Positions 1 to 64,000 of a DNA stretch of 64,000 bases are shown piece after piece. The notes below the pieces were generated by a model. That model worked only from the letters and a program-made list of their open reading frames with translations. It did not search any database and was not told the origin of the DNA. The stretch lies in the UHGV virus genome UHGV-1682877. The stretch is one strand, 5' to 3'. Origin of the DNA: a virus. Positions within the stretch are counted from its first letter, which is position 1; each line of letters begins with the position of its first letter. A program made the position numbers and the translations under genes.

Positions 1-8147: not shown

Positions 8148-9821
8148 ATGGAAGATTTTATGAACAAATTAAATCTTACTAAAGATGAAGATTTATTAGA
8201 TTTTTATTTTCAAACTTACGGCGATGATGAAGCTATGCCAGCAAGAAATTATCTTAAATTTTGGCATGAAGCTAAAAGTGAATACTTGCTTCCTCTTTTC
8301 AAGAATCAGCTTATTTACAAGAAAGAAATCAGTTTTGATGTAGATACTGAAATTCTTATTTCAAGAATTCACAGACTTTTTATTAAAGATAATAAAAATT
8401 CTAATATCTATTACAAACTTAAAAATAGATTATTTGAAATTGTTGATAATTTATTTCCTAATGTAAGTAAAGATATTCGTATAAACAAAGATGTTTCTTG
8501 TGATTCATACCTCTGGGTAAGTTCTTGTTTAAATTTTCGCACTCTAGCTTTGAATAGAACTGCAACTACTTTTCAATATAATAATTTTAAAATCCCGCAA
8601 GGTACAAAAGTTTTTAAAGCTTTTAAATCTTTTGTTAATTTTGCATTGAAAAATAAACTTATTGAACAAATTGAGTATGATGAAATAAATGATTTTATTG
8701 AATATTTGCGGATTCAACATTCTCAAGTATTTAACCAAAAAAAGATTTCCGGCAATTTATGTATCTCAATTCATCCTATGGATTATATTACCATGAGTGA
8801 TAATGGTAATAATTGGGAATCTTGTATGCGCTGGGGCGATGGCGGAGGAGATTATAAAGTAGGTACTTTGGAAATGCTTAATTCTCCTTCTGTTGTAGTT
8901 TGTTATCTTGAAAGCAAAAAACCTTGGAATATCAATGATGATTATTCCTGGAATAATAAGAAATGGCGGGAATTATTTATTGTTGATAAAAATTTTATTT
9001 GTGGTATCAAAGGTTATCCATATCCTAGTGTTTATTTGGAGACTATGTGCGCTAATTGGTTAGCAGATTTAGTTGAAGAATATTATCACAATAAGTTTGA
9101 TAGAACTAATTTCCGCTATGATAAAAAAATTACATTTGAAACTATTCTAATGTATAATGATATTAATGCAAATGGAGAATGTTTTTTATACTACTCAGAG
9201 GATGCTATTGAAGCAGATGAAGAAATTGAATTTAATTACAGTGGATATGCAAGATGTTTGAGATGCGGTGAAATTATTTCTGAAGATTGGACAGATTCAG
9301 ATACTTTATCTAGTATGTTTCTTTGTCCTAATTGCGCAGGTTTGATATTTTGTGCAGATTGTGGCGATTTAATTAATCCAGAAGATTATGGCGTTGAACA
9401 CAATGGAAACTGGTATTGTGAAGAATGTATGTTAGATCATGGCTTCTTCTGTAGTGAGTGTGATGAATTTCATTGGAATGATGAAGATGAAAACACCGCA
9501 ATTTATGTTGCGTACAAAGATAAAAATTCTGAACAAGTAGAATTAAGAATACTTAATTATTTATGCTCTGATTGTATTAATGAAAATCTTGAATATGGAA
9601 ATATTGTTGAAGTAGAATATGAAGGCAAAAAATATTATGTTGCCACTGTTGATTTTATTACTTCAGAATATATTAGTCAAGTTTCTCGCTATGGCGATAA
9701 AGATGGACATAAAATGATTTCTACCTTTGCTTTTTACCATGATTTAACTCTTAATAAAACAATCTTGTACAATCCTGAATACTTTATCAATAAGGAGTAT
9801 TTAAATGAAGAAAATGACTAA
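8148..9821 (+). CDS. large hypothetical protein with C-terminal CxxC zinc-ribbon clusters (paralog of 11928..13232)
   Basis: 557-aa ORF; AAAGGAG SD; at least four CxxC pairs in the C-terminal third; shared blocks with 11928 ORF. Confidence 0.7.
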   Translation: MEDFMNKLNLTKDEDLLDFYFQTYGDDEAMPARNYLKFWHEAKSEYLLPLFKNQLIYKKEISFDVDTEILISRIHRLFIKDNKNSNIYYKLKNRLFEIVDNLFPNVSKDIRINKDVSCDSYLWVSSCLNFRTLALNRTATTFQYNNFKIPQGTKVFKAFKSFVNFALKNKLIEQIEYDEINDFIEYLRIQHSQVFNQKKISGNLCISIHPMDYITMSDNGNNWESCMRWGDGGGDYKVGTLEMLNSPSVVVCYLESKKPWNINDDYSWNNKKWRELFIVDKNFICGIKGYPYPSVYLETMCANWLADLVEEYYHNKFDRTNFRYDKKITFETILMYNDINANGECFLYYSEDAIEADEEIEFNYSGYARCLRCGEIISEDWTDSDTLSSMFLCPNCAGLIFCADCGDLINPEDYGVEHNGNWYCEECMLDHGFFCSECDEFHWNDEDENTAIYVAYKDKNSEQVELRILNYLCSDCINENLEYGNIVEVEYEGKKYYVATVDFITSEYISQVSRYGDKDGHKMISTFAFYHDLTLNKTILYNPEYFINKEYLNEEND

Positions 9822-10182
9822 AAAAGATTATTATAAAAAAATTCTCCAACATTTTGGAGATAATTGCCCAGAATCAGAAATGATTAGAAATTTCCTTGAA
9901 AATGAAATTATGTTGCTTGATAGAAAAACAGAGTCTGCAAAGTTAAAAGCTATTGAAGCAAAAGAAAAAGGTGATGAATTGCGCGAACAGATTTATGACA
10001 TTTTGCCCAGCTGCGAGGAAAATCCCATCCCTGTTTCTAAAATAAAAGAAATTTTAAATAATGATTTAATTACTTCTCAAAAAATTTCTGCACGTTTAAC
10101 TCAGTTATTTAAATTAAACAAAATTGAGAAACAAGAAATTTCTTTTGAAGGTCAGAAAAAGACTGGATATAGAAAAATTTAA
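9805..10182 (+). CDS. hypothetical protein
   Basis: 125-aa ORF; TAAGGAG SD. Confidence 0.55.
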   Translation: MKKMTKKDYYKKILQHFGDNCPESEMIRNFLENEIMLLDRKTESAKLKAIEAKEKGDELREQIYDILPSCEENPIPVSKIKEILNNDLITSQKISARLTQLFKLNKIEKQEISFEGQKKTGYRKI

Positions 10183-10190
10183 GAAGATAA

Positions 10191-10218
10191 AGAGGAGAAT
10201 TTTTTCTCCTCTTTTTTA
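10191..10218 (+). terminator. rho-independent terminator (agaggagaa / ctcctct + T-run)
   Basis: Read directly. Confidence 0.7.
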
Positions 10219-10280
10219 TTACCATAATTATAATAACATATTTTTTGCTAAAAATAAAGTTTGAAACTTTTAGCTTGGCT

Positions 10281-10328
10281 TAGGTCGGGGCGGAGACGTG
10301 CGAATAAAAATAGCTTTAACAAATTTTT
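10281..10328 (+). promoter_or_regulatory. conserved GC-rich 45-nt motif, copy A (ggtcggggcggagacgtgcgaataaaaatagctttaacaaatttttt)
   Basis: One of three near-identical copies (with 17754 and 52119) of a GC-rich block in an AT-rich genome. Confidence 0.6.
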
Positions 10329-10350
10329 TAAAGGATAAAGGAGAATAACA

Positions 10351-11127
10351 ATGTTATATAGTTTAAATACAAGACTAAAAAAATTAATGCCAGATGAAAT
10401 CAAATGTCAAATAAATAGATTAGGAGACATTTTTGATTTAATTAAAGAAAATCCAGACATTAGATGTAATATTCAATACACTAATATGGGCGAATTATCT
10501 GAAAAAAAACTGGATGAACAAATTGATTTCATTAAAGAAGTGGCAAAAGATTATACAATAGCTGTAATTAATTTCCAAGATTTGCGGAAATTAAAAGCAA
10601 AAGGCTATAATGTATATTTAGATTTGCCGGTTTCAGATTGGGAAACTTTTAATAATTTAAAAAATATTGGCGTTTCAGATATTTACATTGACGGAGCTTT
10701 AGGATTCCAAATGGAGAAAATTGGAAAAGCAAAAGGAAAAATAAAGATTAGGGTTACTCCGCATATGTCGCCAAATGCGCAATGGTCATCTTCAGATAAT
10801 GAAAATTCTTTTTATATTCGACCAGAAGATATAGATAATTATTCTAAATATGTAGATATTTTAGACTTTAGAGATAACAGCAAAGATGCAGAAGAAACTT
10901 TATTCAATATTTATAAAAGGAAGATTTTTCCTTTTGATTTAAATAATTTAATTAGACAACTGAATTTACCAACTAATAATATTTATATTGCAAATAGTTT
11001 TTGTTCAAACAGATTGAATTGCGGGCAAAGATGTCAGGAGCCTGATATTTCTTGTCATTTATGTAGAAATGCAATTTTAATTTCTAATAAAATGAATGAA
11101 TATATTAGTTTAACGGAAAAAAATTGA
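10351..11127 (+). CDS. hypothetical protein
   Basis: 258-aa ORF; AAAGGAGAA SD; Cys cluster near C-terminus. Confidence 0.6.
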   Translation: MLYSLNTRLKKLMPDEIKCQINRLGDIFDLIKENPDIRCNIQYTNMGELSEKKLDEQIDFIKEVAKDYTIAVINFQDLRKLKAKGYNVYLDLPVSDWETFNNLKNIGVSDIYIDGALGFQMEKIGKAKGKIKIRVTPHMSPNAQWSSSDNENSFYIRPEDIDNYSKYVDILDFRDNSKDAEETLFNIYKRKIFPFDLNNLIRQLNLPTNNIYIANSFCSNRLNCGQRCQEPDISCHLCRNAILISNKMNEYISLTEKN

Positions 11128-11177
11128 TTTTCTTTAAAAAATATAATATAATATTTATATAATAAAAGAAATAATAA

Positions 11178-11214
11178 GTTTTATAAAACTCACCAAAGGT
11201 GAGTTTTATAAAAC
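11178..11214. promoter_or_regulatory. long perfect palindrome (agttttataaaactcacc aaa ggtgagttttataaaac); bidirectional terminator or operator
   Basis: Core is repeated at 37386-37420. Confidence 0.5.
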
Positions 11215-11236
11215 AAATAAGAAAGATGGGGATGAT

Positions 11237-11962
11237 ATGAAACTAAATAATTATGATTATAGATTTTTAAAAAAGTTGTTACAGTCTACACAGCATGAAC
11301 TATTAGAATTTTTACCCAAAGCGCTTAATGCCATTTACCATAAAGAAGATATTATTATTACCAATAATTATATTTGCGCTAAAGGTGATATCCCAGTAGC
11401 TTTAGTTGCTCATTTAGATACCGTATATCCAGAACCACCTAAACAGATTTTTCATGATCCAGAATATAATATTATTTGGGGAACAAATGGTTTGGGTGCA
11501 GATGATAGAGCAGGCGTTTTTGCTATTTTAAATATTTTAGAATGTGGCTATAAGCCTACTGTAATTTTTTGTTGCGATGAAGAAAATGGCGGTTTAGGTG
11601 CTTATCAACTGACTAAAGATTTTTCAAAACCTTTCACCAATTTTGAAATGCTTATTGAGCTAGACCGCCAAGGAACAAAAGATGCAGTATATTATTCATT
11701 AAATAACACTGATTTTGAAAATTATATCAATAATTATGGATTTGAAACTGCGGTAGGTGTATTCACAGATATTTGTATTCTAGGCCCAATTTGGGATGTT
11801 CCCGCAGTTAATCTTTCTGTTGGTTATTTTAATGAACATAGTTATGCGGAAATGCTTTATTACCCAGCTTTATTTGATACTATTGATAAGGTTTGTTTAA
11901 TTTTAGAAGAAAAGAGGACAAAAGACTTTGAATTTACAGAAATCACTGGAAGCAGCAATTAA
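11237..11962 (+). CDS. Zn-dependent peptidase-like protein (M20/M28/M42-type motifs)
   Basis: AHLDTV and GADDRAGV resemble the metal-ligand motifs of co-catalytic zinc aminopeptidases; only 241 aa, so possibly a truncated or non-catalytic homolog. Confidence 0.45.
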   Translation: MKLNNYDYRFLKKLLQSTQHELLEFLPKALNAIYHKEDIIITNNYICAKGDIPVALVAHLDTVYPEPPKQIFHDPEYNIIWGTNGLGADDRAGVFAILNILECGYKPTVIFCCDEENGGLGAYQLTKDFSKPFTNFEMLIELDRQGTKDAVYYSLNNTDFENYINNYGFETAVGVFTDICILGPIWDVPAVNLSVGYFNEHSYAEMLYYPALFDTIDKVCLILEEKRTKDFEFTEITGSSN

Positions 11963-13232
11963 ATATTCTCAAAATTATTCTTTTCCTCTTGATTGTGAAG
12001 AAATAATTACTTCTTGGGAAATTAATAAAGCTAAATTGAACAAAGAATATTTGAACGAAAAAATTACTTTACAATTAACTGATGAACCAGTATCTATTAC
12101 TCTTGATGAAACTTTTAGAAGAGATAGTTTTTTTGAATTTATTGATAAAGTTATGAATTTGTTGGAACCATCTGAAGATGCTCCAGATAGTGAAATAGAA
12201 CTATATTACCATTTTTATGATTTTCTTAGTGATAATGTAAATAATTTTTATTCTAATATTGTTACTTCAGATTTTTTAAATATTGTAAAACGTGGAAGTA
12301 AAATTATTAAATCTTTTAAATATTTTGTTAAAGATAAACAAAAGCTCAGAAAAATCCAGGATATGGCAAGTGAATTAATTCAAACACAAAAAATTTCTGG
12401 ATATTTATTTGCTTCTATTGATCCATTTGAATTTTTAACTTCTAGTGAGAATAATTGCAATTGGCGTTCTTGTCATTCATTAGATGGAGATTATCGTGCG
12501 GGAAATATTAGCTATATGAATGATCAATCTACTATTATTGTATTTTTAGCAAATGAAGAAAAAATCAATGTAGACTGTTTACCAAAATCTATCAAAGTCT
12601 ATAATAAAAAATGGAGAATGTTAATTCATATAAATCAAAATGATAATATAATTTATTATGGAAGGCAATATCCTTCTTATAATAAAAATTTATTAGATTT
12701 AGTTTATAGTAAATTATTTTGTGATAAAGGTTTTATGCCTCCTAAAAAGGTTACTTTTGACCAAATTAATTTAAATCAGGATAATTGTATTGATTTAGAC
12801 CACAATTATATGGCATTAAATAACAAAGTTTTTGATACTTTAGAGTTAATTGATATTCCAGAAAATTCGTTAAATTATAATGATATTGTATATTCTTCAT
12901 TCTACCAAACGCAAGTCAGTATTAATAGAGAATATAAATATTATTATAGTAAAGATAAGCAAAAGACAATAGATTTATTTTTAACTAAAGTTGGTTATCC
13001 TGTTGCTTGCGCTTGCGGATGTGGCAGAAAAGTAAGTAATTCGGCAAGCTTTATTTGTGATACTTGTGCAGAAAAATATAATGCTGAAGGAAATTTATAT
13101 CCAATTTGCTCTTGTTGTGGACAAAGAATAAATTTAAAAGATAAACAGAGTTATAAACAAGAAGAAGAAGGTCTTTATTGTAGTCTTTGTTGGCGAGGAA
13201 TTAAGTCACTTGAACGTCAATTGAATTTTTAA
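11928..13232 (+). CDS. hypothetical protein with C-terminal CxxC clusters (paralog of 8148..9821)
   Basis: 434-aa ORF; TTG start in track; conserved NW(E/R)SC block and KKWR block shared with 8148 ORF. Confidence 0.6.
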   Translation: MNLQKSLEAAIKYSQNYSFPLDCEEIITSWEINKAKLNKEYLNEKITLQLTDEPVSITLDETFRRDSFFEFIDKVMNLLEPSEDAPDSEIELYYHFYDFLSDNVNNFYSNIVTSDFLNIVKRGSKIIKSFKYFVKDKQKLRKIQDMASELIQTQKISGYLFASIDPFEFLTSSENNCNWRSCHSLDGDYRAGNISYMNDQSTIIVFLANEEKINVDCLPKSIKVYNKKWRMLIHINQNDNIIYYGRQYPSYNKNLLDLVYSKLFCDKGFMPPKKVTFDQINLNQDNCIDLDHNYMALNNKVFDTLELIDIPENSLNYNDIVYSSFYQTQVSINREYKYYYSKDKQKTIDLFLTKVGYPVACACGCGRKVSNSASFICDTCAEKYNAEGNLYPICSCCGQRINLKDKQSYKQEEEGLYCSLCWRGIKSLERQLNF

Positions 13233-13262
13233 TAAAAATATATTATAATATATTTAGAAAAT
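13221..13262 (+). promoter_or_regulatory. sigma70-like promoter (-35 TTGAAT, -10 TATAAT 13244-13249) with leader
   Basis: 17-bp spacing. Confidence 0.6.
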
Positions 13263-13279
13263 TAAGAAAGGAATAAAAT

Positions 13280-13738
13280 ATGACTGTAAAAGAGCATGAA
13301 GTAAAAGTTTTTAAATGGCATTATACTTTGGTTAAAAGTTCAGCCATTTTTTATTTAAAAGATTTTATTAATCAAAATGTTTCAGATATTGATTATTATA
13401 TTGCTGATAATAATGAAAGTAATAAAATTATTTTGAATATTAACGGAGTAGAGTATCGTCTTTTAATTAATGATTATCTTCTTTATGACCCTTATTATAA
13501 TACTTTTGTCATATTAGAAAAATCTCCAGAATCTCTTTTTAAAGAATATGAAAAAGATTATGTTATTAAATTTTTAGATAATTATATTGGTAAAAATTTT
13601 CATGATATAAATACTATTTTTAGTTGTGCAAAACATTTTTCTTCTAAAGAAGAAGCTGAAAAAGTAGTAGATTTTTTAGTTGATAATTTTAATAGTAGCA
13701 GAGCTTGTTTTGAAATTATTGACTTAAATGAGGAATAA
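13280..13738 (+). CDS. hypothetical protein (intact paralog of 13741..14036)
   Basis: 152-aa ORF; SD AAGAAAGGA. Confidence 0.6.
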   Translation: MTVKEHEVKVFKWHYTLVKSSAIFYLKDFINQNVSDIDYYIADNNESNKIILNINGVEYRLLINDYLLYDPYYNTFVILEKSPESLFKEYEKDYVIKFLDNYIGKNFHDINTIFSCAKHFSSKEEAEKVVDFLVDNFNSSRACFEIIDLNEE

Positions 13739-13740
13739 TT

Positions 13741-14036
13741 ATGGATAATATTATTGAACGAAAAGTTAAAATATTTTGTTGGCATTTTATTATTGATAAA
13801 AAAATGGCTATTTCTTGTTTAGAAGATTTTTGAATAATATTAATGATATTTCTTTTTATATTTTTACAAGCACTCATAATGATGTTATTCATTTTAAAAT
13901 TAATGAAAAAGAATATGTTCTTTTAATGGGAGATTATTTGGTTTATGATTCTTATTATGAGAATTTTGCTATATTTCATAAACTTCCAAAATATATTCGT
14001 AAAATACAACAAATTGAAAATTTAAAAAATAAATGA
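13741..14036 (+). pseudogene. frameshifted paralog of 13280..13738 (ATG 13741 reads 30 codons to TGA 13831-13833; homology continues in -1 frame as ORF 13815..14036)
   Basis: Both reading frames align with consecutive segments of the upstream paralog; shift lies on a T5 run. Confidence 0.5.
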
Positions 14037-14055
14037 TATAATATATATACAAAGT
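14014..14055 (+). promoter_or_regulatory. sigma70-like promoter (-35 TTGAAA 14014-14019, extended -10 TGATATAAT) with leader
   Basis: 17-bp spacing. Confidence 0.6.
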
Positions 14056-14078
14056 TAAGAAAGGAATAAAAAAAAATA

Positions 14079-14387
14079 ATGGCTAGACGCGGTGACAAAG
14101 CAAGAGAACAGGTAATGCAGAAGATTGTTGATGTTTTTGGTGATGATTTCTGCTGTATTGATAATAAGAAGATTTATGTGAATGGTCACGAAGGTGGCGA
14201 AACTATTCAATTTGCTATTAGTTTGACAATGCCAAAGACACCTGTTACTGGTGGTTCTACTAATCGAAATATTACCACTGGTAATCCAAATGATTGGACT
14301 GAGAAGGAAGTTAAGACTGCGGAAATTAGTGATGAAGACGCTGAGACAATCAAAAGATTAAAGGAAACTCTGGGTATTGTTGATTAA
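14079..14387 (+). CDS. hypothetical protein
   Basis: 102-aa ORF; SD AAGAAAGGA; elevated GC codon choice. Confidence 0.6.
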   Translation: MARRGDKAREQVMQKIVDVFGDDFCCIDNKKIYVNGHEGGETIQFAISLTMPKTPVTGGSTNRNITTGNPNDWTEKEVKTAEISDEDAETIKRLKETLGIVD

Positions 14388-14430
14388 TTGATTTTATAAA
14401 AAAATTATGATATAATATTAATAGAAAATA
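14388..14430 (+). promoter_or_regulatory. promoter of tRNA array 1 (-35 TTGATT, extended -10 TGATATAAT 14408-14416)
   Basis: 17-bp spacing; no ORF follows, tRNAs do. Confidence 0.55.
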
Positions 14431-14648
14431 AGAAATACAATATTTTCTATACTAACCAATCAAAATTACTTGAGAGATATTACTACCTAAACTTCACTCT
14501 TAAAAAGAAGGTTCATAGGTGAGGTTCACGGATGGGTCACAAGGCTACGGCTTAACCAAGAAGATAAAACGCCTTTCGCTGAAGAGCGAAACATAAATAC
14601 TAAGGTTCAATGATTGGTGACTTCTAAAATCGAAAAAGAACCTTATAT

Positions 14649-14724
14649 AGTGTTGTAGCTCAGTAGGTTAGAGCCAGCGACTTATAATCGCTAGACGTGG
14701 GTTCAAATCCCAACAGCACTACCA
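14649..14724 (+). tRNA. tRNA with anticodon TAT (Ile-type, reads AUA); CCA encoded
   Basis: Hand-folded cloverleaf: acceptor agtgttg/cagcact, D-stem gctc/gagc, anticodon stem agcga/tcgct with loop cTTATAa, T-loop ttcaaat. Confidence 0.7.
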
Positions 14725-14955
14725 TTAATAATTTAAATGTAATAAAAGTTTGATGTATACAAATGTTGCGTCATTTGAATCCCTCCCTTTGCTACAATCA
14801 ACGTTTGATTTACATTTGGAAAAAGTGATAGAAAATCACATGGAATTACTTTTAGCCAACCGAGTATCAATGTTATTAACTAAAACTTTTTCACTTTTAT
14901 ATTAACTTTTAAATTATATCTTTTAGTTTGCGGTCTAAATTGTAAAACCGCATAT

Positions 14956-15033
14956 GGCACTGTAGCCCAATCGGAAGCAGGCAGTAGACTTAAAATCTAT
15001 TCAGTGTGGGTTCGAGTCCCATCAGTGCTACCA
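14956..15033 (+). tRNA. atypical tRNA: anticodon TAA (Leu-type) but short variable loop; CCA encoded
   Basis: Acceptor ggcactg/cagtgct, anticodon stem gtaga/tctat with loop cTTAAAa, T-arm gtgggttcgagtcccat identical to Leu(TAA) at 25100; identity uncertain. Confidence 0.55.
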
Positions 15034-15179
15034 TCACAGATTGTTGTGCGATTTAACTGTGTTAAATAAATTAAAATCGCGTTGCACAGTTCTTCCTTTA
15101 AGGAGTAGTTATGTTATATAATGAATGAACTAAAAAATTAATACTATGTTAGAATTGTATTAATTATTAAAAATTTTGG

Positions 15180-15215
15180 TTGACTTTAATTAATAAATAT
15201 GTTATAATATTTATA
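15180..15215 (+). promoter_or_regulatory. sigma70-like promoter (-35 TTGACT 15180-15185, -10 TATAAT 15203-15208)
   Basis: Consensus -35 with 17-bp spacing. Confidence 0.65.
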
Positions 15216-15234
15216 TAAGATTAACCAAAGAAAT

Positions 15235-15316
15235 GTTGGATTGATGGAATGGTAGACATAGTAGCCTTAGAAGCTACCGCGTAAGCGTAAGAGTTCAAGT
15301 CTCTTATCCAACACCA
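15235..15316 (+). tRNA. tRNA-Leu (anticodon TAG), type II with long variable arm; CCA encoded
   Basis: Acceptor gttggat/atccaac, D-loop gaatggtaga, anticodon loop cTTAGAa, variable arm cgcgtaagcgt, T-arm aagagttcaagtctctt. Confidence 0.8.
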
Positions 15317-15340
15317 TTAGACAGACACAGCAATCTTTAT

Positions 15341-15410
15341 ACAAGTAACGACATGCAGGTTCGATTCCTGTCTTTACGCATCTGTAAAGTAGCCTATTGG
15401 TAAGGTATTT
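15341..15410 (+). ncRNA. tRNA-like element without canonical cloverleaf (T-arm gcaggttcgattcctgt, then closed hairpin ctttac/gtaaag, then D-loop-like tattggtaa)
   Basis: T-arm consensus present but no acceptor or anticodon pairing could be found; same architecture as the element at 26395-26520. Confidence 0.3.
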
Positions 15411-15442
15411 ATTTTGTTTAAAGCTGTCTAGTAAATCTCAAT

Positions 15443-15485
15443 TTGAAAAATAAAAAAAATTATGATATAATATTTATAGAAAGTT
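15443..15485 (+). promoter_or_regulatory. sigma70-like promoter (-35 TTGAAA 15443-15448, extended -10 TGATATAAT) with leader
   Basis: 17-bp spacing. Confidence 0.6.
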
Positions 15486-15497
15486 GAGGTTGATTTA

Positions 15498-15623
15498 ATG
15501 TTTTATTGGGATTCCTTTGATTGTGAAATTCAGTCTGATGAAATTGGTAGTATTACTAATCAGGAGAATGAATATGAAGAAACAGAAGAACAAGAATTTA
15601 TGGGCGAAAAAGAGTGGCGATGA
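15498..15623 (+). CDS. hypothetical small acidic protein (41 aa; weak)
   Basis: ATG 8 nt after GAGGT SD that follows the promoter; competes with the Lys-rich track ORF 15517..15726. Confidence 0.35.
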   Translation: MFYWDSFDCEIQSDEIGSITNQENEYEETEEQEFMGEKEWR

Positions 15624-15711
15624 ACTTCAAGAGTATTTGCAATTTCGCCGCAGAGGTAGTAAAGTAAAACCTAAAAAGGGCAAAGGTTCCTTTAAAAGAA
15701 AAAAGAAATTT

Positions 15712-15788
15712 GGATCCATAGCGTAATTGGTTAGCGCAACGGACTGTTAATCCGTGGGTTGTTCGTTCAAGTCGAACTGGATCCGCCA
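15712..15788 (+). tRNA. tRNA-Asn (anticodon GTT); CCA encoded
   Basis: Acceptor ggatcca/tggatcc, anticodon stem acgga/tccgt with loop cTGTTAa, T-arm gttcgttcaagtcgaac. Confidence 0.85.
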
Positions 15789-15801
15789 TATATTTTAATT
15801 A

Positions 15802-15877
15802 GCTCCTATCGACAAGTTGGTTAAGTCGCTAGCCCTTCAAGCTAGAGTCGCGGGATCGTAGCCCGCTAGGAGTACCA
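15802..15877 (+). tRNA. tRNA-Glu-like (anticodon TTC), non-canonical T-loop; CCA encoded
   Basis: Acceptor gctccta/taggagt, anticodon stem ctagc/gctag with loop ccTTCaa, T-arm gcggg-atcgtag-cccgc. Confidence 0.55.
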
Positions 15878-15956
15878 TAATGAAAGACACATACAGCAAT
15901 TTATTTAATATTATAAAAAATGGCAGAAAATTTTTATACAAGTGTCTTGTTTATAT

Positions 15957-16013
15957 ATTGCAGGCAGGTTAAAGCCCTGTGCGTCGCTGGTTCAAATCCA
16001 GCCTGTGATACCA
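15957..16013 (+). ncRNA. tRNA-like mini-element (T-arm gctggttcaaatccagc plus short hairpin; no D-arm found)
   Basis: T-arm consensus and terminal CCA seen, but no full cloverleaf could be built. Confidence 0.25.
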
Positions 16014-16014
16014 T

Positions 16015-16087
16015 TGCGGAGTAGAGAAACGGTTATCTCGCAACCCTCATAAGGTTGAGAAAGGTGGTTCGACTCCATCCTCTCGCA
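16015..16087 (+). tRNA. tRNA with anticodon CAT (Met or lysidine-Ile2 type)
   Basis: D-stem gaga/tctc, anticodon stem caacc/ggttg with loop cTCATaa, T-arm ggtggttcgactccatc; acceptor pairing imperfect, so ends are approximate. Confidence 0.6.
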
Positions 16088-16209
16088 GAGACATAATCAA
16101 CCACCTCCACGCGGTATGTCTTGGGTAAAGCGAACGGTTGAATGATTTTGGGTACATTTGGATAATTTAGTAGCCAAAAAAACTCCATAATATAATGGAG
16201 GGATGTATA

Positions 16210-24792: not shown

Positions 24793-24987
24793 ATGAATAA
24801 GATTATTTTTAAAGCTAAGAATTGGACTATGACTTTTAGAACTAGACAGCAAGCCCTTAATTTTATCCGTAAAAATTCCATTAATCCTTATACTGCCAAT
24901 ATTTTGGTTCTTATTGGTACTCAGGATGTATTTCATTTGGGTTCTCCTCGTGCAGATCAGTATTTTGGACTGAAAAGAAAAAATTGA
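24793..24987 (+). CDS. hypothetical protein
   Basis: 64-aa ORF; AGAGGAGAA SD. Confidence 0.5.
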   Translation: MNKIIFKAKNWTMTFRTRQQALNFIRKNSINPYTANILVLIGTQDVFHLGSPRADQYFGLKRKN

Positions 24988-25025
24988 AAATTTAAAAAAA
25001 ATATGATATAATATTTAAGGAAAGA
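24984..25025 (+). promoter_or_regulatory. promoter of tRNA array 2 (-35 TTGAAA 24984-24989, extended -10 TGATATAAT)
   Basis: 17-bp spacing. Confidence 0.6.
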
Positions 25026-25099
25026 CTTGTACAGCAAATAAAGCTTAAAAGCACTTGACTGGTAATCAAGAAGAAAATGAGTCTTGCTTAAATATTCAT

Positions 25100-25185
25100 G
25101 TGGGCGTGATGAAATAGGAAAACATATCGCACTTAAAATGCGCTGCTAATCTAGCTTGTGGGTTCGAGTCCCATCGCCCACACCA
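25100..25185 (+). tRNA. tRNA-Leu (anticodon TAA), type II; CCA encoded
   Basis: Acceptor gtgggcg/cgcccac, anticodon loop cTTAAAa, variable-arm hairpin gcta-atc-tagc, T-arm gtgggttcgagtcccat. Confidence 0.7.
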
Positions 25186-25250
25186 TCTTTAAAACTGATA
25201 CTCTTTACTATTAGTTTTAAAGATAACAATGAACTTGAGTTTACTGATAT

Positions 25251-25327
25251 GCGTCTGTAACTCAACTGGATAGAGTAACTGCCTTCTAAGCAGTAAGCCA
25301 GGGGTTCGAGTCCCTTCAGGCGTACCA
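25251..25327 (+). tRNA. tRNA-Arg (anticodon TCT); CCA encoded
   Basis: Acceptor gcgtctg/caggcgt, D-stem actc/gagt, anticodon stem actgc/gcagt with loop cTTCTAa, T-arm aggggttcgagtccctt. Confidence 0.8.
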
Positions 25328-25329
25328 AG

Positions 25330-25512
25330 CAGAACTATAATAGGCAACAAAAGGAAATAGCTGATGTGAAAGGCATCTTGTCTTGCTGACATGACAATAA
25401 ACTTTGAACGGGCGTATAATGCGTATCGTGCCTGCGGGTGTAGAGTCAGAAAAGTAGGGGAATAATTGAGGAGCAGCTATAGGTGAGGCCCCACCTCCAC
25501 CTTCCTTAATAT
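25330..25512 (+). ncRNA. GC-enriched non-coding segment between tRNA-Arg and tRNA-Ser; candidate structured RNA of unknown class
   Basis: No + strand ORF with SD; several GC-rich hairpins such as aggtgagg-cccc-acctccacc. Confidence 0.3.
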
Positions 25513-25604
25513 GGGGCAATGGCAGAGTTTGGCTTATTGCACTTGTCTTGAAAACAAGCAAACTAGCAATAGTTTCACTGGTTCAAATCCAGTTTGCCCC
25601 GCCA
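25513..25604 (+). tRNA. tRNA-Ser (anticodon TGA), type II; CCA encoded
   Basis: Acceptor ggggcaa/ttgcccc, anticodon stem cttgt/acaag with loop cTTGAAa, long variable arm, T-arm actggttcaaatccagt. Confidence 0.8.
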
Positions 25605-25608
25605 ATAA

Positions 25609-25682
25609 GCAGGTATAGTTTAATGATAGAACTCTGGACTTCCACTCCAGCGATGCGGGTTTGATTCCCGTTACTTGCTCCA
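25609..25682 (+). tRNA. tRNA-Gly (anticodon TCC); CCA encoded
   Basis: Acceptor gcaggta/tacttgc, anticodon stem ctgga/tccag with loop cTTCCAc, T-arm gcgggtttgattcccgt. Confidence 0.8.
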
Positions 25683-25745
25683 TAAAGATACTCACAGCAA
25701 TTTATTTTTTATAATGGGTATAAAAAAATAAAGTATCTTGTATTT

Positions 25746-25821
25746 GCTAACGTGGCGCAACAGGTAGCGCAGCGGCCTTGTAAACCGCAGGTTAAGAGTT
25801 CAAGTCTCTTCGTTAGCTCCA
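25746..25821 (+). tRNA. tRNA-Thr (anticodon TGT); CCA encoded
   Basis: Acceptor gctaacg/cgttagc, anticodon stem gcggc/accgc with loop cTTGTAa, T-arm aagagttcaagtctctt. Confidence 0.85.
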
Positions 25822-25823
25822 AT

Positions 25824-25899
25824 GGTTCGCTAGTTCATTAGGTAGAACACTTGCCTTTTAAGCAAGATGTGCTGGGTTCAAATCCCAGGCGAGCCACCA
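25824..25899 (+). tRNA. tRNA-Lys (anticodon TTT); CCA encoded
   Basis: Acceptor ggttcgc/gcgagcc, D-stem gttc/gaac, anticodon stem cttgc/gcaag with loop cTTTTAa, T-arm ctgggttcaaatcccag. Confidence 0.85.
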
Positions 25900-26274
25900 T
25901 TAGTCTTATCATACAGACGTAAAATAAATGAGTACCCCAGATAATGCTGAACTGGGTATCCGGGTATCGGGAGAATTAGTCTGGCAACTGTTGAAGCGAC
26001 GATACTGCGTGACCAGGCATAAGGGCGACCTAAGTCGTTAGCTATGGGTAAACAGGTTGATAGCCGCATAGTAAAATGTTTCCTTGCGTCATTAAAATGC
26101 AAGGCGTTATAGGAGAGACGGCGGAGCATTACTCATCTCCACTCCTTCTGCTACGAGAAGTAGAAAATCAAGGCTTCTGAGAAATGCTAATGAGAATGGT
26201 CAACCTCTGATTAAAAAAGGACTAAAGCTAGCTTAGGTTTTAGGTTATCCTCCTTACGAGGGAAAACCTTATTT
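25900..26274 (+). ncRNA. approximately 375-nt GC-enriched non-coding segment between tRNA-Lys and tRNA-Leu(CAA); candidate structured RNA of unknown class
   Basis: No credible + strand ORF; GC content visibly above surroundings; not tmRNA-like and lacks RNase P P4 motifs by eye. Confidence 0.3.
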
Positions 26275-26358
26275 GCCAGAATGTTGGAATTGGTAGACAA
26301 AGAAGTCTCAAAAACTTTCGCTTTATGCGTGCGGGTTCGAATCCCGCTTCTGGTACCA
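26275..26358 (+). tRNA. tRNA-Leu (anticodon CAA), type II; CCA encoded
   Basis: Acceptor gccagaa/ttctggt, D-loop gaattggtaga, anticodon stem gaagt/acttt with loop cTCAAAa, variable arm cgctttatgcgtg, T-arm gcgggttcgaatcccgc. Confidence 0.8.
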
Positions 26359-26394
26359 TTATATTTTTAAATTATTTATAAAGACCTTAACAGC

Positions 26395-26520
26395 AAAGAC
26401 TTGGACAGTAAATCCGTAGCTTAAAGTTGCGCAGGTTCAAATCCTGCCCTCCACACCATATGTGGAGGTAGAGAAGTGGTTAAACTCCGCGGAACCAAAA
26501 ACAAATGGTCTAGGAATTAT
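26395..26520 (+). ncRNA. candidate Y-RNA-like ncRNA with permuted tRNA-like module, immediately upstream of Ro60-like gene
   Basis: T-arm gcaggttcaaatcctgc (26431-26447), closed acceptor-like hairpin cctccaca-cca-tatgtggagg (26448-26468), D-arm-like gaga-agtggttaaa-ctc (26471-26487); terminator-like hairpin at 26522-26541. Confidence 0.35.
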
Positions 26521-26570
26521 TTCTCTCTTGCCTAAGAGAGAAAACTAAAAAACAAAAGGAGAAAGTTATT

Positions 26571-28094
26571 ATGGAAAATAAGATGCTTAATATTTTGAAG
26601 GAAAAGAATACTCATTCTATCACTGAGAACGGCGGTTTGACTTATAATTCTACTATGAATGGAATTATGGATTTGTTTGCTCTTGGTGGTGCTTATCGAA
26701 ATCGCTCAGATGATGATTGTATTTTTCTTTTTAAGAAGGCTTTTGAGGAAGATATTTCTTATGCTTTGAAGTGTCTCTTTTATTTGCGAGACGTACGCGG
26801 TGGACAGGGAGAACGCAGATTTTTTAAGGTCGTAACTTCTTGGTTGGCAGTTAATCACACCGAGGAAATGCGTAGAAATCTGAAGTATGTTCCTGAGTAT
26901 GGTCGCTGGGATGATTTGTATGCTTTTGTTGATACTCCGCTTGAGGCAGATGCTTTTAAGACTATGTATCATCAGCTTGCTCTTGATGTTCAGTGTAAAA
27001 CTCCTTCTCTTTTGGCTAAGTGGTTGAAGTCTGAAAATACTTCTTCTGCAGAATCTCGTATGCTTGGAGCTAAAACCAGAATGGCTTTTAATATGTCTCC
27101 TAAGCAGTATCGCAAGATTCTCTCTATTCTTCGTGAAAGAATTAGAGTTTTGGAAAGACTGATGAGTGAAAACCGTTGGGATGAAATTGAATTTGATAAG
27201 ATTCCTTCTAAGGCAGGTCTAAAGTATCGCAATGCTTTTGCAAAGCACGATATTGAAAGAGAAAAGTCTAATAAGGTAACTTATGAAGAGTTTGTAAAGG
27301 ATTCTAATACTAAGGTCAATGCTGATACTTTGAATCCCGCAGATGTAGTTCATGCTGTTGTTTCTAAATTTCCCTATTATAGAGGAAATTTTAATGGAAC
27401 TGATGTGGAGAGAGCTGCACTCAATAAGTATTGGGATAATCTAAAGGATTATTTTAATAATGCTGTTTTTGACGGTGTTGCTGTCGTTGATACTTCTGGT
27501 TCTATGTGTGGTTTTTATGGTAGTGAGAAAACTATTGCACCTATTGATGTAGCTATTTCTCTTGGTATGTATTGTGCTGAGAAGTGTAATCCCAATTCTC
27601 CCTGGTATGGACATTATATTACTTTTTCCCGAACTGCAAGATTGGTACCTGTTGAAGGTATTGATTTTGTTGATAAGGTGCGTAGAATTTATCAAAAGAA
27701 TCTTTGTGAGAATACCAACATTAAAAGTATTTTTGATTTGCTATTGAGCAATGCTATTAAATATAATATTCCTAATGAAGAAATGCCTAAAAACATTGTA
27801 ATCATTAGTGATATGGAATTTGATTATTGCGCTGGTTACTATAATAGTGATGAATACAAGTCTGAAATGGAAAAGATTATGCAAGTTTGGAACTCTCATG
27901 GTTACACTACTCCACATTTGATTTTCTGGAATGTTGACGCTCGAAATGATAATATTCCCATGAAGATGAAGGATGGTATTACTTTTATTTCTGGTTATTC
28001 TGCGGTAACTTATGAAATGTTGATGACTGGTAAAACTGGTTTTGATTTGGTTTTGGAAAAGTTGAACAATAAGAGATATGAGGTAATCAAGTAA
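26571..28094 (+). CDS. vWA-domain protein with Ro60/Rsr-like (TROVE + vWA) architecture
   Basis: 507 aa; MIDAS-type VVDTSGSM about 300 aa from N-terminus; N-terminal ENGGLTY ... LGGAYR resembles TROVE start; AAAAGGAGAA SD. Confidence 0.5.
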   Translation: MENKMLNILKEKNTHSITENGGLTYNSTMNGIMDLFALGGAYRNRSDDDCIFLFKKAFEEDISYALKCLFYLRDVRGGQGERRFFKVVTSWLAVNHTEEMRRNLKYVPEYGRWDDLYAFVDTPLEADAFKTMYHQLALDVQCKTPSLLAKWLKSENTSSAESRMLGAKTRMAFNMSPKQYRKILSILRERIRVLERLMSENRWDEIEFDKIPSKAGLKYRNAFAKHDIEREKSNKVTYEEFVKDSNTKVNADTLNPADVVHAVVSKFPYYRGNFNGTDVERAALNKYWDNLKDYFNNAVFDGVAVVDTSGSMCGFYGSEKTIAPIDVAISLGMYCAEKCNPNSPWYGHYITFSRTARLVPVEGIDFVDKVRRIYQKNLCENTNIKSIFDLLLSNAIKYNIPNEEMPKNIVIISDMEFDYCAGYYNSDEYKSEMEKIMQVWNSHGYTTPHLIFWNVDARNDNIPMKMKDGITFISGYSAVTYEMLMTGKTGFDLVLEKLNNKRYEVIK

Positions 28095-28105
28095 ATAGTA
28101 TTTTA

Positions 28106-28134
28106 AGAGAGGTAAAATTACCTCTCTTTTTTTA
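28106..28134 (+). terminator. rho-independent terminator (agagaggta / tacctctct + T-run)
   Basis: Read directly. Confidence 0.7.
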
Positions 28135-28148
28135 TAAGGAGGATTAAA

Positions 28149-29210
28149 ATGATATTATTAAATGATGATAATAGACACAGAGATTTTACAGGTGTAACTC
28201 GTTTTCACAATGCAGGTTATTTTGGAGAAAGAGTAAATGCCGCAAGTGGAGAAACCTGGGATGTTAATAGATATAATCCAGATAATTTAGTAAGAAATTG
28301 CTTAAAGGATAAACAATTTTCAGATGAACATCCAATAAATACTGCGGCAACATTTTTTCAAGTAGCTCCAAAAGCTCATCTATTTATGCTTTATTCCATT
28401 GATGGCAGTTATGGTAGTGGAGATAATTATAACTCTAAATTTTTTAATGAATCAGTAGAAATTATTGAAAAATATAATATTACTAATATGTTTACCTCTT
28501 TAAATTGTAGTAGACATACTAAATTTTTTGAAGATTTAAAAAATTGGTATATTAAACATCCTAGTTTTAAACCCTTTTGGTGCGCAGGAAATGATTCTTC
28601 TAAAAAATATAATCCAATTATGGAAATTGAAGAAGTAATTGGTGTAGCCGCTTATACTTTAATGGTAAATGGTACAGTAAATCCTGCTTATTATTCTAGT
28701 ATTAGTAGTTATGTAGACTTTTCTGCACCTAGTATGATTTATTTAAATCCGCAAGCTACAAAACCAGACGCAGCAACTTATTCCAATTCTGGTACTTCTT
28801 TTTCTACACCTTGGTTATGTGGAATGAGCTGTTTAGTAGATGATTTCTTTATTGATAAAAAAGGATTACCTCTAACAAGAGAAGGAATGATTCAATTCTT
28901 TAAAGATAATTGTAAAGATATAGGCGATAAGGGTATTGATCCAAAAACAGGATTTGGCGCAGTAATTTTACCTGAACCAAATTCTATTGATATTGATAAA
29001 TATTATAATATTGGGAGGACAAATATGAGTACATTAGATAAATTTAAAGATAAAAATGATATTTCTAATTGGGCTAAAGCAAGTATTGAATGGGCTGTTA
29101 ATACAGGTATTCTTCAAGGTGACGATAAAGGCTATCTTTTACCCAAAGCTTACCTAACTAGAGAGCAAATGGCAGTTATGTTAGAGCGTTTTAAAAATAT
29201 TATAAAATAA
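28149..29210 (+). CDS. subtilisin-like serine protease (S8) with C-terminal SLH-like cell-wall-binding domain
   Basis: GTSFSTPW matches subtilase Ser motif; C-terminal W..A...G...GD..G...P...LTREQ..VMLERF is SLH-like and paralogous to the C-terminus of the 36251 ORF. Confidence 0.6.
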   Translation: MILLNDDNRHRDFTGVTRFHNAGYFGERVNAASGETWDVNRYNPDNLVRNCLKDKQFSDEHPINTAATFFQVAPKAHLFMLYSIDGSYGSGDNYNSKFFNESVEIIEKYNITNMFTSLNCSRHTKFFEDLKNWYIKHPSFKPFWCAGNDSSKKYNPIMEIEEVIGVAAYTLMVNGTVNPAYYSSISSYVDFSAPSMIYLNPQATKPDAATYSNSGTSFSTPWLCGMSCLVDDFFIDKKGLPLTREGMIQFFKDNCKDIGDKGIDPKTGFGAVILPEPNSIDIDKYYNIGRTNMSTLDKFKDKNDISNWAKASIEWAVNTGILQGDDKGYLLPKAYLTREQMAVMLERFKNIIK

Positions 29211-29214
29211 TTTT

Positions 29215-29247
29215 AAGGGAGTCAAAATGACTCCCTTTTTATTTTTT
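29215..29247 (+). terminator. rho-independent terminator (aagggagtc / gactccctt + T-run)
   Basis: Read directly. Confidence 0.7.
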
Positions 29248-29285
29248 TAAAAAAATATTATATAATATATATAGAAAGTTAAGGA
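29240..29285 (+). promoter_or_regulatory. sigma70-like promoter (-10 TATAAT 29261-29266) with leader
   Basis: Family consensus. Confidence 0.55.
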
Positions 29286-29315
29286 ATAAATAAATAAGAA
29301 AGAAGTTGAAATTTT

Positions 29316-29585
29316 ATGATTTATAGAAAAAGCAAATACAGTAAAGATCAGACTGCAATTTGGCAAGGTGAAACTGCGGTTATTCTTGCTCAATCAGCAG
29401 AAGCTATGACAATAGATGAAATTAAAAACAATAGTATTCAATTAACAGGTGTTTCTACTCAAAAAATGGCTAGGATTCTTGGGCATTTGATTGAAATGGG
29501 TATGGTAACAAAAGCAAAAAGCAAAAGTGGAAAAATGGTCTATAAATCTTTGGCAGTAATGGAAATGCAAGGTTATGAAATTTAA
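29316..29585 (+). CDS. hypothetical protein
   Basis: 89-aa ORF; SD AAGAAAGAAG. Confidence 0.5.
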   Translation: MIYRKSKYSKDQTAIWQGETAVILAQSAEAMTIDEIKNNSIQLTGVSTQKMARILGHLIEMGMVTKAKSKSGKMVYKSLAVMEMQGYEI

Positions 29586-29604
29586 ATAAAGGAGTTTGAT
29601 ATTT

Positions 29605-30873
29605 ATGGCATACTATGGTTTAGTAACTAAAATTGAAAATGTAAGAAAAGACCCTAATTCTGATAGACTCTATTTGGCTGATTGTTTTAGAGAAGGAGTT
29701 ATTGTAGGCCCTAATATGAAGGAAAGCGAGTTGGTTCTTTATCTTCCTACTGATGGAGCTATTGAGCGTTGGTTTGGTGATGAGTTTAAACTTTTCCGCA
29801 AGAATTTAGATGGTACCGCGCAAGGTGGTTATTTGGAAAATAATGCTCATATTAGAGCAATTAAGCTAAGAGGTAATGAATCTTCTGGTATTGTTATTTC
29901 TTATTCTACTATTGTTGAGCATTTTGGTGAGCAAAATTGGAAAGATGGCGATCAGGTCACTGAAATTAATAATAAGCTATTTTGTTATAAATATATTCCT
30001 AAACCTTCGGCTATTCCTCGCACTACTCCTAAAACTTCTTATAAAGGTCGTAAAGCAGCTGGAATTAAGTATCCTGATTTTGCCATGCATATTGATACTG
30101 CCCAATTAGCTTACAATCTTGGAATTTTTAGACCTGGAGATAAAATTAATCTAACCCTTAAAATGCATGGAACTAGCCAGCGTAGTGCATATACTTGGGC
30201 AGAATATCCTATGTCTTGGTTTAGAAAGCTATTTCACATGAAACCTAAGAGAAAGTTGCAGTATGTTTTAGGTACTCGTAGAACTGTTGTTACTACTGAT
30301 GGGGTAGGTTATTATGGTAATGACAAATTTAGATTTAGTCACCATGAAGCTTTAAAACCTTATCTCGATGAAGGTATGGAAGTTTTTTATGAAGTAGTTG
30401 GTTGGTATGGAGCAAAAGAAAATGAAACTATTATGCCAATTGTAGATAATAGTAAAATTAATGACAAGAAATTTATGAAAAAGTTTGGTAAGTATACTAC
30501 TTTTTCTTATGGTTGTACTCCTGGTCATTCTGCAATGTGGATTTATAGAATTACTTCTCATAATGGTGAATATGAATATTCTCCAGAGGAAATTACTACT
30601 TGGTGTAATGAATATGGTTTTAATCGTGTTCCTATTATTGAGGATTTTGAATTTACTACTGTTGATGACTTGCTCGCTAAAATTGACAAATATTTTGAAG
30701 ATATTGTTGACCCAGTTGGTTTAACTCATGTTAAAGAAGGTGTAGTAGTTAGAATTGCTAATAGACGTACTTTTACTGCATTAAAACAAAAAACCTGGGA
30801 GTTTAAAGTCCTTGAAGGTCTAGTTAAAGATACTGAAACCCAGCCCGATATGGAAGAAGCACAGGAGGTTTAA
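29605..30873 (+). CDS. ATP-dependent RNA ligase-like protein (Rnl2/Rnl5-type KxHGT motif) with N-terminal extra domain
   Basis: KMHGTS resembles nucleotidyltransferase motif I of T4 Rnl2 (KIHGTN); N-terminal region has OB/tRNA-binding-like motif IKLRGNESSGIV; ATG 29605 after AAAGGAG. Confidence 0.5.
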   Translation: MAYYGLVTKIENVRKDPNSDRLYLADCFREGVIVGPNMKESELVLYLPTDGAIERWFGDEFKLFRKNLDGTAQGGYLENNAHIRAIKLRGNESSGIVISYSTIVEHFGEQNWKDGDQVTEINNKLFCYKYIPKPSAIPRTTPKTSYKGRKAAGIKYPDFAMHIDTAQLAYNLGIFRPGDKINLTLKMHGTSQRSAYTWAEYPMSWFRKLFHMKPKRKLQYVLGTRRTVVTTDGVGYYGNDKFRFSHHEALKPYLDEGMEVFYEVVGWYGAKENETIMPIVDNSKINDKKFMKKFGKYTTFSYGCTPGHSAMWIYRITSHNGEYEYSPEEITTWCNEYGFNRVPIIEDFEFTTVDDLLAKIDKYFEDIVDPVGLTHVKEGVVVRIANRRTFTALKQKTWEFKVLEGLVKDTETQPDMEEAQEV

Positions 30874-30875
30874 AT

Positions 30876-31325
30876 ATGACTTTAGAAATTATGCACAATG
30901 ACATGATGCAGGCTTTGAAGAATGGTGATACTCAAAAGAAGAATGTACTTTCCAATATGATTGGTGAAGTACAAAAAGCAGCAATTACGCCAAAAGGCAG
31001 AATTGAAATTACCGAAGAGCTTGTTAATAATACTTTAATCAAGTATCAAAAGATGATTCAAGAAATGATTGATACTTGTCCAGAAAACCGCAAAGAGTTA
31101 TTTATTCAATATAATCTTGATATGGCTGTTGTAAAGCAGTATGCACCACAACTTCTCACTGACAAAAAAGCAATTAAAACTCAAATTGAAAAGATGCTTG
31201 CAGAAAATGAGCTTGATGCAATTAAGGCAAATAAAGGTAGAGCAATGAAACTTTTTGCTCCTGTTTTTAAGGGTAAGGCAGATATGAAAATTGTTAATCA
31301 AATTGTGTCGGAGGTAATGACCTAA
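30876..31325 (+). CDS. GatB/YqeY-domain protein
   Basis: N-terminus and length typical of YqeY-like proteins; CAGGAGG SD. Confidence 0.45.
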   Translation: MTLEIMHNDMMQALKNGDTQKKNVLSNMIGEVQKAAITPKGRIEITEELVNNTLIKYQKMIQEMIDTCPENRKELFIQYNLDMAVVKQYAPQLLTDKKAIKTQIEKMLAENELDAIKANKGRAMKLFAPVFKGKADMKIVNQIVSEVMT

Positions 31326-31326
31326 T

Positions 31327-31506
31327 ATGTTTCATTTAATAATGACGATTATTTGGGGTATCTTAATGTGTGTTAATGGAGTTTTGCTATGTGAAACAAT
31401 TTTACACAATAGATATAAAGAAAAGAAAATGCGTATTTTCTGGTTCCTTTTTTGCGTATTTTGGTTTATTTTTGAAATCTTGCGGCTCGGAGGCTTTATT
31501 CTTTGA
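31327..31506 (+). CDS. hypothetical small membrane protein (59 aa)
   Basis: ATG 1 nt after previous stop; two hydrophobic segments. Confidence 0.4.
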   Translation: MFHLIMTIIWGILMCVNGVLLCETILHNRYKEKKMRIFWFLFCVFWFIFEILRLGGFIL

Positions 31507-31721
31507 AAATTGTAATTGATAAAAAAGATTTTATGGAATATATTCGTGCTATGGTAGATAAGGATTTTGACAATTTTATGTTTGCAAATCCTTATGCGAC
31601 GAAAGAAGATTATATTAATTTATATTATTCTTTTGATACAATTCATAATTTAGATGATATTTGTGAAGAAGAATATTGTAAAAGAATTATTAATGGTGAA
31701 ATAGAAGAAATTGAAGATTGA
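31503..31721 (+). CDS. hypothetical protein (TTG start)
   Basis: 72-aa ORF; acidic. Confidence 0.4.
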   Translation: MKIVIDKKDFMEYIRAMVDKDFDNFMFANPYATKEDYINLYYSFDTIHNLDDICEEEYCKRIINGEIEEIED

Positions 31722-31725
31722 AAGA

Positions 31726-31770
31726 ATTAAGGGCAAAGATTAAGATCTTTTGCCCTTAATTTATTTTTTT
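31726..31770 (+). terminator. rho-independent terminator (ttaagggcaaaagat / atcttttgcccttaa + T-run)
   Basis: Read directly. Confidence 0.7.
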
Positions 31771-31805
31771 AAAAATTTATATTATAATATATATAGAAAG
31801 TTAAG
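31762..31805 (+). promoter_or_regulatory. sigma70-like promoter (-10 TATAAT 31783-31788) with leader
   Basis: Family consensus. Confidence 0.55.
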
Positions 31806-31821
31806 AAAGGAATTGATATTT

Positions 31822-32535
31822 ATGAATAAGAGTAAAGTTTATTGTTTTACTGACCTTCATGGCAATTCAAATTTGTTTAAGCAGATTAAAAATTTCATTC
31901 AAGCAGAAGATAAAGTGTTCGTGCTGGGTGATGTAATTGACAGAGGGACAGAAGGTTGGAAAATACTTAAAGAAATTTTAAAAGATGAAAGATTTACTCT
32001 TCTTAAAGGAAATCATGAACAAATGTTAGTAGATTCTGGAAGAGAATTTTTAAAAAATGAAAGATGTCTATATGGAGATGATATTTATCGTCACATGAAT
32101 AATGGAGGTTTATCTACTTTACTAGACTGGTCTAAAGAAAAAAATGCTATTGAGTATTTAAATTTAATTAATAAACTTCCAGTTTATGAACAATACACTA
32201 ATAAAAATGGAATTAAAATTCATTTAAGTCATGCAGGTTTTTCTCCTAATAATATTTCTGGTGATGAATTTGATTTTCTTTGGAATAGATTACATTATAA
32301 ATTTAGATGTTTAATTAATCCAAATGAATTAATTATTCATGGCCATACCCCAATTCCTCTAATGATAGAAGATATAGGAGAATTTCGCAATCCTCCCAAA
32401 TATGAAGGTGGAGCTTGTTGGTATAATAATAATCAAAAGGTTAATCTTGATTTAGGTACTCATTGGAGTAAGCAAATTATCCTTTTTGATTTAGATACTT
32501 TTGATGAACATATCTTTTCTGCTCAAGGAGAATAA
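31822..32535 (+). CDS. calcineurin-like metallophosphoesterase
   Basis: TDLHGN, GDVIDRG and GNHE motifs; internal ATG of track ORF 31750..32535 follows AAGAAAGGA SD. Confidence 0.7.
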   Translation: MNKSKVYCFTDLHGNSNLFKQIKNFIQAEDKVFVLGDVIDRGTEGWKILKEILKDERFTLLKGNHEQMLVDSGREFLKNERCLYGDDIYRHMNNGGLSTLLDWSKEKNAIEYLNLINKLPVYEQYTNKNGIKIHLSHAGFSPNNISGDEFDFLWNRLHYKFRCLINPNELIIHGHTPIPLMIEDIGEFRNPPKYEGGACWYNNNQKVNLDLGTHWSKQIILFDLDTFDEHIFSAQGE

Positions 32536-32537
32536 TT

Positions 32538-32942
32538 ATGATACTATTAATACTAGGATTAACATTACCTTTTACTGGAGCAATAATTTTAGGTTGTTTT
32601 ATATATGATTATGATGAATATAAACTAGATTGTAAAATTGTAAGGAAACATAAATATGTAGTTTTAAAATTAAAAGAATTTATTTCTTTCTATAATTTAA
32701 GTCCAGAAAATTATGAACTACAAAAATATTCGGTTGTTTTTTTAAAGCCTTTCTCTACACGAAAATATTTAACAGACAATAATATACGTATTATTTTTAC
32801 AAATTATGTAGAAATGTTAAAATATAAAATTTGGAAAAAGACAGAAATTAAAAAAATAAATACAGAAAAAGAAAGAAAAGAACTTAAAGAATATTTTGAA
32901 ATTGTAAAAAAACAAATTGAGGAGTTTGATAAAAATGTCTAA
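32538..32942 (+). CDS. hypothetical protein
   Basis: 134-aa ORF; AAGGAGAA SD. Confidence 0.55.
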   Translation: MILLILGLTLPFTGAIILGCFIYDYDEYKLDCKIVRKHKYVVLKLKEFISFYNLSPENYELQKYSVVFLKPFSTRKYLTDNNIRIIFTNYVEMLKYKIWKKTEIKKINTEKERKELKEYFEIVKKQIEEFDKNV

Positions 32943-33210
32943 AGACCCTAGAAAATATGAAATGCATGATTTTTATTGTATGAATTGCGGAAAGAAGTCA
33001 ATGTCAATTCCTCGATTAAGAGGACGTTTTAGAGAAGTTGGGCATAAGAAAGTTATGTATTGCCCTCATTGTAAAGAAACTGTTAATATGGTAGAATGTA
33101 GAAATGATGAAGAAGCGTATAATTTTAAACTAGATTTTGAAGAAGGACTTTTTAAAGAAGAAGCACAAAATAGTATTTCTTATGTAAAGGAGTTTGGTAT
33201 TTATGATTAA
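32917..33210 (+). CDS. hypothetical zinc-ribbon protein
   Basis: CMNCG ... CPHC. Confidence 0.5.
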   Translation: MRSLIKMSKDPRKYEMHDFYCMNCGKKSMSIPRLRGRFREVGHKKVMYCPHCKETVNMVECRNDEEAYNFKLDFEEGLFKEEAQNSISYVKEFGIYD

Positions 33211-43438: not shown

Positions 43439-43648
43439 ATGACAAAAAAACAAATTAAAAAAATTGCATCTGAAATGACTGCATTAGAAAAAATCCATAA
43501 TGATGGAAACAGTAGTCAAGATCAAATTGCTAAAGCTGAAAAGCGTATTATGCAATTAACAGAAATGATTATGCGATTGCCGCACGGTCAAGGCTTTGAA
43601 GTTATGGCAGAAATTGATGAAATTATTCAAAAGAATTTGAAAAATTAA
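43439..43648 (+). CDS. hypothetical protein
   Basis: 69-aa ORF after promoter/leader. Confidence 0.5.
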   Translation: MTKKQIKKIASEMTALEKIHNDGNSSQDQIAKAEKRIMQLTEMIMRLPHGQGFEVMAEIDEIIQKNLKN

Positions 43649-43761
43649 AATTTTTTTGATATAATATATACATAAATTAAGTTAATAACTATGAAAGAAA
43701 TAATACTCATAGATTATTATATAAATTAAAAAAATATTTAAATAAAAGGAGATAATTAATT

Positions 43762-44028
43762 ATGGCAATGTCCGACAATTCTAAGAAGGTTTTTGAGTAT
43801 TTGAAGAATAACGCTGGTACTGATATGACGAGTGCTGATGTGGCTGGCGCACTGGGTTTGGAGAAGCGTCAGGTCGATGGTATTTTTACTTCCGCTATTC
43901 AGCGTAAGGGTTATGGTATTCGTGTTCCCGCTGAGGTTGAGCTACCTGATGGTACTCATAAGGCTATTAAACTGCTTCAGTTGACCGAGGAAGGTATGAA
44001 CTTTACCCCTGACGATATTGATGATTGA
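43762..44028 (+). CDS. hypothetical protein
   Basis: 88-aa ORF; AAAGGAGA SD; GC-enriched codons. Confidence 0.55.
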   Translation: MAMSDNSKKVFEYLKNNAGTDMTSADVAGALGLEKRQVDGIFTSAIQRKGYGIRVPAEVELPDGTHKAIKLLQLTEEGMNFTPDDIDD

Positions 44029-44038
44029 TAATTAATGT

Positions 44039-44064
44039 AAAAGGAGGACTTTTGTCCTCCTTTT
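44039..44064 (+). terminator. rho-independent terminator (ggaggac / gtcctcc + T-run)
   Basis: Read directly. Confidence 0.65.
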
Positions 44065-44090
44065 ATTTCTCTTAAAGAGGTGTAATAAAA

Positions 44091-44750
44091 TTGGGCAAAG
44101 TTATTATCCAATCCGCAACTACTAAGAATCCTCTTCATCTTATCGGCGTTGAAGCGGGAGTATGTTGGAACGCAAAAATCACAAATAAATATAATAATAT
44201 TAAAAGAGCTAAAGAATGTATTGAATCTGGGCATGGAAGAGTTATGGAATTTCCACAAGTTTATATGATCCTTGAAGGATATAGCGCAAAAACTTTGAGA
44301 GAATTTTATACTCATATTTCAGGTGGCCCCACACGACTACAAGCGTCAACTCGCTATATCAACTATGATTCTTTTTCTTTTGTTTCTCCTTCTTTTACTT
44401 CTAAAGAAATGAAACAAAAATATGAAGAAAGTATGCAATCAATTGCTCAGAATTATAAAGTATTAGTTGATATGGGGATGCCGATTGAAGATGCTAGTCT
44501 TTTGCTTCCTCTCGGTATGGAAACAAAAGTAGTAGTAAGAACTAATTTGCGGAATTTAGTTGATATGTCCCATCAAAGAATGTGTAAACGTGCCTATTGG
44601 GAATATCAAAATGTTATGCAGGATATAAAAAAAGCACTTGCTATTTACTCAGAAGAATGGAAATATTTGGTAGATCACTTATTTGTTCCCAAATGTCAAT
44701 ATTTCGGCAAATGTACCGAGAAGCATTCTTGCGGTAAATTGAAAAATTAA
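44091..44750 (+). CDS. ThyX-like flavin-dependent thymidylate synthase family protein, divergent motif
   Basis: C-terminal NLRNLVDMSHQRMCKRAYWEYQ resembles conserved ThyX C-terminal block; region aligning to RHR...S.RY reads THISGGPTRLQASTRY; TTG start. Confidence 0.45.
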   Translation: MGKVIIQSATTKNPLHLIGVEAGVCWNAKITNKYNNIKRAKECIESGHGRVMEFPQVYMILEGYSAKTLREFYTHISGGPTRLQASTRYINYDSFSFVSPSFTSKEMKQKYEESMQSIAQNYKVLVDMGMPIEDASLLLPLGMETKVVVRTNLRNLVDMSHQRMCKRAYWEYQNVMQDIKKALAIYSEEWKYLVDHLFVPKCQYFGKCTEKHSCGKLKN

Positions 44751-44844
44751 AAAAAATATTATACAATATTTATAGAAAATAAAAAGAAAAGCCTCTTTTC
44801 AGAAGTGGCAATAAAAAAAATAATTAAATCAAAAGGAGAAAATA

Positions 44845-45801
44845 ATGAGTAAGAAGTTTATTAATGCAGTACATTTGAATGGTTTTGTTCATAGTCACAA
44901 GCTTGAAAAGAAGGTTTCTGGCAGTGCTTCTAAGAATCCTGGTACTGAGTATATTCGTGGTGATGTTAATATTGCAACAGATAATAAGTGTCTGAATGTT
45001 GTTACTGTTCATTTTAGATATGTAACCGCGGTTACTGCTCGTGGTACTAATGATACTTATAATATTCTTGAGCGAATTTTGAATAATGATCTGGGTAATG
45101 TCATGGATAATGGCAAGGATAATGCGGCATATGTAAGAATTGATACTGCTATTGCTTTGAATGAATTTTATGATAAGAATGATATGGAAAAGCTGGTAAG
45201 TAATCGACGTCTTGAAGGTGGTTTTATTCATCTTGAGGTTTGCCCCGAAGAGGGAATTGATGAATCTAAGAGTGCAACTTTCAATGAAGATATTGTGATT
45301 AATAATTGTGTGCGTTATGAGGCAGATGATGAGAGAGGTAAGCCTGAGCGTGTTGTTATTAAGGGTGCAGTTTTTGATTTTCGTAAGGCATTGCTTCCTG
45401 TTGAATTTACTGCTGTAAATCCTGCGGCGATGGATTATTTTGAAGGGCTGGAAGCAAGTCCTAAGAATCCAGTTTTTACTCGTATTCAGGGTAAAATTAT
45501 TTCTCAGACTGTGGTAAAGAAGATCGAGGAAGAGTCTGCTTTTGGCGAAGCAATTGTGAAAGAAACTCCTCAGTCTTATAAGGATTATGTAGTTAATTGG
45601 GCGCAGCAGACTCCTTATGAGTGGGATAGTGAAGATACTATTCTTGCTTCTGAGCTTCAGGATTATGTTGCAGCACGAGAGATTGCTCTTGCAACCATTA
45701 AGAAGAATCAGCTCGATTATCAGAATAAAGCAAATAATAACGCTATTGGTGGCGGAACTGGGGTTACAGTTAATTCTAGTAAGAATGATTATGATTTTTA
45801 A
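44845..45801 (+). CDS. hypothetical protein (acidic aromatic C-terminal tail; possible ssDNA-binding protein)
   Basis: 318-aa ORF; AAAGGAGAA SD; C-terminal GGGTG...NDYDF; function is a guess from context. Confidence 0.6.
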   Translation: MSKKFINAVHLNGFVHSHKLEKKVSGSASKNPGTEYIRGDVNIATDNKCLNVVTVHFRYVTAVTARGTNDTYNILERILNNDLGNVMDNGKDNAAYVRIDTAIALNEFYDKNDMEKLVSNRRLEGGFIHLEVCPEEGIDESKSATFNEDIVINNCVRYEADDERGKPERVVIKGAVFDFRKALLPVEFTAVNPAAMDYFEGLEASPKNPVFTRIQGKIISQTVVKKIEEESAFGEAIVKETPQSYKDYVVNWAQQTPYEWDSEDTILASELQDYVAAREIALATIKKNQLDYQNKANNNAIGGGTGVTVNSSKNDYDF

Positions 45802-45811
45802 TTAAAATTTT

Positions 45812-45849
45812 ATATGAATGAGCTTTTTTAAAGCTCATTCATATTTTTC
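45812..45849 (+). terminator. rho-independent terminator (atgaatgagctt / aagctcattcat + T-run)
   Basis: Read directly. Confidence 0.7.
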
Positions 45850-45884
45850 TTTAAAATTATTTTATTTAAAAAGGAGATTATTTT

Positions 45885-46856
45885 ATGGGTTTGCTTGATA
45901 TTAAGCCGCATGAAGTTTCAAGAGATTTGCGGGGATACTCAGTTCTTTTCTATGGAGCACCTAAGAGTGGTAAGACGACAGTTGCTTCTAGATTTCCAGG
46001 CTCACTTTTGTTAGCTTTCGAGAAAGGTTATAATGCATTGCCTGGTGTTTACGCCCAGCCAATTAATTCTTGGGGTGAGTTTAAGAAAACTTTGCAGGAA
46101 TTGAAAAATCCTGAAGTACAAGAAAAGTTTTCAACTATTGTAATTGATACAGCAGATATTGCTTATAGTTATTGTGAGCGTTATATCTGTAGTCGTGAAG
46201 GTGTAGATACAATTGCTGATCTTGCATATGGTAAGGGTTATGCAATGGTTGGTAATGAATTTGATGAATCTATTAGAAAGATTTTACAGCTAAATTATGG
46301 TCTTGTCCTTATTTCTCATGCCACAGATAAAGTTTTTAAGGATGAATCGGGAGCAGAATTTAATCAGATTGTTCCTACTCTTGATAAAAGAGGCCGCTTG
46401 ATTTGTGAAAGAACTTGTGATATTATTGGTTATTCTACTGCTGTGAATACAGAAGATGGAGTTAAAACTCGTTTGTATATGAGAGGTACTCCTAGATTTG
46501 TTGCAGGTAGCCGATTTGCTTATATTCCTGATTACATTAATTTCAGTTATGATAATCTGGTAAATGCTATTGCTGAAGCTATTGATAAGCAGTCTCAGCA
46601 AACAAATGGTCAGTATATTACAGATAAACCTACACAGGTTGTTTCTAAGGATACTGAATATGATTTTGATGGTTTGATGAATGAGTTTCAGGATTTGGTT
46701 GGACAGTTGATGTCTAGTAATCAAACAAATGCAGTTAAGATTACCGCAATTACTGATAAGTATTTGGGTAAGGGTAAGAAAGTTGGCGAATGTACTCCTG
46801 ATCAGTCTGAGCAGTTGGATTTGATTGTACATGACTTGAAAGATTTAATGAATTAA
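45885..46856 (+). CDS. RecA-like ATPase (Sak4-like) recombination/replication protein
   Basis: Walker A YGAPKSGKTT near N-terminus; Walker B-like IVIDTAD. Confidence 0.65.
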   Translation: MGLLDIKPHEVSRDLRGYSVLFYGAPKSGKTTVASRFPGSLLLAFEKGYNALPGVYAQPINSWGEFKKTLQELKNPEVQEKFSTIVIDTADIAYSYCERYICSREGVDTIADLAYGKGYAMVGNEFDESIRKILQLNYGLVLISHATDKVFKDESGAEFNQIVPTLDKRGRLICERTCDIIGYSTAVNTEDGVKTRLYMRGTPRFVAGSRFAYIPDYINFSYDNLVNAIAEAIDKQSQQTNGQYITDKPTQVVSKDTEYDFDGLMNEFQDLVGQLMSSNQTNAVKITAITDKYLGKGKKVGECTPDQSEQLDLIVHDLKDLMN

Positions 46857-46873
46857 TTATAGCAATAATAACA

Positions 46874-46906
46874 AAAGTCAAGAGGATTATCCTCTTGACT
46901 TTTGTT
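46874..46906 (+). terminator. rho-independent terminator (aagtcaagagg / cctcttgactt + T-run)
   Basis: Read directly. Confidence 0.7.
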
Positions 46907-46936
46907 TAAATATATGTTATAATATTAAAAAAGGAA

Positions 46937-47476
46937 GTGATAAAAATTGCACATAAAGTAAAATGTTTTGTGTGCGGAAGTACATTTGACCGAGATAAAG
47001 AAGAATGTATACCAATTCCTAATAAAAGAAGATATGCACATAAGTTATGTTATGAAAGATATAGTCAAAATATTGCAGAAGAAGAAAAAAACCGGATTGC
47101 TTTAGAAGAATATATTAAACAACTTTTTAATTATGATATAATTCCTAAAGTAGTTTATAAACAAATTAAAGACTATGTAAATGAAAATCATTATACTTAT
47201 TCTGGTATTTTAAAAACTTTAAAATATCATTTTGAAGTAAAAGGTGGAGATTTAGGAAAGGCTCAAGGCAGAATTGGAATTGTCCCTTATCAGTATGAAA
47301 ATGCTAGAAATTATTATTATACAATTTGGGAAAATCAACAAAGAAATGAAAATAAAGAAATAGAAAATTTTATTCTGCCTACAGAAGAAATTCATATCAC
47401 TCCCCCTAAAACAAGAGAGCCAATGAGAAAAAGGAAAAGATTTTTTACTTTTTTGGAGGAAGATATGAATGAGTAA
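46937..47476 (+). CDS. hypothetical zinc-finger protein (start codon uncertain)
   Basis: 179-aa ORF; CFVCGS ... HKLC; GTG in track sits directly on the SD. Confidence 0.5.
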   Translation: MIKIAHKVKCFVCGSTFDRDKEECIPIPNKRRYAHKLCYERYSQNIAEEEKNRIALEEYIKQLFNYDIIPKVVYKQIKDYVNENHYTYSGILKTLKYHFEVKGGDLGKAQGRIGIVPYQYENARNYYYTIWENQQRNENKEIENFILPTEEIHITPPKTREPMRKRKRFFTFLEEDMNE

Positions 47477-48998
47477 ATATATAGATTTAACGGCAGTAGC
47501 CCAAGTTATTGGTTGTGTTTTTAATGATAATTCAATTTTAGATGCACCTGATGAATTTCCTATTTTTGAAGAAGATTTTACAGAAGAAGTTCACAAAATT
47601 ATTTTTGGGTCTATGTACAATATACATGAAGCAAAATCAGCAATTACTTTAGATACTATTGTTGATTATTTGGCAGTTAGACCCAAATATGAAGCTGTGT
47701 TCAAAGCAAATGGTGGTTTAGAGTATGTAACTAAAGCCGCAGAATTAGCCACTAGAGATACTTTCAAATATTATTATAGTCGATTAAAAAAATTTACTTT
47801 ATTAAGAGCTTATGATAAATTTGGAGTAGATGTTTCTTTTCTATATGATACTAATAATATTTTAGATTTAAAAAAGAAGCAAAAGCAAGAAGACTGGTTA
47901 GATTCTACTTCTCTTGTTGAAATAGCTGATATTATTGATAAACGAATTGATGATATTAAAGTTAAGTATATTGACAATAATGTAATTGGAGGATACCAAG
48001 CAGGAGAAGGAATTTTAGAATTAATTGAAAATTTTAAAAAGAATCCTGAAGTTGGTGCTCCACTTTATGGAAGACTGGTAAATACTGTTACTAGAGGCGC
48101 AAGACTTAGAAAATTGTATCTTAGATCTGCTGCTACGGGTGCAGGTAAAACTAGAGCTTTAATTGCAGATGCTTGTAATTTTGCTTGTAATAAAATTTAT
48201 GATACTAATTTTGGTATGTGGATTAAAAATGGAGCTTCTTTGCCAACTTTATTTATTGGTACTGAGCAAGATAAAGAAGAAATTCAAACTATGATGTTAG
48301 CTTTTCTTTCTGCGGTAAATGAAGACCATATTCTTAGAGGTGAATACAAAGCAGGAGAAGAAGAACGAGTTATTGAAGCAGGAAAAATTTTATCTGAATC
48401 ACCTATTTGGGTAGAATTATTGCCTGATTATTCTTTAATGGATGTAGAAAATACTGTTAAAAGAAATATTAGGGAACATGATATAGCTTATGTCTGTTTT
48501 GATTACATTCAAAGTACAATGAAAATTCTTGAAGAAGTCACAAGACGAAGTGGTGGAGTAAGATTAAGAGAAGATAATATTCTTTTTATGTTAAGTGTTA
48601 GACTTAAAGATATTTGTAATGAGTATGGCATTTTTCTTATTACTGCAACACAACTTTCAGGTGATTTCCGCAATACTGATACTCCTGACCAAAGTTTGTT
48701 AAGAGGTGCAAAAAGCTTAGCAGATAAGGTGGATATAGGTGAAATTATTTTGGATGTAACAGAAGAGGATTTAGAAACATTAAAACCAATCTTGTCTACA
48801 AATAATTTTCAAATTCCTGATAAAAAGATTTCAGTTTATAAAAACAGAAGAGGTTCTTATAAAGGAGTTTATTTATGGTGTGCTTCTGATTTAGGTATTT
48901 GTAGAATTCAGCCACAATTTGTTACAAAATGGAACTACGATTTAGTTCCTATTGAAGATATAAAAATTATTATGGAAGATGAACCTTCCGCATTTTAA
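47469..48998 (+). CDS. replicative DNA helicase (DnaB-like)
   Basis: Walker A SAATGAGKTRAL in C-terminal RecA-like domain; 509 aa. Confidence 0.75.
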   Translation: MSKYIDLTAVAQVIGCVFNDNSILDAPDEFPIFEEDFTEEVHKIIFGSMYNIHEAKSAITLDTIVDYLAVRPKYEAVFKANGGLEYVTKAAELATRDTFKYYYSRLKKFTLLRAYDKFGVDVSFLYDTNNILDLKKKQKQEDWLDSTSLVEIADIIDKRIDDIKVKYIDNNVIGGYQAGEGILELIENFKKNPEVGAPLYGRLVNTVTRGARLRKLYLRSAATGAGKTRALIADACNFACNKIYDTNFGMWIKNGASLPTLFIGTEQDKEEIQTMMLAFLSAVNEDHILRGEYKAGEEERVIEAGKILSESPIWVELLPDYSLMDVENTVKRNIREHDIAYVCFDYIQSTMKILEEVTRRSGGVRLREDNILFMLSVRLKDICNEYGIFLITATQLSGDFRNTDTPDQSLLRGAKSLADKVDIGEIILDVTEEDLETLKPILSTNNFQIPDKKISVYKNRRGSYKGVYLWCASDLGICRIQPQFVTKWNYDLVPIEDIKIIMEDEPSAF

Positions 48999-49012
48999 AA
49001 AGGAGAATATTA

Positions 49013-49219
49013 ATGACTATTTATTATGCTAACTCTCATATGCCCGCAGTGAAGAATGAAAAGAAAATTGATTATAAGATGCCTATATCTATGTTTGAGG
49101 GTTTATTGAAGACTCGCAATAAGGAAGAGAAGCGAATGAATCCTTATGAATATGTTACCAAAATTGTTAATAATGAATTTGGTCTGAGAGGTAAAGTTGT
49201 TAATGTAATTACATATTAA
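49013..49219 (+). CDS. hypothetical protein
   Basis: 68-aa ORF; AAAGGAGAA SD. Confidence 0.5.
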   Translation: MTIYYANSHMPAVKNEKKIDYKMPISMFEGLLKTRNKEEKRMNPYEYVTKIVNNEFGLRGKVVNVITY

Positions 49220-49221
49220 TT

Positions 49222-50319
49222 ATGGCCGGTTATTACAATAAAGATTCTCTAAAAGAACAGTTAGATTTAGAAAATATTTATGATTTAGTCGCAGAATTAG
49301 GAGGAGAGCCAGAATATGTAGAAACTGGACTTATTTCGCAGACTATTTGTCATAATTATCCAGGTGAAGGTTCCAGAAAATTATACTATTATCAAAATTC
49401 TCATTTGTTTAAATGTTTCACAGATTGTGATTCTACTTTTGACGTTTTTGAATTAGTAATTAAAGCTATGAAAATTCAAAAAGGTTATGAATGGGAATTA
49501 TATGATGCAATGGTTTATATTGCTAGTTATTTTGGTTTGGGAGAAGCGGAACGCCCAAACCAAAATAACAATTCTGAACAATGGGTAGTTTTTAAGAGAC
49601 ATGATTTTTCATTGCCTTCTTTAAAACAAAATCCAATTTTAAAAGAATATAATCCAAAAATTTTAAAGAATTTTTCTTATCCAAGAATTTTTGATTGGGA
49701 GCAAGAAGGAATTTCACATCAAATTAATTTAAAAAATTTAATTGGTTATTTTCCAGCAGGAGAACAAATAACAATTCCACATTTTGATATAAACAATAGA
49801 TTAATTGGAATTAGAGGTAGAGCTTTAATTCAAGAAAATGCAGAGAGATTTGGTAAATATAGACCTCTGCAAATTAATAATATTATATATAGTCATCCTT
49901 TAAGTATGAATTTATATAATTTAAACAATAGTAAAGAAAATATTAAAGCTAGTAAGACCGCAATTATTTTTGAATCTGAAAAAAGCACTCTTCAATTACA
50001 AACTTTTTATGGCTTTGAAAATAATATTTCAGTAGCATGTTGTGGTAGTAATATTTCAAGCTACCAAATATATTTATTAGAAAAATTAGGGGTAAAGGAA
50101 ATTATCATTGCTTTTGATAGACAGTTTAAAGAAATAGGTGATAGTGAATTTCAAAGATTAAAGAATAAATTAATTAATTTAAATAGAAAATATGGAAATT
50201 TAATTCAGATAACAGCAATTTTTGATAAAAATATGATTACTCCTTATAAATCTAGTCCAAGTGATATGGGGAGGGACATATTTGAAAAATTATTATCTGA
50301 AAGAATTATTCCAAAATAA
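49222..50319 (+). CDS. DNA primase (DnaG-like, zinc-binding + TOPRIM)
   Basis: CHNYPGEG...HLFKCFTDC zinc-binding module; downstream acidic TOPRIM-like residues. Confidence 0.65.
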   Translation: MAGYYNKDSLKEQLDLENIYDLVAELGGEPEYVETGLISQTICHNYPGEGSRKLYYYQNSHLFKCFTDCDSTFDVFELVIKAMKIQKGYEWELYDAMVYIASYFGLGEAERPNQNNNSEQWVVFKRHDFSLPSLKQNPILKEYNPKILKNFSYPRIFDWEQEGISHQINLKNLIGYFPAGEQITIPHFDINNRLIGIRGRALIQENAERFGKYRPLQINNIIYSHPLSMNLYNLNNSKENIKASKTAIIFESEKSTLQLQTFYGFENNISVACCGSNISSYQIYLLEKLGVKEIIIAFDRQFKEIGDSEFQRLKNKLINLNRKYGNLIQITAIFDKNMITPYKSSPSDMGRDIFEKLLSERIIPK

Positions 50320-50356
50320 AGTAGTGGTGATCTCCGCATGAAAGGAGATTAATACT

Positions 50357-52093
50357 ATGAACTATAAATTAATTAATCCTATTGATTCAAATAAATCAAT
50401 AGTGGAACAAATTTTAAATAACAGGGGGATTCAAGATATACAAACTTATTTGAATCCAAATGATTCTGTTATTTATAATCCAAATTTAATAAATAATATG
50501 CAGCAAGGAGTAGAAATGCTTTTTCGTCACTTAGGAAAAGATTTAATTTATTTAATTGTAGATGATGATGATGATGGATTTACTTCTGCTGCTATTTTTT
50601 TAAATTATTTATATAAAATTGTTCCATCAATAGTAGAAGCAAATATTATTTATGATTTTCACCCGCATAAAGCTCATGGAATTTGGTTAGACCAAATTCC
50701 GCAAGAAACTAAATTGGTTATAGCTTTAGATTCTAGCAGTAATGAGTATGATATACATGAGCAATTATTCAATGAAGGAATTGATGTTTTAGTAATCGAC
50801 CACCATAAAGCAGATAAAGTTAGTCCTTTTGCTTGTGTAATAAATAATCAACTTTGCGATTATCCAACTAAATCATTATCCGGCGCAGGTATGGTATATA
50901 AATTTTGTAAGTATATTGATAATTTACTTAACTTAGATTACGCAGATAATTTTCTTGATTTAGTGTCTCTTGGTTTGACAGGAGACGTTATGAGTTTAAG
51001 AGATTTAGAAACATCTTATTTAACTAGAAAAGGATTAGAAAATATTCAAAATCCTTTTATGCGAGAGATGGTAGAAAAAAATAGTTATCAATTAGGTACT
51101 GATATTACATCCATAGGAGTTGCTTTTTATATTGTACCTTATATTAATGCAGTTGCTAGATTGGGGACAAAAGAAGAAAAGAAAATATTATTTGAAGCAA
51201 TGCTTAATTGGAAAGCTTTAAATCAAATTCCTTCTACTAAACGAGGATGCAAAGGACAAATGGAAGCAATTGTTACTCAAGCAGTTAGAATGAGTAATAA
51301 TATTAAAAATCATCAAAATAAAATTAGAGATGAAAACATTGAGATTATTAGTAATCAAATTGAAGAAAAAGATTTATTAAAAAATAAAATTTTAATAATT
51401 CAATCAACTCCAGAAGAGCCAATTAATAGATCTATTTCTGGATTAATTGCAAATCGACTGGTTTCAGAATACCAGCGTCCTGTTATTATTTTAAATGAAT
51501 ATAATATAGACAATAAAATAACTTGGGAAGGTTCAGCAAGAGGGTATGAAAAATCTCAATTAAAAGATTTACAAACCTTTGAACAAAAATCTAATTTAAT
51601 TAATTGGGCGCAAGGACATGCTAATGCTCATGGTTTATCTATTTCAGATGAAAATTTATCGAAATTTATAGATTATTGCAATCAAGAATTAAAAAATGTG
51701 GAATTTACTCCTGATTATAGAGTAGATTTTATATGGCAATATTCTGATATTTTGGCTAAAAATATTTTAGACATTGGTAATTTAAAACATCTTTGGGGAA
51801 AAGATGTAGAAGAAGCTTTAATAGTTATAAAAGGAATTCGAGTAACTGCTAACAATCTTCATCTTATGGCAAAAGATAGAAATCCTACATTAAAAATTGA
51901 TTTAAAAGATAATATAAAAGCAATTAAGTTTAAATCAGGAGAAGAAGAATATAATAACTTATATACTGAACAAGGTTGCGTAGTTATTGATATTCTTTGT
52001 AAGTGTGAGATAAATGAATATTGCGGAAACATTAATCCGCAATTAATTATTCAAGATTATGAAATTGTATCTCGCCAGGATTATTTCTTTTGA
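50357..52093 (+). CDS. DHH-family phosphoesterase (RecJ-like exonuclease candidate)
   Basis: DHH motifs in order: LIVDDDDDG, VLVIDHHK, SLSGAGMVYK. Confidence 0.65.
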   Translation: MNYKLINPIDSNKSIVEQILNNRGIQDIQTYLNPNDSVIYNPNLINNMQQGVEMLFRHLGKDLIYLIVDDDDDGFTSAAIFLNYLYKIVPSIVEANIIYDFHPHKAHGIWLDQIPQETKLVIALDSSSNEYDIHEQLFNEGIDVLVIDHHKADKVSPFACVINNQLCDYPTKSLSGAGMVYKFCKYIDNLLNLDYADNFLDLVSLGLTGDVMSLRDLETSYLTRKGLENIQNPFMREMVEKNSYQLGTDITSIGVAFYIVPYINAVARLGTKEEKKILFEAMLNWKALNQIPSTKRGCKGQMEAIVTQAVRMSNNIKNHQNKIRDENIEIISNQIEEKDLLKNKILIIQSTPEEPINRSISGLIANRLVSEYQRPVIILNEYNIDNKITWEGSARGYEKSQLKDLQTFEQKSNLINWAQGHANAHGLSISDENLSKFIDYCNQELKNVEFTPDYRVDFIWQYSDILAKNILDIGNLKHLWGKDVEEALIVIKGIRVTANNLHLMAKDRNPTLKIDLKDNIKAIKFKSGEEEYNNLYTEQGCVVIDILCKCEINEYCGNINPQLIIQDYEIVSRQDYFF

Positions 52094-52118
52094 TTTTTGA
52101 AAGTTTTAGCTGGAAGCT

Positions 52119-52163
52119 CATCGGCGCGGAGACGATGAATTAAAATGGAGTTTAGTAATTTTT
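52119..52163 (+). promoter_or_regulatory. conserved GC-rich 45-nt motif, copy C (catcggcgcggagacgatgaattaaaatggagtttagtaattttt)
   Basis: Near-identical to copies at 10281 and 17754. Confidence 0.6.
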
Positions 52164-52187
52164 AGAATAAATAGGAGAAAAATTAAA

Positions 52188-52424
52188 ATGGATGATATTT
52201 ATAAGTTGCAGGAAGTTTTTGAAGAAAAAGATATGAAAATTAAAGAATATGTTTTTGACAGTTTGTGTTTAAGATACAAATACGCAAGAATGATGTTAGC
52301 TATTTATGAAGTTAAAAATGGCCAGGAATTTGAAACACGAATGAATTTAGCGAGAAGAGATTGTTTACGTTTCTTTGATATTCTTAGAGAAAACCTTTTG
52401 GAGGATAAAAATGACTCTAACTGA
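52188..52424 (+). CDS. hypothetical protein
   Basis: 78-aa ORF; AATAGGAGAAAA SD. Confidence 0.5.
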   Translation: MDDIYKLQEVFEEKDMKIKEYVFDSLCLRYKYARMMLAIYEVKNGQEFETRMNLARRDCLRFFDILRENLLEDKNDSN

Positions 52425-53580
52425 TAAACAATACCAAGGATTGCAGATTGCAGTACAAAGATATAGATCTAAAGAACCATATACTGTAGTTTCGGGATAC
52501 GCTGGAACTGGCAAAAGCACGTTAGTAGGTTTTATTATTGATGCTCTAAATTTAGACAAAGAAAATGATGTAGCTTTTATTGCTTATACAGGTAAAGCTG
52601 CTAAAGTTTTAAAATCAAAAGGTAATAAAAACGCAATGACTGCTCATAAATTACTTTATAAAGCTGTAAAAAATCCTAATGGAACATATAGATTTTATCC
52701 TAAAATGACTATTGATGATTATAAACTTATTGTGGTGGATGAAGTTTCCATGTTACCTAAAAAAATGTGGGAACTTCTTCTTTCCCATCATATTCCTGTT
52801 CTAGCAACTGGTGATCCCGGCCAGTTGCCTGCTTTAACAGAAGGAACAGATATTCTAAATAATCCACATGTTTTTCTTGATGAAATTATGCGGCAGGCGC
52901 AAGAAAGTGAAATTATTAGGTTAAGCATGGATATTAGAAATGGCAAACTTATTAAACCTTTTAAAGGAAAAGAGGTAAATGTAGTTTGTGCTTCTGATTT
53001 AAATCAAGGTATGCTAGCTTGGGCAGATCAGATTATTTGTGCTAAAAATGATACTAGATATTACTTAAATGATGTTTGCCGCAAATTATTCTGGGGTGTT
53101 GATTCAGGTGCTCTTCCTGTTGTTGGAGATAAAATTATTTGTCTGCATAATGATTGGAAAAAATTAAATTCTTTGGAAGACCCACTTATTAATGGTGCAA
53201 TTGGAACTATCAAAAATTATAAAGTTTTATATGATAAAAATTTAAAAGATAATATTCTTAAATTAGATTTTATGCCAGAAGAATACGATGATGAAAATCT
53301 TTTAGGATTATTTTCTATGAATAATGTAGATTATAATCAATTAGTAAATCATACGCCAAGTGTTACTCAAGATAATTATTATCTTTTACCTAAAAATTAC
53401 AAACTTCAAAGTTTTGATTATGGTTATGCAATTACTTGTTGGAAAGCGCAAGGCAACGAATATCAAAAGGTATTAGGTATTGAAGAAAACTTTCCTTTTA
53501 AACAAGAAGAACATAAAAGATATTTATATACTTTAGTGACTCGTGCATCTGAAAAACTTACTCTTGTTTTAAAAAATTAA
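52411..53580 (+). CDS. SF1 DNA helicase (Dda/RecD-like)
   Basis: Walker A SGYAGTGKST, Walker B LIVVDEVSM; internal ATG 52411 after GGAGGA SD. Confidence 0.7.
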   Translation: MTLTDKQYQGLQIAVQRYRSKEPYTVVSGYAGTGKSTLVGFIIDALNLDKENDVAFIAYTGKAAKVLKSKGNKNAMTAHKLLYKAVKNPNGTYRFYPKMTIDDYKLIVVDEVSMLPKKMWELLLSHHIPVLATGDPGQLPALTEGTDILNNPHVFLDEIMRQAQESEIIRLSMDIRNGKLIKPFKGKEVNVVCASDLNQGMLAWADQIICAKNDTRYYLNDVCRKLFWGVDSGALPVVGDKIICLHNDWKKLNSLEDPLINGAIGTIKNYKVLYDKNLKDNILKLDFMPEEYDDENLLGLFSMNNVDYNQLVNHTPSVTQDNYYLLPKNYKLQSFDYGYAITCWKAQGNEYQKVLGIEENFPFKQEEHKRYLYTLVTRASEKLTLVLKN

Positions 53581-53610
53581 AAAAATATGTTATAATATAA
53601 TAAGAAAGGT
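53570..53610 (+). promoter_or_regulatory. sigma70-like promoter (extended -10 TGTTATAAT 53588-53596)
   Basis: Family consensus. Confidence 0.5.
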
Positions 53611-53618
53611 GTGATAAT

Positions 53619-56600
53619 TTGTTGAAATTTCCAGGTAGTGTACATAATCACTCGGAGTTCAGTAATATTCGTTTACGCGATTGTATCATAAAAGTAGAAA
53701 ATTTAATTGATACAGCTGTTTCTTTGGGGCATAAAGTATTAGCTATTACTGACCATGATTGTTTATCAGGACATTTATCTGCCTTATCTTATTATGAAAA
53801 GATTAAAAAAGATAATCCTGATTTTAAACTAATTTTAGGTAATGAGATTTATCTTTGTCGAAATGGATTAAATCAAGATAATTTTATTTCAGGAGAAGAT
53901 AGTTATTATCATTTTATCTTATTAGCAAAAGATAAAGAAGGTCATAAACAACTTAGAGAAATTTCTACTCGCGCATGGTTAAGAAGTTATAAAACAGGTA
54001 AAATGCGAAGAGTCCCCACTTATTATCAAGATTTAATTGATATTATTGATAATAATAAGGGTCATCTTATTGCATCAAGTGCTTGTTTGGGCGGTTTTCT
54101 ATCTTCAGAATGTTTAAAGTTAGCTGAAAATCCAGATGAAGAAAGAAAAAATCATCTTGTTAAATGGTGTAAATCAATGGTAAAATTATTTGGAGAAGGT
54201 AATTTTTATATTGAATTGCAGCCACCTGAGAAAAAAGATAATGAACAATATTTAGCTAATCAACAGCTATTAAAAATTGCAAAAGAATTAAATATTCCTT
54301 GGATTGTAACCACAGATTCACATTATGCTCGGTTAGAAGATCGACCAATTCATAAGGCATATCTTAATTCTCAAGATGGCGAAAGAGAAGTTGATGCTTT
54401 TTATGCTACAACTTATATGATGACTACTGAAGAACTTGAATCTCATTTTGATTTTTCTCTTGATGAAGCATATAAAAATATTGATTATATTGCTTCGCAG
54501 TGTGAAGATTATGATTTGCGGAAATCTCTAAAAATTCCACAATTACCTTGGAAAATTTTTAATCCAAAAAGTAATTTATATAATTGGGTAAATGATATTC
54601 CTCTTTTGAAGGAATTTATTGAATCTGATTATATTGGTGATGTGGAATTGGCTAAAGCTATTGTTGAACGATTAGAAAAAGATGAAACTTTAAGAAATCA
54701 AAAAACTTATGAAGCAATTAATGATTGTTTGGATAAAACTTGGGAATCATCAATAGTAAATAAAACTCATTGGAGTGCTTATTATTTAAATCTTCAAAAA
54801 ATTATTGATTGCTGTTGGGAGGCTGGCAGTTTAGTTGGCCCAGGTCGTGGCTCAGGTGTTGGTTTTATTTTGTTATATCTTTTAGATATAACGCAAATTA
54901 ATCCTTTGCGAGAAACTGTTCAAACTTTTAGTTGGAGATTTCTTAATCCTAGTCGAGTTTCTGTTTTGGATGTAGATGTAGATATTGAAGGATCTAAAAG
55001 AGCACAAGTTCTTTCTCACCTAAGAGAAGTTTATGGTGAAGATAGAGTTGCAAATGTTATTACTTTTGGTAAAGAAACTTCTAAAAGTGCTATTTTAACA
55101 GCTTGTAGAGGTTTAGGTATTGATGTAGATGAAGCCCAGTACATTGCATCTCTTATTCCCGCAGATAGAGGATTAATTCGCACTTTATCTCAATGTTATT
55201 ATGGTGATAAGGAAAATGGTTATCCTGTCATTAGACCTTTTGTTGATAAAATGAAAGAATATCCTGAATTGTGGGATGTAGCTCATAAAATTGAAGGTTT
55301 GATTTGTCGTTCTGGTATTCATGCAGGCGGAGTTATCTTTGTGGATGAGCCTTTTACTGAGTCTGCTTCTTTAATGCGTGCTCCTGATGGAACAATAGTA
55401 ACAGGTTACGATCTACATCGAGCTGAAGATGTAAGTCTTATTAAATACGATTTGCTGTCTGTTGAAGCTATGGATAAAATGCATAATTGTCTTGATCTTT
55501 TGCTTGCAGCCAATAAAATTCAAGATAAAGGTTCTTTAAGAGAAACTTATGAAGAAATTTTAGGTGTATATAATATTGAACGCAATGATTCTGAAATGTG
55601 GAAAATGGTTAATAACCATGAAATTCAATCTTTATTTCAAATGGAAAAACAAAGCGGAATACAAGGTATTGCATTAACTCACCCTAAATCAGTTGAAGAT
55701 TTAGCCCACTTAAATTCAATTATTCGATTAATGGCTCAGGAAAAAGGTGGAGAGCAACCTTTAAATAAATATGCTCGCTTTAAAGCAAATATTAATCTAT
55801 GGTATCAAGAAATGGAAAACTATGGATTAACTGAGCAAGAGCAAGAATTACTTAAACCATATCTTTCTGGTAGTTATGGTATATGTGAGAGTCAGGAAGG
55901 ATTTATGCAGTTAGTCCAAATTCCAGAGTGCGGTGGTTTTGATTTGACTTTCGCTGATAGTTTGCGGAAAGCTATTGCAAAGAAAAATCCTGCTGCATAT
56001 GATGAACTTACCAAAAAGTATTTTACAGAAGTAAAAGAAAAAAGTTTAAGTCAAAATCTTTGTAATTATGTTTGGAATGTGTTAGTTGCAACCAGTCGAG
56101 GATATGGATTTAATCTATCTCATACGCTTGCCTATTCTATCATTGCTGTTCAAGAAATGAATTTAGCTTTTAAATTTCCTATTGTTTATTGGAATTGCGC
56201 TTGTCTTATTAATGATGCAGGTGGAGAAGATGGAAGCACTGATTATAACAAAATTGCCACTGCTTTAGGAAAAATGCAAAAAGCAAATATTAAAATTTCT
56301 CTTGTAGATATTAATAATTCACAATATAATTTTGTTCCTGATGAGAAACAGAATTTAATTTGGATGGGTTTAAAAAGTTTGCTTAATGTCGGAGATGATT
56401 TAATTAAAGATATTATTGCTAAACGTCCTTATGATTCTATGATAGATTTTTACAATCGAGTTAGACCTAATAAACAAGCAATGATTACTTTGATTAAAGG
56501 CGGTGCTTTTGATAATTTGTCTCCTAGATATGACACAATGATTACTTATTTGTGGCTTACTTGTGATAAAAAATCAAGATTAACTTTACAGAATCTTCCA

Positions 56601-57458
56601 GGATTAATTAGACATAAAATTTTGCCAGAAGAAACAGAAGAACAAATAACTGCAAGAAAAATTTATGAGTTTAACAGATATTTAAAAAATGAATGTAAAT
56701 ATGACAATGAATATTATAAACTTGATGAAAGAGCTTTAAATTTTATTTATGAAATGGATTATGGGCATTGGATTGAAAATAATTATTTCTTAAATAAGAA
56801 AATTTGGGATAAAAATATTTATCAGACTTGGATGGACGTTTTTAGAAATTGGATTAATCAAGATAAACAAAATATTTTAAATAAATTAAATACAAGCATT
56901 TTTATGAAAGATTGGGAAAAATATGCTTCTGGTAATTTATCTTCTTGGGAAATGGAAGCTTTATGTTTTTATTATCATCCGCATGAATTAATTAATGTTA
57001 ATAAAAATAAGTATGGTATTGTTGATTTTGAACAATTGCCTATTGAGCCAGAAGTAGAAAAGTTTTTCAAAAAAGGTGCTGTTCAAATTCCTATTTATAA
57101 ATTACATAAAATTTGTGGAACTTGTATTGCAAAAAACAAACCGAAAGGAATTGTTTATCTTTTAACTACTACTGGGGTAGTACCAGTAAAATTGAGAAAA
57201 GAACATTTTGCTATTTTTGATAAACAAATTTCCGAACGTCAATCAGATGGAACTAAGAAAGTGATTGAAAAGAGTTGGTTTAATAGAGGCAATATGATTT
57301 TAGTCCAGGGTATTCGTCGAGGAGATGAATTTGTTAGTAAAAAATATGCTTCTAGTATTTCTCATCAACTATATCATATTGATAATATTGATGAACATGG
57401 AGATTTGATTTTAAGACATACAAGACTTCAAGGAGATATTGAAGATGAAGAAGATTAA
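53619..57458 (+). CDS. dnaE: DNA polymerase III alpha subunit (DnaE-type replicase with N-terminal PHP domain)
   Basis: PHP motif VHNHSEFS; GPGRGSGVGF matches pol III alpha polymerase-core signature; 1279 aa; TTG start. Confidence 0.85.
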   Translation: MLKFPGSVHNHSEFSNIRLRDCIIKVENLIDTAVSLGHKVLAITDHDCLSGHLSALSYYEKIKKDNPDFKLILGNEIYLCRNGLNQDNFISGEDSYYHFILLAKDKEGHKQLREISTRAWLRSYKTGKMRRVPTYYQDLIDIIDNNKGHLIASSACLGGFLSSECLKLAENPDEERKNHLVKWCKSMVKLFGEGNFYIELQPPEKKDNEQYLANQQLLKIAKELNIPWIVTTDSHYARLEDRPIHKAYLNSQDGEREVDAFYATTYMMTTEELESHFDFSLDEAYKNIDYIASQCEDYDLRKSLKIPQLPWKIFNPKSNLYNWVNDIPLLKEFIESDYIGDVELAKAIVERLEKDETLRNQKTYEAINDCLDKTWESSIVNKTHWSAYYLNLQKIIDCCWEAGSLVGPGRGSGVGFILLYLLDITQINPLRETVQTFSWRFLNPSRVSVLDVDVDIEGSKRAQVLSHLREVYGEDRVANVITFGKETSKSAILTACRGLGIDVDEAQYIASLIPADRGLIRTLSQCYYGDKENGYPVIRPFVDKMKEYPELWDVAHKIEGLICRSGIHAGGVIFVDEPFTESASLMRAPDGTIVTGYDLHRAEDVSLIKYDLLSVEAMDKMHNCLDLLLAANKIQDKGSLRETYEEILGVYNIERNDSEMWKMVNNHEIQSLFQMEKQSGIQGIALTHPKSVEDLAHLNSIIRLMAQEKGGEQPLNKYARFKANINLWYQEMENYGLTEQEQELLKPYLSGSYGICESQEGFMQLVQIPECGGFDLTFADSLRKAIAKKNPAAYDELTKKYFTEVKEKSLSQNLCNYVWNVLVATSRGYGFNLSHTLAYSIIAVQEMNLAFKFPIVYWNCACLINDAGGEDGSTDYNKIATALGKMQKANIKISLVDINNSQYNFVPDEKQNLIWMGLKSLLNVGDDLIKDIIAKRPYDSMIDFYNRVRPNKQAMITLIKGGAFDNLSPRYDTMITYLWLTCDKKSRLTLQNLPGLIRHKILPEETEEQITARKIYEFNRYLKNECKYDNEYYKLDERALNFIYEMDYGHWIENNYFLNKKIWDKNIYQTWMDVFRNWINQDKQNILNKLNTSIFMKDWEKYASGNLSSWEMEALCFYYHPHELINVNKNKYGIVDFEQLPIEPEVEKFFKKGAVQIPIYKLHKICGTCIAKNKPKGIVYLLTTTGVVPVKLRKEHFAIFDKQISERQSDGTKKVIEKSWFNRGNMILVQGIRRGDEFVSKKYASSISHQLYHIDNIDEHGDLILRHTRLQGDIEDEED

Positions 57459-57999
57459 AATTATTGCAATTGCAGGAAAAAGTGGTGCGGGGAAAGATTC
57501 TATTCTTTCCTCCGCCATTAAGCTTAATCCGCAATTAAACCCAATTATTTCTTGTACTACTAGACCTAAAAGAGATAATGAAACAGAAGGAAAAGATTAT
57601 CATTATCTTACTAATGAAGAATTCGCGGTTAAACTTTTAAATGGAGATATGCTAGAAGCTACTTCATTTAATGGGTGGTGTTACGGAACCTCTTATTCTA
57701 CTCTTGATACAAATAAAATTAATATTGGAGTTTTTAATCCAGAAGGTTTAGAAATTTTAAAAGACAATCCAAATATTATTTTAAAGATTTTTTATATAGA
57801 TGTATCAAATAAAGAAAGATTGATAAGACAACTTAATAGAGAAAAAGAACCTAATATTGAAGAAATTATTCGCAGATATGAGACAGATGAAAAAGATTTT
57901 AGAAGTTTTGTTTCAGAATTTAATTGTGAAATTTTAAAAAATTTAACTAGAAAAGATTTTACAGCTAGTGTGCAACGTATTGCTGGGCAAATCTTTTAA
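57445..57999 (+). CDS. deoxynucleoside monophosphate kinase-like P-loop kinase (T4 gp1-like)
   Basis: Walker A IAGKSGAGKDS at N-terminus; ATG 57445 after AGGAG. Confidence 0.5.
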   Translation: MKKIKIIAIAGKSGAGKDSILSSAIKLNPQLNPIISCTTRPKRDNETEGKDYHYLTNEEFAVKLLNGDMLEATSFNGWCYGTSYSTLDTNKINIGVFNPEGLEILKDNPNIILKIFYIDVSNKERLIRQLNREKEPNIEEIIRRYETDEKDFRSFVSEFNCEILKNLTRKDFTASVQRIAGQIF

Positions 58000-58060
58000 A
58001 TATAAATACTACAATTTGTATATATAATATGTATCAATAAATATATATAGAGGTGTAATA

Positions 58061-60349
58061 ATGTTTGATTTAATTAAACGTGATGGTTCAATCGCGGTTT
58101 TTAATAAAAATAAAATTGTTAATGCAATTAATAAAGCTTTTATTGAAGTAGACGGACAGTTGTATGAAGATGATACTGCAAAAGATATAGCAAATGAAAT
58201 TGAAAAAAAAATGCAGCATTATCCTGAAGGAAGTATTGGTGTTGAAGATATTCAAGATTGGGTTGAAGATTTTTTAATGCAGTCTTATCGAAGAGATGTG
58301 GCTAGAGCTTATATTCGTTTTAGATATAAGAAAGAAGTAGCAAGAGAAAAGAAAAATGATTTTATTAATGCTATTAGAGAAAAACTTGATGCTTCTAATA
58401 TTCAAAATCAAAACGCAAATGTTGATGAGTCTTCTTTTGGCGGGAGAACTGGTGAAGCAAGTGATATAGTCACAAAACAATTGGCTTTGGATTATATTGT
58501 TTCACCCATGGCCAGAAAAAATCATTTAAATAATGAAATTTATATTCATGATTTAGGTAGTTATTATGTAGGTAGTCATAATTGTTTATCTATTCCCTTT
58601 GATGATTTGCTTGCTAATGGTTTTAATACACGCCAGACAGATGTAAGACCGGCTCAAAGTGTTAATACTGCTTTTCAGCTTGTCGCAGTTATTTTTCAGC
58701 TACAATCTTTACAACAATTTGGTGGTGTGAGCGCAACTCATCTTGATTGGACAATGGTACCTTATGTAAGAAAGAGTTTTTATAAACATTATTGTGATGG
58801 ATTAAAATATTTTTGCGATTGGTCTGATAGTAGTTGCGCAGGAATGAAAATAAATCTTTTAGAAGAAAATTGTTCTATAAATAATATTAAATTTTTAACA
58901 CAGATAGGGATTGGAAACAAACCATATAAATATGCTATGGATATGACAATAAAAGAAACATATCAAGCTGTTGAAGGAATGTATCATAATCTTAATACAT
59001 TGCAATCACGCTCTGGAAATCAATTACCTTTTACATCAATTAATTATGGTACTTGCACACTACCAGAAGGACGTTTGGTAACTAAAGCTCTTCTCGATGT
59101 TTCAATAAAAGGAATTGGAAAATTACATAAAACAAGTATTTTCCCTTGCGGAATTTTTCAAATGATGAAAAATGTAAATCGTAAACCTGGAGATCCAAAT
59201 TATGATTTATATCAATTAGCGTTAAAATCAACCGCTCAAAGACTATATCCTAATTATGCAAATGTTGATTGGAGTGGAAACGAAGGTTATGATCCAGACG
59301 ATCCGTGTACATATTTCTCGACAATGGGGTGTAGAACGGCTAACGGATGGGATATTAATGGCCTAGGACAACGTAAAGATGGACGTGGAAATATTTGTCC
59401 TGTAACTATTATTATGCCTACTTTAGCTATGGAAGCTAAAGAAATTACTAATAATACAAAATTTAAATTTACACAGTTCTGCAATAAAGATGAATATGAA
59501 CAAAGTAAAAAAAATGGAACTTCTTATCACGTTCATATATTTATGGAGCTTCTGGATAAAAAAATTAATGAAGCAAAAGATATGTTAATTGAACGCTTTG
59601 AATGGATTTGTTCTCAATCTCCTGATTCAGCTAAATTCATGTATGAAAATAATGTTATGGCAGGATATATTCCAGAAGAAGGTATCCGTAGTGCTCTAAA
59701 ACATGGAACTTTAGCTTTGGGTCAAATTGGTCTTGCTGAGACTCTACAAATTTTGATTGGTAAAGACCACACCACTCCAGAAGGAATGGAATTAGCAAAA
59801 AAAATTGAATCTTTATTTAAAAAGCGTTGTGCAGAATTTAAAGAATATTATAAGTTAAATTTTGGTGTTTATTATACTCCCGCAGAAAATTTAGCTTATA
59901 CAGCAATGGAAAAATTTAAAGAAAAATATGGTATTATTCCTAACGTTTCAGATAAAGATTTCTTTACAAATAGTATACATGTTCCCGTTTGGAAGGAAAT
60001 GTCTCCTTTTGAAAAAATTGATATAGAATCTCAATTAACAGGATATTCAAGCGCTGGTTGTATTACATATATTGAATTAGATTCAACAGTAAAAAATAAT
60101 TTAGAAGCATTAGAAATTATAGTAAATTATGCTATGGATAAAGATATCCCTTATTTTGCAATTAATGTACCTAATGATACTTGTTTAGAGTGCGGATACT
60201 GTGATGAATTTAATGATAGTTGTCCTGAATGTGGTAGTAGTCATATTCAACAATTAAGAAGAGTAACCGGTTATTTAACAGGAGATTATAAAACTGCATT
60301 TAATCTAGGTAAACAGCAAGAAGTCTCTATGAGAGTAAAACATTTATAA
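58061..60349 (+). CDS. nrdD: anaerobic ribonucleoside-triphosphate reductase (class III, NrdD)
   Basis: N-terminal ATP-cone-like segment; C-terminal Zn-ribbon CLECGY...CPECG followed by glycyl-radical motif RRVTGYL; 762 aa. Confidence 0.85.
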   Translation: MFDLIKRDGSIAVFNKNKIVNAINKAFIEVDGQLYEDDTAKDIANEIEKKMQHYPEGSIGVEDIQDWVEDFLMQSYRRDVARAYIRFRYKKEVAREKKNDFINAIREKLDASNIQNQNANVDESSFGGRTGEASDIVTKQLALDYIVSPMARKNHLNNEIYIHDLGSYYVGSHNCLSIPFDDLLANGFNTRQTDVRPAQSVNTAFQLVAVIFQLQSLQQFGGVSATHLDWTMVPYVRKSFYKHYCDGLKYFCDWSDSSCAGMKINLLEENCSINNIKFLTQIGIGNKPYKYAMDMTIKETYQAVEGMYHNLNTLQSRSGNQLPFTSINYGTCTLPEGRLVTKALLDVSIKGIGKLHKTSIFPCGIFQMMKNVNRKPGDPNYDLYQLALKSTAQRLYPNYANVDWSGNEGYDPDDPCTYFSTMGCRTANGWDINGLGQRKDGRGNICPVTIIMPTLAMEAKEITNNTKFKFTQFCNKDEYEQSKKNGTSYHVHIFMELLDKKINEAKDMLIERFEWICSQSPDSAKFMYENNVMAGYIPEEGIRSALKHGTLALGQIGLAETLQILIGKDHTTPEGMELAKKIESLFKKRCAEFKEYYKLNFGVYYTPAENLAYTAMEKFKEKYGIIPNVSDKDFFTNSIHVPVWKEMSPFEKIDIESQLTGYSSAGCITYIELDSTVKNNLEALEIIVNYAMDKDIPYFAINVPNDTCLECGYCDEFNDSCPECGSSHIQQLRRVTGYLTGDYKTAFNLGKQQEVSMRVKHL

Positions 60350-60545
60350 ACTATATAAGGCAAACATTTATGTGGAAAATGTGTGGTATGTTTTTTTTGA
60401 TTAAAAGATTTAAGCAAATTTTAGTTAATACGAGCATAAAGCGCTTAACTGCTGAGGCAAAAGTTTGTACTGGAGAAGAATAAATTTCTGAAATGGCAAA
60501 ATAAGACAAAAATATTTGGTAATCAGTAGCAAAAGGAGAAAATAT

Positions 60546-60947
60546 ATGTCTAAGTTTTATTATGGAGACAGAGTTCGCGTTTCAAATACATATGTTGTAG
60601 ATAGGGCATGCGGTACTGTTGTTGGTAAAGTAAGAGCAAGGGGTGGCTACGCTCTTACTAAAGAAGGCAGTGATTCTAATAAAGAAAGTAGTGATGCTTT
60701 CAATTACTTAGTTAAATTAGATAATATTAGTTCTGCTTACTATACTATACATGGAAAAAATTGCAACTATATTTGGGGACATGCATCTGATAATGCTGAT
60801 TGTATCATTGTGAAAGAAAATGAGATGGAACATTTACAAGACTATTTTTCTAAAAATATTATACTTGAGTTCAATGAGCATACAATCACAGTAGAAAGGT
60901 TAGAAGAGTATGAACAATTTATTAAAAAAATATGCTTGTTATTTTAA
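60546..60947 (+). CDS. hypothetical protein
   Basis: Internal ATG of track ORF 60516..60947 after AAAGGAGAA SD. Confidence 0.5.
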   Translation: MSKFYYGDRVRVSNTYVVDRACGTVVGKVRARGGYALTKEGSDSNKESSDAFNYLVKLDNISSAYYTIHGKNCNYIWGHASDNADCIIVKENEMEHLQDYFSKNIILEFNEHTITVERLEEYEQFIKKICLLF

Positions 60948-61257
60948 TAAACAAGAAGGCCGAAGATATCCAGTTAGTAACCAAATTGTTACATGTGTAT
61001 ATATTACAGAAGATAAGCAAGAAGTAATTAATTATTTAAATAAAAATAATCTTTCTATTGCTAAAATGCGAAAAAATTTTATAGAATGGCAAGAAAATAA
61101 TGAACATTGGATATGGCATCCAATGTCAGAAGGTTTTAGAGGTTATAGATTTTATAAAGTTAAAATATCTAAAAACTATAACAATTATGAAGTTTTAAAA
61201 ACAATAATACTTCCTTGCTGTGCTAATTATTGTTGTTCTTGGGAGATAATGAAATGA
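60910..61257 (+). CDS. hypothetical protein
   Basis: 115-aa ORF overlapping neighbours; Cys-rich C-terminus. Confidence 0.4.
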   Translation: MNNLLKKYACYFNKQEGRRYPVSNQIVTCVYITEDKQEVINYLNKNNLSIAKMRKNFIEWQENNEHWIWHPMSEGFRGYRFYKVKISKNYNNYEVLKTIILPCCANYCCSWEIMK

Positions 61258-61727
61258 GATATGCAGCTATAAAAGAAAATGATATTGCAAATGGCCCAGG
61301 AGTAAATGTTTCTTTTTGGGTACAAGGTTGTAAAAATCATTGTACAGATTGCCAAAATCCTGAAACTTGGTCATTTACTGGCGGTAAAGAATTTACAAAA
61401 GATACATTAAATAATCTTTTTAAAGCATTAAAAGCAAATGGAATAAATAGAGATTTAAGTATTCTGGGCGGAGAACCGCTCTGCCCAGAAAATATTCCTA
61501 TTACTAAATATATAATTCAACAAGTAAAAGAAAAATATCCAGAAACTAAAATTTATTTATGGTCTGGTTATTATTATGATGAATTAGTCAAAAATAAGGA
61601 AATAAAAGAAGAAATTTTTCCTTATTTAGATATATTGGTGGATGGGCCTTACATTAATTCGCAAAGAGATATTACTTTAAAATGGCGAGGTTCCCGCAAT
61701 CAAAATATTATTTACTTGAAAAAATAA
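61254..61727 (+). CDS. nrdG: anaerobic ribonucleotide reductase activating enzyme (NrdG, radical SAM)
   Basis: GCKNHCTDC gives Cx3Cx2C; ILGGEPL; small size; adjacent to nrdD. Confidence 0.8.
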   Translation: MRYAAIKENDIANGPGVNVSFWVQGCKNHCTDCQNPETWSFTGGKEFTKDTLNNLFKALKANGINRDLSILGGEPLCPENIPITKYIIQQVKEKYPETKIYLWSGYYYDELVKNKEIKEEIFPYLDILVDGPYINSQRDITLKWRGSRNQNIIYLKK

Positions 61728-61775
61728 ATAATATATGTTATAATTATTTAAAGAAATAAATTAAGGAGTTCTTAA

Positions 61776-62126
61776 ATGATTGATAGATATGATTTTGAAA
61801 AAATGGGATATAATTCTCTCCCTAATATGACAGATGAAGAGCTTGAAAACTCTAAAAAGTTTATTTGTAATTTTTTAAAGACTCATCCTTCTTCTTATTA
61901 TATGATGTTAAATAATGAATCTCGATATTATACTTTGTATACTTTTACAGATAGTTATTTGTTTAAGACAATGACAGATGAAATTATTGATATTGTAAAG
62001 GCTTTAGGCCCAGTTAAATCTATTGAAACAGCAGAAGATGGAAATGCACTAGAATTTTGGATTGATTATAATGGTATTAAAGTTTTTTATTTCTTTGATT
62101 ATGCGAAAGGAGTAGTTGAAATTTGA
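61776..62126 (+). CDS. hypothetical protein
   Basis: 116-aa ORF; TAAGGAG SD. Confidence 0.55.
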   Translation: MIDRYDFEKMGYNSLPNMTDEELENSKKFICNFLKTHPSSYYMMLNNESRYYTLYTFTDSYLFKTMTDEIIDIVKALGPVKSIETAEDGNALEFWIDYNGIKVFYFFDYAKGVVEI

Positions 62127-62383
62127 GTATTAAAAAAGATATTTTTGTTGTTTATGACCCTGGTGTAATTAATTCTGAAGTTTTTATTACTAATACTAAC
62201 AAAAAATTTAGAGTTAGCTCTAATCCTAAAGATATGGCAGATCAAATTATGAGTATTGCTGAAGCAGAACAGATTTATAATGTTAAAATTCATGCTCCTT
62301 ATGCTATTGCTTCAGAAGTAAAAAATTATATTAATTCAAATAATGAATATATGAATAAAAATATTGTGATTGAGGATGTTTAA
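62123..62383 (+). CDS. hypothetical protein
   Basis: 86-aa ORF; AAAGGAG SD. Confidence 0.5.
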   Translation: MSIKKDIFVVYDPGVINSEVFITNTNKKFRVSSNPKDMADQIMSIAEAEQIYNVKIHAPYAIASEVKNYINSNNEYMNKNIVIEDV

Positions 62384-62386
62384 AAA

Positions 62387-62644
62387 ATGATTAATAAAAA
62401 TTTAATTAAAGTCACTAATGTTTATAGAGTTCCTACTGTTTATGATGCTCTTGCTTTGCGGGAGGAGCTTTCTAAAAATAATTATGGTGAATTAATTAGC
62501 TTTAGTTATACTACTAAATACGTTAAAGCAACAGATGAAGAATATCAAGTTGTTAAAGCTACAATAAGTTTTAATGATGAAAAGAATCCTGAAAGTAATG
62601 TTGATGCTTTTTATGGTTATAAGGAGGATGCAGATATTGATTAA
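62387..62644 (+). CDS. hypothetical protein
   Basis: 85-aa ORF. Confidence 0.5.
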   Translation: MINKNLIKVTNVYRVPTVYDALALREELSKNNYGELISFSYTTKYVKATDEEYQVVKATISFNDEKNPESNVDAFYGYKEDADID

Positions 62645-63179
62645 GTTTGAAAAAGTAAAGCGTTTTGAAAACGCAGATATTCAAATGCCGAAGAGAGGTA
62701 CCAAGTATTCCGCAGGTTATGATATGTATGTTGCGGAAAATATTATAATTCCGCCACTTGAGACTCATACAATGAATCTTTTGAAAAATTCCGTTCAAGT
62801 TTCTGATGATAATATTATTACTTTAGAACAAATGGAAAAGATTACAAAGGCTACTAAGGCTAAACCTACTCTTGTTTCTACTGGTGTAAAGTGTTATATG
62901 GAACCTAATCAGTATTTGCAGTTGGCGGTTCGTAGTTCAACTCCTCTTAAATACTGGCTGATTCAAGGTAATGCACCAGGCATTGTAGATGCTGATTATG
63001 CAGGCAATCCTGAGAATGATGGAGAAATTTTCTTTCAAATGATTAATTTAAGTCCTTTTGCTATTGAGTTAAAGAAAGGTGATCGTATTGGCCAAGGTGT
63101 AATTCATAATTATTCTGTAACAGATGATGATAAAAGTGAAAATGAACGCATTGGTGGATACGGTTCAACTGGTAGATAA
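62637..63179 (+). CDS. dut: dUTP diphosphatase (trimeric dUTPase)
   Basis: All five dUTPase motifs in order: SAGYDMY, VRSSTPL, GIVDADYAG, DRIGQG, RIGGYGSTG; TTG 62637 chosen for SD spacing (ATG 62628 is an alternative). Confidence 0.9.
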   Translation: MIKFEKVKRFENADIQMPKRGTKYSAGYDMYVAENIIIPPLETHTMNLLKNSVQVSDDNIITLEQMEKITKATKAKPTLVSTGVKCYMEPNQYLQLAVRSSTPLKYWLIQGNAPGIVDADYAGNPENDGEIFFQMINLSPFAIELKKGDRIGQGVIHNYSVTDDDKSENERIGGYGSTGR

Positions 63180-63688
63180 TGTCTAAATTTCTCTTGGCCT
63201 TAGATCAAAGTACAGCTATTACTGGATATGCTGTGTTTAAAGGCCAAGAGTTAATTACTTATGGTCATATTCATCCAGAAGGAGAATATATGTTAAGAAT
63301 TTCTAAATTAAGAGATTGGTTAGAAAATATAATTGATACTCTGAATGGAGATGTAGAAGTTATTATTGAAGATATACAACTACAAAAATATGAACCAAAT
63401 GGCAAAAAGATAAAAGCGAAAGATTTTGGAGTAGTTACTTATAAAAAACTTGCCCATGTACAAGGCGCGTTATTAAGTTTGTTAGAAAAAGAAAATATTA
63501 AATATGATGTTATTTCTTCTTCTGCTTGGAAAAAAACTTGCGGTGTAACTGGGAAAATTAGAAATGAGCAGAAAAAAAACGCGCAGGCTTTTGTAATTAA
63601 TAAATACAAAATAAAACCTACGCAAGATGAAGCTGATGCAATTTGTATTGGTTATCATGCTTTAAATAGAGGATTTGATTGGTCTTAA
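63179..63688 (+). CDS. RuvC-like Holliday junction resolvase
   Basis: N-terminal LALDQSTAITGYAVF resembles RuvC motif; acidic residues (IEDIQ, DEAD) downstream. Confidence 0.65.
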   Translation: MSKFLLALDQSTAITGYAVFKGQELITYGHIHPEGEYMLRISKLRDWLENIIDTLNGDVEVIIEDIQLQKYEPNGKKIKAKDFGVVTYKKLAHVQGALLSLLEKENIKYDVISSSAWKKTCGVTGKIRNEQKKNAQAFVINKYKIKPTQDEADAICIGYHALNRGFDWS

Positions 63689-63761
63689 AGGACAAAATAT
63701 ATTAATTAATTTCAAACTATTTTTAAATGTAATGAAGAATTTAAGGAGGTTGAAAAATCTT

Positions 63762-64000
63762 ATGATAACAGGCGCCTTCTTTGTCGAACATTGGTTTGAA
63801 ATTATTTTTGGTTTGATTTCTGCTGGTTTATTAGCTTATTTTAGAAATTTAGATAAAAAATTTCAGCAATATAAAGAAGCATTTGAAAAATTAAATGAAA
63901 ATAAACTAGATGAAACAATAGAAGAAAAATTAAATCCTCTTCAAGAACAAATTGATATAGAGAATAAGAAATTTGAAGCGTTAAAAGAAGATTATGGTGA
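63762..64000 (+). CDS. hypothetical protein, 3'-truncated by window end
   Basis: ATG after AAGGAGG SD; open to window edge; N-terminal hydrophobic segment then charged coiled-coil-like region. Confidence 0.5.
   Translation, partial: MITGAFFVEHWFEIIFGLISAGLLAYFRNLDKKFQQYKEAFEKLNENKLDETIEEKLNPLQEQIDIENKKFEALKEDYG

Follow-up and report, generated by a model that had tools for sequence, protein, structure and literature searches.

The window analysed here, a 64,000-nucleotide stretch of viral DNA, comes from an uncultivated, SPbeta-related phage of ~138 kb, and the layout of the whole genome can be seen in an IMG/VR contig (137,669 bp) that is nearly identical to it. All genes of the window lie on the + strand. 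They include 17 tRNA genes and a replication and nucleotide set that comprises gyrase B/A, ligase, ThyX, DnaB, a primase-like protein, RecJ, a RecD-like helicase, DnaE, NrdD and dUTPase, and a sigma-A-type promoter of highly uniform sequence (AAATTGAAAATTT..TGATATAATATATATAGAAAG) occurs ~20 times in the window. The best annotated match of the DnaE protein is YorL of Bacillus phage SPbeta (38.8% identical), and the segment at 44.8-57.5 kb is syntenic with SPbeta yorF-yorL; the window departs from SPbeta in that its RecJ and DnaE homologues are separated by an insertion, which comprises one copy of the element that is the subject of this work (copy 3), a 78-aa ORF, the helicase gene and a sigma-A promoter. 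In the 137.7 kb genome, genes for early functions, replication and accessory functions make up arm 1 (~86 kb), in which the window is contained. The convergent arm 2 (~51 kb) is structural and starts with an ordinary sigma-A-type promoter, TTGACT-N18-TATAAT; therefore, the element is not "the late promoter". A gene for a 205-aa recombinase of resolvase/invertase size is found ~5 kb, and a complete DGR ~10 kb, outside the window. Of 50,697 phage records, none was matched by megablast with 21 kb of window sequence. The host is probably a gut clostridial Firmicute of the Lachnospiraceae, because one homologue of the 258-aa protein encoded behind copy 1 comes from a Lachnospiraceae MAG and because two window proteins carry SLH domains.

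Anatomy and surroundings of the element

The window, with its ~30% GC, contains exactly three same-direction copies of an element that reads YCGGSGCGGRSACG-N2-3-GAATWAAAAT-RG-N1-2-TTTARYAAWTTTTT (10286-10329, 17756-17800 and 52122-52163; for the parts and their neighbours, see Table 1). The element amounts to roughly 45-55 bp of DNA and consists of a GC box and an AT tail. Specifically, a 13-nt GC block (CGGSGCGGRSACG) is separated by 2-3 variable bases from GAATWAAAAT, to which RG is directly attached, and is followed further downstream by TTTAR and by the tail AAWTTTTT. The copies are asymmetric, with no dyad beyond the A-run and the T-run, and all of them are direct repeats.

The first-pass annotation, made from the sequence of the window, had described three near-identical copies of a GC block that is a compositional outlier, placed in intergenic gaps ahead of + strand genes and clear of the sigma70-like promoter family, and this description holds in all these respects. 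In particular, a scan for the GC block with up to 2 mismatches (<=2) yielded 3 matches, as compared to a mean of 0.10 in 100 shuffles, none of which had 3; the window has just five runs of at least 8 consecutive G/C (>=8), and three of the five are element copies; each copy is co-oriented with the next gene; and none overlaps any of the ~20 members of the sigma-A-like family. What has to be corrected is the distance of about 50-90 nt that was given between the motif and its gene: the start codons lie 22 nt (ATG 10351), 95 nt (ATG 17895) and 25 nt (ATG 52188) past the last motif base, the third of these codons belonging to the 78-aa ORF, which is absent from the 80-aa ORF list. The AT-rich half alone proved too unspecific as a search pattern in AT-rich DNA (125 matches vs 46 in shuffles). 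An origin of the copies in a duplicated segment with extended flanking homology, as considered in the same annotation, is not borne out: copies 1 and 3 have an extra ~18 nt 5' of the core in common (TTTGAAANTTTTAGCTKG), and since flanking homology goes no further, the copies are not remnants of such a segment.

Table 1. The three element copies of the window, the hairpins ahead of them and the units behind them
Feature	Position	Strand	Description
Intrinsic terminator of the upstream unit	10189..10222	+	Stem 10189-10214 and T-run; terminator scan; 70 nt ahead of copy 1
Element copy 1	10285..10329	+	Y and GC block CGGGGCGGAGACG (10286-10298), GAATAAAAAT (10302-10311), TTTAA (10315-10319), AAATTTTTT (10321-10329); core the same in 8 strain variants
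Unit of copy 1	10351..11127	+	258-aa ORF, function not assigned; 237 homologues in similar large phage contigs
Hairpin and T-run	17710..17740	+	ACCTCAAGT-TTTA-AACTTGAGGT; after tRNA-Gln, 15 nt ahead of copy 2; by eye, not called by the terminator scan (<3 G-C pairs)
Element copy 2	17755..17800	+	GC block CGGCGCGGGCACG (17756-17768), GAATTAAAAT (17772-17781), TTTAG (17786-17790), AATTTTTTT (17792-17800); present in strain L185 too
Unit of copy 2	17895..22083	+	Six ORFs (89, 410, 121, 168, 403, 156 aa), tail-fibre/tail-spike-like by a Mtd_N match below the Pfam cut-off and an N-terminal phrog_27786 match
Element copy 3	52118..52163	+	TCAT and GC block CGGCGCGGAGACG (52122-52134), GAATTAAAAT (52137-52146), TTTAG (52151-52155), AATTTTT (52157-52163); TCATYGG.GCGGA.ACGA common to L080, L084 and L204
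Unit of copy 3	52188..53580	+	78-aa ORF (52188-52424) and RecD/Dda-like SF1 helicase (52375-53580)

At copies 1 and 2, the promoter scan detected no sigma-70-like promoter in the gap that extends from the terminator to the ATG. Copy 3 sits within the sigma-A-driven replication operon, 25 nt past the RecJ stop codon, and no terminator separates RecJ from the 78-aa ORF. The unit behind copy 2 ends at the next sigma-A-like promoter (22125-22170), and past the unit behind copy 3 come another sigma-A-like promoter (53568-53596) and DnaE. Two observations on the surroundings may be added here. The gene behind copy 1 is flanked by genes for two paralogous Zn-finger proteins (557 and 434 aa, E 2e-18), which are conserved in relatives and for which a confident structure model (pLDDT 91) matched no known fold. 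The early region contains a family of GC-rich hairpins that has GGCGCGG..ACGA..AATT in common with the element.

Copy number and variation among strains

A search with the GC block through ~93% of the near-identical 137.7 kb genome (eight viral scans) found no copy beyond the three syntenic ones. Similarly, a strict-pattern scan of the metagenome collection retrieved 3 stretches only, all from one other strain and at the same three sites; in a loose motif scan of viral contigs, 17 of the 19 matches fell in unrelated coding sequence. Among strain variants (8 for copy 1, aligned; 3 for copy 3 and 2 for copy 2, by eye), the core is unchanged but for one position, namely, the R of AAAAT-R-G (AATAGC to AATGGC, copy 1). 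The other substitutions affect the 2-3 nt that immediately precede CGG, where most of them turn CCGG into TCGG (in copies 1 and 2), and the positions directly 3' of the T-run. In the variant set of copy 1, the flanking coding DNA is 95-100% identical.

The element in distant relatives

Helicases 42-55% identical to that of the window are encoded by 80 viral contigs, and the element stands ahead of the helicase unit in at least 17 of the 74 loci that could be scored among the 80 fetched (~30 by eye). In these relatives, a terminator comes first, then 15-60 nt of GC-rich DNA, the sequence of which differs from one sub-lineage to another, and then nAAAAAT-N2-5-YTTTRG-N0-2-A(A)ATTTTT. When the window copies were aligned with those of L204, L080, L084, L201, L024 and L021, window copy 3, L204, L080 and L084 turned out to have TCATYGG.GCGGA.ACGA-N6-8-AAAAW-N3-5-YTTTAG-AAATTTTT in common, over ~52-55 bp; the alignment shows that the 5' half of the element, too, is conserved within a sub-lineage. 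The other two positions are also represented: the element stands upstream of the homologue of the 258-aa gene in L201 (40% identity) and, in L204, ahead of an operon of a small ORF and a Mtd_N fibre gene. The small ORFs behind the element show no homology to each other across phages. A scan of the genome collection with ACGA..AAAAT..TTTAG.AAWTTTT gave no true instance among the 120 matches listed, which were random and spread over all phyla.

Thus, the element is real, it stands ahead of three operons, and distant relatives carry it ahead of the corresponding three genes. Judging from this comparison, the three sites of the window are members of what appears to be a conserved, family-wide regulon.

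The same loci also contain host-type promoters, and the way in which these are combined with the element is informative. In one group of helicase loci (L043, L046-50, L073, L091 and L099; by eye also L036, L058 and L085), the element is followed 1-18 nt later by a canonical sigma-A promoter, TTGAyw-N17-TGnTATAAT; 45 helicase loci have sigma-A-type promoters only. At the 258-aa gene, a sigma-A promoter takes the place of the element in L198, L199, L200, L203 and L204, and L331 has a sigma-A promoter instead of the element at an orthologous position, where there is, in addition, a tRNA-like structured segment containing GGAGCAGACGAC. Orthologous genes appear, from these layouts, to switch between the element, a host-type promoter, or both, and such swaps and tandems are the pattern expected of alternative or tandem promoters. 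However, genes in this family are also expressed by read-through, as is shown by L202 and L332, where nothing but a terminator hairpin and a ribosome-binding site precedes the homologue of the 258-aa gene, so that the lack of a sigma-A promoter is no proof that the element is a promoter itself.

The relatives further constrain the parts of the element. In L021, L024, L025, L056, L080, L084 and L096, the T-run abuts GGAGG-ATG; therefore, a transcription start site, if there is one, would have to be located 5' of the T-run, in agreement with AAAAAT as a -10 element. The -10-like hexamer is TAAAAT in copies 2 and 3 and AAAAAT in copy 1 and most relatives; both forms have the A at position 2 and the T at position 6 of TATAAT, but this last T is replaced by G in five relatives (L032, L058, L084, L099 and L204). 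The distance from the GC-rich part to AAAAAT is 6-7 nt in the window, ~25-30 nt in L096 and L072, and 40-60 nt in loci of the L046 type, and this variation counts against a rigid two-part promoter.

Comparison with established promoter, operator and RNA classes

No sigma-A -35 element, defined as at least 4 of the 6 bases of TTGACA (>=4/6) at 16-18 bp from the -10, is present in the gaps of copies 1 and 2; at copy 3 the scan returned a single 9/12 match, TTAAAA-17-TAGAAT, that is not common to the other copies. The sequence found 17-18 bp upstream of TAAAAT is CTCATC or TTCATT, which agrees with a -35 hexamer at 2-3 of 6 positions. The sigma-H consensus is RNAGGAWWW-N11-12-RNNGAATWW; the three window copies do contain GAAT, but no AGGA at the right distance, and, furthermore, the candidate AGG of copy 1 mutates among strains and GAAT is missing from most relatives. 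As to sigma-54 promoters (GG-N10-GC; TGGCAC-N5-TTGC), copy 2 has GGCACG followed by AGCGAATT, without GC at -12, and copies 1 and 3 lack GGCAC. The terminator scan that calls the stem at 10189-10214 calls nothing on the motifs, where only A-U pairs flank the T-run.

The suggestion of a small structured leader RNA, one of the options in the first-pass annotation, is unsupported. The fold z-scores of the window copies on the + strand (+0.5 to +1.1) are no better than those of shuffles, the minus strand of copy 3 alone reaching -1.7; the candidate hairpin NNAAA..TTTNN is paired at 66.7% vs 64.2% in shuffles; RNAalifold gave 0 pairs on 9 diverse members; and the Rfam search at gathering thresholds found tRNAs only, with nothing on the motif in a search of copy 2 at E<=5.

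Regulatory sequences of SPbeta were compared as well. The start site of SPbeta YonO has been mapped by primer extension, and the region between the primers was used for comparison (PMC5467207); by eye, it bears no similarity to the element (SPbeta L100 10349-10552, minus strand), and phmmer found no YonO homologue in the loci searched. SPBRE, the repeated SPbeta operator sites bound by MrpR (PMC10516654), has a consensus, re-derived from ten published targets, of ACAAATACAAATAATATGTATA, which is unrelated to the motif. A scan for the element through 84 kb of SPbeta found nothing, and an 11-mer, TGCGGCTGGTC, common to the SPbeta P_YonO region and to the elements of L049/L050, was judged to be within chance given the number of comparisons.

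Among signals for DNA rearrangement, the IMH/VR end of a DGR was rejected: the TR/VR pair is located beyond the window (L102 4847-4954 / 5645-5752), nothing in the window matches the TR, and the GC run of the pair (ACCTCGCGCCCG) differs from the element in sequence, points the other way and is found at a gene's 3' end. A serine-invertase crossover site of the hix/gix/cix type does not fit copies that are all direct and not dyad-symmetric. tRNA-derived, CRISPR-repeat-like, ops/JUMPStart-like and Chi-like readings were dropped, as the anatomy did not match.

Search for a protein that could read the element

The first-pass annotation had named a phage-specific RNA polymerase or sigma factor as a possible reader of the element, and none was found. 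Pfam searches gave no sigma or RNAP match among ~60 ORFs of the window or among 17 ORFs of the 137.7 kb relative, and the Pfam-annotated ORFs of the two include no recognisable activator. With SPbeta YonO as the query, phmmer produced no significant match in the window, the 80 helicase loci, L193 or L197; this search, of limited sensitivity as it relied on phmmer only, left out L102, L182, L184 and L190, and the sequence available amounted to ~93-98% of the genome. SigF, SigW and SigH of B. subtilis, used as phmmer queries, found nothing among the ORFs of the fetched loci other than L190/L193; taken together, the YonO and sigma queries extended over most of the 137.7 kb relative. In the early region of a sister strain, the precomputed Pfam table lists small unannotated genes and one AbrB/MazE-type DNA-binding protein only.

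A putative transcription signal of a three-operon regulon

The most likely role of the element, as far as its sequence and placement can tell, is that of a promoter or regulator site specific to the phage. A reading at the level of DNA fits best because the element lies between genes, points towards the gene that follows, is usually placed just past a terminator, is conserved at three orthologous positions in distant relatives and, in other relatives, has its place taken by a sigma-A promoter. Of the options listed in the first-pass annotation, then, a promoter or transcription-factor site is supported in kind, be it a promoter or an operator, and the phage RNA polymerase or sigma factor and the structured RNA are not.

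More specifically, we tentatively favour, with well under full confidence, a non-sigma-A promoter or regulatory site that defines a three-operon regulon and is read by the host RNA polymerase together with a putative phage factor. The element would then be a cis-acting DNA signal for transcription, of a promoter class other than the sigma-A type of this phage, and would switch on three separate units, of which the first is the 258-aa gene, the second is the operon of tail-fibre-like genes and the third consists of the small ORF and the helicase. In this model, nAAAAAT (TAAAAT in copies 2 and 3) would serve as a -10-like element; transcription would start at a purine 5-8 nt downstream, in the T-rich stretch that ends with YTTTR-G; and AAWTTTTT would be the beginning of a short U-rich leader that leads up to and includes the Shine-Dalgarno sequence. 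A -35 hexamer would be replaced by the GC box (YCGGSGCGGRSACG; approximately -32 to -20), which could be the docking site for the putative phage factor, an activator or a protein acting in a manner similar to sigma appropriation, that redirects the host RNA polymerase. The start site, the role of the hexamer as a -10 element and the existence of the factor are the parts of this model that we infer. Our reserve is due to the variable spacing, the non-universal last T of the hexamer, the occurrence of read-through, the location of copy 3 inside an operon, and the failure of the searches to find a factor.

A bolder form of the model, which we regard as improbable, takes the element for the promoter of a previously undescribed switch, in which an unrecognised phage protein would retarget the host RNA polymerase to GC-box promoters and thereby define a three-operon "middle" regulon. 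No sigma-70-family, YonO or T7-type homologue is detectable in ~93-98% of the genome. If the proposal were true, a regulon made of the 258-aa gene, an accessory tail-fibre operon and a Dda/RecD-like helicase would be conserved in hundreds of uncultivated relatives of SPbeta that infect Firmicutes of gut and rumen, and the sequence of the GC box would co-evolve with the factor, as in ACGA-type vs GGCCGG-type boxes.

Alternative explanations

The element could, instead, be an operator or another protein-binding site that is not a promoter, with a regulator (a repressor, a loader of an anti-terminator or a nucleoid-type protein) bound to the GC box and the AT-rich, palindrome-like tail and gating either read-through or adjacent sigma-A transcription. 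We consider this rather unlikely. The element is long, conserved in sequence and of low copy number, as an operator might be, and at least nine relatives have a canonical sigma-A -35 hexamer 1-18 nt downstream of it, which puts the element where the site of an activator or repressor, or a UP-like T-tract, would be. A repeated operator, SPBRE with its regulator MrpR, is known in SPbeta-like phages and would be the analogue (PMC10516654), the early region encodes an AbrB/MazE-type DNA-binding protein, and L202 and L332 point to read-through expression in the family. However, in the window and in L021, L024, L025, L080 and L201 there is no nearby sigma-A promoter to be regulated, the element is unlike SPBRE, and the window copies lack a dyad.

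The element could also act as RNA, in the leader of the next unit, where it always lies in a fixed direction. Here, a GC-rich, boxB-like part and a BoxA-like core, YUUURGNAAW, would make the RNA polymerase resistant to termination in the manner of nut sites or rrn antiterminators; alternatively, the RNA would carry an mRNA processing site or a U-rich enhancer of translation. This appears distinctly unlikely. The GC-rich part of the relatives is hairpin-prone and variable in length, terminators are read through at some genes of the family, copy 3 is certainly transcribed as it lies within the replication operon, and the T-run adjoins the Shine-Dalgarno sequence in many relatives; moreover, GCUUUAACAA of copy 1 resembles E. 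coli BoxA (GCUCUUUAACAA), although this likeness is short and AT-rich. Yet copies 1 and 2 are placed after the nearest terminator and not before it, and in at least nine relatives the sigma-A promoter is downstream of the element, so that its transcript would not contain the element. The folding, RNAalifold and Rfam results described above also speak against RNA structure.

It is very improbable that the element is a site of DNA transactions, such as a hix/res-like site of a serine recombinase, an origin or priming signal of replication beside the helicase, a Chi-like protection site, or a GC run like the IMH of a DGR. A recombinase gene and a DGR do exist beyond the window, one copy precedes tail-fibre genes and another a helicase, and the A5T..AT5 arms are loosely hix-like. 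However, the copies are direct and not inverted, 7.5 and 34 kb apart, so that recombination between them would delete essential genes; they are not dyad-symmetric, the TR/VR end of the DGR differs from them, and their strict placement between terminator and ribosome-binding site at three unrelated gene sets in many phages argues for a role in gene expression. Finally, the view that the element is a chance sequence or a non-functional remnant of mobile or duplicated DNA (a tRNA-Gln fragment or an inverted unit of sigma-A promoter and GC hairpin similar to those of the early region), which might draw on the position of copy 2 after tRNA-Gln, on the tRNA-like segment of L331 and on the early-region GC-hairpin family, is scarcely credible and is largely refuted by the conservation pattern: the core is near-invariant among strains while the flanks vary, three orthologous positions are kept at 40-55% protein identity, the shuffles exclude chance, homology of the flanks ends at ~18 nt, and the tRNA model does not match the motif.

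Implications

If the element is a promoter, as we tentatively suppose, it would provide a handle on the timing of expression in a large, entirely uncultivated group of gut and rumen phages that are related to SPbeta and have genomes of 100-200 kb, and would mark a three-operon regulon that can be recognised by sequence alone. It would also predict a transcription factor that could be caught with a 55-bp DNA bait, and the swaps between the element and host-type promoters at orthologous genes would constitute a natural experiment in the rewiring of phage timing. Should the element turn out to be an operator or an antitermination site, it would still be a compact and testable regulatory part, if ordinary in kind.

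Comparison with known regulatory systems

SPbeta, the closest annotated relative as judged from DnaE and the yorF-yorL synteny, has both a low-copy special promoter and a repeated operator, and in this general sense is similar to the phage described here. The details differ: for P_YonO, the late promoter of the single-subunit RNA polymerase YonO, the region with the mapped start site shows no similarity to the element, phmmer finds no homologue of the polymerase in the loci searched, and SPBRE is an AT-rich 15-22-mer unlike the motif. The nut site of phage lambda and the BoxA-BoxB of rrn operons are, like the element, two-part, directional leader elements of low copy number, with a variable, hairpin-prone part and a core of the CUUUA/GA type, and read-through of terminators occurs in this phage family as well; in contrast to nut, the element is wrongly placed relative to promoters and terminators in most instances and has no conserved hairpin.

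Among the phage-sigma promoters of Firmicute phages, the middle promoters of SPO1 that are recognised with gp28 have the sequence AGGAGA-N17-18-TTTNTTT. Copies 1 and 3 read CGGAGA-N18-TTTAxxA, a superficial resemblance in hexamer and spacing, and the host phylum is the same. However, GGAGA is not kept (GGGCA in copy 2; CAGAGA, CGGACA and CGCAAA in relatives), such a start site would fall on or after the Shine-Dalgarno sequence in relatives, and no sigma-like gene was found.

The middle promoters of phage T4 combine a MotA box at about -30 with a sigma-70 -10 element and are activated via sigma appropriation by MotA/AsiA. The element differs from them in that its box is GC-rich, whereas that of T4 is TGCTT, and in having only three sites per genome, with a spacing between box and -10 that varies between relatives. 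By a textbook comparison, the two are alike in possessing a -10-like AT-rich hexamer without a -35 consensus and a phage-specific box at about -32 to -20; in both cases, a subset of genes is served beside host-type promoters, and tandem arrangements occur. If transcription from the element starts at YTTTR, its geometry would be compatible with that of the MotA type.

Promoters, GC-rich elements and repeats

Among the sigma-A-type promoters of the window, conservation extends far outside the hexamers (AAATTGAAAATTT..TGATATAATATATATAGAAAGTTAAGGAAAG), which hints at an additional recognition or operator role downstream of the -10 element. Besides the three-copy element, a second GC-rich family is found in five copies in the early region outside the window (L333, equivalent to 15.5-20.5 kb of L197, a part of the near-identical 137.7-kb relative). 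Here, a GGCGGCGCGC..GCGCCG hairpin is followed by AATTTCAATTATACC..TTTTGTCAA, and the tail, when reverse-complemented, is a canonical sigma-A promoter sequence directed into the hairpin. The GC part of this hairpin family resembles the GC block of the three-copy element.

When the window is compared with the strain variants L010, L185, L186 and L325-L330, which are otherwise 95-100% identical, a CCGG to TCGG change is seen to recur in two of the copies of the three-copy element, independently and each time directly 5' of the GC block. This position may be either a methyl-cytosine deamination hotspot or free to vary. In unrelated phages, the dyad AATTGCCAAAATTTTGGGCAATT is found about 80 nt upstream of a serine recombinase gene and is likely to be a recombinase or operator site.

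The window opens with tandem repeats. The ENA and Logan assemblies of the same phage that were retrieved for the genes at the two ends of the window, the first and the last, stop at the repeats or close to them, which suggests that this is a genome terminus, an origin or an assembly-breaking repeat. A complete diversity-generating retroelement (DGR) is located in the relative contig L102, about 10 kb past the window end.

Coordinates of the features in the window and in the compared viral contigs
Feature	Location	Details
Tandem repeats	window 1-140	3 x 42 nt (ATTTTAAAATATTTTAAGAGATTTTATTATAAGCACTTCTCC)
Sigma-A-type promoters	window 1126-53610	roughly 20, among them 4142-4187 and 24645-24690
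CCGG to TCGG change	window 10283-10286, 17754-17756
tRNA gene	window 16876-16948	Rfam, 53 bits
DUF2828/DUF7788 protein adjoining second tRNA cluster, RNA ligase, YqeY-like protein	window 26571-31325
GC-rich hairpin family	L333 80-9800	five copies
Dyad	L103 918, L104 1592, L109 9922
DGR	L102 3312-7415	complete
DGR target protein	VR at L102 5645-5752	594 aa, Big_3
DGR TR	L102 4847-4954	shares 79.6% identity with VR across 108 nt
DGR reverse transcriptase	within L102 3312-7415	RVT_1, 7e-15
avd-sized ORF	within L102 3312-7415
ORF-splitting gaps	L193 4720-4974, 5717-5863, 6669-6910
Folded segment	L331 13965-14140	176 nt, z -3.4
Y-RNA-like (YrlA) match	L331 13529-13645	sub-threshold

Candidate structured RNAs and RNA-related genes

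In L193, another part of the relative, the ORFs of the terminase/portal region are interrupted by GC-richer, structured-looking gaps. These gaps, within which Rfam yielded no match at the gathering threshold, may represent group I introns or something comparable. In the relative L331, the place orthologous to copy 2 of the three-copy element is occupied by a strongly folding segment. One arm of it resembles tRNA-Gln (CUUUGAC loop, ..ACCA end) and has GGAGCAGACGAC inside, and the segment is followed by a strong terminator; Rfam did not call it a tRNA. The same contig contains a sub-threshold Y-RNA-like match next to a tRNA. For one tRNA gene of the window (16876-16948), scored as such by Rfam, ARAGORN assigned no amino acid and reported an anticodon of four bases (tgaa); this gene could encode a frameshift-suppressor-like or otherwise unusual tRNA. 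Finally, the DUF2828/DUF7788 protein, the tRNA cluster, the RNA ligase and the YqeY-like protein together look like a candidate tRNA/RNA repair module; DUF2828 may have a Ro60/TROVE-like relationship.

Follow-up and report, generated by a model that had tools for sequence, protein, structure and literature searches.

Two perfect palindromes, lying at 11178-11214 (site 1) and 37386-37420 (site 2) of a 64,000-nucleotide stretch of the virus genome UHGV-1682877 (hereafter, the window), are on balance best understood as a pair of paralogous hairpins of the terminator or attenuator type that share an origin and are kept symmetric by template switching. Their common module would consist of an A-tract, a CTCACC stem, a 3-nt loop, GGTGAG and a T-tract, framed by AT-rich outer pairs. 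Site 2 would act as the factor-independent terminator that closes a cassette of lysin and holin-like genes, ahead of the promoter of an RNase H/topoisomerase/replication operon. The same core would have been copied into the 5′ leader of a peptidase operon, downstream of a family-type promoter, to produce site 1, where it would most likely serve as a weak terminator or attenuator of read-through, whether from the upstream operon or from the local promoter, and/or as a hairpin that stabilizes the end of the mRNA. Template switching, by copying one arm from the other and inverting the loop, would generate both the symmetry of the arms and an AAA/TTT polymorphism of the loop. What the sequences show directly is the structure and location of the palindromes, how often they occur, the flipping of loops according to arm length, and the turnover of sequence at the site 2 position in relatives; termination or attenuation, a common origin of the copies, and template switching are inferences from these.

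The window is AT-rich (~30% GC), carries essentially all of its long ORFs on the + strand, and holds 17 tRNA genes. Its recognized genes encode a PhoH/PIN protein, a C39-peptidase/SLH protein, RNase H, two topoisomerase II subunits, an ATP-dependent ligase, ThyX, YorF and YorH (both SPbeta families), an AAA_24 protein, DnaB, RecJ, the DNA polymerase III alpha subunit, and the anaerobic ribonucleotide reductase NrdD. It represents the early/replication arm of a ~137-kb SPbeta-like phage that infects an anaerobe and is found in human gut metagenomes; its close strains recur across many assemblies of human-gut metagenomes, some of them as full-length contigs of ~137.5-137.7 kb. Megablast of both palindrome regions against the INPHARED phages returned no match, and a scan of GTDB genomes with the extended arms also returned none, so that neither a host nor a prophage was found thereby. 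Homing-endonuclease polymorphism exists among the strains. In some relatives, a LAGLIDADG ORF splits phoH (748-1692 in L130 and L139, 1-360 in L160, 3-926 in L162) and a GIY-YIG ORF is found between the genes of the topoisomerase II subunits or inside them (5868-6342 in L136, 4475-5218 in L160); both are absent from the window, whose own GIY-YIG gene (16195-16842) sits among the tRNAs. In the same tRNA cluster, ARAGORN calls, at 16876-16948, a tRNA whose anticodon has four bases (tgaa) and whose identity it leaves undetermined; this could be a Phe-like tRNA with an 8-nt anticodon loop, and as such a possible frameshift suppressor, or a miscall.

Both palindromes are intergenic. Site 1 is preceded by a gene for a 258-aa protein without a family match (10351-11127, + strand), whose stop codon lies 50 nt before it, and is followed by an M28-like peptidase gene (11237-11962, + strand), whose ribosome-binding site (RBS) and ATG both come after the palindrome, the ATG 22 nt away. 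The peptidase ORF comprises 241 aa, most homologs listed in databases have ~300-350 aa, and it overlaps a 434-aa ORF at 11928-13232 for which TTG is given as the start codon; in this lineage, the gene could be a shortened or differently arranged version. Site 2 is preceded by a gene for a 113-aa protein with a basic N-terminus and two hydrophobic helices (37035-37376, + strand; stop codon 10 nt before the palindrome), located downstream of the C39-peptidase/SLH gene. From its sequence we read this protein as holin-like; in the relative L160, its homolog comes after an Amidase_2 gene. Beyond site 2 lies the RNase H ORF (~37534-38028). An in-frame TAA occupies 37531-37533, and the first ATG, GTG or TTG comes only after the catalytic YTDGS motif, so that translation must begin at ATC (37534) or ATA (37537). 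These candidate starts are 5-8 nt past the RBS GGGAGA, an arrangement that is kept in a relative, and the Pfam match begins at residue 3 if translation starts at 37537. Gene callers cut the gene to 107 or 152 aa.

The two palindromes resemble each other far more than any other hairpins in the window do. Site 1 has 17-bp arms (GTTTTATAAAACTCACC / GGTGAGTTTTATAAAAC) and site 2 has 16-bp arms (GGGTTATAAACTCACC / GGTGAGTTTATAACCC), 100% complementary in both cases and closed by the loop AAA. An inverted-repeat check thus upheld what a sequence-only reading of this DNA had reported, namely that both are perfect with 3-nt loops; the arms, given there as 15-16 bp, measure 17 and 16. That reading had also proposed a shared core of 25 nt. 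The core it named, actcaccaaaggtgagt, is indeed present in both sites, but exact identity extends over 21 nt: the longest exact shared stretch is AAACTCACCAAAGGTGAGTTT, at 11186-11206 in site 1 and 37393-37413 in site 2, composed of an A-tract, a 6-bp GC-rich stem, a 3-nt loop, the returning stem and a T-tract. When one A/T indel is allowed per arm, the similarity reaches TTATAAA[A]CTCACC-AAA-GGTGAG[T]TTTATAA (29 and 31 nt), and where the two sites differ, at outer arm positions and the one indel, each difference is compensated on both arms. With up to three mismatches, the core occurs in the window at these two sites only (expected 0.00 from 100 shuffles). The window contains 16 GC-containing perfect hairpins in all, and every other pair among them shares at most 7 nt, in agreement with the earlier remark that this pair is alike where the remaining hairpins all differ.

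How much this likeness says about descent depends on how much independent information it holds. The information is small, since the second arm is fixed by the first, A/T tracts flank most terminators, and AAA and TTT loops are common; it amounts roughly to CTCACC, the 6 bp of stem, and a handful of AT positions further out. Two independent terminators could then have converged on one short GC stem by chance, and the core does recur in many unrelated genomes among the matches listed in the wider searches described below. Such convergence would have to account for a similarity that covers 13/14 arm positions (TTATAAA[A]CTCACC) within a set of hairpins of which no other pair exceeds 7 shared nucleotides; by our own rough estimate its probability among 16 hairpins is p ~0.01, low though hardly astronomical, and we consider it very improbable. 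The common origin of the two copies, which we infer from this rough estimate, is held with modest confidence, as a terminator palindrome carries little independent information.

The surroundings of site 2 are those of a terminator. In order, they comprise the stop codon, 10 nt, the hairpin, TTTATTTGTTTTATTTTT, AAAAAAA, TGATATAAT, and the RNase H/topoisomerase/replication genes. The T-rich tail and ensuing A-run, TTTATTTGTTTTATTTTTAAAAAAA, occupy 37421-37445 (+ strand) directly 3′ of the stem, and the promoter of the RNase H/topoisomerase II/replication block has its extended −10 element, TGATATAAT, at 37446-37454 (+ strand). A terminator scan lists the site on the + strand with the tail TTTATTTGTT... 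The succession of hairpin, T-run, A-run and −10 element is also found at 1104-1132, leading to 1149, and at 29215-29237, leading to 29238/29258. Terminator-like sites as a whole are ~2.4-fold enriched in the window over shuffled sequence (17 against 7.1±2.5 expected, and 15 against 6.0±2.7). Given a layout common to other junctions and this enrichment, site 2 represents a standard terminator-promoter junction of this phage.

Compared with the intrinsic, potentially bidirectional terminators of Firmicutes and their phages, the pair has the familiar GC stem between an A-tract and a T-tract, in an intergenic position just past a stop codon. Both sites form a stable GC-containing stem-loop and both follow a co-oriented stop codon, by 10 nt at site 2 (37376) and by 50 nt at site 1 (11127). 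Site 2 adds a U-rich tract directly behind the stem on its + strand and, after that, the next promoter; the full stem of site 1 lacks such a tract. The promoter-like TGATATAAT that had been noted just 3′ of each palindrome stands for site 2 but has no counterpart near site 1 on the + strand. The pair departs from ordinary intrinsic terminators in its unusually long and perfect stems (16-17 bp), in the sequence that its two members share, and in the location of site 1, which sits without a coding-strand U-tail in a 5′ leader past a promoter.

Relatives of the phage provide a second line of evidence. In L160, whose holin-like homolog is 66% identical, the position of site 2 is taken by an unrelated perfect palindrome, its arms 17 bp long (GCTCTATTAAAATGCGT/ACGCATTTTAATAGAGC), after which come a T-run and TGATATAAT, within the syntenic order PhoH, lysin, holin-like gene, gyrase. 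In L164, the same position carries yet another hairpin, with 13-bp arms, right at the stop codon. Relatives thus keep a hairpin, in L160 together with its T-run, in other sequence. Structure and place, rather than sequence, are conserved at the site 2 position, as would be predicted for a terminator. A second copy of the L160- and L164-type palindromes was sought in IMG/VR, with zero matches, and among strains no recombination breakpoints are evident at site 2. Three Logan contigs of a diverged relative (L161, which ends at 2863, L162 and L163) all stop ~44-45 nt past the holin-like stop codon. At that position, L160 and L161 have a zero-loop, 34-nt perfect palindrome, and L161 ends inside its right arm. 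We suspect that these contig ends reflect a break in k=31 de Bruijn assembly at a self-reverse-complementary k-mer, a possibility that is useful to bear in mind when contig ends are judged.

The same hairpins could act on RNA without terminating its synthesis, as RNase III-type cleavage sites or as hairpins that protect the 5′ or 3′ ends of segments of polycistronic transcripts. Intercistronic RNase III sites are a feature of T7 and SP82, and both palindromes here are intercistronic on a single coding strand. The RNA hairpins are predicted to be very stable, at −21.7 kcal/mol for site 1 (minimum free energy; z −7.5; 5 GC pairs) and −25.3 kcal/mol for site 2 (centroid; z −4.6; 16 pairs, 7 of them GC); the DNA hairpin of site 1 is predicted at −15.8 kcal/mol, and the 17-nt core alone at −8.4 kcal/mol with an AAA or a UUU loop alike. 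Site 1, which has no U-tail and begins ~19 nt from the predicted transcription start, is well positioned for a 5′ stabilizer, and the predicted fold would leave the peptidase RBS unpaired. RNase III, however, prefers helices of ~20 bp, which exceeds the length of both stems. The strong U-rich tail at site 2 is typical of termination, and only the shared core sets these helices apart from the other long perfect hairpins. Rfam likewise offers no significant match: an E-value scan of the site 1 region found nothing, and that of the site 2 region gave sub-threshold chance matches only (NrrF at 24 bits against a gathering threshold of 60, MIR405 at 20 against 102). We therefore regard a role in RNA processing or stability without termination as unlikely, if still worthy of consideration.

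Site 1 presents the greater difficulty for the terminator reading. By alignment to a family of promoters in the window (described below), a promoter occupies 11124-11152 (+ strand) on its 5′ side, with the −35 element TTGATT, a 17-nt spacer and the −10 element TATAAT (11147-11152). The palindrome spans ~+19 to +55 of the resulting leader, between this promoter and the peptidase RBS, and is followed by the RBS and ATG of the gene at 11237 (gatggggatgatATG). Plain terminators seldom lie downstream of a promoter. The full stem runs, on the coding strand, into AAATAAGAAAG, which provides no U-tail, and the terminator scan lists the site on the − strand only. After the upper stem of 6-7 bp comes UUUUAU, paired with AUAAAA on the 5′ side of that stem. 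This arrangement would correspond to a bidirectional terminator, albeit a weak one. Efficient termination at site 1 is doubtful, as it would rely on the internal UUUUAU in place of a U-rich tail after the full stem.

Hairpins like that of site 1 are absent from comparable leaders. In other promoters of the family the downstream box leads straight to the RBS through a hairpin-free leader, and the upstream regions of distant loci for peptidase homologs (48-52% identity) likewise contain no hairpin, being occupied by a promoter-like element or by overlapping genes; site 1 is on these grounds a lineage-specific addition. One route would be copy-and-paste insertion of the palindrome between promoter and RBS, from site 2 or from a source common to both, a proposal that addresses the origin of the site and not its function. 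The hairpin-free leaders are consistent with it, and the AATAAG found on both sides of site 1 resembles a target-site duplication. This hexamer, however, is low-complexity leader sequence that also occurs in the leader of the promoter at 29258, and no such repeat accompanies site 2. In addition, only two copies exist, with none in other IMG/VR contexts or among the metagenome matches listed, the extended arms are absent from the GTDB genomes, and all ten strains carry the site without presence/absence polymorphism. We judge insertion of this kind to be quite unlikely. A mobile palindromic element of the REP or MITE type is unlikely as well, with two copies per genome that are present in all strains examined. 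The idea that site 1 is an inverted copy of the terminator-promoter junction of site 2 was set aside. The reverse similarity of the flanks (p ~0.007) is to be read against a promoter family that is itself quasi-palindromic, and the 60 nt upstream of site 1 match the nine family promoters better in forward orientation (alignment scores 34-52) than in reverse (21-37).

Terminator function alone does not account for the identity of the two cores. The sequence-only reading had offered two options, a specific operator or other site for a dimeric DNA-binding protein, or a conserved bidirectional terminator. The second has gained from the layout of site 2 and from the turnover of sequence seen in L160; the first has lost ground through the copy number and the geometry relative to the promoters. 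In the operator or roadblock reading, a dimeric phage or host protein bound to the duplex palindrome would control two operons together, that of the peptidase by a roadblock at ~+37 and that of replication from an upstream site at ~−58. The perfect dyad, with half-sites CTCAC/GTGAG centered ~10 bp apart, is compatible with a dimeric helix-turn-helix protein; the two cores are identical, unlike those of all other hairpins; both sites lie within ~50 bp of family-type promoters; and a protein that does not touch the central 3 bp would be indifferent to inversions of the loop. Yet the centers of the two palindromes fall on opposite sides of their promoters (~+37 at site 1, ~−58 at site 2), and the perfect arms of 16-17 bp far exceed those of a typical operator and equal the length of other terminators in this phage. 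At the orthologous position, relatives have an unrelated palindrome with terminator features. No DNA-binding Pfam domain is present among the called genes that adjoin either site, where most small ORFs are unannotated, and a 125-aa neighbor has no significant PDB match.

Copy number also speaks against an operator. The 64-kb window has no further or degenerate copies of the palindrome, and its half-sites are not enriched (15 against 10.8±3.4 expected). In the 137.7-kb IMG/VR relative, the exact core with any loop occurs twice only. The sequence-only reading had named a genome-wide lack of further copies, along with a lack of transcriptional effect on mutation, as evidence against its proposal, and for exact copies the first of these is the outcome, with two in the window and two in that relative. 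Taken together, we find operator function to be unlikely, though its dyad symmetry deserves to be kept in mind.

Outside this phage, the core takes on the appearance of a generic hairpin. Searched with any loop in IMG/VR, it was found beyond the relative in a single unrelated phage hairpin that sits between an A-run and a T-run. In a metagenome scan, it occurred in at least 120 stretches, dominated by a repeat family of assembly JACKQG01 (loop CCC/GGG) and otherwise made up of scattered hairpins flanked by A-runs and T-runs. The matches listed in the metagenome and viral scans keep the 21-mer frame with varied loops and A-run/T-run flanks in unrelated contexts (L003, L028, L031, L052, L089, L109), and one extra contig from this phage is among the metagenome matches listed. 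Judged by these occurrences, the CTCACC core recurs widely as a hairpin of terminator-like form. The JACKQG01 element is a highly repeated palindrome, AAACTCACC[CCC/GGG]GGTGAGTTT, that forms short arrays with a spacing of ~46-47 nt on many contigs (L011, L014, L017-L019, L029, L042-L050 and others); it is unrelated to this phage and resembles a family of genomic repeats from some organism.

Two phage systems invite comparison. The lambda nut (boxB) and HK022 put elements, near-identical RNA hairpins that control termination, likewise comprise exactly two copies per genome, transcribed and intergenic, with one just past a promoter. They differ in that site 2 here lies upstream of a promoter and carries a terminator tail, and no N-like or comparable factor has been identified. 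The function of boxB depends on the sequence of its loop, and an antitermination RNA site of the nut/boxB type is unlikely for palindromes whose loops, at either site, vary between AAA and UUU from one natural strain to another.

The second system is SPbeta itself, in which the SPBRE/MrpR operators, a 15-bp motif at about ten promoters, were first proposed as a repressor site from sequence alone (PMC10516654). The palindromes resemble these operators as a repeated intergenic cis-element in an SPbeta-like phage (PMC10516654), but are unlike them in occurring only twice and at inconsistent positions relative to promoters. By analogy, a nine-copy motif of the promoter family in the window is the better SPBRE counterpart. 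The family has the form AAAATTGAAAATTT.AAAAATATTATATAATATATATAGAAAGTTAAGAAAGGA...ATG, and its 17-mer TATTATAATATATATAG is found nine times with at most two mismatches (0.28 expected), starting at 1149, 4165, 4973, 13241, 22148, 24668, 24753, 29258 and 31780; degenerate members lie at 11120-11177 and 37439-37470. Its elements are a −35 TTGAAA (or a T7A7 run after terminators), TATAAT, and an invariant-looking box, ATATATAGAAAGTTAAG, just 5′ of the RBS. Lying downstream of the −10 element, this conserved box might function as an operator of the SPBRE/MrpR kind (PMC10516654) or as a signal read specifically by a phage polymerase.

Comparison among strains brings out an additional property of the palindromes, the inversion of their loops. 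Between the window and its closest IMG/VR relative, the loop alone differs within the palindromes: at site 1 and site 2 alike, the window has AAA and the relative TTT. Across ~10 strains, the arms are invariant except for one mismatch in one strain. At site 1, the loop is TTT in the nine other strain contigs and AAA solely in the window's own contig; at site 2, AAA is present in 5/9 of the other strain contigs and TTT in 4/9. The closest strains (at most 69 differences per 6.3 kb) all have AAA at site 2, and more distant strains are mixed, a pattern that implies two or more independent flips, heritable among strains, and that speaks against a random outcome of assembly. With five closest strains that share AAA and unambiguous flanks in the assembled contigs, an assembly artifact or a rapid flip-flop within the population is unlikely. 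The contrast of AAA/AAA in the window with TTT/TTT in the IMG/VR relative had first suggested concerted flipping of both sites. In its strict form this is contradicted by sample ERZ27227180, in which contig L144 shows TTT at site 1 and a separate contig, L135, shows AAA at site 2, on the assumption that a single strain is present.

Loop inversion is not confined to the paired palindromes. An unrelated palindrome at 45812-45844 (15-bp arms, loop TTT) has AAA in 2/9 strain contigs, and another at 46870-46906 (18-bp arms, 1-nt center T) has A at its center in one strain. These two flank the AAA_24 gene; the right arm of the latter contains the −35 element TTGACT of the next promoter, and L153 and L156 have a 1-nt insertion at its center. 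Flips are thus seen in 4/5 palindromes with arms of at least 15 bp, the fifth having been sampled in one relative only, and in 0/23 hairpins with arms of at most 13 bp (Fisher p ~2e-4). A look-up of further strains for the palindrome at 17704 gave the window's own contig only. Among the metagenome matches listed, an unrelated locus (L021/L060 against L120) flips between AAA and TTT in the same manner.

Small inversions associated with hairpins are known from chloroplast DNA. In the phage, the loop gives way to its exact reverse complement while stem and flanks stay as they are, and the change is not tied to one sequence. Inversion of the loop at perfect hairpins through template switching during replication is documented (Monttinen and Loytynoja 2022, PMC8794818), and the likeness to the phage extends to stems and flanks that are kept, recurrence in close relatives, and perfectly complementary arms. 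What distinguishes the present case is a standing polymorphism among the strains of one gut phage, at four intergenic palindromes and with an apparent threshold of arm length. The flips are thus a generic mutational property of the long palindromes of this phage, probably neutral and caused by template switching, which would also explain how the arms stay perfect.

A bolder interpretation holds that the pair is a dedicated cis-element, either a CTCACC dyad bound by a dimeric factor as a DNA or RNA helix, or a self-propagating "portable terminator." This is distinctly unlikely, and its two versions would have different consequences. If a dimeric factor were involved, it would be a phage factor that couples expression of the peptidase operon to that of the replication operon. 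A portable terminator would be copied into new intergenic sites, and site 1 would be a recent insertion in a promoter leader.

If, as we favor, the two sites are paralogous terminator- or attenuator-type hairpins, little changes in the general picture: they would be terminator-type hairpins in an uncultured SPbeta-like gut phage. Apart from their function, the strain panel offers a clean natural case of heritable loop inversion, at four separate perfect palindromes and with a suggested arm-length threshold, and in phage phylogenies such flips should not be counted as three independent substitutions. For the phage itself, site 1 would be a candidate for attenuation or mRNA stabilization in a group whose transcription program is poorly known.

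What the first reader, a model, noticed from the sequence alone, without database searches (positions are those of the whole stretch)
13741..14036. Frameshifted duplicate of the 13280 gene with the shift on a U5 run
ATG 13741 opens a frame encoding residues that align with the N-terminus of the upstream paralog, then hits TGA at 13831-13833. Homology continues in the -1 frame (track ORF 13815..14036). The junction gat-ttt-tga places a UUU codon on a five-T run just before the stop, a context where -1 slippage can occur, so this is either a fresh pseudogene or a programmed frameshift.
Basis: seen in the sequence. Interest (0 to 1): 0.5.

Follow-up and report, generated by a model that had tools for sequence, protein, structure and literature searches.

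The report
One-base deletion breaks a phage gene
A small phage gene of unknown function is split in two here because this strain has five T's where every related phage has six. This is an ordinary strain-specific frameshift mutation, or less likely a sequencing error, and not a programmed frameshift.

Summary
ATG 13741 opens a frame that stops at TGA 13831-13833, and the T run 13827-13831 is exactly five bases. The -1 frame runs on to 14036. Reading T 13830 twice gives a 98-aa product that matches the upstream gene 13280-13738 (44% identity over 84 aa, E 5e-24).

The programmed-frameshift reading is not supported. All five related contigs whose DNA I read have T6 at this site and encode one uninterrupted ORF. 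They range from 98.6% nucleotide identity to 57% protein identity. In the protein collection, 24 other distinct sequences cross the junction in one frame, and 20 of them are full-length 98-aa proteins on 56 contigs. Only the window's own strain (3 contigs) carries the 30-aa + 68-aa split. There is no X_XXY_YYZ heptamer and no downstream structure (z = 0.27).

The copy shows no further decay and the rest of the window is not indel-ridden. The best reading is therefore a recent T6-to-T5 deletion that truncates one of two old tandem paralogs. A read-level artefact cannot be excluded without the reads. The protein's function is unknown (lineage-restricted family, no informative sequence or fold match).

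Seen in passing: a conserved tRNA with an 8-nt anticodon loop at 16876-16948.

The parts
13280..13738 (+). Intact upstream paralog (152 aa). It shares an N-terminal domain of about 90 aa with the broken gene and has a C-terminal extension of about 60 aa.
   Evidence: ORF list. blastp to the fused product gives 44% identity and E 5e-24. The exact protein occurs on 6 contigs. A diverged orthologue, P0048, is 45% identical.
13741..13833 (+). N-terminal fragment of the broken 98-aa gene: 30 codons plus a premature TGA. It starts 2 nt after the stop of the upstream paralog.
   Evidence: The exact 30-aa peptide (P0026) was called only on contigs of this strain. In the model of the intact orthologue it covers only strand 1 and most of helix 1.
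13827..13831 (+). T5 run, the site of the lesion. It is T6 in every relative examined, so one T is missing here.
   Evidence: DNA alignments A1 and A6 and the pairwise comparisons.
13830..14036 (+). C-terminal 68 codons of the gene in the -1 frame, ending at the gene's normal TGA stop. TTG 13830-13832 overlaps the premature TGA as TTGA.
   Evidence: Gene callers list it as the 68-aa P0005 on 3 contigs. It holds the whole five-stranded sheet and the last helix of the model. There is no excess of nonsynonymous change after the junction.
13221..13278 (+). Promoter-like site (TTGAAT-17-TATAAT) and 17-nt leader TTAAGAAAGGAATAAAA ahead of the two-paralog unit. The same cassette recurs at 14014-14071 ahead of the next gene.
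   Evidence: Consensus scan. The exact 17-mer repeat gave 3 matches in the window against 0.34 expected. That the cassette acts as a promoter is inferred.

Best explanation
The gene at 13741-14036 is the second of two old tandem paralogs of a small alpha/beta protein of unknown function. The family is restricted to this group of gut phages (related contigs of about 134-139 kb, AT-rich).

The ancestral and almost universal state is one 98-codon ORF with the sequence GAT TTT TTR AAT, a T6 run. In the strain sampled here one T has been lost, giving T5. Ribosomes therefore stop at UGA after 30 codons and the remaining 68 codons are out of frame.

This is a non-programmed, recent loss-of-function (or strongly hypomorphic) allele. 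It is the commonest kind of indel, polymerase slippage in a homopolymer. It is probably tolerated because the gene is accessory, or because the upstream paralog covers for it.

Shown: the T5/T6 difference, the intact ORF in relatives, the lack of frameshift signals, and the lack of further decay. Inferred: that the T5 call reflects the real phage DNA and not a read error, that the 30-aa product is inactive, and that the upstream paralog compensates.
For: 1. T6 and a single ORF in 5 of 5 related contigs read as DNA:
   - L002 (97% identity), L003 (94%), L005 (98.6%; its upstream paralog is 100% identical to the window's)
   - L008 (57% protein identity) and L010
2. In the protein collection, 20 distinct full-length 98-aa sequences occur on 56 contigs. 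Four more partial sequences also cross the junction in frame. The split pair P0026 + P0005 is confined to the window's strain, on 3 contigs.
3. Over 5.9 kb against L002 this is the only coding indel whose length is not a multiple of 3. The others are an in-frame 6-nt indel or lie between genes.
4. The gene is maintained in relatives. dN/dS is 0.09-0.40 among close strains, and the ORF is kept in L008. The window copy has no second lesion: after the junction, window against L003 shows 4 synonymous and 1 nonsynonymous change.
5. Programmed-frameshift signals are missing. The 89 nt downstream fold no better than shuffles (-8.7 kcal/mol, z = 0.27), and there is no X_XXY_YYZ heptamer.
6. The assembly is not indel-prone.
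   - 472 homopolymer runs of 5 or more lie inside long open frames that stay open.
   - The 1279-aa DnaE, 791-aa GyrA and 762-aa NrdD are each a single open frame; GyrA and NrdD match their main Pfam model almost end to end, and DnaE matches four of the DNA pol III alpha domains.
7. The ENA scaffold is 100% identical to the window over 20 kb including the T5. The window extends 129 nt past that scaffold's end, so at least two contigs agree.
8. In the AlphaFold model of the intact orthologue (pLDDT 84.6), the junction falls at the end of helix 1. The 30-aa product therefore lacks the entire beta-sheet.
Against: - No reads were available, so a consensus error at the run cannot be excluded.
- The contigs that agree on T5 may all derive from one sample's reads. 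The tool hid the sample names of two of the three.
- A second T-run contraction specific to this strain lies nearby in intergenic DNA: 15174, T4 against T5 in both L002 and L005. It could be natural variation or a hint of systematic under-calling.
- The downstream 68 codons are perfectly preserved. This is expected for a very recent lesion, but also if they are still translated.
- dN/dS against the distant L008 is about 1, so constraint on this protein is not strong.
Confidence: 0.78

Rival explanations
1. Sequencing or assembly artefact: the phage really has T6 and the consensus dropped one T.
For: - Homopolymers are the classic site of consensus indel errors.
- The T5 state is confined to one strain and possibly one sample.
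- A second one-T shortfall specific to this strain lies 1.3 kb away at 15174.
Against: - An ENA scaffold and at least one other contig agree on T5. The window runs past the scaffold's end, and three contigs carry the 68-aa ORF.
- 472 other runs of 5 or more inside long ORFs are intact, and the very long genes are unbroken.
- From general knowledge, short-read platforms rarely miscall 5-6-nt runs at consensus depth.
Confidence: 0.13
2. Utilised or compensatory -1 ribosomal frameshifting ('shifty stop'). With UUU in the P site and the slowly decoded UGA in the A site, tRNA-Phe slips back one base on U_UUU_UGA. The ribosome then reads UUG AAU ... and makes some full-length 98-aa protein from the T5 allele.
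For: - P-site re-pairing UUU to UUU is perfect, and the next zero-frame codon is a stop.
- Stops next to slippery runs stimulate shifting. Low-level compensatory shifting on a homopolymer indel is documented for herpesvirus thymidine kinase (Atkins et al. 2016, PMC5009743).
- The -1 product has exactly the ancestral sequence.
Against: - The break is not conserved: T6 in 5 of 5 relatives and single-frame proteins in 24 other sequences.
- There is no tandem-slippery heptamer, no downstream structure and no SD-like element seen upstream.
- Any shifting would therefore be basal and incidental, not programmed.
- The phage's odd Phe-like tRNA with an 8-nt anticodon loop would favour +1, not -1. Quadruplet UUUU would lead to GAA UAA.
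Confidence: 0.05
3. Split gene. The two pieces are made separately, with the ribosome terminating at UGA 13831-13833 and restarting at the overlapping UUG 13830-13832 (UUGA). The pieces then associate into a working protein.
For: Gene callers list a 30-aa and a 68-aa ORF overlapping by 4 nt, a geometry typical of translational coupling.
Against: - The overlap follows automatically from deleting one T in TTTTTTGA, so it is not evidence of selection.
- The cut falls at the end of helix 1 of a compact single domain.
- No relative has this arrangement.
Confidence: 0.03
4. Phase-variable (contingency) tract: the T run switches the gene on and off at high frequency.
For: The lesion lies in a homopolymer.
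Against: - The run is only 5-6 nt, whereas such tracts are usually 7 or longer (general knowledge).
- All other strains have T6.
Confidence: 0.01

Closest known systems
Strain-specific frameshift allele or fresh pseudogene caused by a one-base indel in a homopolymer
   Same: There is a single lesion in a mononucleotide run, orthologues are intact in all relatives, no secondary decay is seen, and a paralog sits next door that could cover the loss.
   Different: Nothing substantive differs. Read-level confirmation is the only thing missing.
Bacterial and phage programmed -1 frameshifting (E. coli dnaX A_AAA_AAG; tail assembly chaperone G/GT G_GGA_AAG)
   Same: A shift to the -1 frame on a run of identical bases would join the two reading frames.
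   Different: In those systems the frame break is conserved across relatives, the site is a tandem-slippery heptamer, there are flanking stimulators, and both products are used. Here the break is unique to one strain, only one tRNA could slip, and no stimulator is present.
'Savior indel' with low-level compensatory frameshifting (herpes simplex thymidine kinase G-run mutants), and 'shifty stop' slippage
   Same: An indel in a homopolymer sits next to a context where basal slippage could restore a little full-length protein. Here UUU is followed by a UGA stop.
   Different: In HSV the low-level product and its selective value are demonstrated. Here nothing is known about expression or about any advantage of losing the protein.

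Membership tests
Programmed -1 ribosomal frameshift site | The frame break and shift site are conserved in related genomes. | tested here: not met
   T6 and a single ORF in L002, L003, L005, L008 and L010. 24 other distinct protein sequences cross the junction in frame.
Programmed -1 ribosomal frameshift site | A tandem-slippery heptamer X_XXY_YYZ that lets both the P- and A-site tRNAs re-pair. | tested here: not met
   The zero-frame sequence is GAU_UUU_UGA. GAU cannot re-pair on AGA and the A site holds a stop, so only a single-tRNA slip on U_UUU is possible.
Programmed -1 ribosomal frameshift site | A downstream stimulatory hairpin or pseudoknot, and/or an upstream SD-like element. | tested here: not met
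   13832-13920 folds at -8.7 kcal/mol against a shuffle mean of -9.4 (z = 0.27). The upstream sequence atttcttgtttagaaga has no GGAGG-like motif.
Programmed -1 ribosomal frameshift site | A trans-frame product is actually made. | not testable with these tools
   This needs mass spectrometry, ribosome profiling or a reporter assay.
Fresh frameshift pseudogene or truncation allele | An intact, selectively maintained orthologue exists in close and distant relatives. | tested here: met
   98-aa ORFs on 56 contigs. dN/dS is 0.09-0.40 among close strains. There is a 90-aa orthologue at 57% identity.
Fresh frameshift pseudogene or truncation allele | A single disabling lesion with no further decay. 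| tested here: met
   Adding one T restores a 98-aa protein 92-97% identical to its relatives. No extra stops and no excess nonsynonymous change after the junction.
Fresh frameshift pseudogene or truncation allele | The lesion is present in the DNA molecule and not only in the consensus. | not testable with these tools
   No reads were available. Indirect support: an ENA scaffold and at least one other contig agree on T5, and the rest of the window is free of broken long ORFs.
Tandem paralog of gene 13280-13738 | Significant sequence similarity across both sides of the junction. | tested here: met
   blastp 44% identity over 84 aa, E 5e-24. tblastn places residues 1-30 in frame 1 and 30-98 in frame 3. 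The predicted secondary structure is the same over residues 1-80.
Phase-variable homopolymer tract | Run-length polymorphism within and between populations. | tested here: not met
   Between populations: T6 in all five other contigs read as DNA, and single-frame proteins in all other strains. Within-population variation was not testable.

The most novel reading that the evidence does not exclude
The T5 allele is not dead. With UUU in the P site and UGA in the A site, basal -1 'shifty-stop' slippage on U_UUU_UGA yields a low, possibly advantageous dose of the full-length 98-aa protein. That would be compensatory frameshifting on a homopolymer indel, as in herpesvirus thymidine kinase mutants. 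The evidence does not exclude this, but nothing positive supports it, and it would be incidental and not an evolved programme.
Probability: 0.06. Interest if true: 0.3.

Novelty: already known. Interest (0 to 1): 0.07.

Why it matters
It matters little beyond annotation. The two ORF fragments (30 aa and 68 aa) should be annotated as one disrupted gene and not as two hypothetical proteins, and the site should not be listed as a recoding event. It is a clean example of how comparing a handful of related metagenomic contigs separates a strain-specific indel from a programmed frameshift. It also shows that this lineage-restricted protein is dispensable, or needed only at a trace level, for at least one circulating phage strain.

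Tried and rejected
- **Function of the protein family.**
  - Pfam and PHROGs gave nothing below E 0.1 for either paralog.
  - tblastn of the fused protein against 50,697 phage records gave no match.
  - A full HMMER profile search of 1.84 billion representatives found only 5 proteins, all from this lineage.
  - The afdb50 library was unavailable.
- **Lak megaphage link.** blastn hits to Lak-B1..B9 are one 46-bp stretch. The corresponding Lak-B1 ORF shares only a 26-aa local match, E 9e-4 for a single comparison. I do not count this as homology.
- **IMG/VR scans.** Exact-pattern scans for the junction found nothing. The one metagenome scan found one more T6 contig.
- **Stop-codon reassignment.** I considered UGA read as Trp and rejected it. 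The zero frame after the TGA gives a low-complexity peptide with no similarity to the paralog, whereas the -1 frame gives the homologous sequence. The gene's own stop is also TGA.
- **The 8-nt-loop tRNA.** I considered whether the Phe-like tRNA at 16876-16948 could rescue the site and rejected it. It would promote +1 decoding, and UUUU followed by GAA UAA ends at once.
- **Targets for that tRNA.** A scan of the window for +1 split genes at TTCA found none on the coding strand.
- **Transcriptional slippage.** Rejected on run length: a 5-nt run is too short, because known cases need about 7-9 nt or more (general knowledge).

Full report
**1. The observation**

The stretch reads ...TGT TTA GAA GAT TTT TGA ATA... 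in the frame opened by ATG 13741.
- The premature stop is TGA 13831-13833.
- The T run is 13827-13831, exactly five bases, flanked by A and G.
- The ORF list gives a 30-aa ORF at 13741..13833 and a 73-codon open frame at 13815..14036, offset by -1.
- Reading T 13830 twice (equivalent to inserting one T) gives a 98-aa protein. It aligns to the 152-aa product of 13280..13738 at 44% identity over 84 residues, E 5e-24, with no gap at the junction itself.
- tblastn places residues 1-30 in frame 1 and 30-98 in frame 3 and finds no third copy in the window.
- With p(stop) = 0.087 per codon in this 30% GC sequence, 69 open codons after the junction has a chance of about 0.002.

One correction: only T6 (or T3) restores the frame. 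T4 gives GAT TTT GAA TAA.

**2. Relatives**

A protein search with the fused sequence returned two clusters of uninterrupted 98-aa proteins, at 95% and 92% identity. I read the encoding DNA, or the corresponding locus, on five independent contigs:

| Locus | Source | Relation to the window |
|---|---|---|
| L002 | ENA, COST17 sample | 97% nucleotide identity |
| L003 | Logan SRR29133548 | 94% nucleotide identity |
| L005 | Logan ERR11564684 | 98.6% nucleotide identity; upstream paralog 100% identical to the window's |
| L010 | ERZ1023658 | partial (gene cut by the contig end), same gene |
| L008 | ERZ27279231 | 57% protein identity to the intact orthologue P0001 |

All five have six T's: GAT/AAT TTT TTR AAT.

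The cluster listing shows 20 distinct full-length 98-aa sequences on 56 contigs. Four shorter ones also run through ...LEDFLNN... in one frame.

The only split versions are the exact 30-aa peptide (P0026) and the 68-aa peptide starting at TTG 13830 (P0005). Both are confined to contigs of the window's own strain, three contigs in all. The ENA scaffold among them is 100% identical to the window over 20 kb. From the coordinates, that scaffold ends at window position 130. The window therefore comes from another, longer contig, and at least two contigs carry T5.

**3. Programmed or not**

A programmed site should be conserved. This one is unique to one strain.
- The zero-frame context GAU_UUU_UGA allows only a single-tRNA slip, because GAU cannot re-pair on AGA.
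- The 89 nt downstream fold no better than shuffled sequence (-8.7 against -9.4 kcal/mol, z = 0.27).
- I see nothing SD-like upstream.

UUU followed by a stop is a 'shifty stop' context. Low-level compensatory shifting on homopolymer indels is known for herpesvirus thymidine kinase (Atkins et al. 2016, PMC5009743). A trace of full-length protein therefore cannot be excluded, but it would be incidental.

**4. Real mutation or artefact**

Against L002 (5.9 kb) there are seven indels. This is the only one in coding sequence whose length is not a multiple of three.

The window has 633 homopolymer runs of 5 or more, and 472 of them lie inside long open frames that remain open. The long replication genes are each a single open frame; GyrA and NrdD match their main Pfam model almost end to end, and DnaE (1279 aa) matches four domains of DNA pol III alpha. 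The assembly is therefore not indel-prone.

A caveat is a second one-T shortfall specific to this strain, in intergenic DNA at 15174. Without reads I put a real allele at about 0.78 and an artefact at about 0.13.

**5. State of the gene**

Among close strains dN/dS is 0.09-0.40, and the ORF is kept in the distant L008. The gene is therefore functional in relatives, although dN/dS against L008 is about 1, so constraint is not strong.

The window copy carries no second lesion and no excess of nonsynonymous changes after the junction. Window against L003 shows 4 synonymous and 1 nonsynonymous change. The lesion is recent.

**6. What the protein is**

Both paralogs occur in tandem in all related contigs, including L008 (154 aa + 90 aa), so the duplication is old.

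The family has five representatives among 1.84 billion proteins, all from this phage lineage. It has no Pfam or PHROG match.

AlphaFold2 on the intact orthologue gives a confident model (pLDDT 84.6): strand, helix (residues 20-32), five strands, helix. The first 80 residues of the 152-aa paralog show the same pattern. The junction, at residues 30/31, lies at the end of helix 1. The 30-aa product therefore lacks the whole sheet and is very unlikely to be active on its own.

**7. Context**

The window is the replication and nucleotide-metabolism module of an AT-rich phage from human gut metagenomes. It holds gyrase B and A, DnaB, RecJ, DnaE, NrdD and PhoH, with every ORF of 350 aa or more on the + strand, and 17 tRNA genes.

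Related contigs cluster at 134-139 kb, which suggests a genome of about that size. Similarity to the published Lak megaphages is limited to one 46-bp stretch.

The two paralogs follow a promoter-like site and a 17-nt leader. The same cassette is repeated exactly ahead of the next gene.

**8. Verdict**

This is an ordinary single-base homopolymer deletion that truncates one copy of a paralog pair in one strain. It is not a recoding site. Interest is low.

**9. Side observation**

The tRNA at 16876-16948 has an 8-nt anticodon loop, CUUGAAAA, on a 5-bp stem, and it scores 53 bits on the Rfam tRNA model.
- The expanded loop is kept in three other contigs.
- In L002 two anticodon-stem pairs have changed on both sides (U-A to C-G and C-G to U-A), which preserves the stem.
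- In L008 the loop is CUCAAAAA.
- Taking the 3' three bases of the four-base anticodon that ARAGORN reports, the anticodons are GAA and AAA, both Phe. Read as quadruplets they would pair with UUCA and UUUG.

Phage tRNAs with enlarged loops have been noted before without a known frameshifting role (Atkins et al. 2016).

This tRNA cannot repair the T5 site, which needs a -1 shift. I also found no +1 split gene at TTCA in the window.

Noticed in passing
window 16876-16948 (+); also L002 5726-5798, L008 6379-6453, L011 1481-1556 (-): A tRNA with an 8-nt anticodon loop. ARAGORN calls it 'tRNA-???' with anticodon tgaa, and it scores 53 bits on Rfam tRNA. The arm is UUACC-CUUGAAAA-GGUAA. All four contigs keep the expanded loop. 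L002 has two anticodon-stem pairs changed on both sides (UCACU/AGUGA), and L008 has the loop CUCAAAAA. The 3' three bases of the four-base anticodon give GAA or AAA (both Phe); read as quadruplets they would pair with UUCA or UUUG. It is the only Phe-like tRNA in the window and could be a natural +1 (quadruplet) decoder. A scan of the window found no +1 split gene at TTCA.
   Followed up: partly
window 16210-16842 (+): A 210-aa GIY-YIG (homing-endonuclease-like) gene sits inside the tRNA cluster, between tRNA-Met and the odd tRNA. L002 and L005 have it too. In L008 and L011 those two tRNAs are only about 25-28 nt apart, so the gene looks like a mobile insertion.
   Followed up: partly
window 13221-13278 and 14014-14071 (+): A repeated promoter-like and leader cassette: TTGAAT/TTGAAA, 17 nt, TATAAT, then the exact 17-mer TTAAGAAAGGAATAAAA just before the start codons of 13280 and 14079. 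The 17-mer has 3 matches in the window (2 mismatches allowed) against 0.34 expected.
   Followed up: partly
window 15174 (intergenic, between tRNA-Leu 14956-15033 and tRNA-Leu 15235-15316): A second T-run contraction specific to this strain: A5T4 here against A5T5 in both L002 and L005. It bears on whether the strain's T-run calls are natural variation or systematic under-calling.
   Followed up: no
window 13550 (inside gene 13280-13738): An in-frame 6-nt indel relative to L002 (152 aa against 154 aa) lies in a Lys/Glu-rich linker. That linker is the low-confidence part of the structure model, residues 84-118.
   Followed up: no
window 13280-13738 against 13741-14036, compared with L005: Mosaic divergence. 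The upstream paralog has no differences from L005 over 459 nt. The adjacent 297-nt gene has 9 substitutions, and the 14765-14841 spacer is very divergent. This suggests recombination between strains at a fine scale.
   Followed up: no
window 6593-6856 (+): Weak tblastn similarity of the 152-aa paralog (25% identity over 106 aa, E 0.003) to one ORF in an array of small 70-95-aa genes at about 5.9-8.1 kb. This may be a more distant member of the same family.
   Followed up: no
whole window; related contigs: The nearest named relatives by blastn are Prevotella Lak megaphages, but only over 46 bp. Related contigs cluster at 134-139 kb, which suggests a phage of about 137 kb and not a 540-kb megaphage. 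The window has 17 tRNA genes in two clusters, including tRNA-Ile(UAU).
   Followed up: partly

What the first reader, a model, noticed from the sequence alone, without database searches (positions are those of the whole stretch)
14956..15033. Type-I tRNA carrying a Leu-type UAA anticodon with the same T-arm as the genuine tRNA-Leu(TAA)
The 14956 tRNA folds with a short (5-nt) variable loop and anticodon loop cUUAAAa, yet bacterial Leu tRNAs are type II. Its T-arm (gtgggttcgagtcccat) and anticodon loop are identical to those of the long-arm tRNA-Leu(TAA) at 25100-25185. It could be a variable-arm deletion derivative with altered identity, so its charging is unpredictable.
Basis: partly seen in the sequence, partly recalled or inferred. 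Interest (0 to 1): 0.45.

Follow-up and report, generated by a model that had tools for sequence, protein, structure and literature searches.

The report
Short-armed leucine tRNA in a phage
The gene is a real leucine tRNA that lacks the usual long extra arm; it belongs to a large, already-annotated family of such tRNAs common in phages and in actinobacterial chromosomes, so it is unusual by the textbook but ordinary in practice.

Summary
Positions 14956-15033 (+) encode a 78-nt tRNA with a 5-nt variable loop, anticodon UAA, A73 and an encoded CCA. It shares a 19-nt T-arm stretch and the anticodon loop with the long-arm tRNA-Leu(UAA) at 25100-25185.

The interpretation does not hold. The tRNA is not a local arm-deletion derivative. 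It is 81-84% identical to short tRNA-Leu genes of unrelated phages (cyanophage P-RSM6 and P-SSM7, Shigella phage Sf14), but only 68% identical to the local long-arm gene once that gene's arm is trimmed.

An anticodon-independent D-arm signature picks out 77 tRNAs in viral contigs and 73 in bacterial genomes. All are 73-78 nt, and 147 of the 150 carry one of the six Leu anticodons. In genomes they are mostly single chromosomal genes of Actinomycetota.

With its anticodon masked, the window tRNA scores 44-50 bits against short-Leu profiles and at most 24 bits against any other isotype. A homologous type I tRNALeu of Streptomyces coelicolor is leucylated in published experiments. tRNAscan-SE ranks the Sf14 homologues as Leu.

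Most likely function: a leucine-accepting reader of UUA and UUG. UUA makes up 49% of this phage's Leu codons. Charging by the unknown host's LeuRS remains untested.

The parts
14956..15033 (+). Type I (short variable loop) tRNA-Leu(UAA) gene, with A73 and an encoded CCA
   Evidence: ARAGORN. Rfam tRNA model 57.1 bits. Type I Leu profile 57.1 bits, next-best hit in the window 18.4 bits. Conserved in L016 with 1 substitution.
14965..14982 (+). D arm GCCC-AATCGGAAGC-AGGC: 3-bp stem, C13.A22 mismatch, A14 A15, G18 G19. One nucleotide longer than the family consensus (GG-N-AG-A-GGC).
   Evidence: Sequence. Alignment A2. The same D-arm variant occurs in 9 other viral contigs, all short tRNA-Leu(taa).
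14991..14993 (+). Anticodon TAA (reads UUA, and UUG by wobble) in the 7-nt loop CTTAAAA (14989-14995)
   Evidence: The middle anticodon base A is invariant in the 65-sequence family alignment.
15001..15005 (+). 5-nt variable loop TCAGT; its last base (U48) can pair with A15 (Levitt pair)
   Evidence: A15/U48 is present in 99-100% of type I Leu and 92% of type II Leu tRNAs sampled.
15005..15023 (+). 19-nt stretch covering the T arm, identical to 25157-25175 in the type II tRNA-Leu(UAA)
25100..25185 (+). Type II (long-arm) tRNA-Leu(UAA), a second gene with the same anticodon; used as the comparator
   Evidence: Type II Leu profile 46.9 bits. Identical in the relative L262.
14930..14951 (+). Conserved hairpin GCGGTCTAAATTGTAAAACCGC four bases upstream of the tRNA; role unknown (possibly a processing or termination element)
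   Evidence: Sequence. Invariant between the window and L016. Function not tested.

Best explanation
14956-15033 encodes a functional tRNA-Leu(UAA) of the arm-less (type I) kind. It belongs to an old, tightly conserved lineage of short leucine tRNAs carried by many tailed phages (of cyanobacteria, enterobacteria, enterococci and actinobacteria) and by Actinomycetota chromosomes.

Inferred mechanism:
- It is transcribed within the phage's first tRNA cluster and processed by host RNase P and 3' nucleases. CCA is already encoded.
- It is charged with leucine by the host LeuRS. Bacterial LeuRS does not read the anticodon. It relies on the discriminator A73 and on the tRNA core and elbow (A14, A15-U48, G18G19-U55C56). 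All of these are present here.
- It then decodes UUA (and UUG), the commonest Leu codon of this 30%-GC phage, alongside a type II gene with the same anticodon.

Shown: the gene, its fold, its family membership, the family's restriction to Leu anticodons, and purifying selection.
Inferred: expression, leucylation in this host, and any benefit of the short arm.
For: - **Fold and gene calls.**
- **Purifying selection.** One substitution in the tRNA against heavy indels in the 3' spacer in relative L016.
- **The family is real and structured.** In a 65-sequence alignment, 98.3% of cells are paired and 16 of 20 pairs show compensatory changes. The covariation score is 0.858 against 0.20 in shuffles and at most 0.15 for slid registers.
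- **Leu identity of the family.**
  - The anticodon-independent pattern TAGCCCAA-N1-3-GG-N-AGAGGC finds 77 tRNAs in viral contigs. All are 73-78 nt, and 75 have Leu anticodons (taa 31, tag 21, caa 15, aag 4, gag 3, cag 1). By comparison, 50 of the 645 other tRNAs in the same loci are Leu.
  - The same pattern finds 73 tRNAs in genomes. All are 74-78 nt, and 72 have Leu anticodons.
- **Identity elements.** A73 in 75 of 76 family members. A15-U48 in 99-100%. The window tRNA has both.
- **Isotype surrogate.** With the anticodon masked, the window tRNA scores 50.3, 45.4 and 44.0 bits against three short-Leu profiles. The best non-Leu scores are Lys 23.9 and Arg 23.5.
- **Published data.**
  - S. 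coelicolor type I tRNALeu(CAA), with a 5-nt variable loop, is leucylated by its LeuRS (PMC6614811).
  - tRNAscan-SE 2.0 ranks Leu highest for the three Sf14 Leu tRNAs (PMC12482277). I verified that these are 77-79 nt and type I. Sf14 Leu(TAG) is 81% identical to the window tRNA.
- **Demand.** TTA is 48.8% of Leu codons, 40.6 per 1000 codons, in 40 window ORFs.
Against: - No expression or charging data exist for this tRNA or this phage. The host is unknown; the closest isolates are SPbeta-like Bacillus phages, at only 38% protein identity on DnaE.
- In vitro, E. coli LeuRS did not leucylate the S. coelicolor type I tRNALeu(CAA), and the authors tie type I charging to a Streptomyces-specific LeuRS feature (PMC6614811). 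Charging by a non-actinobacterial LeuRS therefore cannot be taken for granted.
- The window tRNA has a D loop one nucleotide longer than the family consensus.
- The phage already has a type II tRNA-Leu(UAA), so the type I copy is not obviously needed.
Confidence: 0.8

Rival explanations
1. Recent local derivative: the gene arose in this phage lineage from the type II tRNA-Leu(UAA) at 25100 by loss of the variable arm, and may have drifted to a new or undefined identity.
For: An identical 19-nt T-arm stretch and an identical 7-nt anticodon loop. This T arm (G49.U65, loop UUCGAGU) differs at two positions from the family's usual GTGGGTTCRAATCCCAC. Among 19 long Leu(taa) genes of related phages it occurs only in this lineage.
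Against: Acceptor, D and anticodon stems are all different. Identity is 68% after cutting the arm, against 81-84% to type I Leu tRNAs of unrelated phages. The D-arm variant is shared with 9 other viral contigs that have other acceptor stems. T-arm sharing also occurs between non-isoacceptors in this window: Leu(tag) and Thr(tgt) share 18 nt. Shared stretches of 19 nt or more occur in 0.22% of within-locus tRNA pairs. At most a short gene-conversion tract is needed to explain the shared T arm.
Confidence: 0.04
2. The tRNA carries a Leu anticodon but does not supply leucine. Either it is mischarged with another amino acid (missense recoding of UUA/UUG), or the host LeuRS charges it poorly and it acts as a decoy or competitor for host tRNA-targeting defence enzymes.
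For: E. coli LeuRS failed on a type I tRNALeu in vitro (PMC6614811). The phage invests in tRNA maintenance, with an RNA ligase at 29596-30873 and a Ro60-like protein at 26571-28094. Phage tRNAs are known to bypass tRNA-targeting defences (discussed in PMC11559606). A type II gene with the same anticodon coexists with it.
Against: The family spans both Leu codon boxes and essentially nothing else. That pattern is hard to reconcile with any non-Leu identity. In Actinomycetota these are ordinary single chromosomal Leu tRNA genes. Some phages carry only type I Leu tRNAs: Sf14 and Erwinia phage Hena2 have three each. A73 and A15-U48 are conserved. The S. coelicolor homologue is leucylated (PMC6614811).
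Confidence: 0.12
3. Decaying pseudogene or chance tRNA-like sequence.
For: The minimum-free-energy fold of the isolated sequence is not a cloverleaf, and its energy is unremarkable (z = -1.4).
Against: All four stems are intact, with conserved U8, A14, G18G19, a T loop, A73 and CCA. Rfam scores it 57 bits. It is conserved while its flank diverges. Minimum-free-energy folding commonly misses the cloverleaf of unmodified tRNA sequences (general knowledge).
Confidence: 0.03

Closest known systems
Streptomyces coelicolor type I tRNALeu(CAA) (Fan et al., NAR 2019, PMC6614811)
   Same: A bacterial-type tRNA with a Leu anticodon and a 5-nt variable loop (ACAGC there, UCAGU here). It coexists in one cell with type II tRNALeu and has U8-A14 and G18G19. 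It is leucylated experimentally. Actinomycetota chromosomal genes retrieved here with the D-arm signature give a profile that scores the window tRNA at 45-53 bits.
   Different: The anticodon is CAA, not UAA, and the gene is chromosomal, not phage-borne. I could not retrieve the S. coelicolor sequence itself, so direct identity was not measured. That paper finds A73 dispensable for ScoLeuRS and links type I charging to a Streptomyces LeuRS feature, which may not exist in this phage's host.
Short tRNA-Leu genes annotated in isolated phages: cyanophages P-RSM6 and P-SSM7, Shigella phage Sf14 and other Ounavirinae, Erwinia Kolesnikvirus, Enterococcus Schiekvirus, Streptomyces and Mycobacterium phages
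   Same: 73-79 nt long, with the same D arm, variable loop (N-CAG-U) and T arm. Identity to the window tRNA is 77-84%. BLAST with a family member finds matches in 400 phage records; nearly all of the 60 rows listed are annotated tRNA-Leu. tRNAscan-SE ranks Leu first for the Sf14 genes (PMC12482277).
   Different: The window gene has one extra D-loop nucleotide, a G49.U65 T stem, and sits in an uncultured 30%-GC phage. Several of those phages carry only type I Leu tRNAs, whereas this one has both types with the same anticodon.
Canonical bacterial type II tRNALeu (e.g. E. coli tRNALeu(UAA))
   Same: A73, A14, the A15-U48 pair, G18G19, and a 3-bp D stem with a purine-22 mismatch. G1.U72 is also shared; PMC6614811 mentions this pair for the E. 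coli tRNALeu(UAA)-LeuRS structure. The anticodon loop is of the same kind, with U33, U34, A35, A36, A37.
   Different: No long variable arm (5 nt rather than 13 or more). The type II Leu profile gives only 24.1 bits, against 41.6-55.9 bits for the window's three type II genes.
Animal mitochondrial type I tRNALeu(UUR)
   Same: An arm-less tRNA with a UAA anticodon that is charged with leucine. Human mitochondrial LeuRS also charged the S. coelicolor type I tRNA (PMC6614811).
   Different: Not compared by sequence here. ScoLeuRS does not charge the human mitochondrial tRNA, which suggests different identity sets. No evidence of common descent.

Membership tests
Type I (arm-less) tRNALeu lineage of phages and Actinomycetota | Cloverleaf with a 4-5 nt variable loop instead of a long arm | tested here: met
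   5-nt loop UCAGU. The same register is supported by covariation in the family alignment: 98.3% paired, score 0.858 against 0.20 in shuffles.
Type I (arm-less) tRNALeu lineage of phages and Actinomycetota | Leu anticodon (NAA or NAG) in a 7-nt loop | tested here: met
   UAA at 14991-14993 in the loop CUUAAAA. 147 of 150 family members carry Leu anticodons.
Type I (arm-less) tRNALeu lineage of phages and Actinomycetota | D-arm signature U8 A9 GCCC AA-N1-3-GG-N-AG-A-GGC (3-bp stem, C13.A22) | tested here: met
   Present with a one-base insertion (GGAAGCAGGC instead of GGNAGAGGC). This exact variant occurs in 9 other viral contigs, all short Leu(taa).
Type I (arm-less) tRNALeu lineage of phages and Actinomycetota | Discriminator A73 and A15-U48 pair | tested here: met
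   A73 at 15030, A15, U48. Family: A73 in 75 of 76, A15/U48 in 99-100%.
Type I (arm-less) tRNALeu lineage of phages and Actinomycetota | Scores higher with the family profile than with any other isotype profile, anticodon masked | tested here: met
   50.3, 45.4 and 44.0 bits against at most 23.9 bits for non-Leu profiles. These are home-made HMMs, not tRNAscan-SE isotype models.
Type I (arm-less) tRNALeu lineage of phages and Actinomycetota | Accepts leucine | not testable with these tools
   Shown only for the S. coelicolor homologue (PMC6614811). E. coli LeuRS failed on that substrate.
Canonical bacterial type II tRNALeu | Long variable arm (more than 10 nt, with a stem) | tested here: not met
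   5-nt loop. Type II profile 24.1 bits against 41.6-55.9 bits for the three true type II genes.
Stop-codon suppressor or recoding tRNA | Anticodon complementary to a stop codon, or an irregular anticodon loop | tested here: not met
   Standard 7-nt loop with U33. The anticodon UAA pairs with UUA/UUG, not with a stop codon.

The most novel reading that the evidence does not exclude
Arm-less tRNALeu is a phage-spread variant with its own adaptive value. Shedding the long arm, while keeping A73 and the Leu-type core, would let it still be charged by LeuRS of many phyla, including hosts whose own Leu tRNAs are all type II. That would contradict the single in vitro result with E. coli LeuRS. It would also let it escape host nucleases or other tRNA-targeting defence enzymes that recognise type II or host Leu tRNAs. 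This would explain why a phage keeps a type I and a type II gene with the same anticodon next to RNA-repair genes.
Probability: 0.15. Interest if true: 0.55.

Novelty: new member of a known kind. Interest (0 to 1): 0.22.

Why it matters
For annotation, it settles that this gene should be called tRNA-Leu(UAA), not flagged as a tRNA of doubtful identity. It also corrects the rule of thumb that bacterial-type Leu tRNAs always have a long arm.

More broadly, the survey shows that arm-less Leu tRNAs with one conserved body are widespread. BLAST with a family member matches 400 isolated-phage records. The D-arm pattern scan hit its 120-stretch limit both in viral contigs and in bacterial genomes, the latter mostly Actinomycetota. 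These phages include ones whose hosts use only type II Leu tRNAs, such as E. coli and Shigella.

The only biochemical study reports that E. coli LeuRS does not charge such a tRNA. I found no paper that treats the phage family as such. How these tRNAs are charged, and why phages favour them, is therefore a small, tractable open question, best tested in E. coli phages such as Sf14 or Felix O1 relatives.

Tried and rejected
- **Megablast of the tRNA cluster against isolated phages.** No hit, so there is no close cultured relative.
- **Minimum-free-energy folding of the single sequence.** It gives a non-cloverleaf fold with z = -1.4. This is uninformative for tRNAs.
- **A loose D-loop motif (AA-N1-3-GG-N-AGA) as a Leu marker.** It is also frequent in Lys and Asn tRNAs, so I used the full D-arm signature and whole-body profiles instead.
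- **Shared T arm as evidence of descent or gene conversion.** A 19-nt match is rare per pair (0.22%). But another non-isoacceptor pair in the same window shares 18 nt, and the close relative has both genes unchanged, so the direction and cause cannot be resolved.
- **In vivo evidence from mycobacteriophage Gaia.** Its tRNA-Leu(CAA) complements a disrupted host gene (PMC10865867). It turned out to be 83 nt and type II, so it says nothing about type I tRNAs.
- **The S. coelicolor tRNALeu(CAA) sequence.** No supplementary text is held for the paper.
- **A mobile Ile(UAU)-Arg(UCU)-Leu(UAA) module shared with cyanophages.** Rejected. The Ile and Arg tRNAs are only 60-72% identical, which is background, while the Leu tRNAs are 81-84% identical.
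- **Relatives via ORF 23882-24631.** This search missed the sister contig. The Ro-like protein found it.
- **Literature searches.** I found no paper describing phage type I tRNALeu as a family.

Full report
**1. The observation**

ARAGORN finds 17 tRNA genes in the window, in two clusters (14.6-17.7 kb and 25.1-26.4 kb). They include a 78-nt tRNA-Leu(taa) at 14956-15033 and an 86-nt tRNA-Leu(taa) at 25100-25185. Rfam's tRNA model scores the short gene at 57.1 bits, E = 2.3e-10.

Read from the sequence, the gene is GGCACUG-UA-GCCC-AAUCGGAAGC-AGGC-A-GUAGA-CUUAAAA-UCUAU-UCAGU-GUGGG-UUCGAGU-CCCAU-CAGUGCU-A-CCA. Its features are:
- a G1.U72 pair;
- a three-pair D stem with a C13.A22 mismatch;
- a standard 7-nt anticodon loop with UAA at 14991-14993;
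- a 5-nt variable loop;
- A73 and an encoded CCA, as in most tRNAs of this phage.

The stretch TGTGGGTTCGAGTCCCATC (15005-15023) recurs exactly at 25157-25175 in the long-arm gene, and both genes have the loop CTTAAAA.

**2. Context**

The window is about 30% G+C, and nearly all long ORFs lie on the + strand. It encodes phage-type functions:
- a DnaE-like polymerase, topoisomerase II/gyrase subunits and NrdD;
- a GIY-YIG homing endonuclease;
- a Ro60-like 'RNA-binding protein' (DUF2828/DUF7788);
- an RNA ligase;
- an SLH-domain protease.

No isolated phage is close. Megablast finds nothing, and the best DnaE match is 38% to SPbeta-like Bacillus phages. The host is unknown, though a Firmicute is plausible.

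A sister contig in IMG/VR (loci L016 and L262; 94-98% protein identity on two genes) carries the same tRNA clusters. Its copy of the short Leu gene differs by one base, C17 to U, which moves it toward the family consensus. The spacer just downstream has diverged by many indels. That is the signature of purifying selection on the tRNA.

**3. What it is related to**

A sensitive BLAST of the gene against isolated phages hits 140 records. Nearly all of the 30 rows listed are annotated tRNA-Leu. The six I fetched and checked with ARAGORN are 73-78 nt long. They come from cyanophages P-RSM6 and P-SSM7, Erwinia Kolesnikvirus, Streptomyces and Mycobacterium phages, and Enterococcus Schiekvirus. These carry the same body with anticodons taa, caa, tag and aag.

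To avoid circularity I searched with a D-arm pattern that contains no anticodon, TAGCCCAA-N1-3-GG-N-AGAGGC.
- **Viral contigs.** In the 80 loci returned, 77 tRNAs carry the pattern. All are 73-78 nt, and 75 have Leu anticodons (taa 31, tag 21, caa 15, aag 4, gag 3, cag 1). The other two have ambiguous anticodon calls. Among the 645 other tRNAs of the same loci, only 50 are Leu.
- **Bacterial genomes.** The scan again hit its limit. Here 73 tRNAs carry the pattern, all 74-78 nt, and 72 have Leu anticodons. Most are solitary chromosomal genes of Actinomycetota, including Mycobacterium, Nocardia, Rhodococcus, Corynebacterium and Arthrobacter.

A body that carries all six Leu anticodons from two codon boxes, and essentially nothing else, is a leucine-specific body.

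**4. Structure and identity elements**

In a 65-sequence alignment (64 viral members plus the window gene), the type I cloverleaf is 98.3% paired. Sixteen of 20 pairs show changes on both sides. The covariation score is 0.858, against 0.20 in shuffles and at most 0.15 when the 3' partners are slid.

The discriminator is A in 75 of 76 members, and G1.U72 occurs in roughly 40-45%. The A15-U48 pair is one of the E. coli tRNALeu recognition elements listed in PMC6614811. It is present in 99-100% of type I Leu tRNAs, 92% of type II Leu tRNAs, and 18-81% of other isotypes. The window gene has A14, A15, G18G19, U48 and A73.

Its D loop is one nucleotide longer than the consensus (GGAAGC-AGGC instead of GG-N-AG-AGGC). 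That variant recurs in nine other viral contigs with different, compensated acceptor and anticodon stems, all with anticodon taa.

**5. Surrogate for isotype models**

tRNAscan-SE is not available here. I built profile HMMs per isotype from the tRNAs collected above and scored the window tRNA with its anticodon masked.

| Profile | Bits (anticodon masked) |
|---|---|
| Type I Leu, viral | 50.3 |
| Type I Leu, genomes | 45.4 |
| Short Leu tRNAs not selected by the D-arm pattern | 44.0 |
| Lys | 23.9 |
| Arg | 23.5 |
| Type II Leu | 19.7 |
| All other isotypes | lower |

Conversely, the type I profile hits only 14958-15031 in the window (57.1 bits; next best 18.4). The type II profile ranks the short gene fourth, at 24.1 bits, above every non-Leu tRNA.

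Published tRNAscan-SE 2.0 isotype scores for Shigella phage Sf14 put Leu first for its Leu_TAG, Leu_CAA and Leu_TAA genes: 67.4, 49.1 and 60.2 bits (PMC12482277). I confirmed that these genes are 77-79 nt and type I, and that Sf14 Leu(TAG) is 81% identical to the window gene.

**6. The 'deletion derivative' idea**

Apart from the T arm and the anticodon loop, the two Leu(UAA) genes of the window differ in every stem. Identity is 66% overall and 68% after cutting the long arm to 5 nt, against 81-84% to cyanophage and Sf14 type I genes. The short gene is therefore not a local derivative.

The shared T arm is lineage-specific. The family norm is GTGGGTTCRAATCCCAC, and among 19 long Leu(taa) genes of related phages only the sister contig has GTGGGTTCGAGTCCCAT. 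A short conversion tract or parallel selection may be involved.

This is weak evidence, however. tRNA-Leu(tag) and tRNA-Thr(tgt) of the same window share an 18-nt T arm. Shared stretches of 19 nt or more occur in 0.22% of within-locus pairs, which predicts about 0.3 such pairs per 136 pairs.

**7. How it most likely works**

UUA is the main Leu codon of the phage: 48.8% of Leu codons, 40.6 per 1000 in 40 ORFs. The gene lies in a tRNA cluster with sigma-70-like promoters nearby. The only strong one, at 15180-15208, is downstream and serves tRNA-Leu(tag). Upstream candidates match only 9-10 of 12 consensus positions, and the total is no more than chance would give.

The simplest reading is a second, arm-less supplier of Leu-tRNA(UAA), charged by the host LeuRS through A73 and the tRNA core and elbow. 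Bacterial LeuRS does not use the anticodon. Minimalist-substrate work on E. coli LeuRS found the long arm dispensable; I cite that from my own knowledge and did not check it here. The S. coelicolor type I tRNALeu(CAA) is leucylated with kcat/Km about half that of the type II species (PMC6614811).

The caveat is real. In the same paper E. coli LeuRS did not leucylate that type I tRNA, and the authors attribute type I charging to the Streptomyces enzyme's leucine-specific domain. Yet enterobacterial phages such as Sf14 and Hena2 carry only type I Leu tRNAs, which argues that they are used. I put 0.8 on 'genuine leucine tRNA'. I put about 0.12 on a non-canonical role (poorly charged decoy, or mischarging), and a few per cent each on local derivative and pseudogene.

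**8. Novelty**

Type I tRNALeu in a bacterium is published (PMC6614811). Short tRNA-Leu genes are routinely annotated in phage records: BLAST with a family member matches 400 records. This gene is a new member of a known kind.

Six literature searches found no paper that describes the phage family as such, or asks why phages of hosts with type II Leu tRNAs carry it. That question, not this gene, is the modestly interesting residue.

In the unbiased sample of tRNAs next to Ro-like genes in related phages, 12 of 44 Leu tRNAs are short. They include a second short design with a different D arm (UG-GGCU-AAUUGGUAU-AGCC). This suggests that arm loss, or arm-less designs, arose more than once.

Noticed in passing
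window 16876-16948 (+); L016 13774-13849: A tRNA-like gene with an 8-nt anticodon loop (CUUGAAAA; ARAGORN reports 'anticodon tgaa'), a mismatched acceptor stem and no encoded CCA, unlike its neighbours. Rfam tRNA model scores it 53.1 bits. It is conserved in the sister contig apart from a 1-nt indel after the T arm. It could be a quadruplet or frameshift-type tRNA, or a decaying tRNA-Phe or tRNA-Ser.
   Followed up: partly
window 16195-16842 (+): A GIY-YIG homing endonuclease ORF sits between tRNA-Met and the odd tRNA. The sister contig L016 has only about 30 nt between those two genes (13745 to 13774), so this is a recent insertion into the tRNA cluster.
   Followed up: partly
window 26571-28094 (+), 29596-30873 (+), 15325-15432 (+): A Ro60-like protein (DUF2828 + DUF7788; PHROG 'RNA-binding protein') lies directly after the second tRNA cluster, with an RNA ligase 1.5 kb further on. 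There is also a weak YrlA (Y-RNA-like) match next to tRNA-Leu(tag), at 26.6 bits against a gathering score of 69. Sf14 also has a DUF2828 gene abutting its tRNA cluster. This may be a phage Ro/Y-RNA and tRNA-repair module.
   Followed up: partly
L263-L341 (relatives found through the Ro-like protein): ARAGORN tRNAs with anticodon CUA (reported as 'Pyl') and 46 tRNA-Cys next to the Ro-like gene in related 100-200 kb phage contigs. This hints at amber (TAG) recoding in the group. In the window, none of 40 long ORFs ends in TAG (34 TAA, 6 TGA), and no CUA tRNA lies within the 64 kb.
   Followed up: no
window 15235-15316 and 25746-25821: tRNA-Leu(tag) and tRNA-Thr(tgt) share an identical 18-nt T arm (TAAGAGTTCAAGTCTCTT). 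This is a second case of T-arm sharing between different tRNAs in this phage, which suggests homogenisation among clustered tRNA genes.
   Followed up: partly
L263-L269 (Ro-like protein 68-72% identical to the window's): A 77-nt short tRNA-Leu(caa) with a different D arm (UG-GGCU-AAUUGGUAU-AGCC, variable loop UGUUU) was found next to the Ro-like gene, where the window and its sister contig L262 carry a type II tRNA-Leu(caa). This is a second, distinct arm-less Leu design.
   Followed up: no
window 14649-14724 (+): tRNA-Ile(UAU) lies just upstream of the short Leu gene. Cyanophages P-RSM6 and P-SSM7 have an Ile(UAU)-Arg(UCU)-Leu(UAA, type I) trio. The Ile and Arg genes are only 60-72% identical to the window's, so this is a shared need for A/U-ending codon readers rather than a shared module.
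   Followed up: yes
window 15180-15208 (+): A near-consensus sigma-70 promoter (TTGACT, 17-nt spacer, TG, TATAAT) lies upstream of tRNA-Leu(tag). It is conserved in L016 while the surrounding spacer has diverged.
   Followed up: no

Follow-up and report, generated by a model that had tools for sequence, protein, structure and literature searches.

YrlA RNAs (Rfam: RF02553) are Y RNAs of bacteria and phages that contain a tRNA-like domain, and they are bound by Ro60/Rsr (PMC4201824; 10.1101/312249). The motif GNCGAAN0-1G near the YrlA 5′ end is the presumed Ro60 site (PMC4201824), and YrlA is modified by TruB and DusA. Mimicry of tRNA by Y RNAs is already known. We analyzed two tRNA-like elements, at 15318–15431 (element 1) and 15957–16013 (element 2), in a 64,000-nt stretch of a viral genome (UHGV-1682877), the whole of which is called the window here; both elements, like the other RNA elements and the two protein genes given with coordinates below, lie on the + strand. 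The original prediction took the two elements to be of one kind. Our analysis instead separates them: element 1 is probably a Y-RNA-type small RNA gene, and element 2 is probably a remnant of tRNA replacement.

A scan of the window for strict T-arms, defined as a 5-bp stem closed by G-C with the loop TTCRANY, identified 15, every one on the + strand; the shuffled window gave a mean of 0.095 with both strands taken together. tRNAs predicted by ARAGORN account for 12 of the 15, and the T-arms outside them are at 15355, 15986 and 26431, the last being part of an element beside a Ro60-like gene. At elements 1 and 2, ARAGORN identified no tRNA in its standard, relaxed or intron modes. The Rfam tRNA model (RF00005) gave no match on element 1, and it aligned to element 2 with 21.2 bits against a gathering score of 29, requiring a 34-nt insert. 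Because neither program recovered an ordinary cloverleaf that hand-folding might have missed, the original claim that both elements lack a canonical cloverleaf stands, and the sequences quoted for them are all present at their positions. When we used BLASTN in distant mode to align positions 14600–17700 against GenBank phages, the only matches were generic tRNA matches, with no relative of the region.

Element 1 is 114 nt long, starts 1 nt past the CCA of a tRNA-Leu(tag), and is identical in sequence in the 99.3% strain L243. Its ends form a 7-bp helix between the 5′ strand TAGACAG (15318–15324) and the 3′ strand CUGUCUA, which is followed by a conserved trailing G (15424–15431; paired bases 15424–15430). 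The heptamer ACAGCAA (15327–15333), part of the motif AGAYN4ACAGCAA, is predicted to form a 5′ bulge or internal loop, and each of its positions was unpaired in 65–78% of constrained folds. We use the term platform for the 7-bp terminal helix together with the putatively single-stranded ACAGCAA beside it on the 5′ side. This family-defining frame of terminal helix and heptamer had been overlooked in the original prediction. Inside the platform, a T-arm (GCAGG-UUCGAUU-CCUGU, 15355–15371) is followed by a closed acceptor-like hairpin (CUUUACG-CAUC-UGUAAAG, 15372–15389; 7 bp including a terminal G-U, loop CAUC) and then by a UA linker with the U8 equivalent and a D-arm with the A14 and G18G19 equivalents (GCCU-AUUGGUA-AGGU; 15390–15406, D-arm from 15392). 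The order of T-arm, closed hairpin and D-arm had been correctly described for 15355–15410, as had its recurrence in the element at 26381–26513. Every base of element 1 fits this architecture, which includes neither an anticodon arm nor a CCA. Its folding energy is modestly better than that of shuffles (z = −2.0).

We trained a covariance model, R1, on 18 elements of other phages, with the window sequences left out. R1 aligned element 1 over model positions 1–114 with 66.8 bits (E = 3e-14). Within the R1 alignment, 96.4% of cells are paired, compared with 68% in shuffles and 31–42% with partners slid; this percentage is inflated because the parser that selected the 18 training sequences demanded all three helices, whereas the score of the untrained window copy is unaffected. 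Both-sided change is seen in 17 of the 23 pairs, and 7 of the 8 modelled pairs of the acceptor-hairpin helix change on both sides in the family. The invariant columns are tRNA tertiary nucleotides (equivalents of U8, A14, G18/19, G53, U54, U55, C56, A58 and C61, those from G53 onward in the T-arm), with further invariant columns at AGAC, ACAG and GUCU-G.

The platform helix has the consensus (U/A/G)AGAYNN with NNRUCU(A/U/C), then the conserved G. Across 70 unique elements, its positions 1, 5, 6 and 7 covary while positions 2–4 are A-U, G-C and A-U, and AGGC/GCCU variants provide a fifth covarying position. In 1.46 Mb, the motif AGAYN4ACAGCAA occurs 98 times on the + strand and 0 times on the − strand. 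We counted more than 200 platform elements in related gut and rumen phages and seven in the window, every one in the orientation of a gene encoding a DUF2828/DUF7788 protein; 63 of 168 begin no more than 10 nt past the 3′ end of a tRNA. The cargo that they carry varies from the elbow only or a bare anticodon arm up to a whole tRNA, and many members have a true anticodon arm. Members with only an anticodon stem-loop often carry the exact tRNA-Lys(UUU) loop CUUUUAA; the reverse-complement control for such anticodon-like loops is uninformative, as AT-rich loops fit the signature whichever strand is read. Element 1 belongs to a large and apparently undescribed family of RNAs that is associated with a Ro60-like protein. 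An exact 26-mer from the 3′ end of tRNA-Leu, aimed at an element 1 homologue in the contig of the 98% relative L001, gave 0 matches.

The remaining platform copies in the window differ in what they enclose. A hairpin-type element at 15884–15949 (AAGACAC, AU and ACAGCAA at one end, GUGUCUU and G at the other; R1, 35.3 bits) lies just upstream of element 2 and is kept in L001 and L243. The element at 16848–16962 (33.9 bits) surrounds a tRNA-like sequence in normal order (tRNA-???, 16876–16948, with an 8-nt anticodon loop), and that at 17241–17402 (162 nt, 21.6 bits) has no tRNA-like domain. Two further hairpin-type elements are found at 25022–25086 (31.8 bits), which begins ~10 nt past a promoter-like TATAAT and has an anticodon-arm-like CUUGA-CUGGUAA-UCAAG, and at 25685–25740 (56 nt, 32.5 bits), between tRNA-Gly and tRNA-Thr. 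The element at 26381–26513 (76 bits, E = 1.6e-16) resembles a permuted tRNA-Tyr, with an anticodon-like loop, variable arm, T-arm, acceptor hairpin (loop starting ACCA) and D-arm in that order; it is missing from L001 as a clean indel (26365–26515). Two candidates were rejected. An R1 match at 15986–16051 (27.6 bits, model positions 36–101) is a tandem-tRNA artefact that combines one T-arm with the D-arm of the next tRNA, and other tRNA junctions give similar artefact matches at 18–22 bits. The region 25900–26274, considered as a large structured RNA, had no Rfam match and a folding z-score of −0.38.

The Ro60-like gene (26571–28094) begins 58 nt downstream of the 26381–26513 element, and element 1 lies 11.1 kb upstream of it on the same strand. 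Pfam assigns DUF2828 and DUF7788 to the protein product and, even at E ≤ 10, nothing else, with no TROVE; phmmer and hmmsearch against the PDB gave no Ro60 match. Its predicted fold has Ro60 structures as best matches and combines a helical-repeat ring with a C-terminal vWA domain. These results suggest that DUF2828, which is also present in plants, is a Ro60-type RNA-binding protein. Downstream of the gene are genes for an RNA ligase, a PSTK/Pnkp-like kinase and two metallophosphoesterases.

Platform copies adjoin the Ro60-like gene even where the proteins share 37–43% identity. In 122 loci chosen by protein, the platform motif occurs 126 times on the strand of the gene and 0 times on the opposite strand. 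Among IMG/VR loci picked by DNA motif alone, in contigs seen in part, the gene was present in 20 of 62 stem-closed loci, always on the same strand, versus 1 of 58 loci with unclosed stems (Fisher p = 5e-6). In one locus (L242), a tandem series of platform elements, uninterrupted by tRNAs, directly follows the gene. Based on this genomic association and on the analogy to Ro60, we infer that the ring protein binds the platform. The invariance of ACAGCAA and the trailing G points to sequence-specific recognition by a protein; the analogy to Ro60 and Y RNA could fail at this same step, because the platform lacks GNCGAAN0-1G and Pfam does not place the protein in TROVE. The position of element 1, 11 kb from the gene rather than adjacent to it, also counts against the pairing.

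Element 2 (57 nt) was found only in the window and in L243. Its T-arm GCTGG-TTCAAAT-CCAGC (15986–16002) is followed by CTGTGAT, A and CCA, ending at 16013. The T-arm, the CCA end and a drawable D-armless fold were all described correctly in the original prediction, which overlooked the 7-bp acceptor pairing AUUGCAG/CUGUGAT. With that pairing, element 2 can be drawn as an acceptor (AUUGCAG/CUGUGAU), a stem (GCAGG/CCUGU, loop UUAAAGC), GCGUC, the T-arm, A and CCA. Only the relaxed mitochondrial mode of ARAGORN reported anything here, a poor mtRNA-Phe(aaa) at 15934–16012 with a different poor acceptor. The acceptor proposed by Infernal, AUGGCAG (15920–15926) with CUGUGAU, was rejected: it has 6 of 7 pairs, a G-G mismatch and the 34-nt insert, ~1.3 matches of this type are expected by chance, and L001 has AUGGCAU there. 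Also rejected was ATCACAG at 15034 as the 5′ half of a split tRNA, a 7-mer that arises ~4 times per strand by chance.

At the site of element 2, the 98% relative L001 has an intact tRNA-Met (L001 524–596). BLAST and alignment of L001 to the window revealed identity through TGCAGGCAG, a break at ~15968–15970, and resumption of identity at 16845. Window positions 15959–15967 are the first 9 nt of the L001-type tRNA-Met, and the divergent segment at 15968–16845 replaces its bases 10–73; the 3′ half of that tRNA is absent from the window. The replaced segment holds a 44-nt tRNA 3′ fragment, a new tRNA-Met(CAT) at 16015–16086 (ARAGORN; Rfam, 48 bits), and a GIY-YIG homing endonuclease gene at 16195–16842 (Pfam PF01541, E = 2.6e-12; PHROG homing endonuclease families, E = 1.6e-26). 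In L243, two further ORFs, one of them HNH, interrupt two other tRNA genes of the same array. Searches for a donor of the cassette gave only L243. The GIY-YIG protein has no match in IMG/VR, and in metagenomes it was found only in L243 and as a single 32% homologue that lacks tRNAs; for an exact 28-mer from element 2, IMG/VR gave 0 matches.

The first 9 nt of the resident tRNA-Met would have been joined, at the homing-endonuclease cassette, to the 3′ 44 nt of another tRNA, comprising part of the anticodon arm, the variable loop, the T-arm, the 3′ acceptor strand and ACCA. Element 2 is most likely a non-functional recombination remnant that happens to keep a D-armless fold. The suggestion of decayed tRNA genes thus holds for element 2, which sits at the left edge of the homing-endonuclease replacement, and not for element 1. 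Where homing endonucleases rework the tRNA arrays of phages, tRNA-like debris is left behind that is not to be taken for new RNAs.

Still, element 2 is more ordered than a random junction should be, because its 7-bp acceptor helix abuts a 5-bp stem and the probability of chance pairing in three registers is estimated at ~0.003. It could instead be a functional, D-armless mini-tRNA-like RNA of 57 nt under selection, acting as a mimic of tRNA parts or as a substrate for a CCA-adding enzyme or aminoacyl-tRNA synthetase, and we regard this as unlikely. Beyond the low joint chance of its helices (an estimate), it has a perfect T-arm, an encoded ACCA and a 7-nt loop with U33, it is identical in L243, and an RNase P cut at the next tRNA-Met, 1 nt downstream, would make its 3′ end. 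However, the ordinary tRNA-Met of L001 occupies the site and the break falls inside the putative stem, and the minimum-free-energy fold favours a 10-bp helix at the cost of the T-arm. As an anticodon, the loop would supply AAA, which to our knowledge is unused by bacterial or phage tRNAs. The score with the Rfam tRNA model is below threshold even with its insert, and our searches found no homologue of the fragment, diverged or otherwise, beyond the window and L243.

For the platform RNAs, including element 1, a rather improbable alternative is that the helices are maturation signals or spacers of polycistronic tRNA transcripts, read by a host or phage RNase rather than by the Ro60-like protein, the tRNA-like inserts being incidental. 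This would suit elements that occur in tRNA arrays at tRNA-like spacing, some of which wrap normal tRNAs (16848–16962). RNase III, however, needs a helix longer than 7 bp, and the invariant ACAGCAA and trailing G suit sequence-specific recognition by a protein. Platform elements also stand in tandem after the Ro60-like gene without an intervening tRNA, as in L242, one starts at a promoter-like sequence, at 25022, and the association with the gene persists in loci picked by DNA motif alone. The processing signal that had been listed among the possible roles is unsupported as the main one.

Decaying tRNA pseudogenes, or MITE-like mobile repeats with 7-bp terminal inverted repeats, in either case devoid of RNA-level function, are a highly improbable account of the two elements and of the platform copies in general. 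Their terminal repeats are indeed inverted, and presence varies among close relatives, as with 26365–26515 in L001; but these repeats covary rather than stay conserved, no copy lies on the strand opposite to transcription (126 to 0), and tRNA tertiary nucleotides are invariant while the helices change by compensatory substitutions. That element 1 is a circularly permuted tRNA gene like those of Cyanidioschyzon merolae, maturing through a circular intermediate to a working tRNA, agrees with its order of 3′ half (T-arm, acceptor 3′ strand), loop and 5′ half (acceptor 5′ strand, D-arm) and with the full anticodon arms of other family members, yet it is extremely improbable given that element 1 lacks an anticodon arm, has a CAUC loop without CCA or discriminator context, and bears a conserved non-tRNA platform at its ends, and that a splicing-endonuclease pathway is not known in bacteria (10.1101/312249). 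The split or permuted tRNA of the original prediction is accordingly unsupported for element 1, whereas its mention of Y-RNA-like decoys fits element 1, a member of a covarying family that includes the Ro60-side element, and does not extend to element 2.

We return to element 1 as a probable small non-coding RNA gene of the Y-RNA type. It would be transcribed along with the tRNA array and released by tRNA-processing enzymes. The phage Ro60-like ring protein may then grip the platform, which would carry a mimic of the tRNA elbow and acceptor made of the T-arm, closed acceptor hairpin and D-arm. This tRNA-like cargo may engage a tRNA-binding factor, as a tether or a decoy, and the complex may serve the RNA-repair genes 3′ of the protein gene (RNA ligase, kinase and phosphoesterases). 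That the cargo is modular suggests that its function is to be recognised by tRNA-binding factors, and this modularity provides testable pairs of cargo and host factor. A more tentative proposal is that the platform could be a general docking handle of the DUF2828/DUF7788 Ro60-like ring, with which these gut and rumen phages would display a library of tRNA parts (elbow-only, anticodon-stem-loop-only and whole permuted tRNAs). The parts would then either lure or capture those host defence nucleases that target tRNAs, or guide damaged tRNAs to the adjacent repair enzymes (ligase, kinase and phosphatase). If true, this would be a modular, RNA-programmed counter-defence RNP.

The replacement at element 2 resembles known events at phage tRNA clusters. 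T4 SegB is a GIY-YIG enzyme of the T4 tRNA region, a free-standing homing endonuclease in a phage tRNA cluster; here too, a GIY-YIG gene lies between tRNA genes and an allele has been replaced relative to a close relative, with the difference that the junction leaves a foldable mini-tRNA. Like D-armless mitochondrial tRNAs, element 2 can be drawn with an acceptor, anticodon arm, variable loop and T-arm, but the resemblance is one of drawing only: element 2 would have the anticodon AAA, is without homologues in the searches made, and is reported by ARAGORN only in relaxed mitochondrial mode.

The closest structural parallels of element 1 differ in their handles or their fates. Circularly permuted tRNA genes (Cyanidioschyzon merolae and some archaea; cited in 10.1101/312249) share with it a 3′ half that precedes the 5′ half and a closed acceptor loop; however, they mature to canonical tRNAs via bulge-helix-bulge splicing, whereas element 1 has a platform and lacks an anticodon arm. 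Dictyostelium Class I RNAs (RF01414; PMC7919456) have a short 5′/3′ stem with the motif CCUUACAGCAA directly 3′ of the 5′ stem strand, the identical heptamer ACAGCAA, a variable middle, and a conserved 3′ end (CUGU there, GUCUUG here), but they come from a eukaryote, in which the RRM protein Rnp1A binds them (PMC7919456). Homology was rejected after one phage element matched weakly (18.6 bits against 41.5) and three further loci gave none, and the resemblance most probably reflects convergence or coincidence. The platform shares with metazoan Y RNAs, D. radiodurans Yrn1 and Thermus phage phiLo Yrl1/Yrl2 (PMC12135203) a stem-bulge-stem build with a conserved unpaired bulge motif beside the terminal helix, which in those RNAs is the Ro60 site and in the platform would be, and the phiLo protein is also phage-encoded; their motif is CGAA or GGUCCGA where the platform has ACAGCAA, and the phiLo protein is a recognisable TROVE protein (PMC12135203).

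Comparison with YrlA suggests that element 1 is a variant of the Y-RNA/YrlA kind with a different handle. The Rfam YrlA model aligns element 1 end to end with 26.6 bits (gathering score: 69) and relatives with 25–44.5 bits, all below 69, and at E ≤ 1 it has no match to 26381–26513. The motif GNCGAAN0-1G is found in 0 of 70 unique platform elements, including none of 15318–15431, 15884–15949 and 26381–26513; in its place are the AGAC helix and ACAGCAA. Whereas YrlA occurs in 1–2 copies within ~4 kb of a TROVE-domain Ro60 gene and lacks an anticodon arm, there are up to seven platform copies per 64 kb here, spread through tRNA arrays as far as 11 kb from a gene for a DUF2828/DUF7788 protein that is not Pfam TROVE, and many members have a true anticodon arm, or only an anticodon arm. 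The family has been expanded to many copies per genome, and its cargo can be as little as an anticodon arm or as much as an entire tRNA. In both, the 5′/3′ terminal stem serves as the protein-binding module (predicted for element 1), T-arm, closed acceptor stem-loop and D-arm make a circularly permuted tRNA elbow, and tRNA tertiary nucleotides are conserved; in both, the RNAs share their strand with a Ro60-type gene and often have RNA ligases as neighbours, and several may occur per genome. The platform RNAs appear to rebuild the same idea with a different protein-binding handle and with a protein that escapes recognition as Ro60 by sequence profiles.

At 30% G+C the window is AT-rich; it is phage-like, and essentially every gene lies on the + strand. 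ARAGORN identified 17 tRNAs in two arrays (14649-17659 and 25100-26358), and 16 of them pass the Rfam gathering score. Strict T-arms occur 15 times, on the + strand only (0.095 expected from shuffles). Twelve lie inside called tRNAs, and the T-arm scan placed the other three at 15355-15371, 15986-16002 and 26431-26447 (+). The original prediction described two tRNA-like elements lacking a canonical cloverleaf, which we call element 1 (15318-15431, +) and element 2 (15957-16013, +); both are located in the first array, and every sequence quoted for them is present at its assigned position. ARAGORN returned no tRNA at either element in its standard, relaxed or intron mode, and the Rfam tRNA model stayed below threshold at both; only the relaxed mitochondrial mode made a call, an 'mtRNA-Phe(aaa)' of poor quality around element 2. 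Ordinary cloverleaves are thus excluded at elements 1 and 2.

Element 1 extends beyond the T-arm, closed hairpin and D-arm-like unit (15355-15410) described originally: TAGACAG (15318-15324) pairs with CTGTCTA (15424-15430), and ACAGCAA comes after the 5' helix strand. The element begins 1 nt beyond the tRNA-Leu(tag) CCA, lacks its own promoter, and is unchanged in a 99.3% identical sister strain (L243). This platform layout, consisting of (A/T)AGAYNNN, 1-2 bases, ACAGCAA, a variable insert, the complement NNNRTCT(T/A) and G, occurs seven times in the window, confined to the two tRNA arrays. The copies (+) start at 15318, 15884, 16848, 17241, 25022, 25685 and 26381, the last being the element beside the Ro60-like gene (26571-28094, +).

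The platform element at 16848-16962 encloses a tRNA-like sequence (16876-16948) whose anticodon loop has 8 nt (ARAGORN 'tRNA-???', tgaa; Rfam tRNA 53 bits). This sequence is conserved in relatives (625-700 in the 98% relative L001) and might be a tRNA mimic, either frameshift-type or non-decoding. The element beside the Ro60-like gene (window 26365-26515) is missing from L001 (~9945-9952) as a clean indel, and platform elements are therefore gained or lost as units. Promoter-like boxes (TTGAAAA..N..TATGATATAAT) are repeated between RNA genes (15440-15470, 24650-24690, 24725-24770 and 24985-25015), and one of them is predicted to drive the platform element that starts at 25022. Between tRNA genes there are also two stretches without ORFs and comparatively rich in G+C (25328-25512 and 25900-26274), both within blocks 96-97% identical to L001. 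Neither has an Rfam match; the second has a folding z-score of -0.38, and a platform-like TAGTCTTATCATACAGACG occurs within 25900-25920.

For a covariance test, we aligned 18 non-redundant permuted-type elements, leaving out window sequences, and imposed four helices (platform, T, acceptor and D). In this alignment, whose members were chosen by a parser demanding these helices, 96.4% of cells pair, compared with 68.1% in shuffles and 31-42% with slid partners. Both sides change in 17 of the 23 pairs (covariation score 0.79 versus 0.21); the columns that never vary hold the platform bases and the counterparts of tRNA U8, A14, G18/19, G53, U54, U55, C56, A58 and C61. When the resulting covariance model was run across the whole window with filters off, it scored 76.0 bits at 26396-26513 and 66.8 bits at element 1 (E 3e-14, model positions 1-114); four more platform elements scored 31-35 bits, and 17241-17402 scored 21.6 bits. 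Element 1 thus belongs fully to a conserved family of structured RNAs.

Using the Ro60-like protein sequence, we retrieved 80 IMG/VR loci (52-98% identity; source contigs mostly 100-200 kb). Across these loci and the window (1.46 Mb), there are 98 copies of AGAYN4ACAGCAA on the gene's strand and none on the opposite strand, and a complementary strand closes nearly all of them. Among 70 unique copies, the 7-bp helix covaries at position 1 (A-U 50, U-A 12, G-C 7), position 5 (C-G 63, U-A 7), position 6 (all four Watson-Crick types) and position 7 (five pair types). Positions 2-4 are invariant in these copies (A-U, G-C, A-U), and position 4 covaries too in AGGC/GCCU variants. Four kinds of insert occur: simple hairpins (55-80 nt); tRNA-like modules in permuted order (T-arm, closed acceptor hairpin, D-arm), some of which include an anticodon arm; tRNA-likes in normal order that the platform encloses; and larger inserts. 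The anticodon-loop signature YU-NNN-RN is present in 90 of 253 cargo hairpins with a 5-bp stem and 7-nt loop, versus 8.4% expected from composition. Hairpin-type elements often show CUUUUAA, the commonest loop (tRNA-Lys UUU; 12 diverse copies on covarying 5-bp stems), and others show CUGGUAA, CUGCUAA or CUGUUAA; the loci include L087, L115, L127, L057, L202 and L205, and window 25022-25086 presents CUUGA-CUGGUAA-UCAAG. In L242 (11397-11959), five tandem platform elements, each followed by a GGUACA...UUAGAU spacer, lie directly after a 39%-identical Ro60-like gene; one is a 'minihelix' type, with only a T-arm and an acceptor hairpin with ACCA in its loop.

The platform motif is linked to the Ro60-like gene by strand and by position. 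In 122 protein-selected loci the strand bias is absolute (126 versus 0), and among loci with at least 20 kb of sequence, 35 of 45 viral and 10 of 15 genome loci contain at least one exact motif. Covariance-model matches at E≤1e-4 in 42 genome-collection loci (n=27) are on the gene's strand in every case. In the most divergent loci, platform elements adjoin the gene, lying 68 nt upstream in L241, ending ~400 nt upstream in L233 and following it as the tandem array in L242. In a protein-independent test, IMG/VR was queried with a 15-mer taken from the motif, which yielded 62 loci with stem-closed elements; within the short stretch available per locus, 20 carry the Ro60-like gene, always on the same strand, compared with 1 of 58 loci in which the motif is unclosed, coding or present by chance (Fisher p 5e-6). 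We infer that the Ro60-like protein is a putative physical binder of platform RNAs.

Pfam identified only DUF2828 and DUF7788 in this protein, with TROVE absent even at E≤10; PHROGs labels it 'RNA-binding protein' (phrog_850), and sequence searches of the PDB gave nothing relevant. The 11 best Foldseek matches of its AlphaFold2 model (pLDDT 74, pTM 0.62) are all Ro60/TROVE structures, including those of Thermus phage phiLo, Xenopus, human and D. radiodurans (E 2e-8 to 2e-4, roughly full length), and vWA domains rank next. TM-scores against these structures are modest (0.29-0.44), and we therefore describe the protein as predicted to be Ro60-like in fold, not as a demonstrated Ro60 orthologue. 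Just 5' of the gene's ribosome-binding site is a small hairpin (26520-26541), at a position shared by most of L001-L080, in which sequences vary with pairing kept (tctctcttgcctaagagaga, cctcttgtccaagagg, ctcccttgtccaagggag, ggtcttgataaagact, gccttgtaaaaggc). Its helix, AAGAS/STCUU then G, resembles the platform terminal helix but is closed at the opposite end, and the hairpin may mimic the protein's putative RNA site for autoregulation. Downstream genes encode an RNA ligase (29596-30873), a YqeY-like protein (30876-31325), two metallophosphoesterases (31750-32535 and 33709-34251), a PSTK/Pnkp-like P-loop kinase (33194-33706) and a PIN+PhoH protein (34915-36186), together an RNA end-healing and sealing set. 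In phages, such sets are known to mend tRNAs that host anticodon nucleases have cleaved (PMC2610378; PMC7824862).

Across loci, platform elements are spaced as tRNAs are in the array: of 168, 63 begin 10 nt or less from a tRNA 3' end, and for 60 of 159 the following tRNA is 10 nt or less away. Element 1 and the others would then be excised from the array transcript by tRNA end-processing enzymes. In Y RNAs, Ro60 binds a helix-and-bulge module and the remainder engages an effector (PMC4201824; PMC12135203; 10.1101/312249). Element 1 likewise has a terminal helix, then a conserved single-stranded motif on the 5' strand, then cargo. The platform would be a handle for the Ro60-like protein, with the cargo presenting tRNA parts to tRNA-recognising factors, and the RNAs might act as decoys, tethers or repair guides.

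Element 2 is of a different kind. L001 (98% protein identity; DNA 95-97% identical across aligned blocks) has the platform hairpin of window 15884-15949, then 9 nt, then an intact tRNA-Met(CAT) (L001 524-596) with 5' end TGCAGGCAG. The window follows L001 up to and including TGCAGGCAG (end 15967) and diverges from there to 16845, where identity resumes just ahead of the next platform element. The replacing segment, 875 nt in the window, contains a 44-nt tRNA 3' part (15970-16013, +), a tRNA-Met different from that of L001 (16015-16086, +) and a GIY-YIG homing endonuclease gene (16195-16842, +). The variable loop and T-arm of the 44-nt fragment match the tRNA-Met(CAT) of L168, which looks initiator-like, at 22 of 22 nt, and the 3' half of the L001-type tRNA-Met is absent from the window. 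L243 carries the same cassette. In that strain, a 151-aa ORF interrupts the anticodon loop of tRNA-Ile(tat) (L243 743-1228; ~14686 in the window), and a 153-aa HNH endonuclease ORF interrupts tRNA-Leu(tag) (L243 1398-2054; ~15250 in the window), with the D/anticodon region partly duplicated; these insertions are either introns or free-standing homing cassettes. The first array is a hot spot for endonuclease invasion, and element 2 is most likely a junction remnant, ordinary debris of homing-endonuclease traffic.

The D-armless mini-structure proposed for element 2 can indeed be drawn, and its order exceeds chance expectation, which counts against the remnant reading: AUUGCAG (15957-15963) pairs over 7 bp with CUGUGAU (16003-16009), including two G-U pairs, and a GCAGG/CCUGU stem with loop UUAAAGC directly abuts this acceptor pairing, giving a neat 57-nt fold. 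Junction microhomology (GCAG) would account for the inner stem, albeit not for the acceptor pairing, and sequence searches found no diverged homologue; we consider a functional D-armless mini-tRNA unlikely. The original interpretation is supported in part: among the readings offered, a Y-RNA-like identity fits element 1 and tRNA decay most likely fits element 2, while permuted and split tRNAs are not supported for element 1.

No Rfam 15 family matches the platform, and full-text literature searches did not find a description of the family. Dictyostelium Class I RNAs (PMC7919456) are similar in having a short 5'/3' stem, then a motif, a variable middle and a conserved 3' end; the motif after the stem is ..UACAGCAA in the platform and CCUUACAGCAA in the Class I RNAs, whose 3' end is CUGU. 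Their model (RF01414) gave one weak match in the window (15885-15949, 18.6 bits) and did not match in three further loci, and the likeness is probably coincidence or convergence. The platform family resembles YrlA in its way of working, and the Rfam YrlA model aligns 15325-15432 end to end; however, the score (26.6 bits) is below the gathering score of 69, and the YrlA motif GNCGAAN0-1G is present in 0 of 70 platform elements. Whereas YrlA lacks an anticodon loop (10.1101/312249) and partners a Pfam-TROVE protein, many platform-family members carry such a loop, and their partner gene is without Pfam TROVE. We file the family as a variant of the Y-RNA/YrlA type, with element 1 a member of an apparently undescribed, widespread phage Y-RNA-like family tied to a Ro60-like DUF2828 protein.

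What the first reader, a model, noticed from the sequence alone, without database searches (positions are those of the whole stretch)
25330..26274. Two GC-enriched non-coding islands inside tRNA array 2
Segments 25330-25512 (about 180 nt) and 25900-26274 (about 375 nt) have no plausible + strand ORF with an SD, are visibly more GC-rich than flanking DNA, and contain many GC hairpins. The only ORFs are on the minus strand, where no other gene in the window lies. I could not match them by eye to tmRNA or RNase P RNA. They may be structured RNAs co-transcribed and processed with the tRNAs.
Basis: seen in the sequence. Interest (0 to 1): 0.55.

Follow-up and report, generated by a model that had tools for sequence, protein, structure and literature searches.

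The report
Self-pairing phage RNA among tRNA genes
The larger of the two islands encodes a previously uncatalogued, evolutionarily conserved structured RNA found in phage tRNA gene arrays. It carries a 10-base self-complementary patch that covaries in a way best explained by two copies pairing with each other. The smaller island could not be shown to be more than a species-specific spacer.

Summary
Both islands are real: 25328-25512 has GC 0.44 and 25900-26274 has GC 0.43, against 0.30 for the window. Neither has a credible ORF, and no Rfam family matches either one.

Island 2 belongs to a conserved RNA family. About 20 further phage contigs carry it, always inside tRNA arrays on the tRNA strand. 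A covariance model built without the window finds 26108-26276 at 54.6 bits (E about 1e-12). Several helices covary.

The key feature is a 10-nt perfect palindrome (window AAGCUAGCUU, 26225-26234). It sits at one fixed position, has ten different sequences across the family, and is 100% self-complementary, including the two adjacent central bases. It contains G-U pairs. This points to an RNA-RNA homodimer duplex, the same reasoning used for OLE and GOLLD.

The RNA abuts tRNA-Lys at its 5' end and tRNA-Leu at its 3' end, so tRNA processing enzymes would release it. This step is inferred.

Island 1 has homologues only in near-identical contigs. It holds a strong sigma-70-like promoter match and one hairpin whose four substitutions all keep pairing.

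Found in passing: a permuted tRNA-Tyr-like, YrlA-type element lies next to a gene shown here to have the Ro60/TROVE fold. The arrays also carry a widespread leader-hairpin motif.

Function is unknown. The family is a new variant of the GOLLD/ROOL kind.

The parts
25900..26274 (+). Island 2: whole RNA unit, from the 3' end of tRNA-Lys to the 5' end of tRNA-Leu(CAA)
   Evidence: Boundaries from ARAGORN. No Rfam hit. 96-98% identical in same-species contigs L001, L107, L114 and L177-L181.
25900..26107 (+). Lineage-specific 5' domain of island 2. It starts with a degenerate leader motif (UUAGUCU..ACAGACG). Its first 7 nt are complementary to 26218-26224 (GGACUAA). It contains hairpins at 26024-26039 and 26082-26104.
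   Evidence: No detectable homology to the 5' regions of other family members. Within-species substitutions at 26025, 26026, 26029 and 26083 all keep pairing. The 5'-end complementarity was read from the sequence and is not tested by covariation.
26108..26276 (+). Conserved 3' domain shared by the family
   Evidence: Model R1, built without the window, scores 54.6 bits at E 3.6e-12 over all 180 model positions. The nhmmer profile gives E 7e-36. 21 members are aligned in A7.
26112..26145 (+). P1: GGAG (26112-15) pairs with CUCC (26142-45), enclosing a purine-rich internal loop (AGACG) and an inner hairpin
   Evidence: 100% paired in 21 sequences, with one two-sided change.
26146..26165 (+). P2 hairpin UUCUGCU/AGUAGAA
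   Evidence: A hairpin of unrelated sequence occupies the same place in most members: AUUC/GAAU, CUCU/AGAG, CCA/UGG, GCG/CGC, GCUAA/UUAGC. In the L061 group it is weak or not predicted. The within-species change G26150A turns a G-U pair into A-U.
26225..26234 (+). 10-nt self-complementary block AAGCUAGCUU, the proposed intermolecular dimerisation duplex
   Evidence: It sits at the same position in all members, with 10 different palindromes. 100% of cells are paired and 4 of 5 pairs change on both sides, including the adjacent central pair. G-U pairs are present.
26236..26274 (+). 3' module: GGUUUU, then stem AGGUU (26242-46) with AACCU (26265-69). The stem encloses AUCC, a small hairpin UCCU/AGGG with a UACG loop (26251-62), and AAAA. 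The module ends UAUUU, directly before tRNA-Leu.
   Evidence: The outer-stem position shows U-A, A-U and C-G. The inner stem covaries. The same module, palindrome included, also ends an otherwise different RNA in L096.
25328..25512 (+). Island 1: species-restricted GC-rich spacer or RNA of unproven status
   Evidence: Found only in L001, L107, L114 and L178-L181. No Rfam hit. Folding z = +0.64.
25391..25420 (+). Sigma-70-like promoter match inside island 1 (ATGACA, 18 nt, TATAAT; 11 of 12)
   Evidence: Consensus scan. TATAAT is kept in L001. Activity was not tested.
25412..25424 (+). Island 1 hairpin GCGUA-UAA-UGCGU
   Evidence: Substitutions at 25412, 25413, 25416 and 25421 in relatives all keep pairing. 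The hairpin overlaps the -10 hexamer of the promoter match.
24984..25012 (+). Phage-type promoter (TTGAAA, 17 nt, TGATATAAT) in front of tRNA array 2
   Evidence: The same motif recurs in front of many genes in relatives.
26381..26515 (+). Adjacent element outside the finding: a permuted tRNA-Tyr-like, YrlA-type RNA
   Evidence: Alignment A8 shows covariation in the acceptor, D, T and closing stems. It is absent from L001 and L107.
26571..28094 (+). Ro60/TROVE + vWA-like protein (Pfam DUF2828 + DUF7788)
   Evidence: Pfam. PHROG 850 'RNA-binding protein'. AlphaFold2 model. The top 11 Foldseek PDB hits are all Ro60/TROVE.

Best explanation
Island 2 is the gene for a stable structured non-coding RNA of about 375 nt. 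It belongs to a phage family that is not in Rfam.

Shown: the RNA has a variable 5' domain and a conserved 3' domain of about 170 nt. The 3' domain consists of P1, P2, an A-rich linker, a variable hairpin, a 10-nt self-complementary block, an invariant GGGUUU, and a terminal stem-loop. The element is on the tRNA strand.

Inferred: it is transcribed with the tRNA array from the promoter at 24984, or from the promoter-like site inside island 1. It is then released by the enzymes that trim the flanking tRNAs: 3' processing of tRNA-Lys sets its 5' end, and RNase P cutting at tRNA-Leu sets its 3' end.

Inferred from covariation: two copies pair antiparallel through the palindrome to form a symmetric homodimer, or a larger assembly.

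Its function is unknown. By context it most likely acts in the phage's tRNA and RNA-maintenance programme, as a self-assembling RNA particle comparable to GOLLD or ROOL.

Island 1 is most likely a species-specific spacer transcript that carries an internal promoter and a few selected hairpins.
For: Homology: the pattern scans and the nhmmer profile give about 21 distinct members. All are in tRNA arrays on the tRNA strand, and several end directly at the next tRNA. Model R1, built without the window, finds the window at 54.6 bits, E about 1e-12.

Structure: 91.8% of cells are paired, against about 50% when partners are slid. The covariation score is 0.40 against 0.05-0.09, and 0 of 500 shuffles reach it.

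Palindrome: there are ten different decamers, all self-complementary, at a fixed position. The adjacent central pair reads GC 11, AU 4, UA 4, CG 2. Pairing of adjacent bases within one chain is sterically excluded. PMC12286853 uses the same argument for OLE and GOLLD. G-U pairs show the pairing is in RNA of the + strand.

Non-coding: no frame stays open across the family, and block lengths differ by non-multiples of 3.

No terminator-like site lies on the + strand of the array.

All 9 within-species substitutions that fall in predicted stems keep pairing.
Against: There are no expression or end-mapping data.

Single-sequence folding is no better than shuffled sequence.

The 5' 210 nt of island 2 and all of island 1 have no comparative support beyond near-identical contigs.

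Some proposed pairs are broken in part of the family. Some of this is an alignment register problem in the type B members.

The alignment used for pair counts was fitted to the model, which biases the counts towards the structure. The palindrome was not part of that model.

Dimerisation is inferred from sequence only.

The family is small and rare. No member was found in 185,579 species genomes.
Confidence: 0.72

Rival explanations
1. Island 2 is a cis-acting leader or attenuator (riboswitch-like). Its terminal stem-loop would act as a conditional terminator controlling the downstream tRNA or gene.
For: In the type A relatives the element has its own promoter. It follows a conserved small ORF (VFSSSWSRVxQA..WQ) that could be a leader peptide. 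In several of these relatives it is followed by tRNA-Ser. In L082-type loci the terminal stem is followed by AUAUUUUUU and then a gene. GGGUUU can pair with AAACC as an alternative.
Against: In the window and in type B there is no leader ORF. The stem is followed by only UAUUU before the tRNA, and the terminator scan finds nothing on the + strand. Downstream genes differ between members. A covarying 10-nt palindrome has no role in a simple attenuator. About 340-375 nt is very large for a leader.
Confidence: 0.13
2. The palindrome and the island act at the DNA level, for example as a protein binding site, recombination site or replication site, rather than as RNA.
For: A perfect palindrome is also symmetric in duplex DNA. 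AT-rich palindromes of 10 nt or more are common in this genome.
Against: The palindrome's sequence differs in almost every lineage while its symmetry is kept, so no sequence-specific protein site is conserved. Five cells are G-U, which would be A-C mismatches on the other strand. The surrounding helices covary strand-specifically, and the element always has the tRNA orientation.
Confidence: 0.05
3. The islands hold a real minus-strand protein gene, or are decaying remnants with no function.
For: Minus-strand ORFs of 83 and 81 aa exist. One was called as a gene in some assemblies.
Against: There is no Pfam match. In 5.8 billion proteins the only relative is the same species at 94% identity. The ORFs run antisense into tRNA genes, and no other ORF of 90 aa or more in the surveyed part of the window (about 13.5-42 kb) is a credible minus-strand gene. 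The 3' domain is conserved down to relatives whose Ro60-like proteins are only about 55% identical, and it shows compensatory changes.
Confidence: 0.04
4. Island 1 is an independent structured RNA, or the 5' domain of a split RNA whose 3' domain is island 2. The four tRNAs would lie in the linker, as is sometimes seen in GOLLD.
For: Its GC matches that of island 2. Closing stems (AAGGAA/UUCCUU and UAGCUG/CAGCUA) are predicted. Four of four hairpin substitutions keep pairing. Its 3' hairpin GAGG..GGCCCCACCUC resembles a hairpin upstream of the conserved domain in type B member L086. GOLLD can carry tRNAs in its linker (PMC12286853).
Against: No homologue exists outside the species. Island 1 to island 2 duplex energy is no better than shuffles. 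Folding z is +0.64. An 11-of-12 promoter match covers the covarying hairpin.
Confidence: 0.2

Closest known systems
GOLLD and ROOL RNAs (large phage and prophage RNAs near tRNA islands that self-assemble)
   Same: Like them, it is phage-encoded and sits in or next to tRNA arrays, and its function is unknown. Like GOLLD, it has a conserved 3' region and a variable 5' region. Covariation of adjacent bases in a self-complementary patch indicates contacts between identical chains (PMC12286853).
   Different: There is no sequence or structure match to the Rfam GOLLD or ROOL models even at E <= 10. It is much smaller: about 340-375 nt, against about 580 nt for ROOL (figure from my own knowledge) and more than 800 nt for GOLLD. 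The self-complementary element is a full 10-nt block rather than a 2-4 nt kissing loop. Only one such interface is seen, so a dimer is expected rather than a cage.
OLE RNA and the HIV-1 dimerisation initiation site (symmetric RNA homodimers through palindromes)
   Same: A palindromic sequence changes between different palindromes across homologues. This is the signature of a symmetric intermolecular duplex (for OLE; HIV-1 DIS from my own knowledge).
   Different: It is unrelated in sequence, context and size. In this family the palindrome appears to lie between helices rather than in a hairpin loop.
Phage T4 stable RNAs 'species 1 and 2' (rnaC, rnaD), encoded in the T4 tRNA cluster
   Same: These are small stable RNAs of unknown function, co-transcribed and processed with phage tRNAs (my own knowledge; not checked here).
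   Different: No sequence comparison was made. The T4 RNAs are shorter, and I know of no report that they have a covarying palindrome.
YrlA-type bacterial and phage Y RNAs with Ro60 (applies to the neighbouring element at 26381-26515, not to the islands)
   Same: The order is T arm, then an acceptor-like stem-loop, then a D arm, closed by a stem formed from the 5' and 3' ends. It lies on the same strand and 55 nt upstream of a Ro60-fold gene. This fits the criteria of PMC4201824.
   Different: The Rfam YrlA model does not match it. It also keeps a complete anticodon arm (GUA), a long variable arm, a 7-bp acceptor stem and ACCA. It is therefore a full permuted tRNA-Tyr. The GNCGAA motif is not seen.

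Membership tests
ROOL / GOLLD (Rfam models) | Match to the family covariance model at or above its gathering score | tested here: not met
   cmscan at gathering score on the whole window. cmscan at E <= 10 on 24900-26650 and on homologues. No hit overlaps the islands or the family domain.
ROOL / GOLLD (as a kind) | Phage-encoded and located in or next to tRNA islands | tested here: met
   All members lie in tRNA arrays of viral contigs, on the tRNA strand.
ROOL / GOLLD (as a kind) | Homo-oligomer formation | not testable with these tools
   Only indirect evidence exists: the covarying 10-nt palindrome, including adjacent central bases.
tmRNA | tRNA-like domain plus tag reading frame, detected by ARAGORN or the Rfam tmRNA models | tested here: not met
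   Searches give no tmRNA hit in the islands. ARAGORN does find tmRNAs in the arrays of relatives L017 and L057, so the method works on this material.
RNase P RNA, 6S RNA, SRP RNA, group I/II introns, known ribozymes and riboswitches | Match to the Rfam model | tested here: not met
Y RNA / YrlA (for the islands) | T-arm and D-arm mimics flanking an acceptor-like stem-loop; Rfam YrlA model | tested here: not met
   The only weak YrlA hit (18.8 bits) spans tRNA-Thr and tRNA-Lys, not an island. No T-loop motif is present in either island (sequence).
Intrinsic terminator / attenuator leader | GC-rich stem followed by a U-run, just upstream of the regulated gene | tested here: not met
   No + strand terminator-like site in 24500-26700. 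The window has only UAUUU after the stem. Some relatives do have a U-run.
Protein-coding gene (either strand) | A conserved open frame, or homologues beyond the species | tested here: not met
Ro60/TROVE protein (neighbouring gene 26571-28094) | TROVE helical-repeat ring plus vWA/MIDAS domain fold | tested here: met
   AlphaFold2 model with pLDDT 74.5. The top 11 Foldseek PDB hits are all Ro60/TROVE, including a phage Ro60, with E from 2e-7 to 1.5e-3 (ten of them <= 3e-5) over the full length. The DxSGS MIDAS motif is present. Sequence-only searches of the PDB found nothing.

The most novel reading that the evidence does not exclude
Island 2 is the founding window-type member of a new class of phage RNA that assembles with itself through a 10-bp symmetric duplex. 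It would be a small relative in kind of the GOLLD/ROOL nanocage RNAs. It is produced from tRNA precursor transcripts and works with the phage's RNA-maintenance set: the Ro60-like protein, the permuted tRNA-Tyr/Y RNA, the RNA ligase and the phosphoesterase. The array-wide leader hairpin (AGAC..ACAGCAA) would be a shared protein-recognition or processing signal.
Probability: 0.3. Interest if true: 0.85.

Novelty: new variant of a known kind. Interest (0 to 1): 0.68.

Why it matters
Natural RNAs that assemble with themselves were thought to be rare until the 2025 cryo-EM structures of OLE, ROOL and GOLLD. Two of those three are phage RNAs found beside tRNA islands, and their function is still unknown.

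This family is smaller, at about 350 nt, and is easy to transcribe in vitro. Its single, very clear, covarying dimerisation element makes a direct test possible, using native gels and compensatory heterodimer mutants. That gives a tractable way to ask why phages place self-associating RNAs in tRNA arrays.

The same locus also shows a Ro60-fold protein with a permuted tRNA-like partner, and a conserved leader hairpin present throughout these arrays. Phage tRNA arrays therefore appear to be mixed RNA operons rather than simple lists of tRNAs.

Tried and rejected
- Rfam at gathering and permissive thresholds on the window and on homologues gave nothing for the islands.
- BLAST against 50,697 GenBank phages matched only the tRNAs.
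- Folding energy against shuffles was not significant.
- blastn and nhmmer of island 1 against all loci found only same-species copies. A weak L061 hit (E 0.36) falls in a small protein-coding ORF and was not confirmed by a profile search.
- The pattern scan TTGAGG..GGCCCCACCTC for island 1 returned 55 chance hits plus L086, and wasted one scan.
- A test of island 1 to island 2 pairing was no better than shuffles.
- The long-range pairing AAAGCCC/GGGUUU was considered and dropped. GGGUUU is invariant, while its proposed partner changes without compensation.
- The nearest relatives by Ro60-like protein (72% identity, L002) have small ORFs in the equivalent gaps rather than islands.
- The genome-contig scan found no true member.
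- A homologue of the type A small protein was sought in the window and not found.
- Sequence-only PDB searches for the DUF2828 protein failed.
- One literature search (DUF2828/TROVE) returned only noise.

Full report
**The observation**

ARAGORN and Rfam place seven tRNAs at 25100-26358 on the + strand. Island 1 (25328-25512) fills the gap between tRNA-Arg(TCT) and tRNA-Ser(TGA). Island 2 (25900-26274) fills the gap between tRNA-Lys(TTT) and tRNA-Leu(CAA).

- GC is 0.443 and 0.427, against 0.303 for the window. Both are in the top 1.8% of same-size windows.
- The other spacers of the array are 0.19-0.24 and the tRNAs are 0.46-0.54.
- Plus-strand ORFs are only 37 and 34 aa and lack a Shine-Dalgarno sequence. 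The minus-strand ORFs of 81 and 83 aa run antisense into tRNA genes.
- Minimum free energies are no better than those of dinucleotide shuffles: z = +0.64 and -0.38.

**Known families**

No Rfam 15 family reaches its gathering score in the islands. None is listed even at E <= 10 when only 24900-26650 is searched. ARAGORN finds no tmRNA there, although it does find tmRNAs in the tRNA arrays of two relatives, L017 and L057. GenBank phages share only the tRNAs.

**Relatives of island 2**

Eighty loci were fetched through the downstream protein. Only L001, at 98% protein identity, carries the islands.

A weak nhmmer hit in L061 shared two motifs with island 2 at the same spacing: GGAGAGACG and GGUYAUCCUC..AAAACC. 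Gapped patterns built from these motifs were scanned over IMG/VR and JGI/ENA metagenomes. An nhmmer profile then gave about 21 distinct members.

All members lie in phage tRNA arrays in the orientation of the tRNAs. They fall into three groups.
- Window type: window, L001, L107, L114, L177-L181.
- Type A: the element has its own promoter. It follows a conserved small ORF (core VFSSSWSRVxQA..WQ; synonymous changes show the ORF is translated) and a pseudoknot-like segment. That segment scores 27 bits on the Rfam abiF motif, below the gathering score of 37.
- Type B: the element sits directly behind tRNA-Ile(TAT).

In the window, L087, L103 and L110 the element ends 0-4 nt before the next tRNA.

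A covariance model was built from 12 members, excluding every window-type sequence. It finds window 26108-26276 over its full length at 54.6 bits, E 3.6e-12 in 1.5 Mb, and nothing else in the window or in L002-L080. The shared part is therefore the 3' 170 nt. Profiles of the type A and type B 5' regions find nothing in the window, so the 5' 210 nt of island 2 are lineage-specific.

The scan of one genome per species (185,579 species) found no member.

**Structure of the shared domain**

Pair counts on the model alignment of 21 sequences gave the following.
- 91.8% of cells form standard pairs, against 79% in column shuffles (0 of 500 reach the observed value) and 39-51% when partners are slid by 1-3 columns.
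- The covariation score is 0.40, against 0.05-0.09.

The elements are these.
- P1: GGAG/CUCC around a purine-rich internal loop.
- P2: a hairpin whose sequence is unrelated between lineages (AUUC/GAAU, CUCU/AGAG, CCA/UGG, UCCA/UGGA, GCG/CGC, GCUAA/UUAGC; window UUCUGCU/AGUAGAA). It is weak in the L061 group.
- An A-rich linker (AAAAUUAAAGCCCUUAGAAA; window AAAAUCAAGGCUUCUGAGAAA).
- A hairpin region of variable sequence.
- A 10-nt self-complementary block.
- An invariant GGGUUU.
- A terminal stem (AUGGUU/AACCAU; the second pair is U-A, A-U or C-G). It encloses AUCC, a 4-bp hairpin that covaries (U-A, C-G, A-U) and AAAA.

No reading frame stays open across the family, and block lengths differ by non-multiples of three.

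**The palindrome**

Every member has a 10-nt block that is its own reverse complement, ending one base before GG(G)UUU. The blocks are GAAUGCAUUC, GGAUGCAUUC, CAGUGCAUUG, CAAUGCAUUG, CAAUAUAUUG, GAAAGCUUUC, CAGAGCUCUG, CAUACGUAUG, CAUUGCAAUG, and AAGCUAGCUU in the window (26225-26234). L096, which shares only the 3' module, has CUUGCGCAAG.

In random 23-mers of the same composition, a palindrome of 10 nt or more occurs in 0.9% of cases.

In the pair count all five symmetric pairs are 100% complementary and four of them change on both sides. This includes the pair formed by the two adjacent central bases (GC 11, AU 4, UA 4, CG 2). Adjacent bases cannot pair within one chain, and a 3-bp hairpin would not require a palindromic loop.

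Kretsch et al. (PMC12286853) use exactly this signature for OLE and GOLLD: palindromic tetranucleotides that switch between palindromes are taken as evidence for symmetric intermolecular kissing.

Five cells are G-U. These would be A-C on the opposite strand, so the pairing is in RNA of the + strand and not in DNA.

Palindromes of this length are common in this AT-rich genome. The argument therefore rests on the comparison across members, not on the window alone.

I conclude that two copies of the RNA most likely pair through this block. That is an inference; no biochemical test was possible.

**Within-species variation**

Nine contigs of the same species were compared. Nine substitutions fall in predicted stems, and all keep pairing.
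- Island 1 hairpin 25412-25424: G25412A, C25413U, A25416G, G25421A.
- Island 2: G26025A and C26026U, C26029U, C26083U, G26150A.

Because transitions keep pairing roughly half the time by chance, this is modest support (order of 1 in 100-500).

**Island 1**

No homologue was found outside the species by blastn, nhmmer, a dedicated pattern scan or the type A profile.

It contains an 11-of-12 match to the sigma-70 consensus (ATGACA, 18 nt, TATAAT, 25391-25420). This is as good a match as the three phage promoters nearby. The covarying hairpin overlaps its -10 hexamer.

Predicted closing stems join its two ends. Its 3' hairpin (GAGG..GGCCCCACCUC) resembles one in type B member L086, but the scan built on that resemblance returned only chance hits. 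Pairing with island 2 is no better than chance.

Island 1 therefore remains a species-specific, GC-rich spacer with a probable internal promoter and at least one selected hairpin. It is not shown to be a structured RNA gene.

**The minus-strand ORF**

The 83-aa ORF on island 2 has no Pfam match. In 5.8 billion proteins its only relative is the same species at 94% identity.

**How it probably works**

Shown:
- a conserved, covarying, non-coding RNA domain on the tRNA strand;
- boundaries that coincide with tRNA ends;
- no terminator-like site on the + strand of the array;
- a phage-type promoter at 24984-25012.

Inferred:
- transcription together with the tRNAs;
- release by 3' trimming of tRNA-Lys and by RNase P cleavage at tRNA-Leu;
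- dimer formation through the palindrome.

Function is unknown.

**Context**

The gene 55 nt downstream of the array (26571-28094, Pfam DUF2828 + DUF7788) was modelled with AlphaFold2 (pLDDT 74.5). Its eleven best PDB matches are all Ro60/TROVE proteins, including a phage Ro60 (E from 2e-7 to 1.5e-3, full length). PHROGs calls the family an RNA-binding protein. An RNA ligase, a metallophosphoesterase and a PIN-PhoH protein follow. The locus thus looks like an RNA-maintenance module, but the island 2 family is not generally linked to the Ro60-like gene. Only the window type and L061 carry both.

**Comparison with known systems**

The closest in kind are GOLLD and ROOL. They are phage RNAs near tRNA islands, GOLLD has a conserved 3' and a variable 5' region, and both self-assemble through contacts that covary.

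Membership is excluded because the Rfam models do not match. The RNA is much smaller and shows one long symmetric duplex rather than several kissing loops. Pieces of the family may be among the 8,495 unnamed short candidate motifs predicted from IMG/VR (PMC10690425). I could not check this.

I rate it a new variant of a known kind.

**Verdict**

- Island 2 is a real, conserved, structured RNA with a strong signature of self-pairing: confidence about 0.9 for 'conserved structured RNA' and about 0.65 for 'homodimer'.
- Island 1 is unresolved.

Noticed in passing
window 26381-26515: A circularly permuted tRNA-Tyr-like element. Its order is: closing-stem strand AGACCUU, anticodon arm (GUA), long variable arm, T arm, acceptor 3' strand + ACCA, loop, acceptor 5' strand, UA, D arm, closing-stem strand. 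The acceptor, D, T and closing stems all covary across L056, L060 and L063-L078. ARAGORN and the Rfam tRNA and YrlA models miss it. It has YrlA-type topology and sits 55 nt upstream of the Ro60-fold gene. It could also yield a two-piece tRNA after RNase P cleavage. It is absent from the near-identical contigs L001 and L107 and present in L114.
   Followed up: partly
window 26571-28094: The DUF2828 + DUF7788 protein has the Ro60/TROVE + vWA fold (AlphaFold2 plus Foldseek: the top 11 PDB hits are all Ro60/TROVE). Sequence-only searches of the PDB did not show this.
   Followed up: yes
window 15319, 15885, 16849, 17242, 25023, 25686, 26382; degenerate copies at 25330 and 25900; L001-L080 upstream of position 4001: A strand-specific motif, AG[AG][CT]-N3-6-[ACT][AG]CAGCAA, often starts within 8 nt after a tRNA. 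It gives 88 hits on the gene strand against 4 on the other strand in 756 kb, and in the loci L001-L080 every hit lies upstream of the Ro60-like gene. In 56 of 70 distinct copies the first 6 nt have an exact complement 45-155 nt downstream (about 3.5% expected by chance), often ending roughly 12-22 nt before the next tRNA or tmRNA. This is a conserved leader hairpin whose base covaries. Its role is unknown; it may be a processing signal or a protein binding site.
   Followed up: partly
window 15317-15430 and 15945-16015: Further tRNA-like fragments lie in tRNA array 1. One has a T arm, then a hairpin, then a D arm, inside a closing stem (TAGACAG/CTGTCTA). Another is an isolated T arm plus ACCA just before tRNA-Met (read from the sequence).
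   Followed up: no
window 16876-16948: A tRNA that ARAGORN calls with a four-base anticodon (tgaa) and an 8-nt anticodon loop. Its Rfam tRNA score is 53 bits. It may be a quadruplet-decoding or frameshift-suppressor tRNA.
   Followed up: no
window 16195-16842: A GIY-YIG endonuclease ORF is embedded in tRNA array 1.
   Followed up: no
window 22630-24631: A radical SAM enzyme gene is followed by a Cys-rich 249-aa protein that matches PF27846 (tSAM_targ_Cxxx_rpt). This looks like a peptide-modification (RiPP-like) pair in a phage, directly upstream of the array.
   Followed up: no
window 29596-30873, 31750-32535, 34915-36186: An RNA ligase, a calcineurin-like metallophosphoesterase and a PIN-PhoH protein lie downstream of the Ro60-like gene. 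Together they suggest an RNA repair or quality-control cluster.
   Followed up: partly
L082, L085, L087, L088, L100, L101, L103, L105, L110, L061 (about 200-360 nt upstream of the conserved domain): A conserved small ORF (28-41 aa, core VFSSSWSRVxQA..WQ) has its own promoter and Shine-Dalgarno sequence, and its variation is synonymous. It is followed by an H-type pseudoknot-like segment (GGCGC..UUGCGG..GCGCC..CCGC) that scores 27 bits on the Rfam abiF motif. In several loci the RNA is followed by tRNA-Ser, so a leader-peptide role is conceivable.
   Followed up: partly
L118 2905-2999 (- strand): A drum RNA (RF02958, 49.4 bits, above its gathering score of 43) is inserted in the 5' region of one family member.
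   Followed up: no
L017 946-1255; L057 309-657; many of L002-L059: Related phages carry a tmRNA gene and amber-suppressor tRNA(CUA) genes in the same arrays. The suppressor tRNAs suggest stop-codon recoding in relatives. None of the window's 17 tRNAs is a suppressor.
   Followed up: no
window 25746-25821 compared with L001 3331-3406; L001 3137-3190: tRNA-Thr differs at 11 of 76 positions between contigs that are otherwise 96-100% identical, and the stem changes are compensatory. L001 also has a 54-nt insertion after tRNA-Ser. The array units evolve or exchange independently.
   Followed up: no
L096 1000-1371: An otherwise different GC-rich RNA of about 330 nt follows a permuted tRNA-like element. 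It ends with the same 3' module (palindrome CUUGCGCAAG + GGGGUUU + stem-loop), so the dimerisation module appears to be portable between RNAs.
   Followed up: partly
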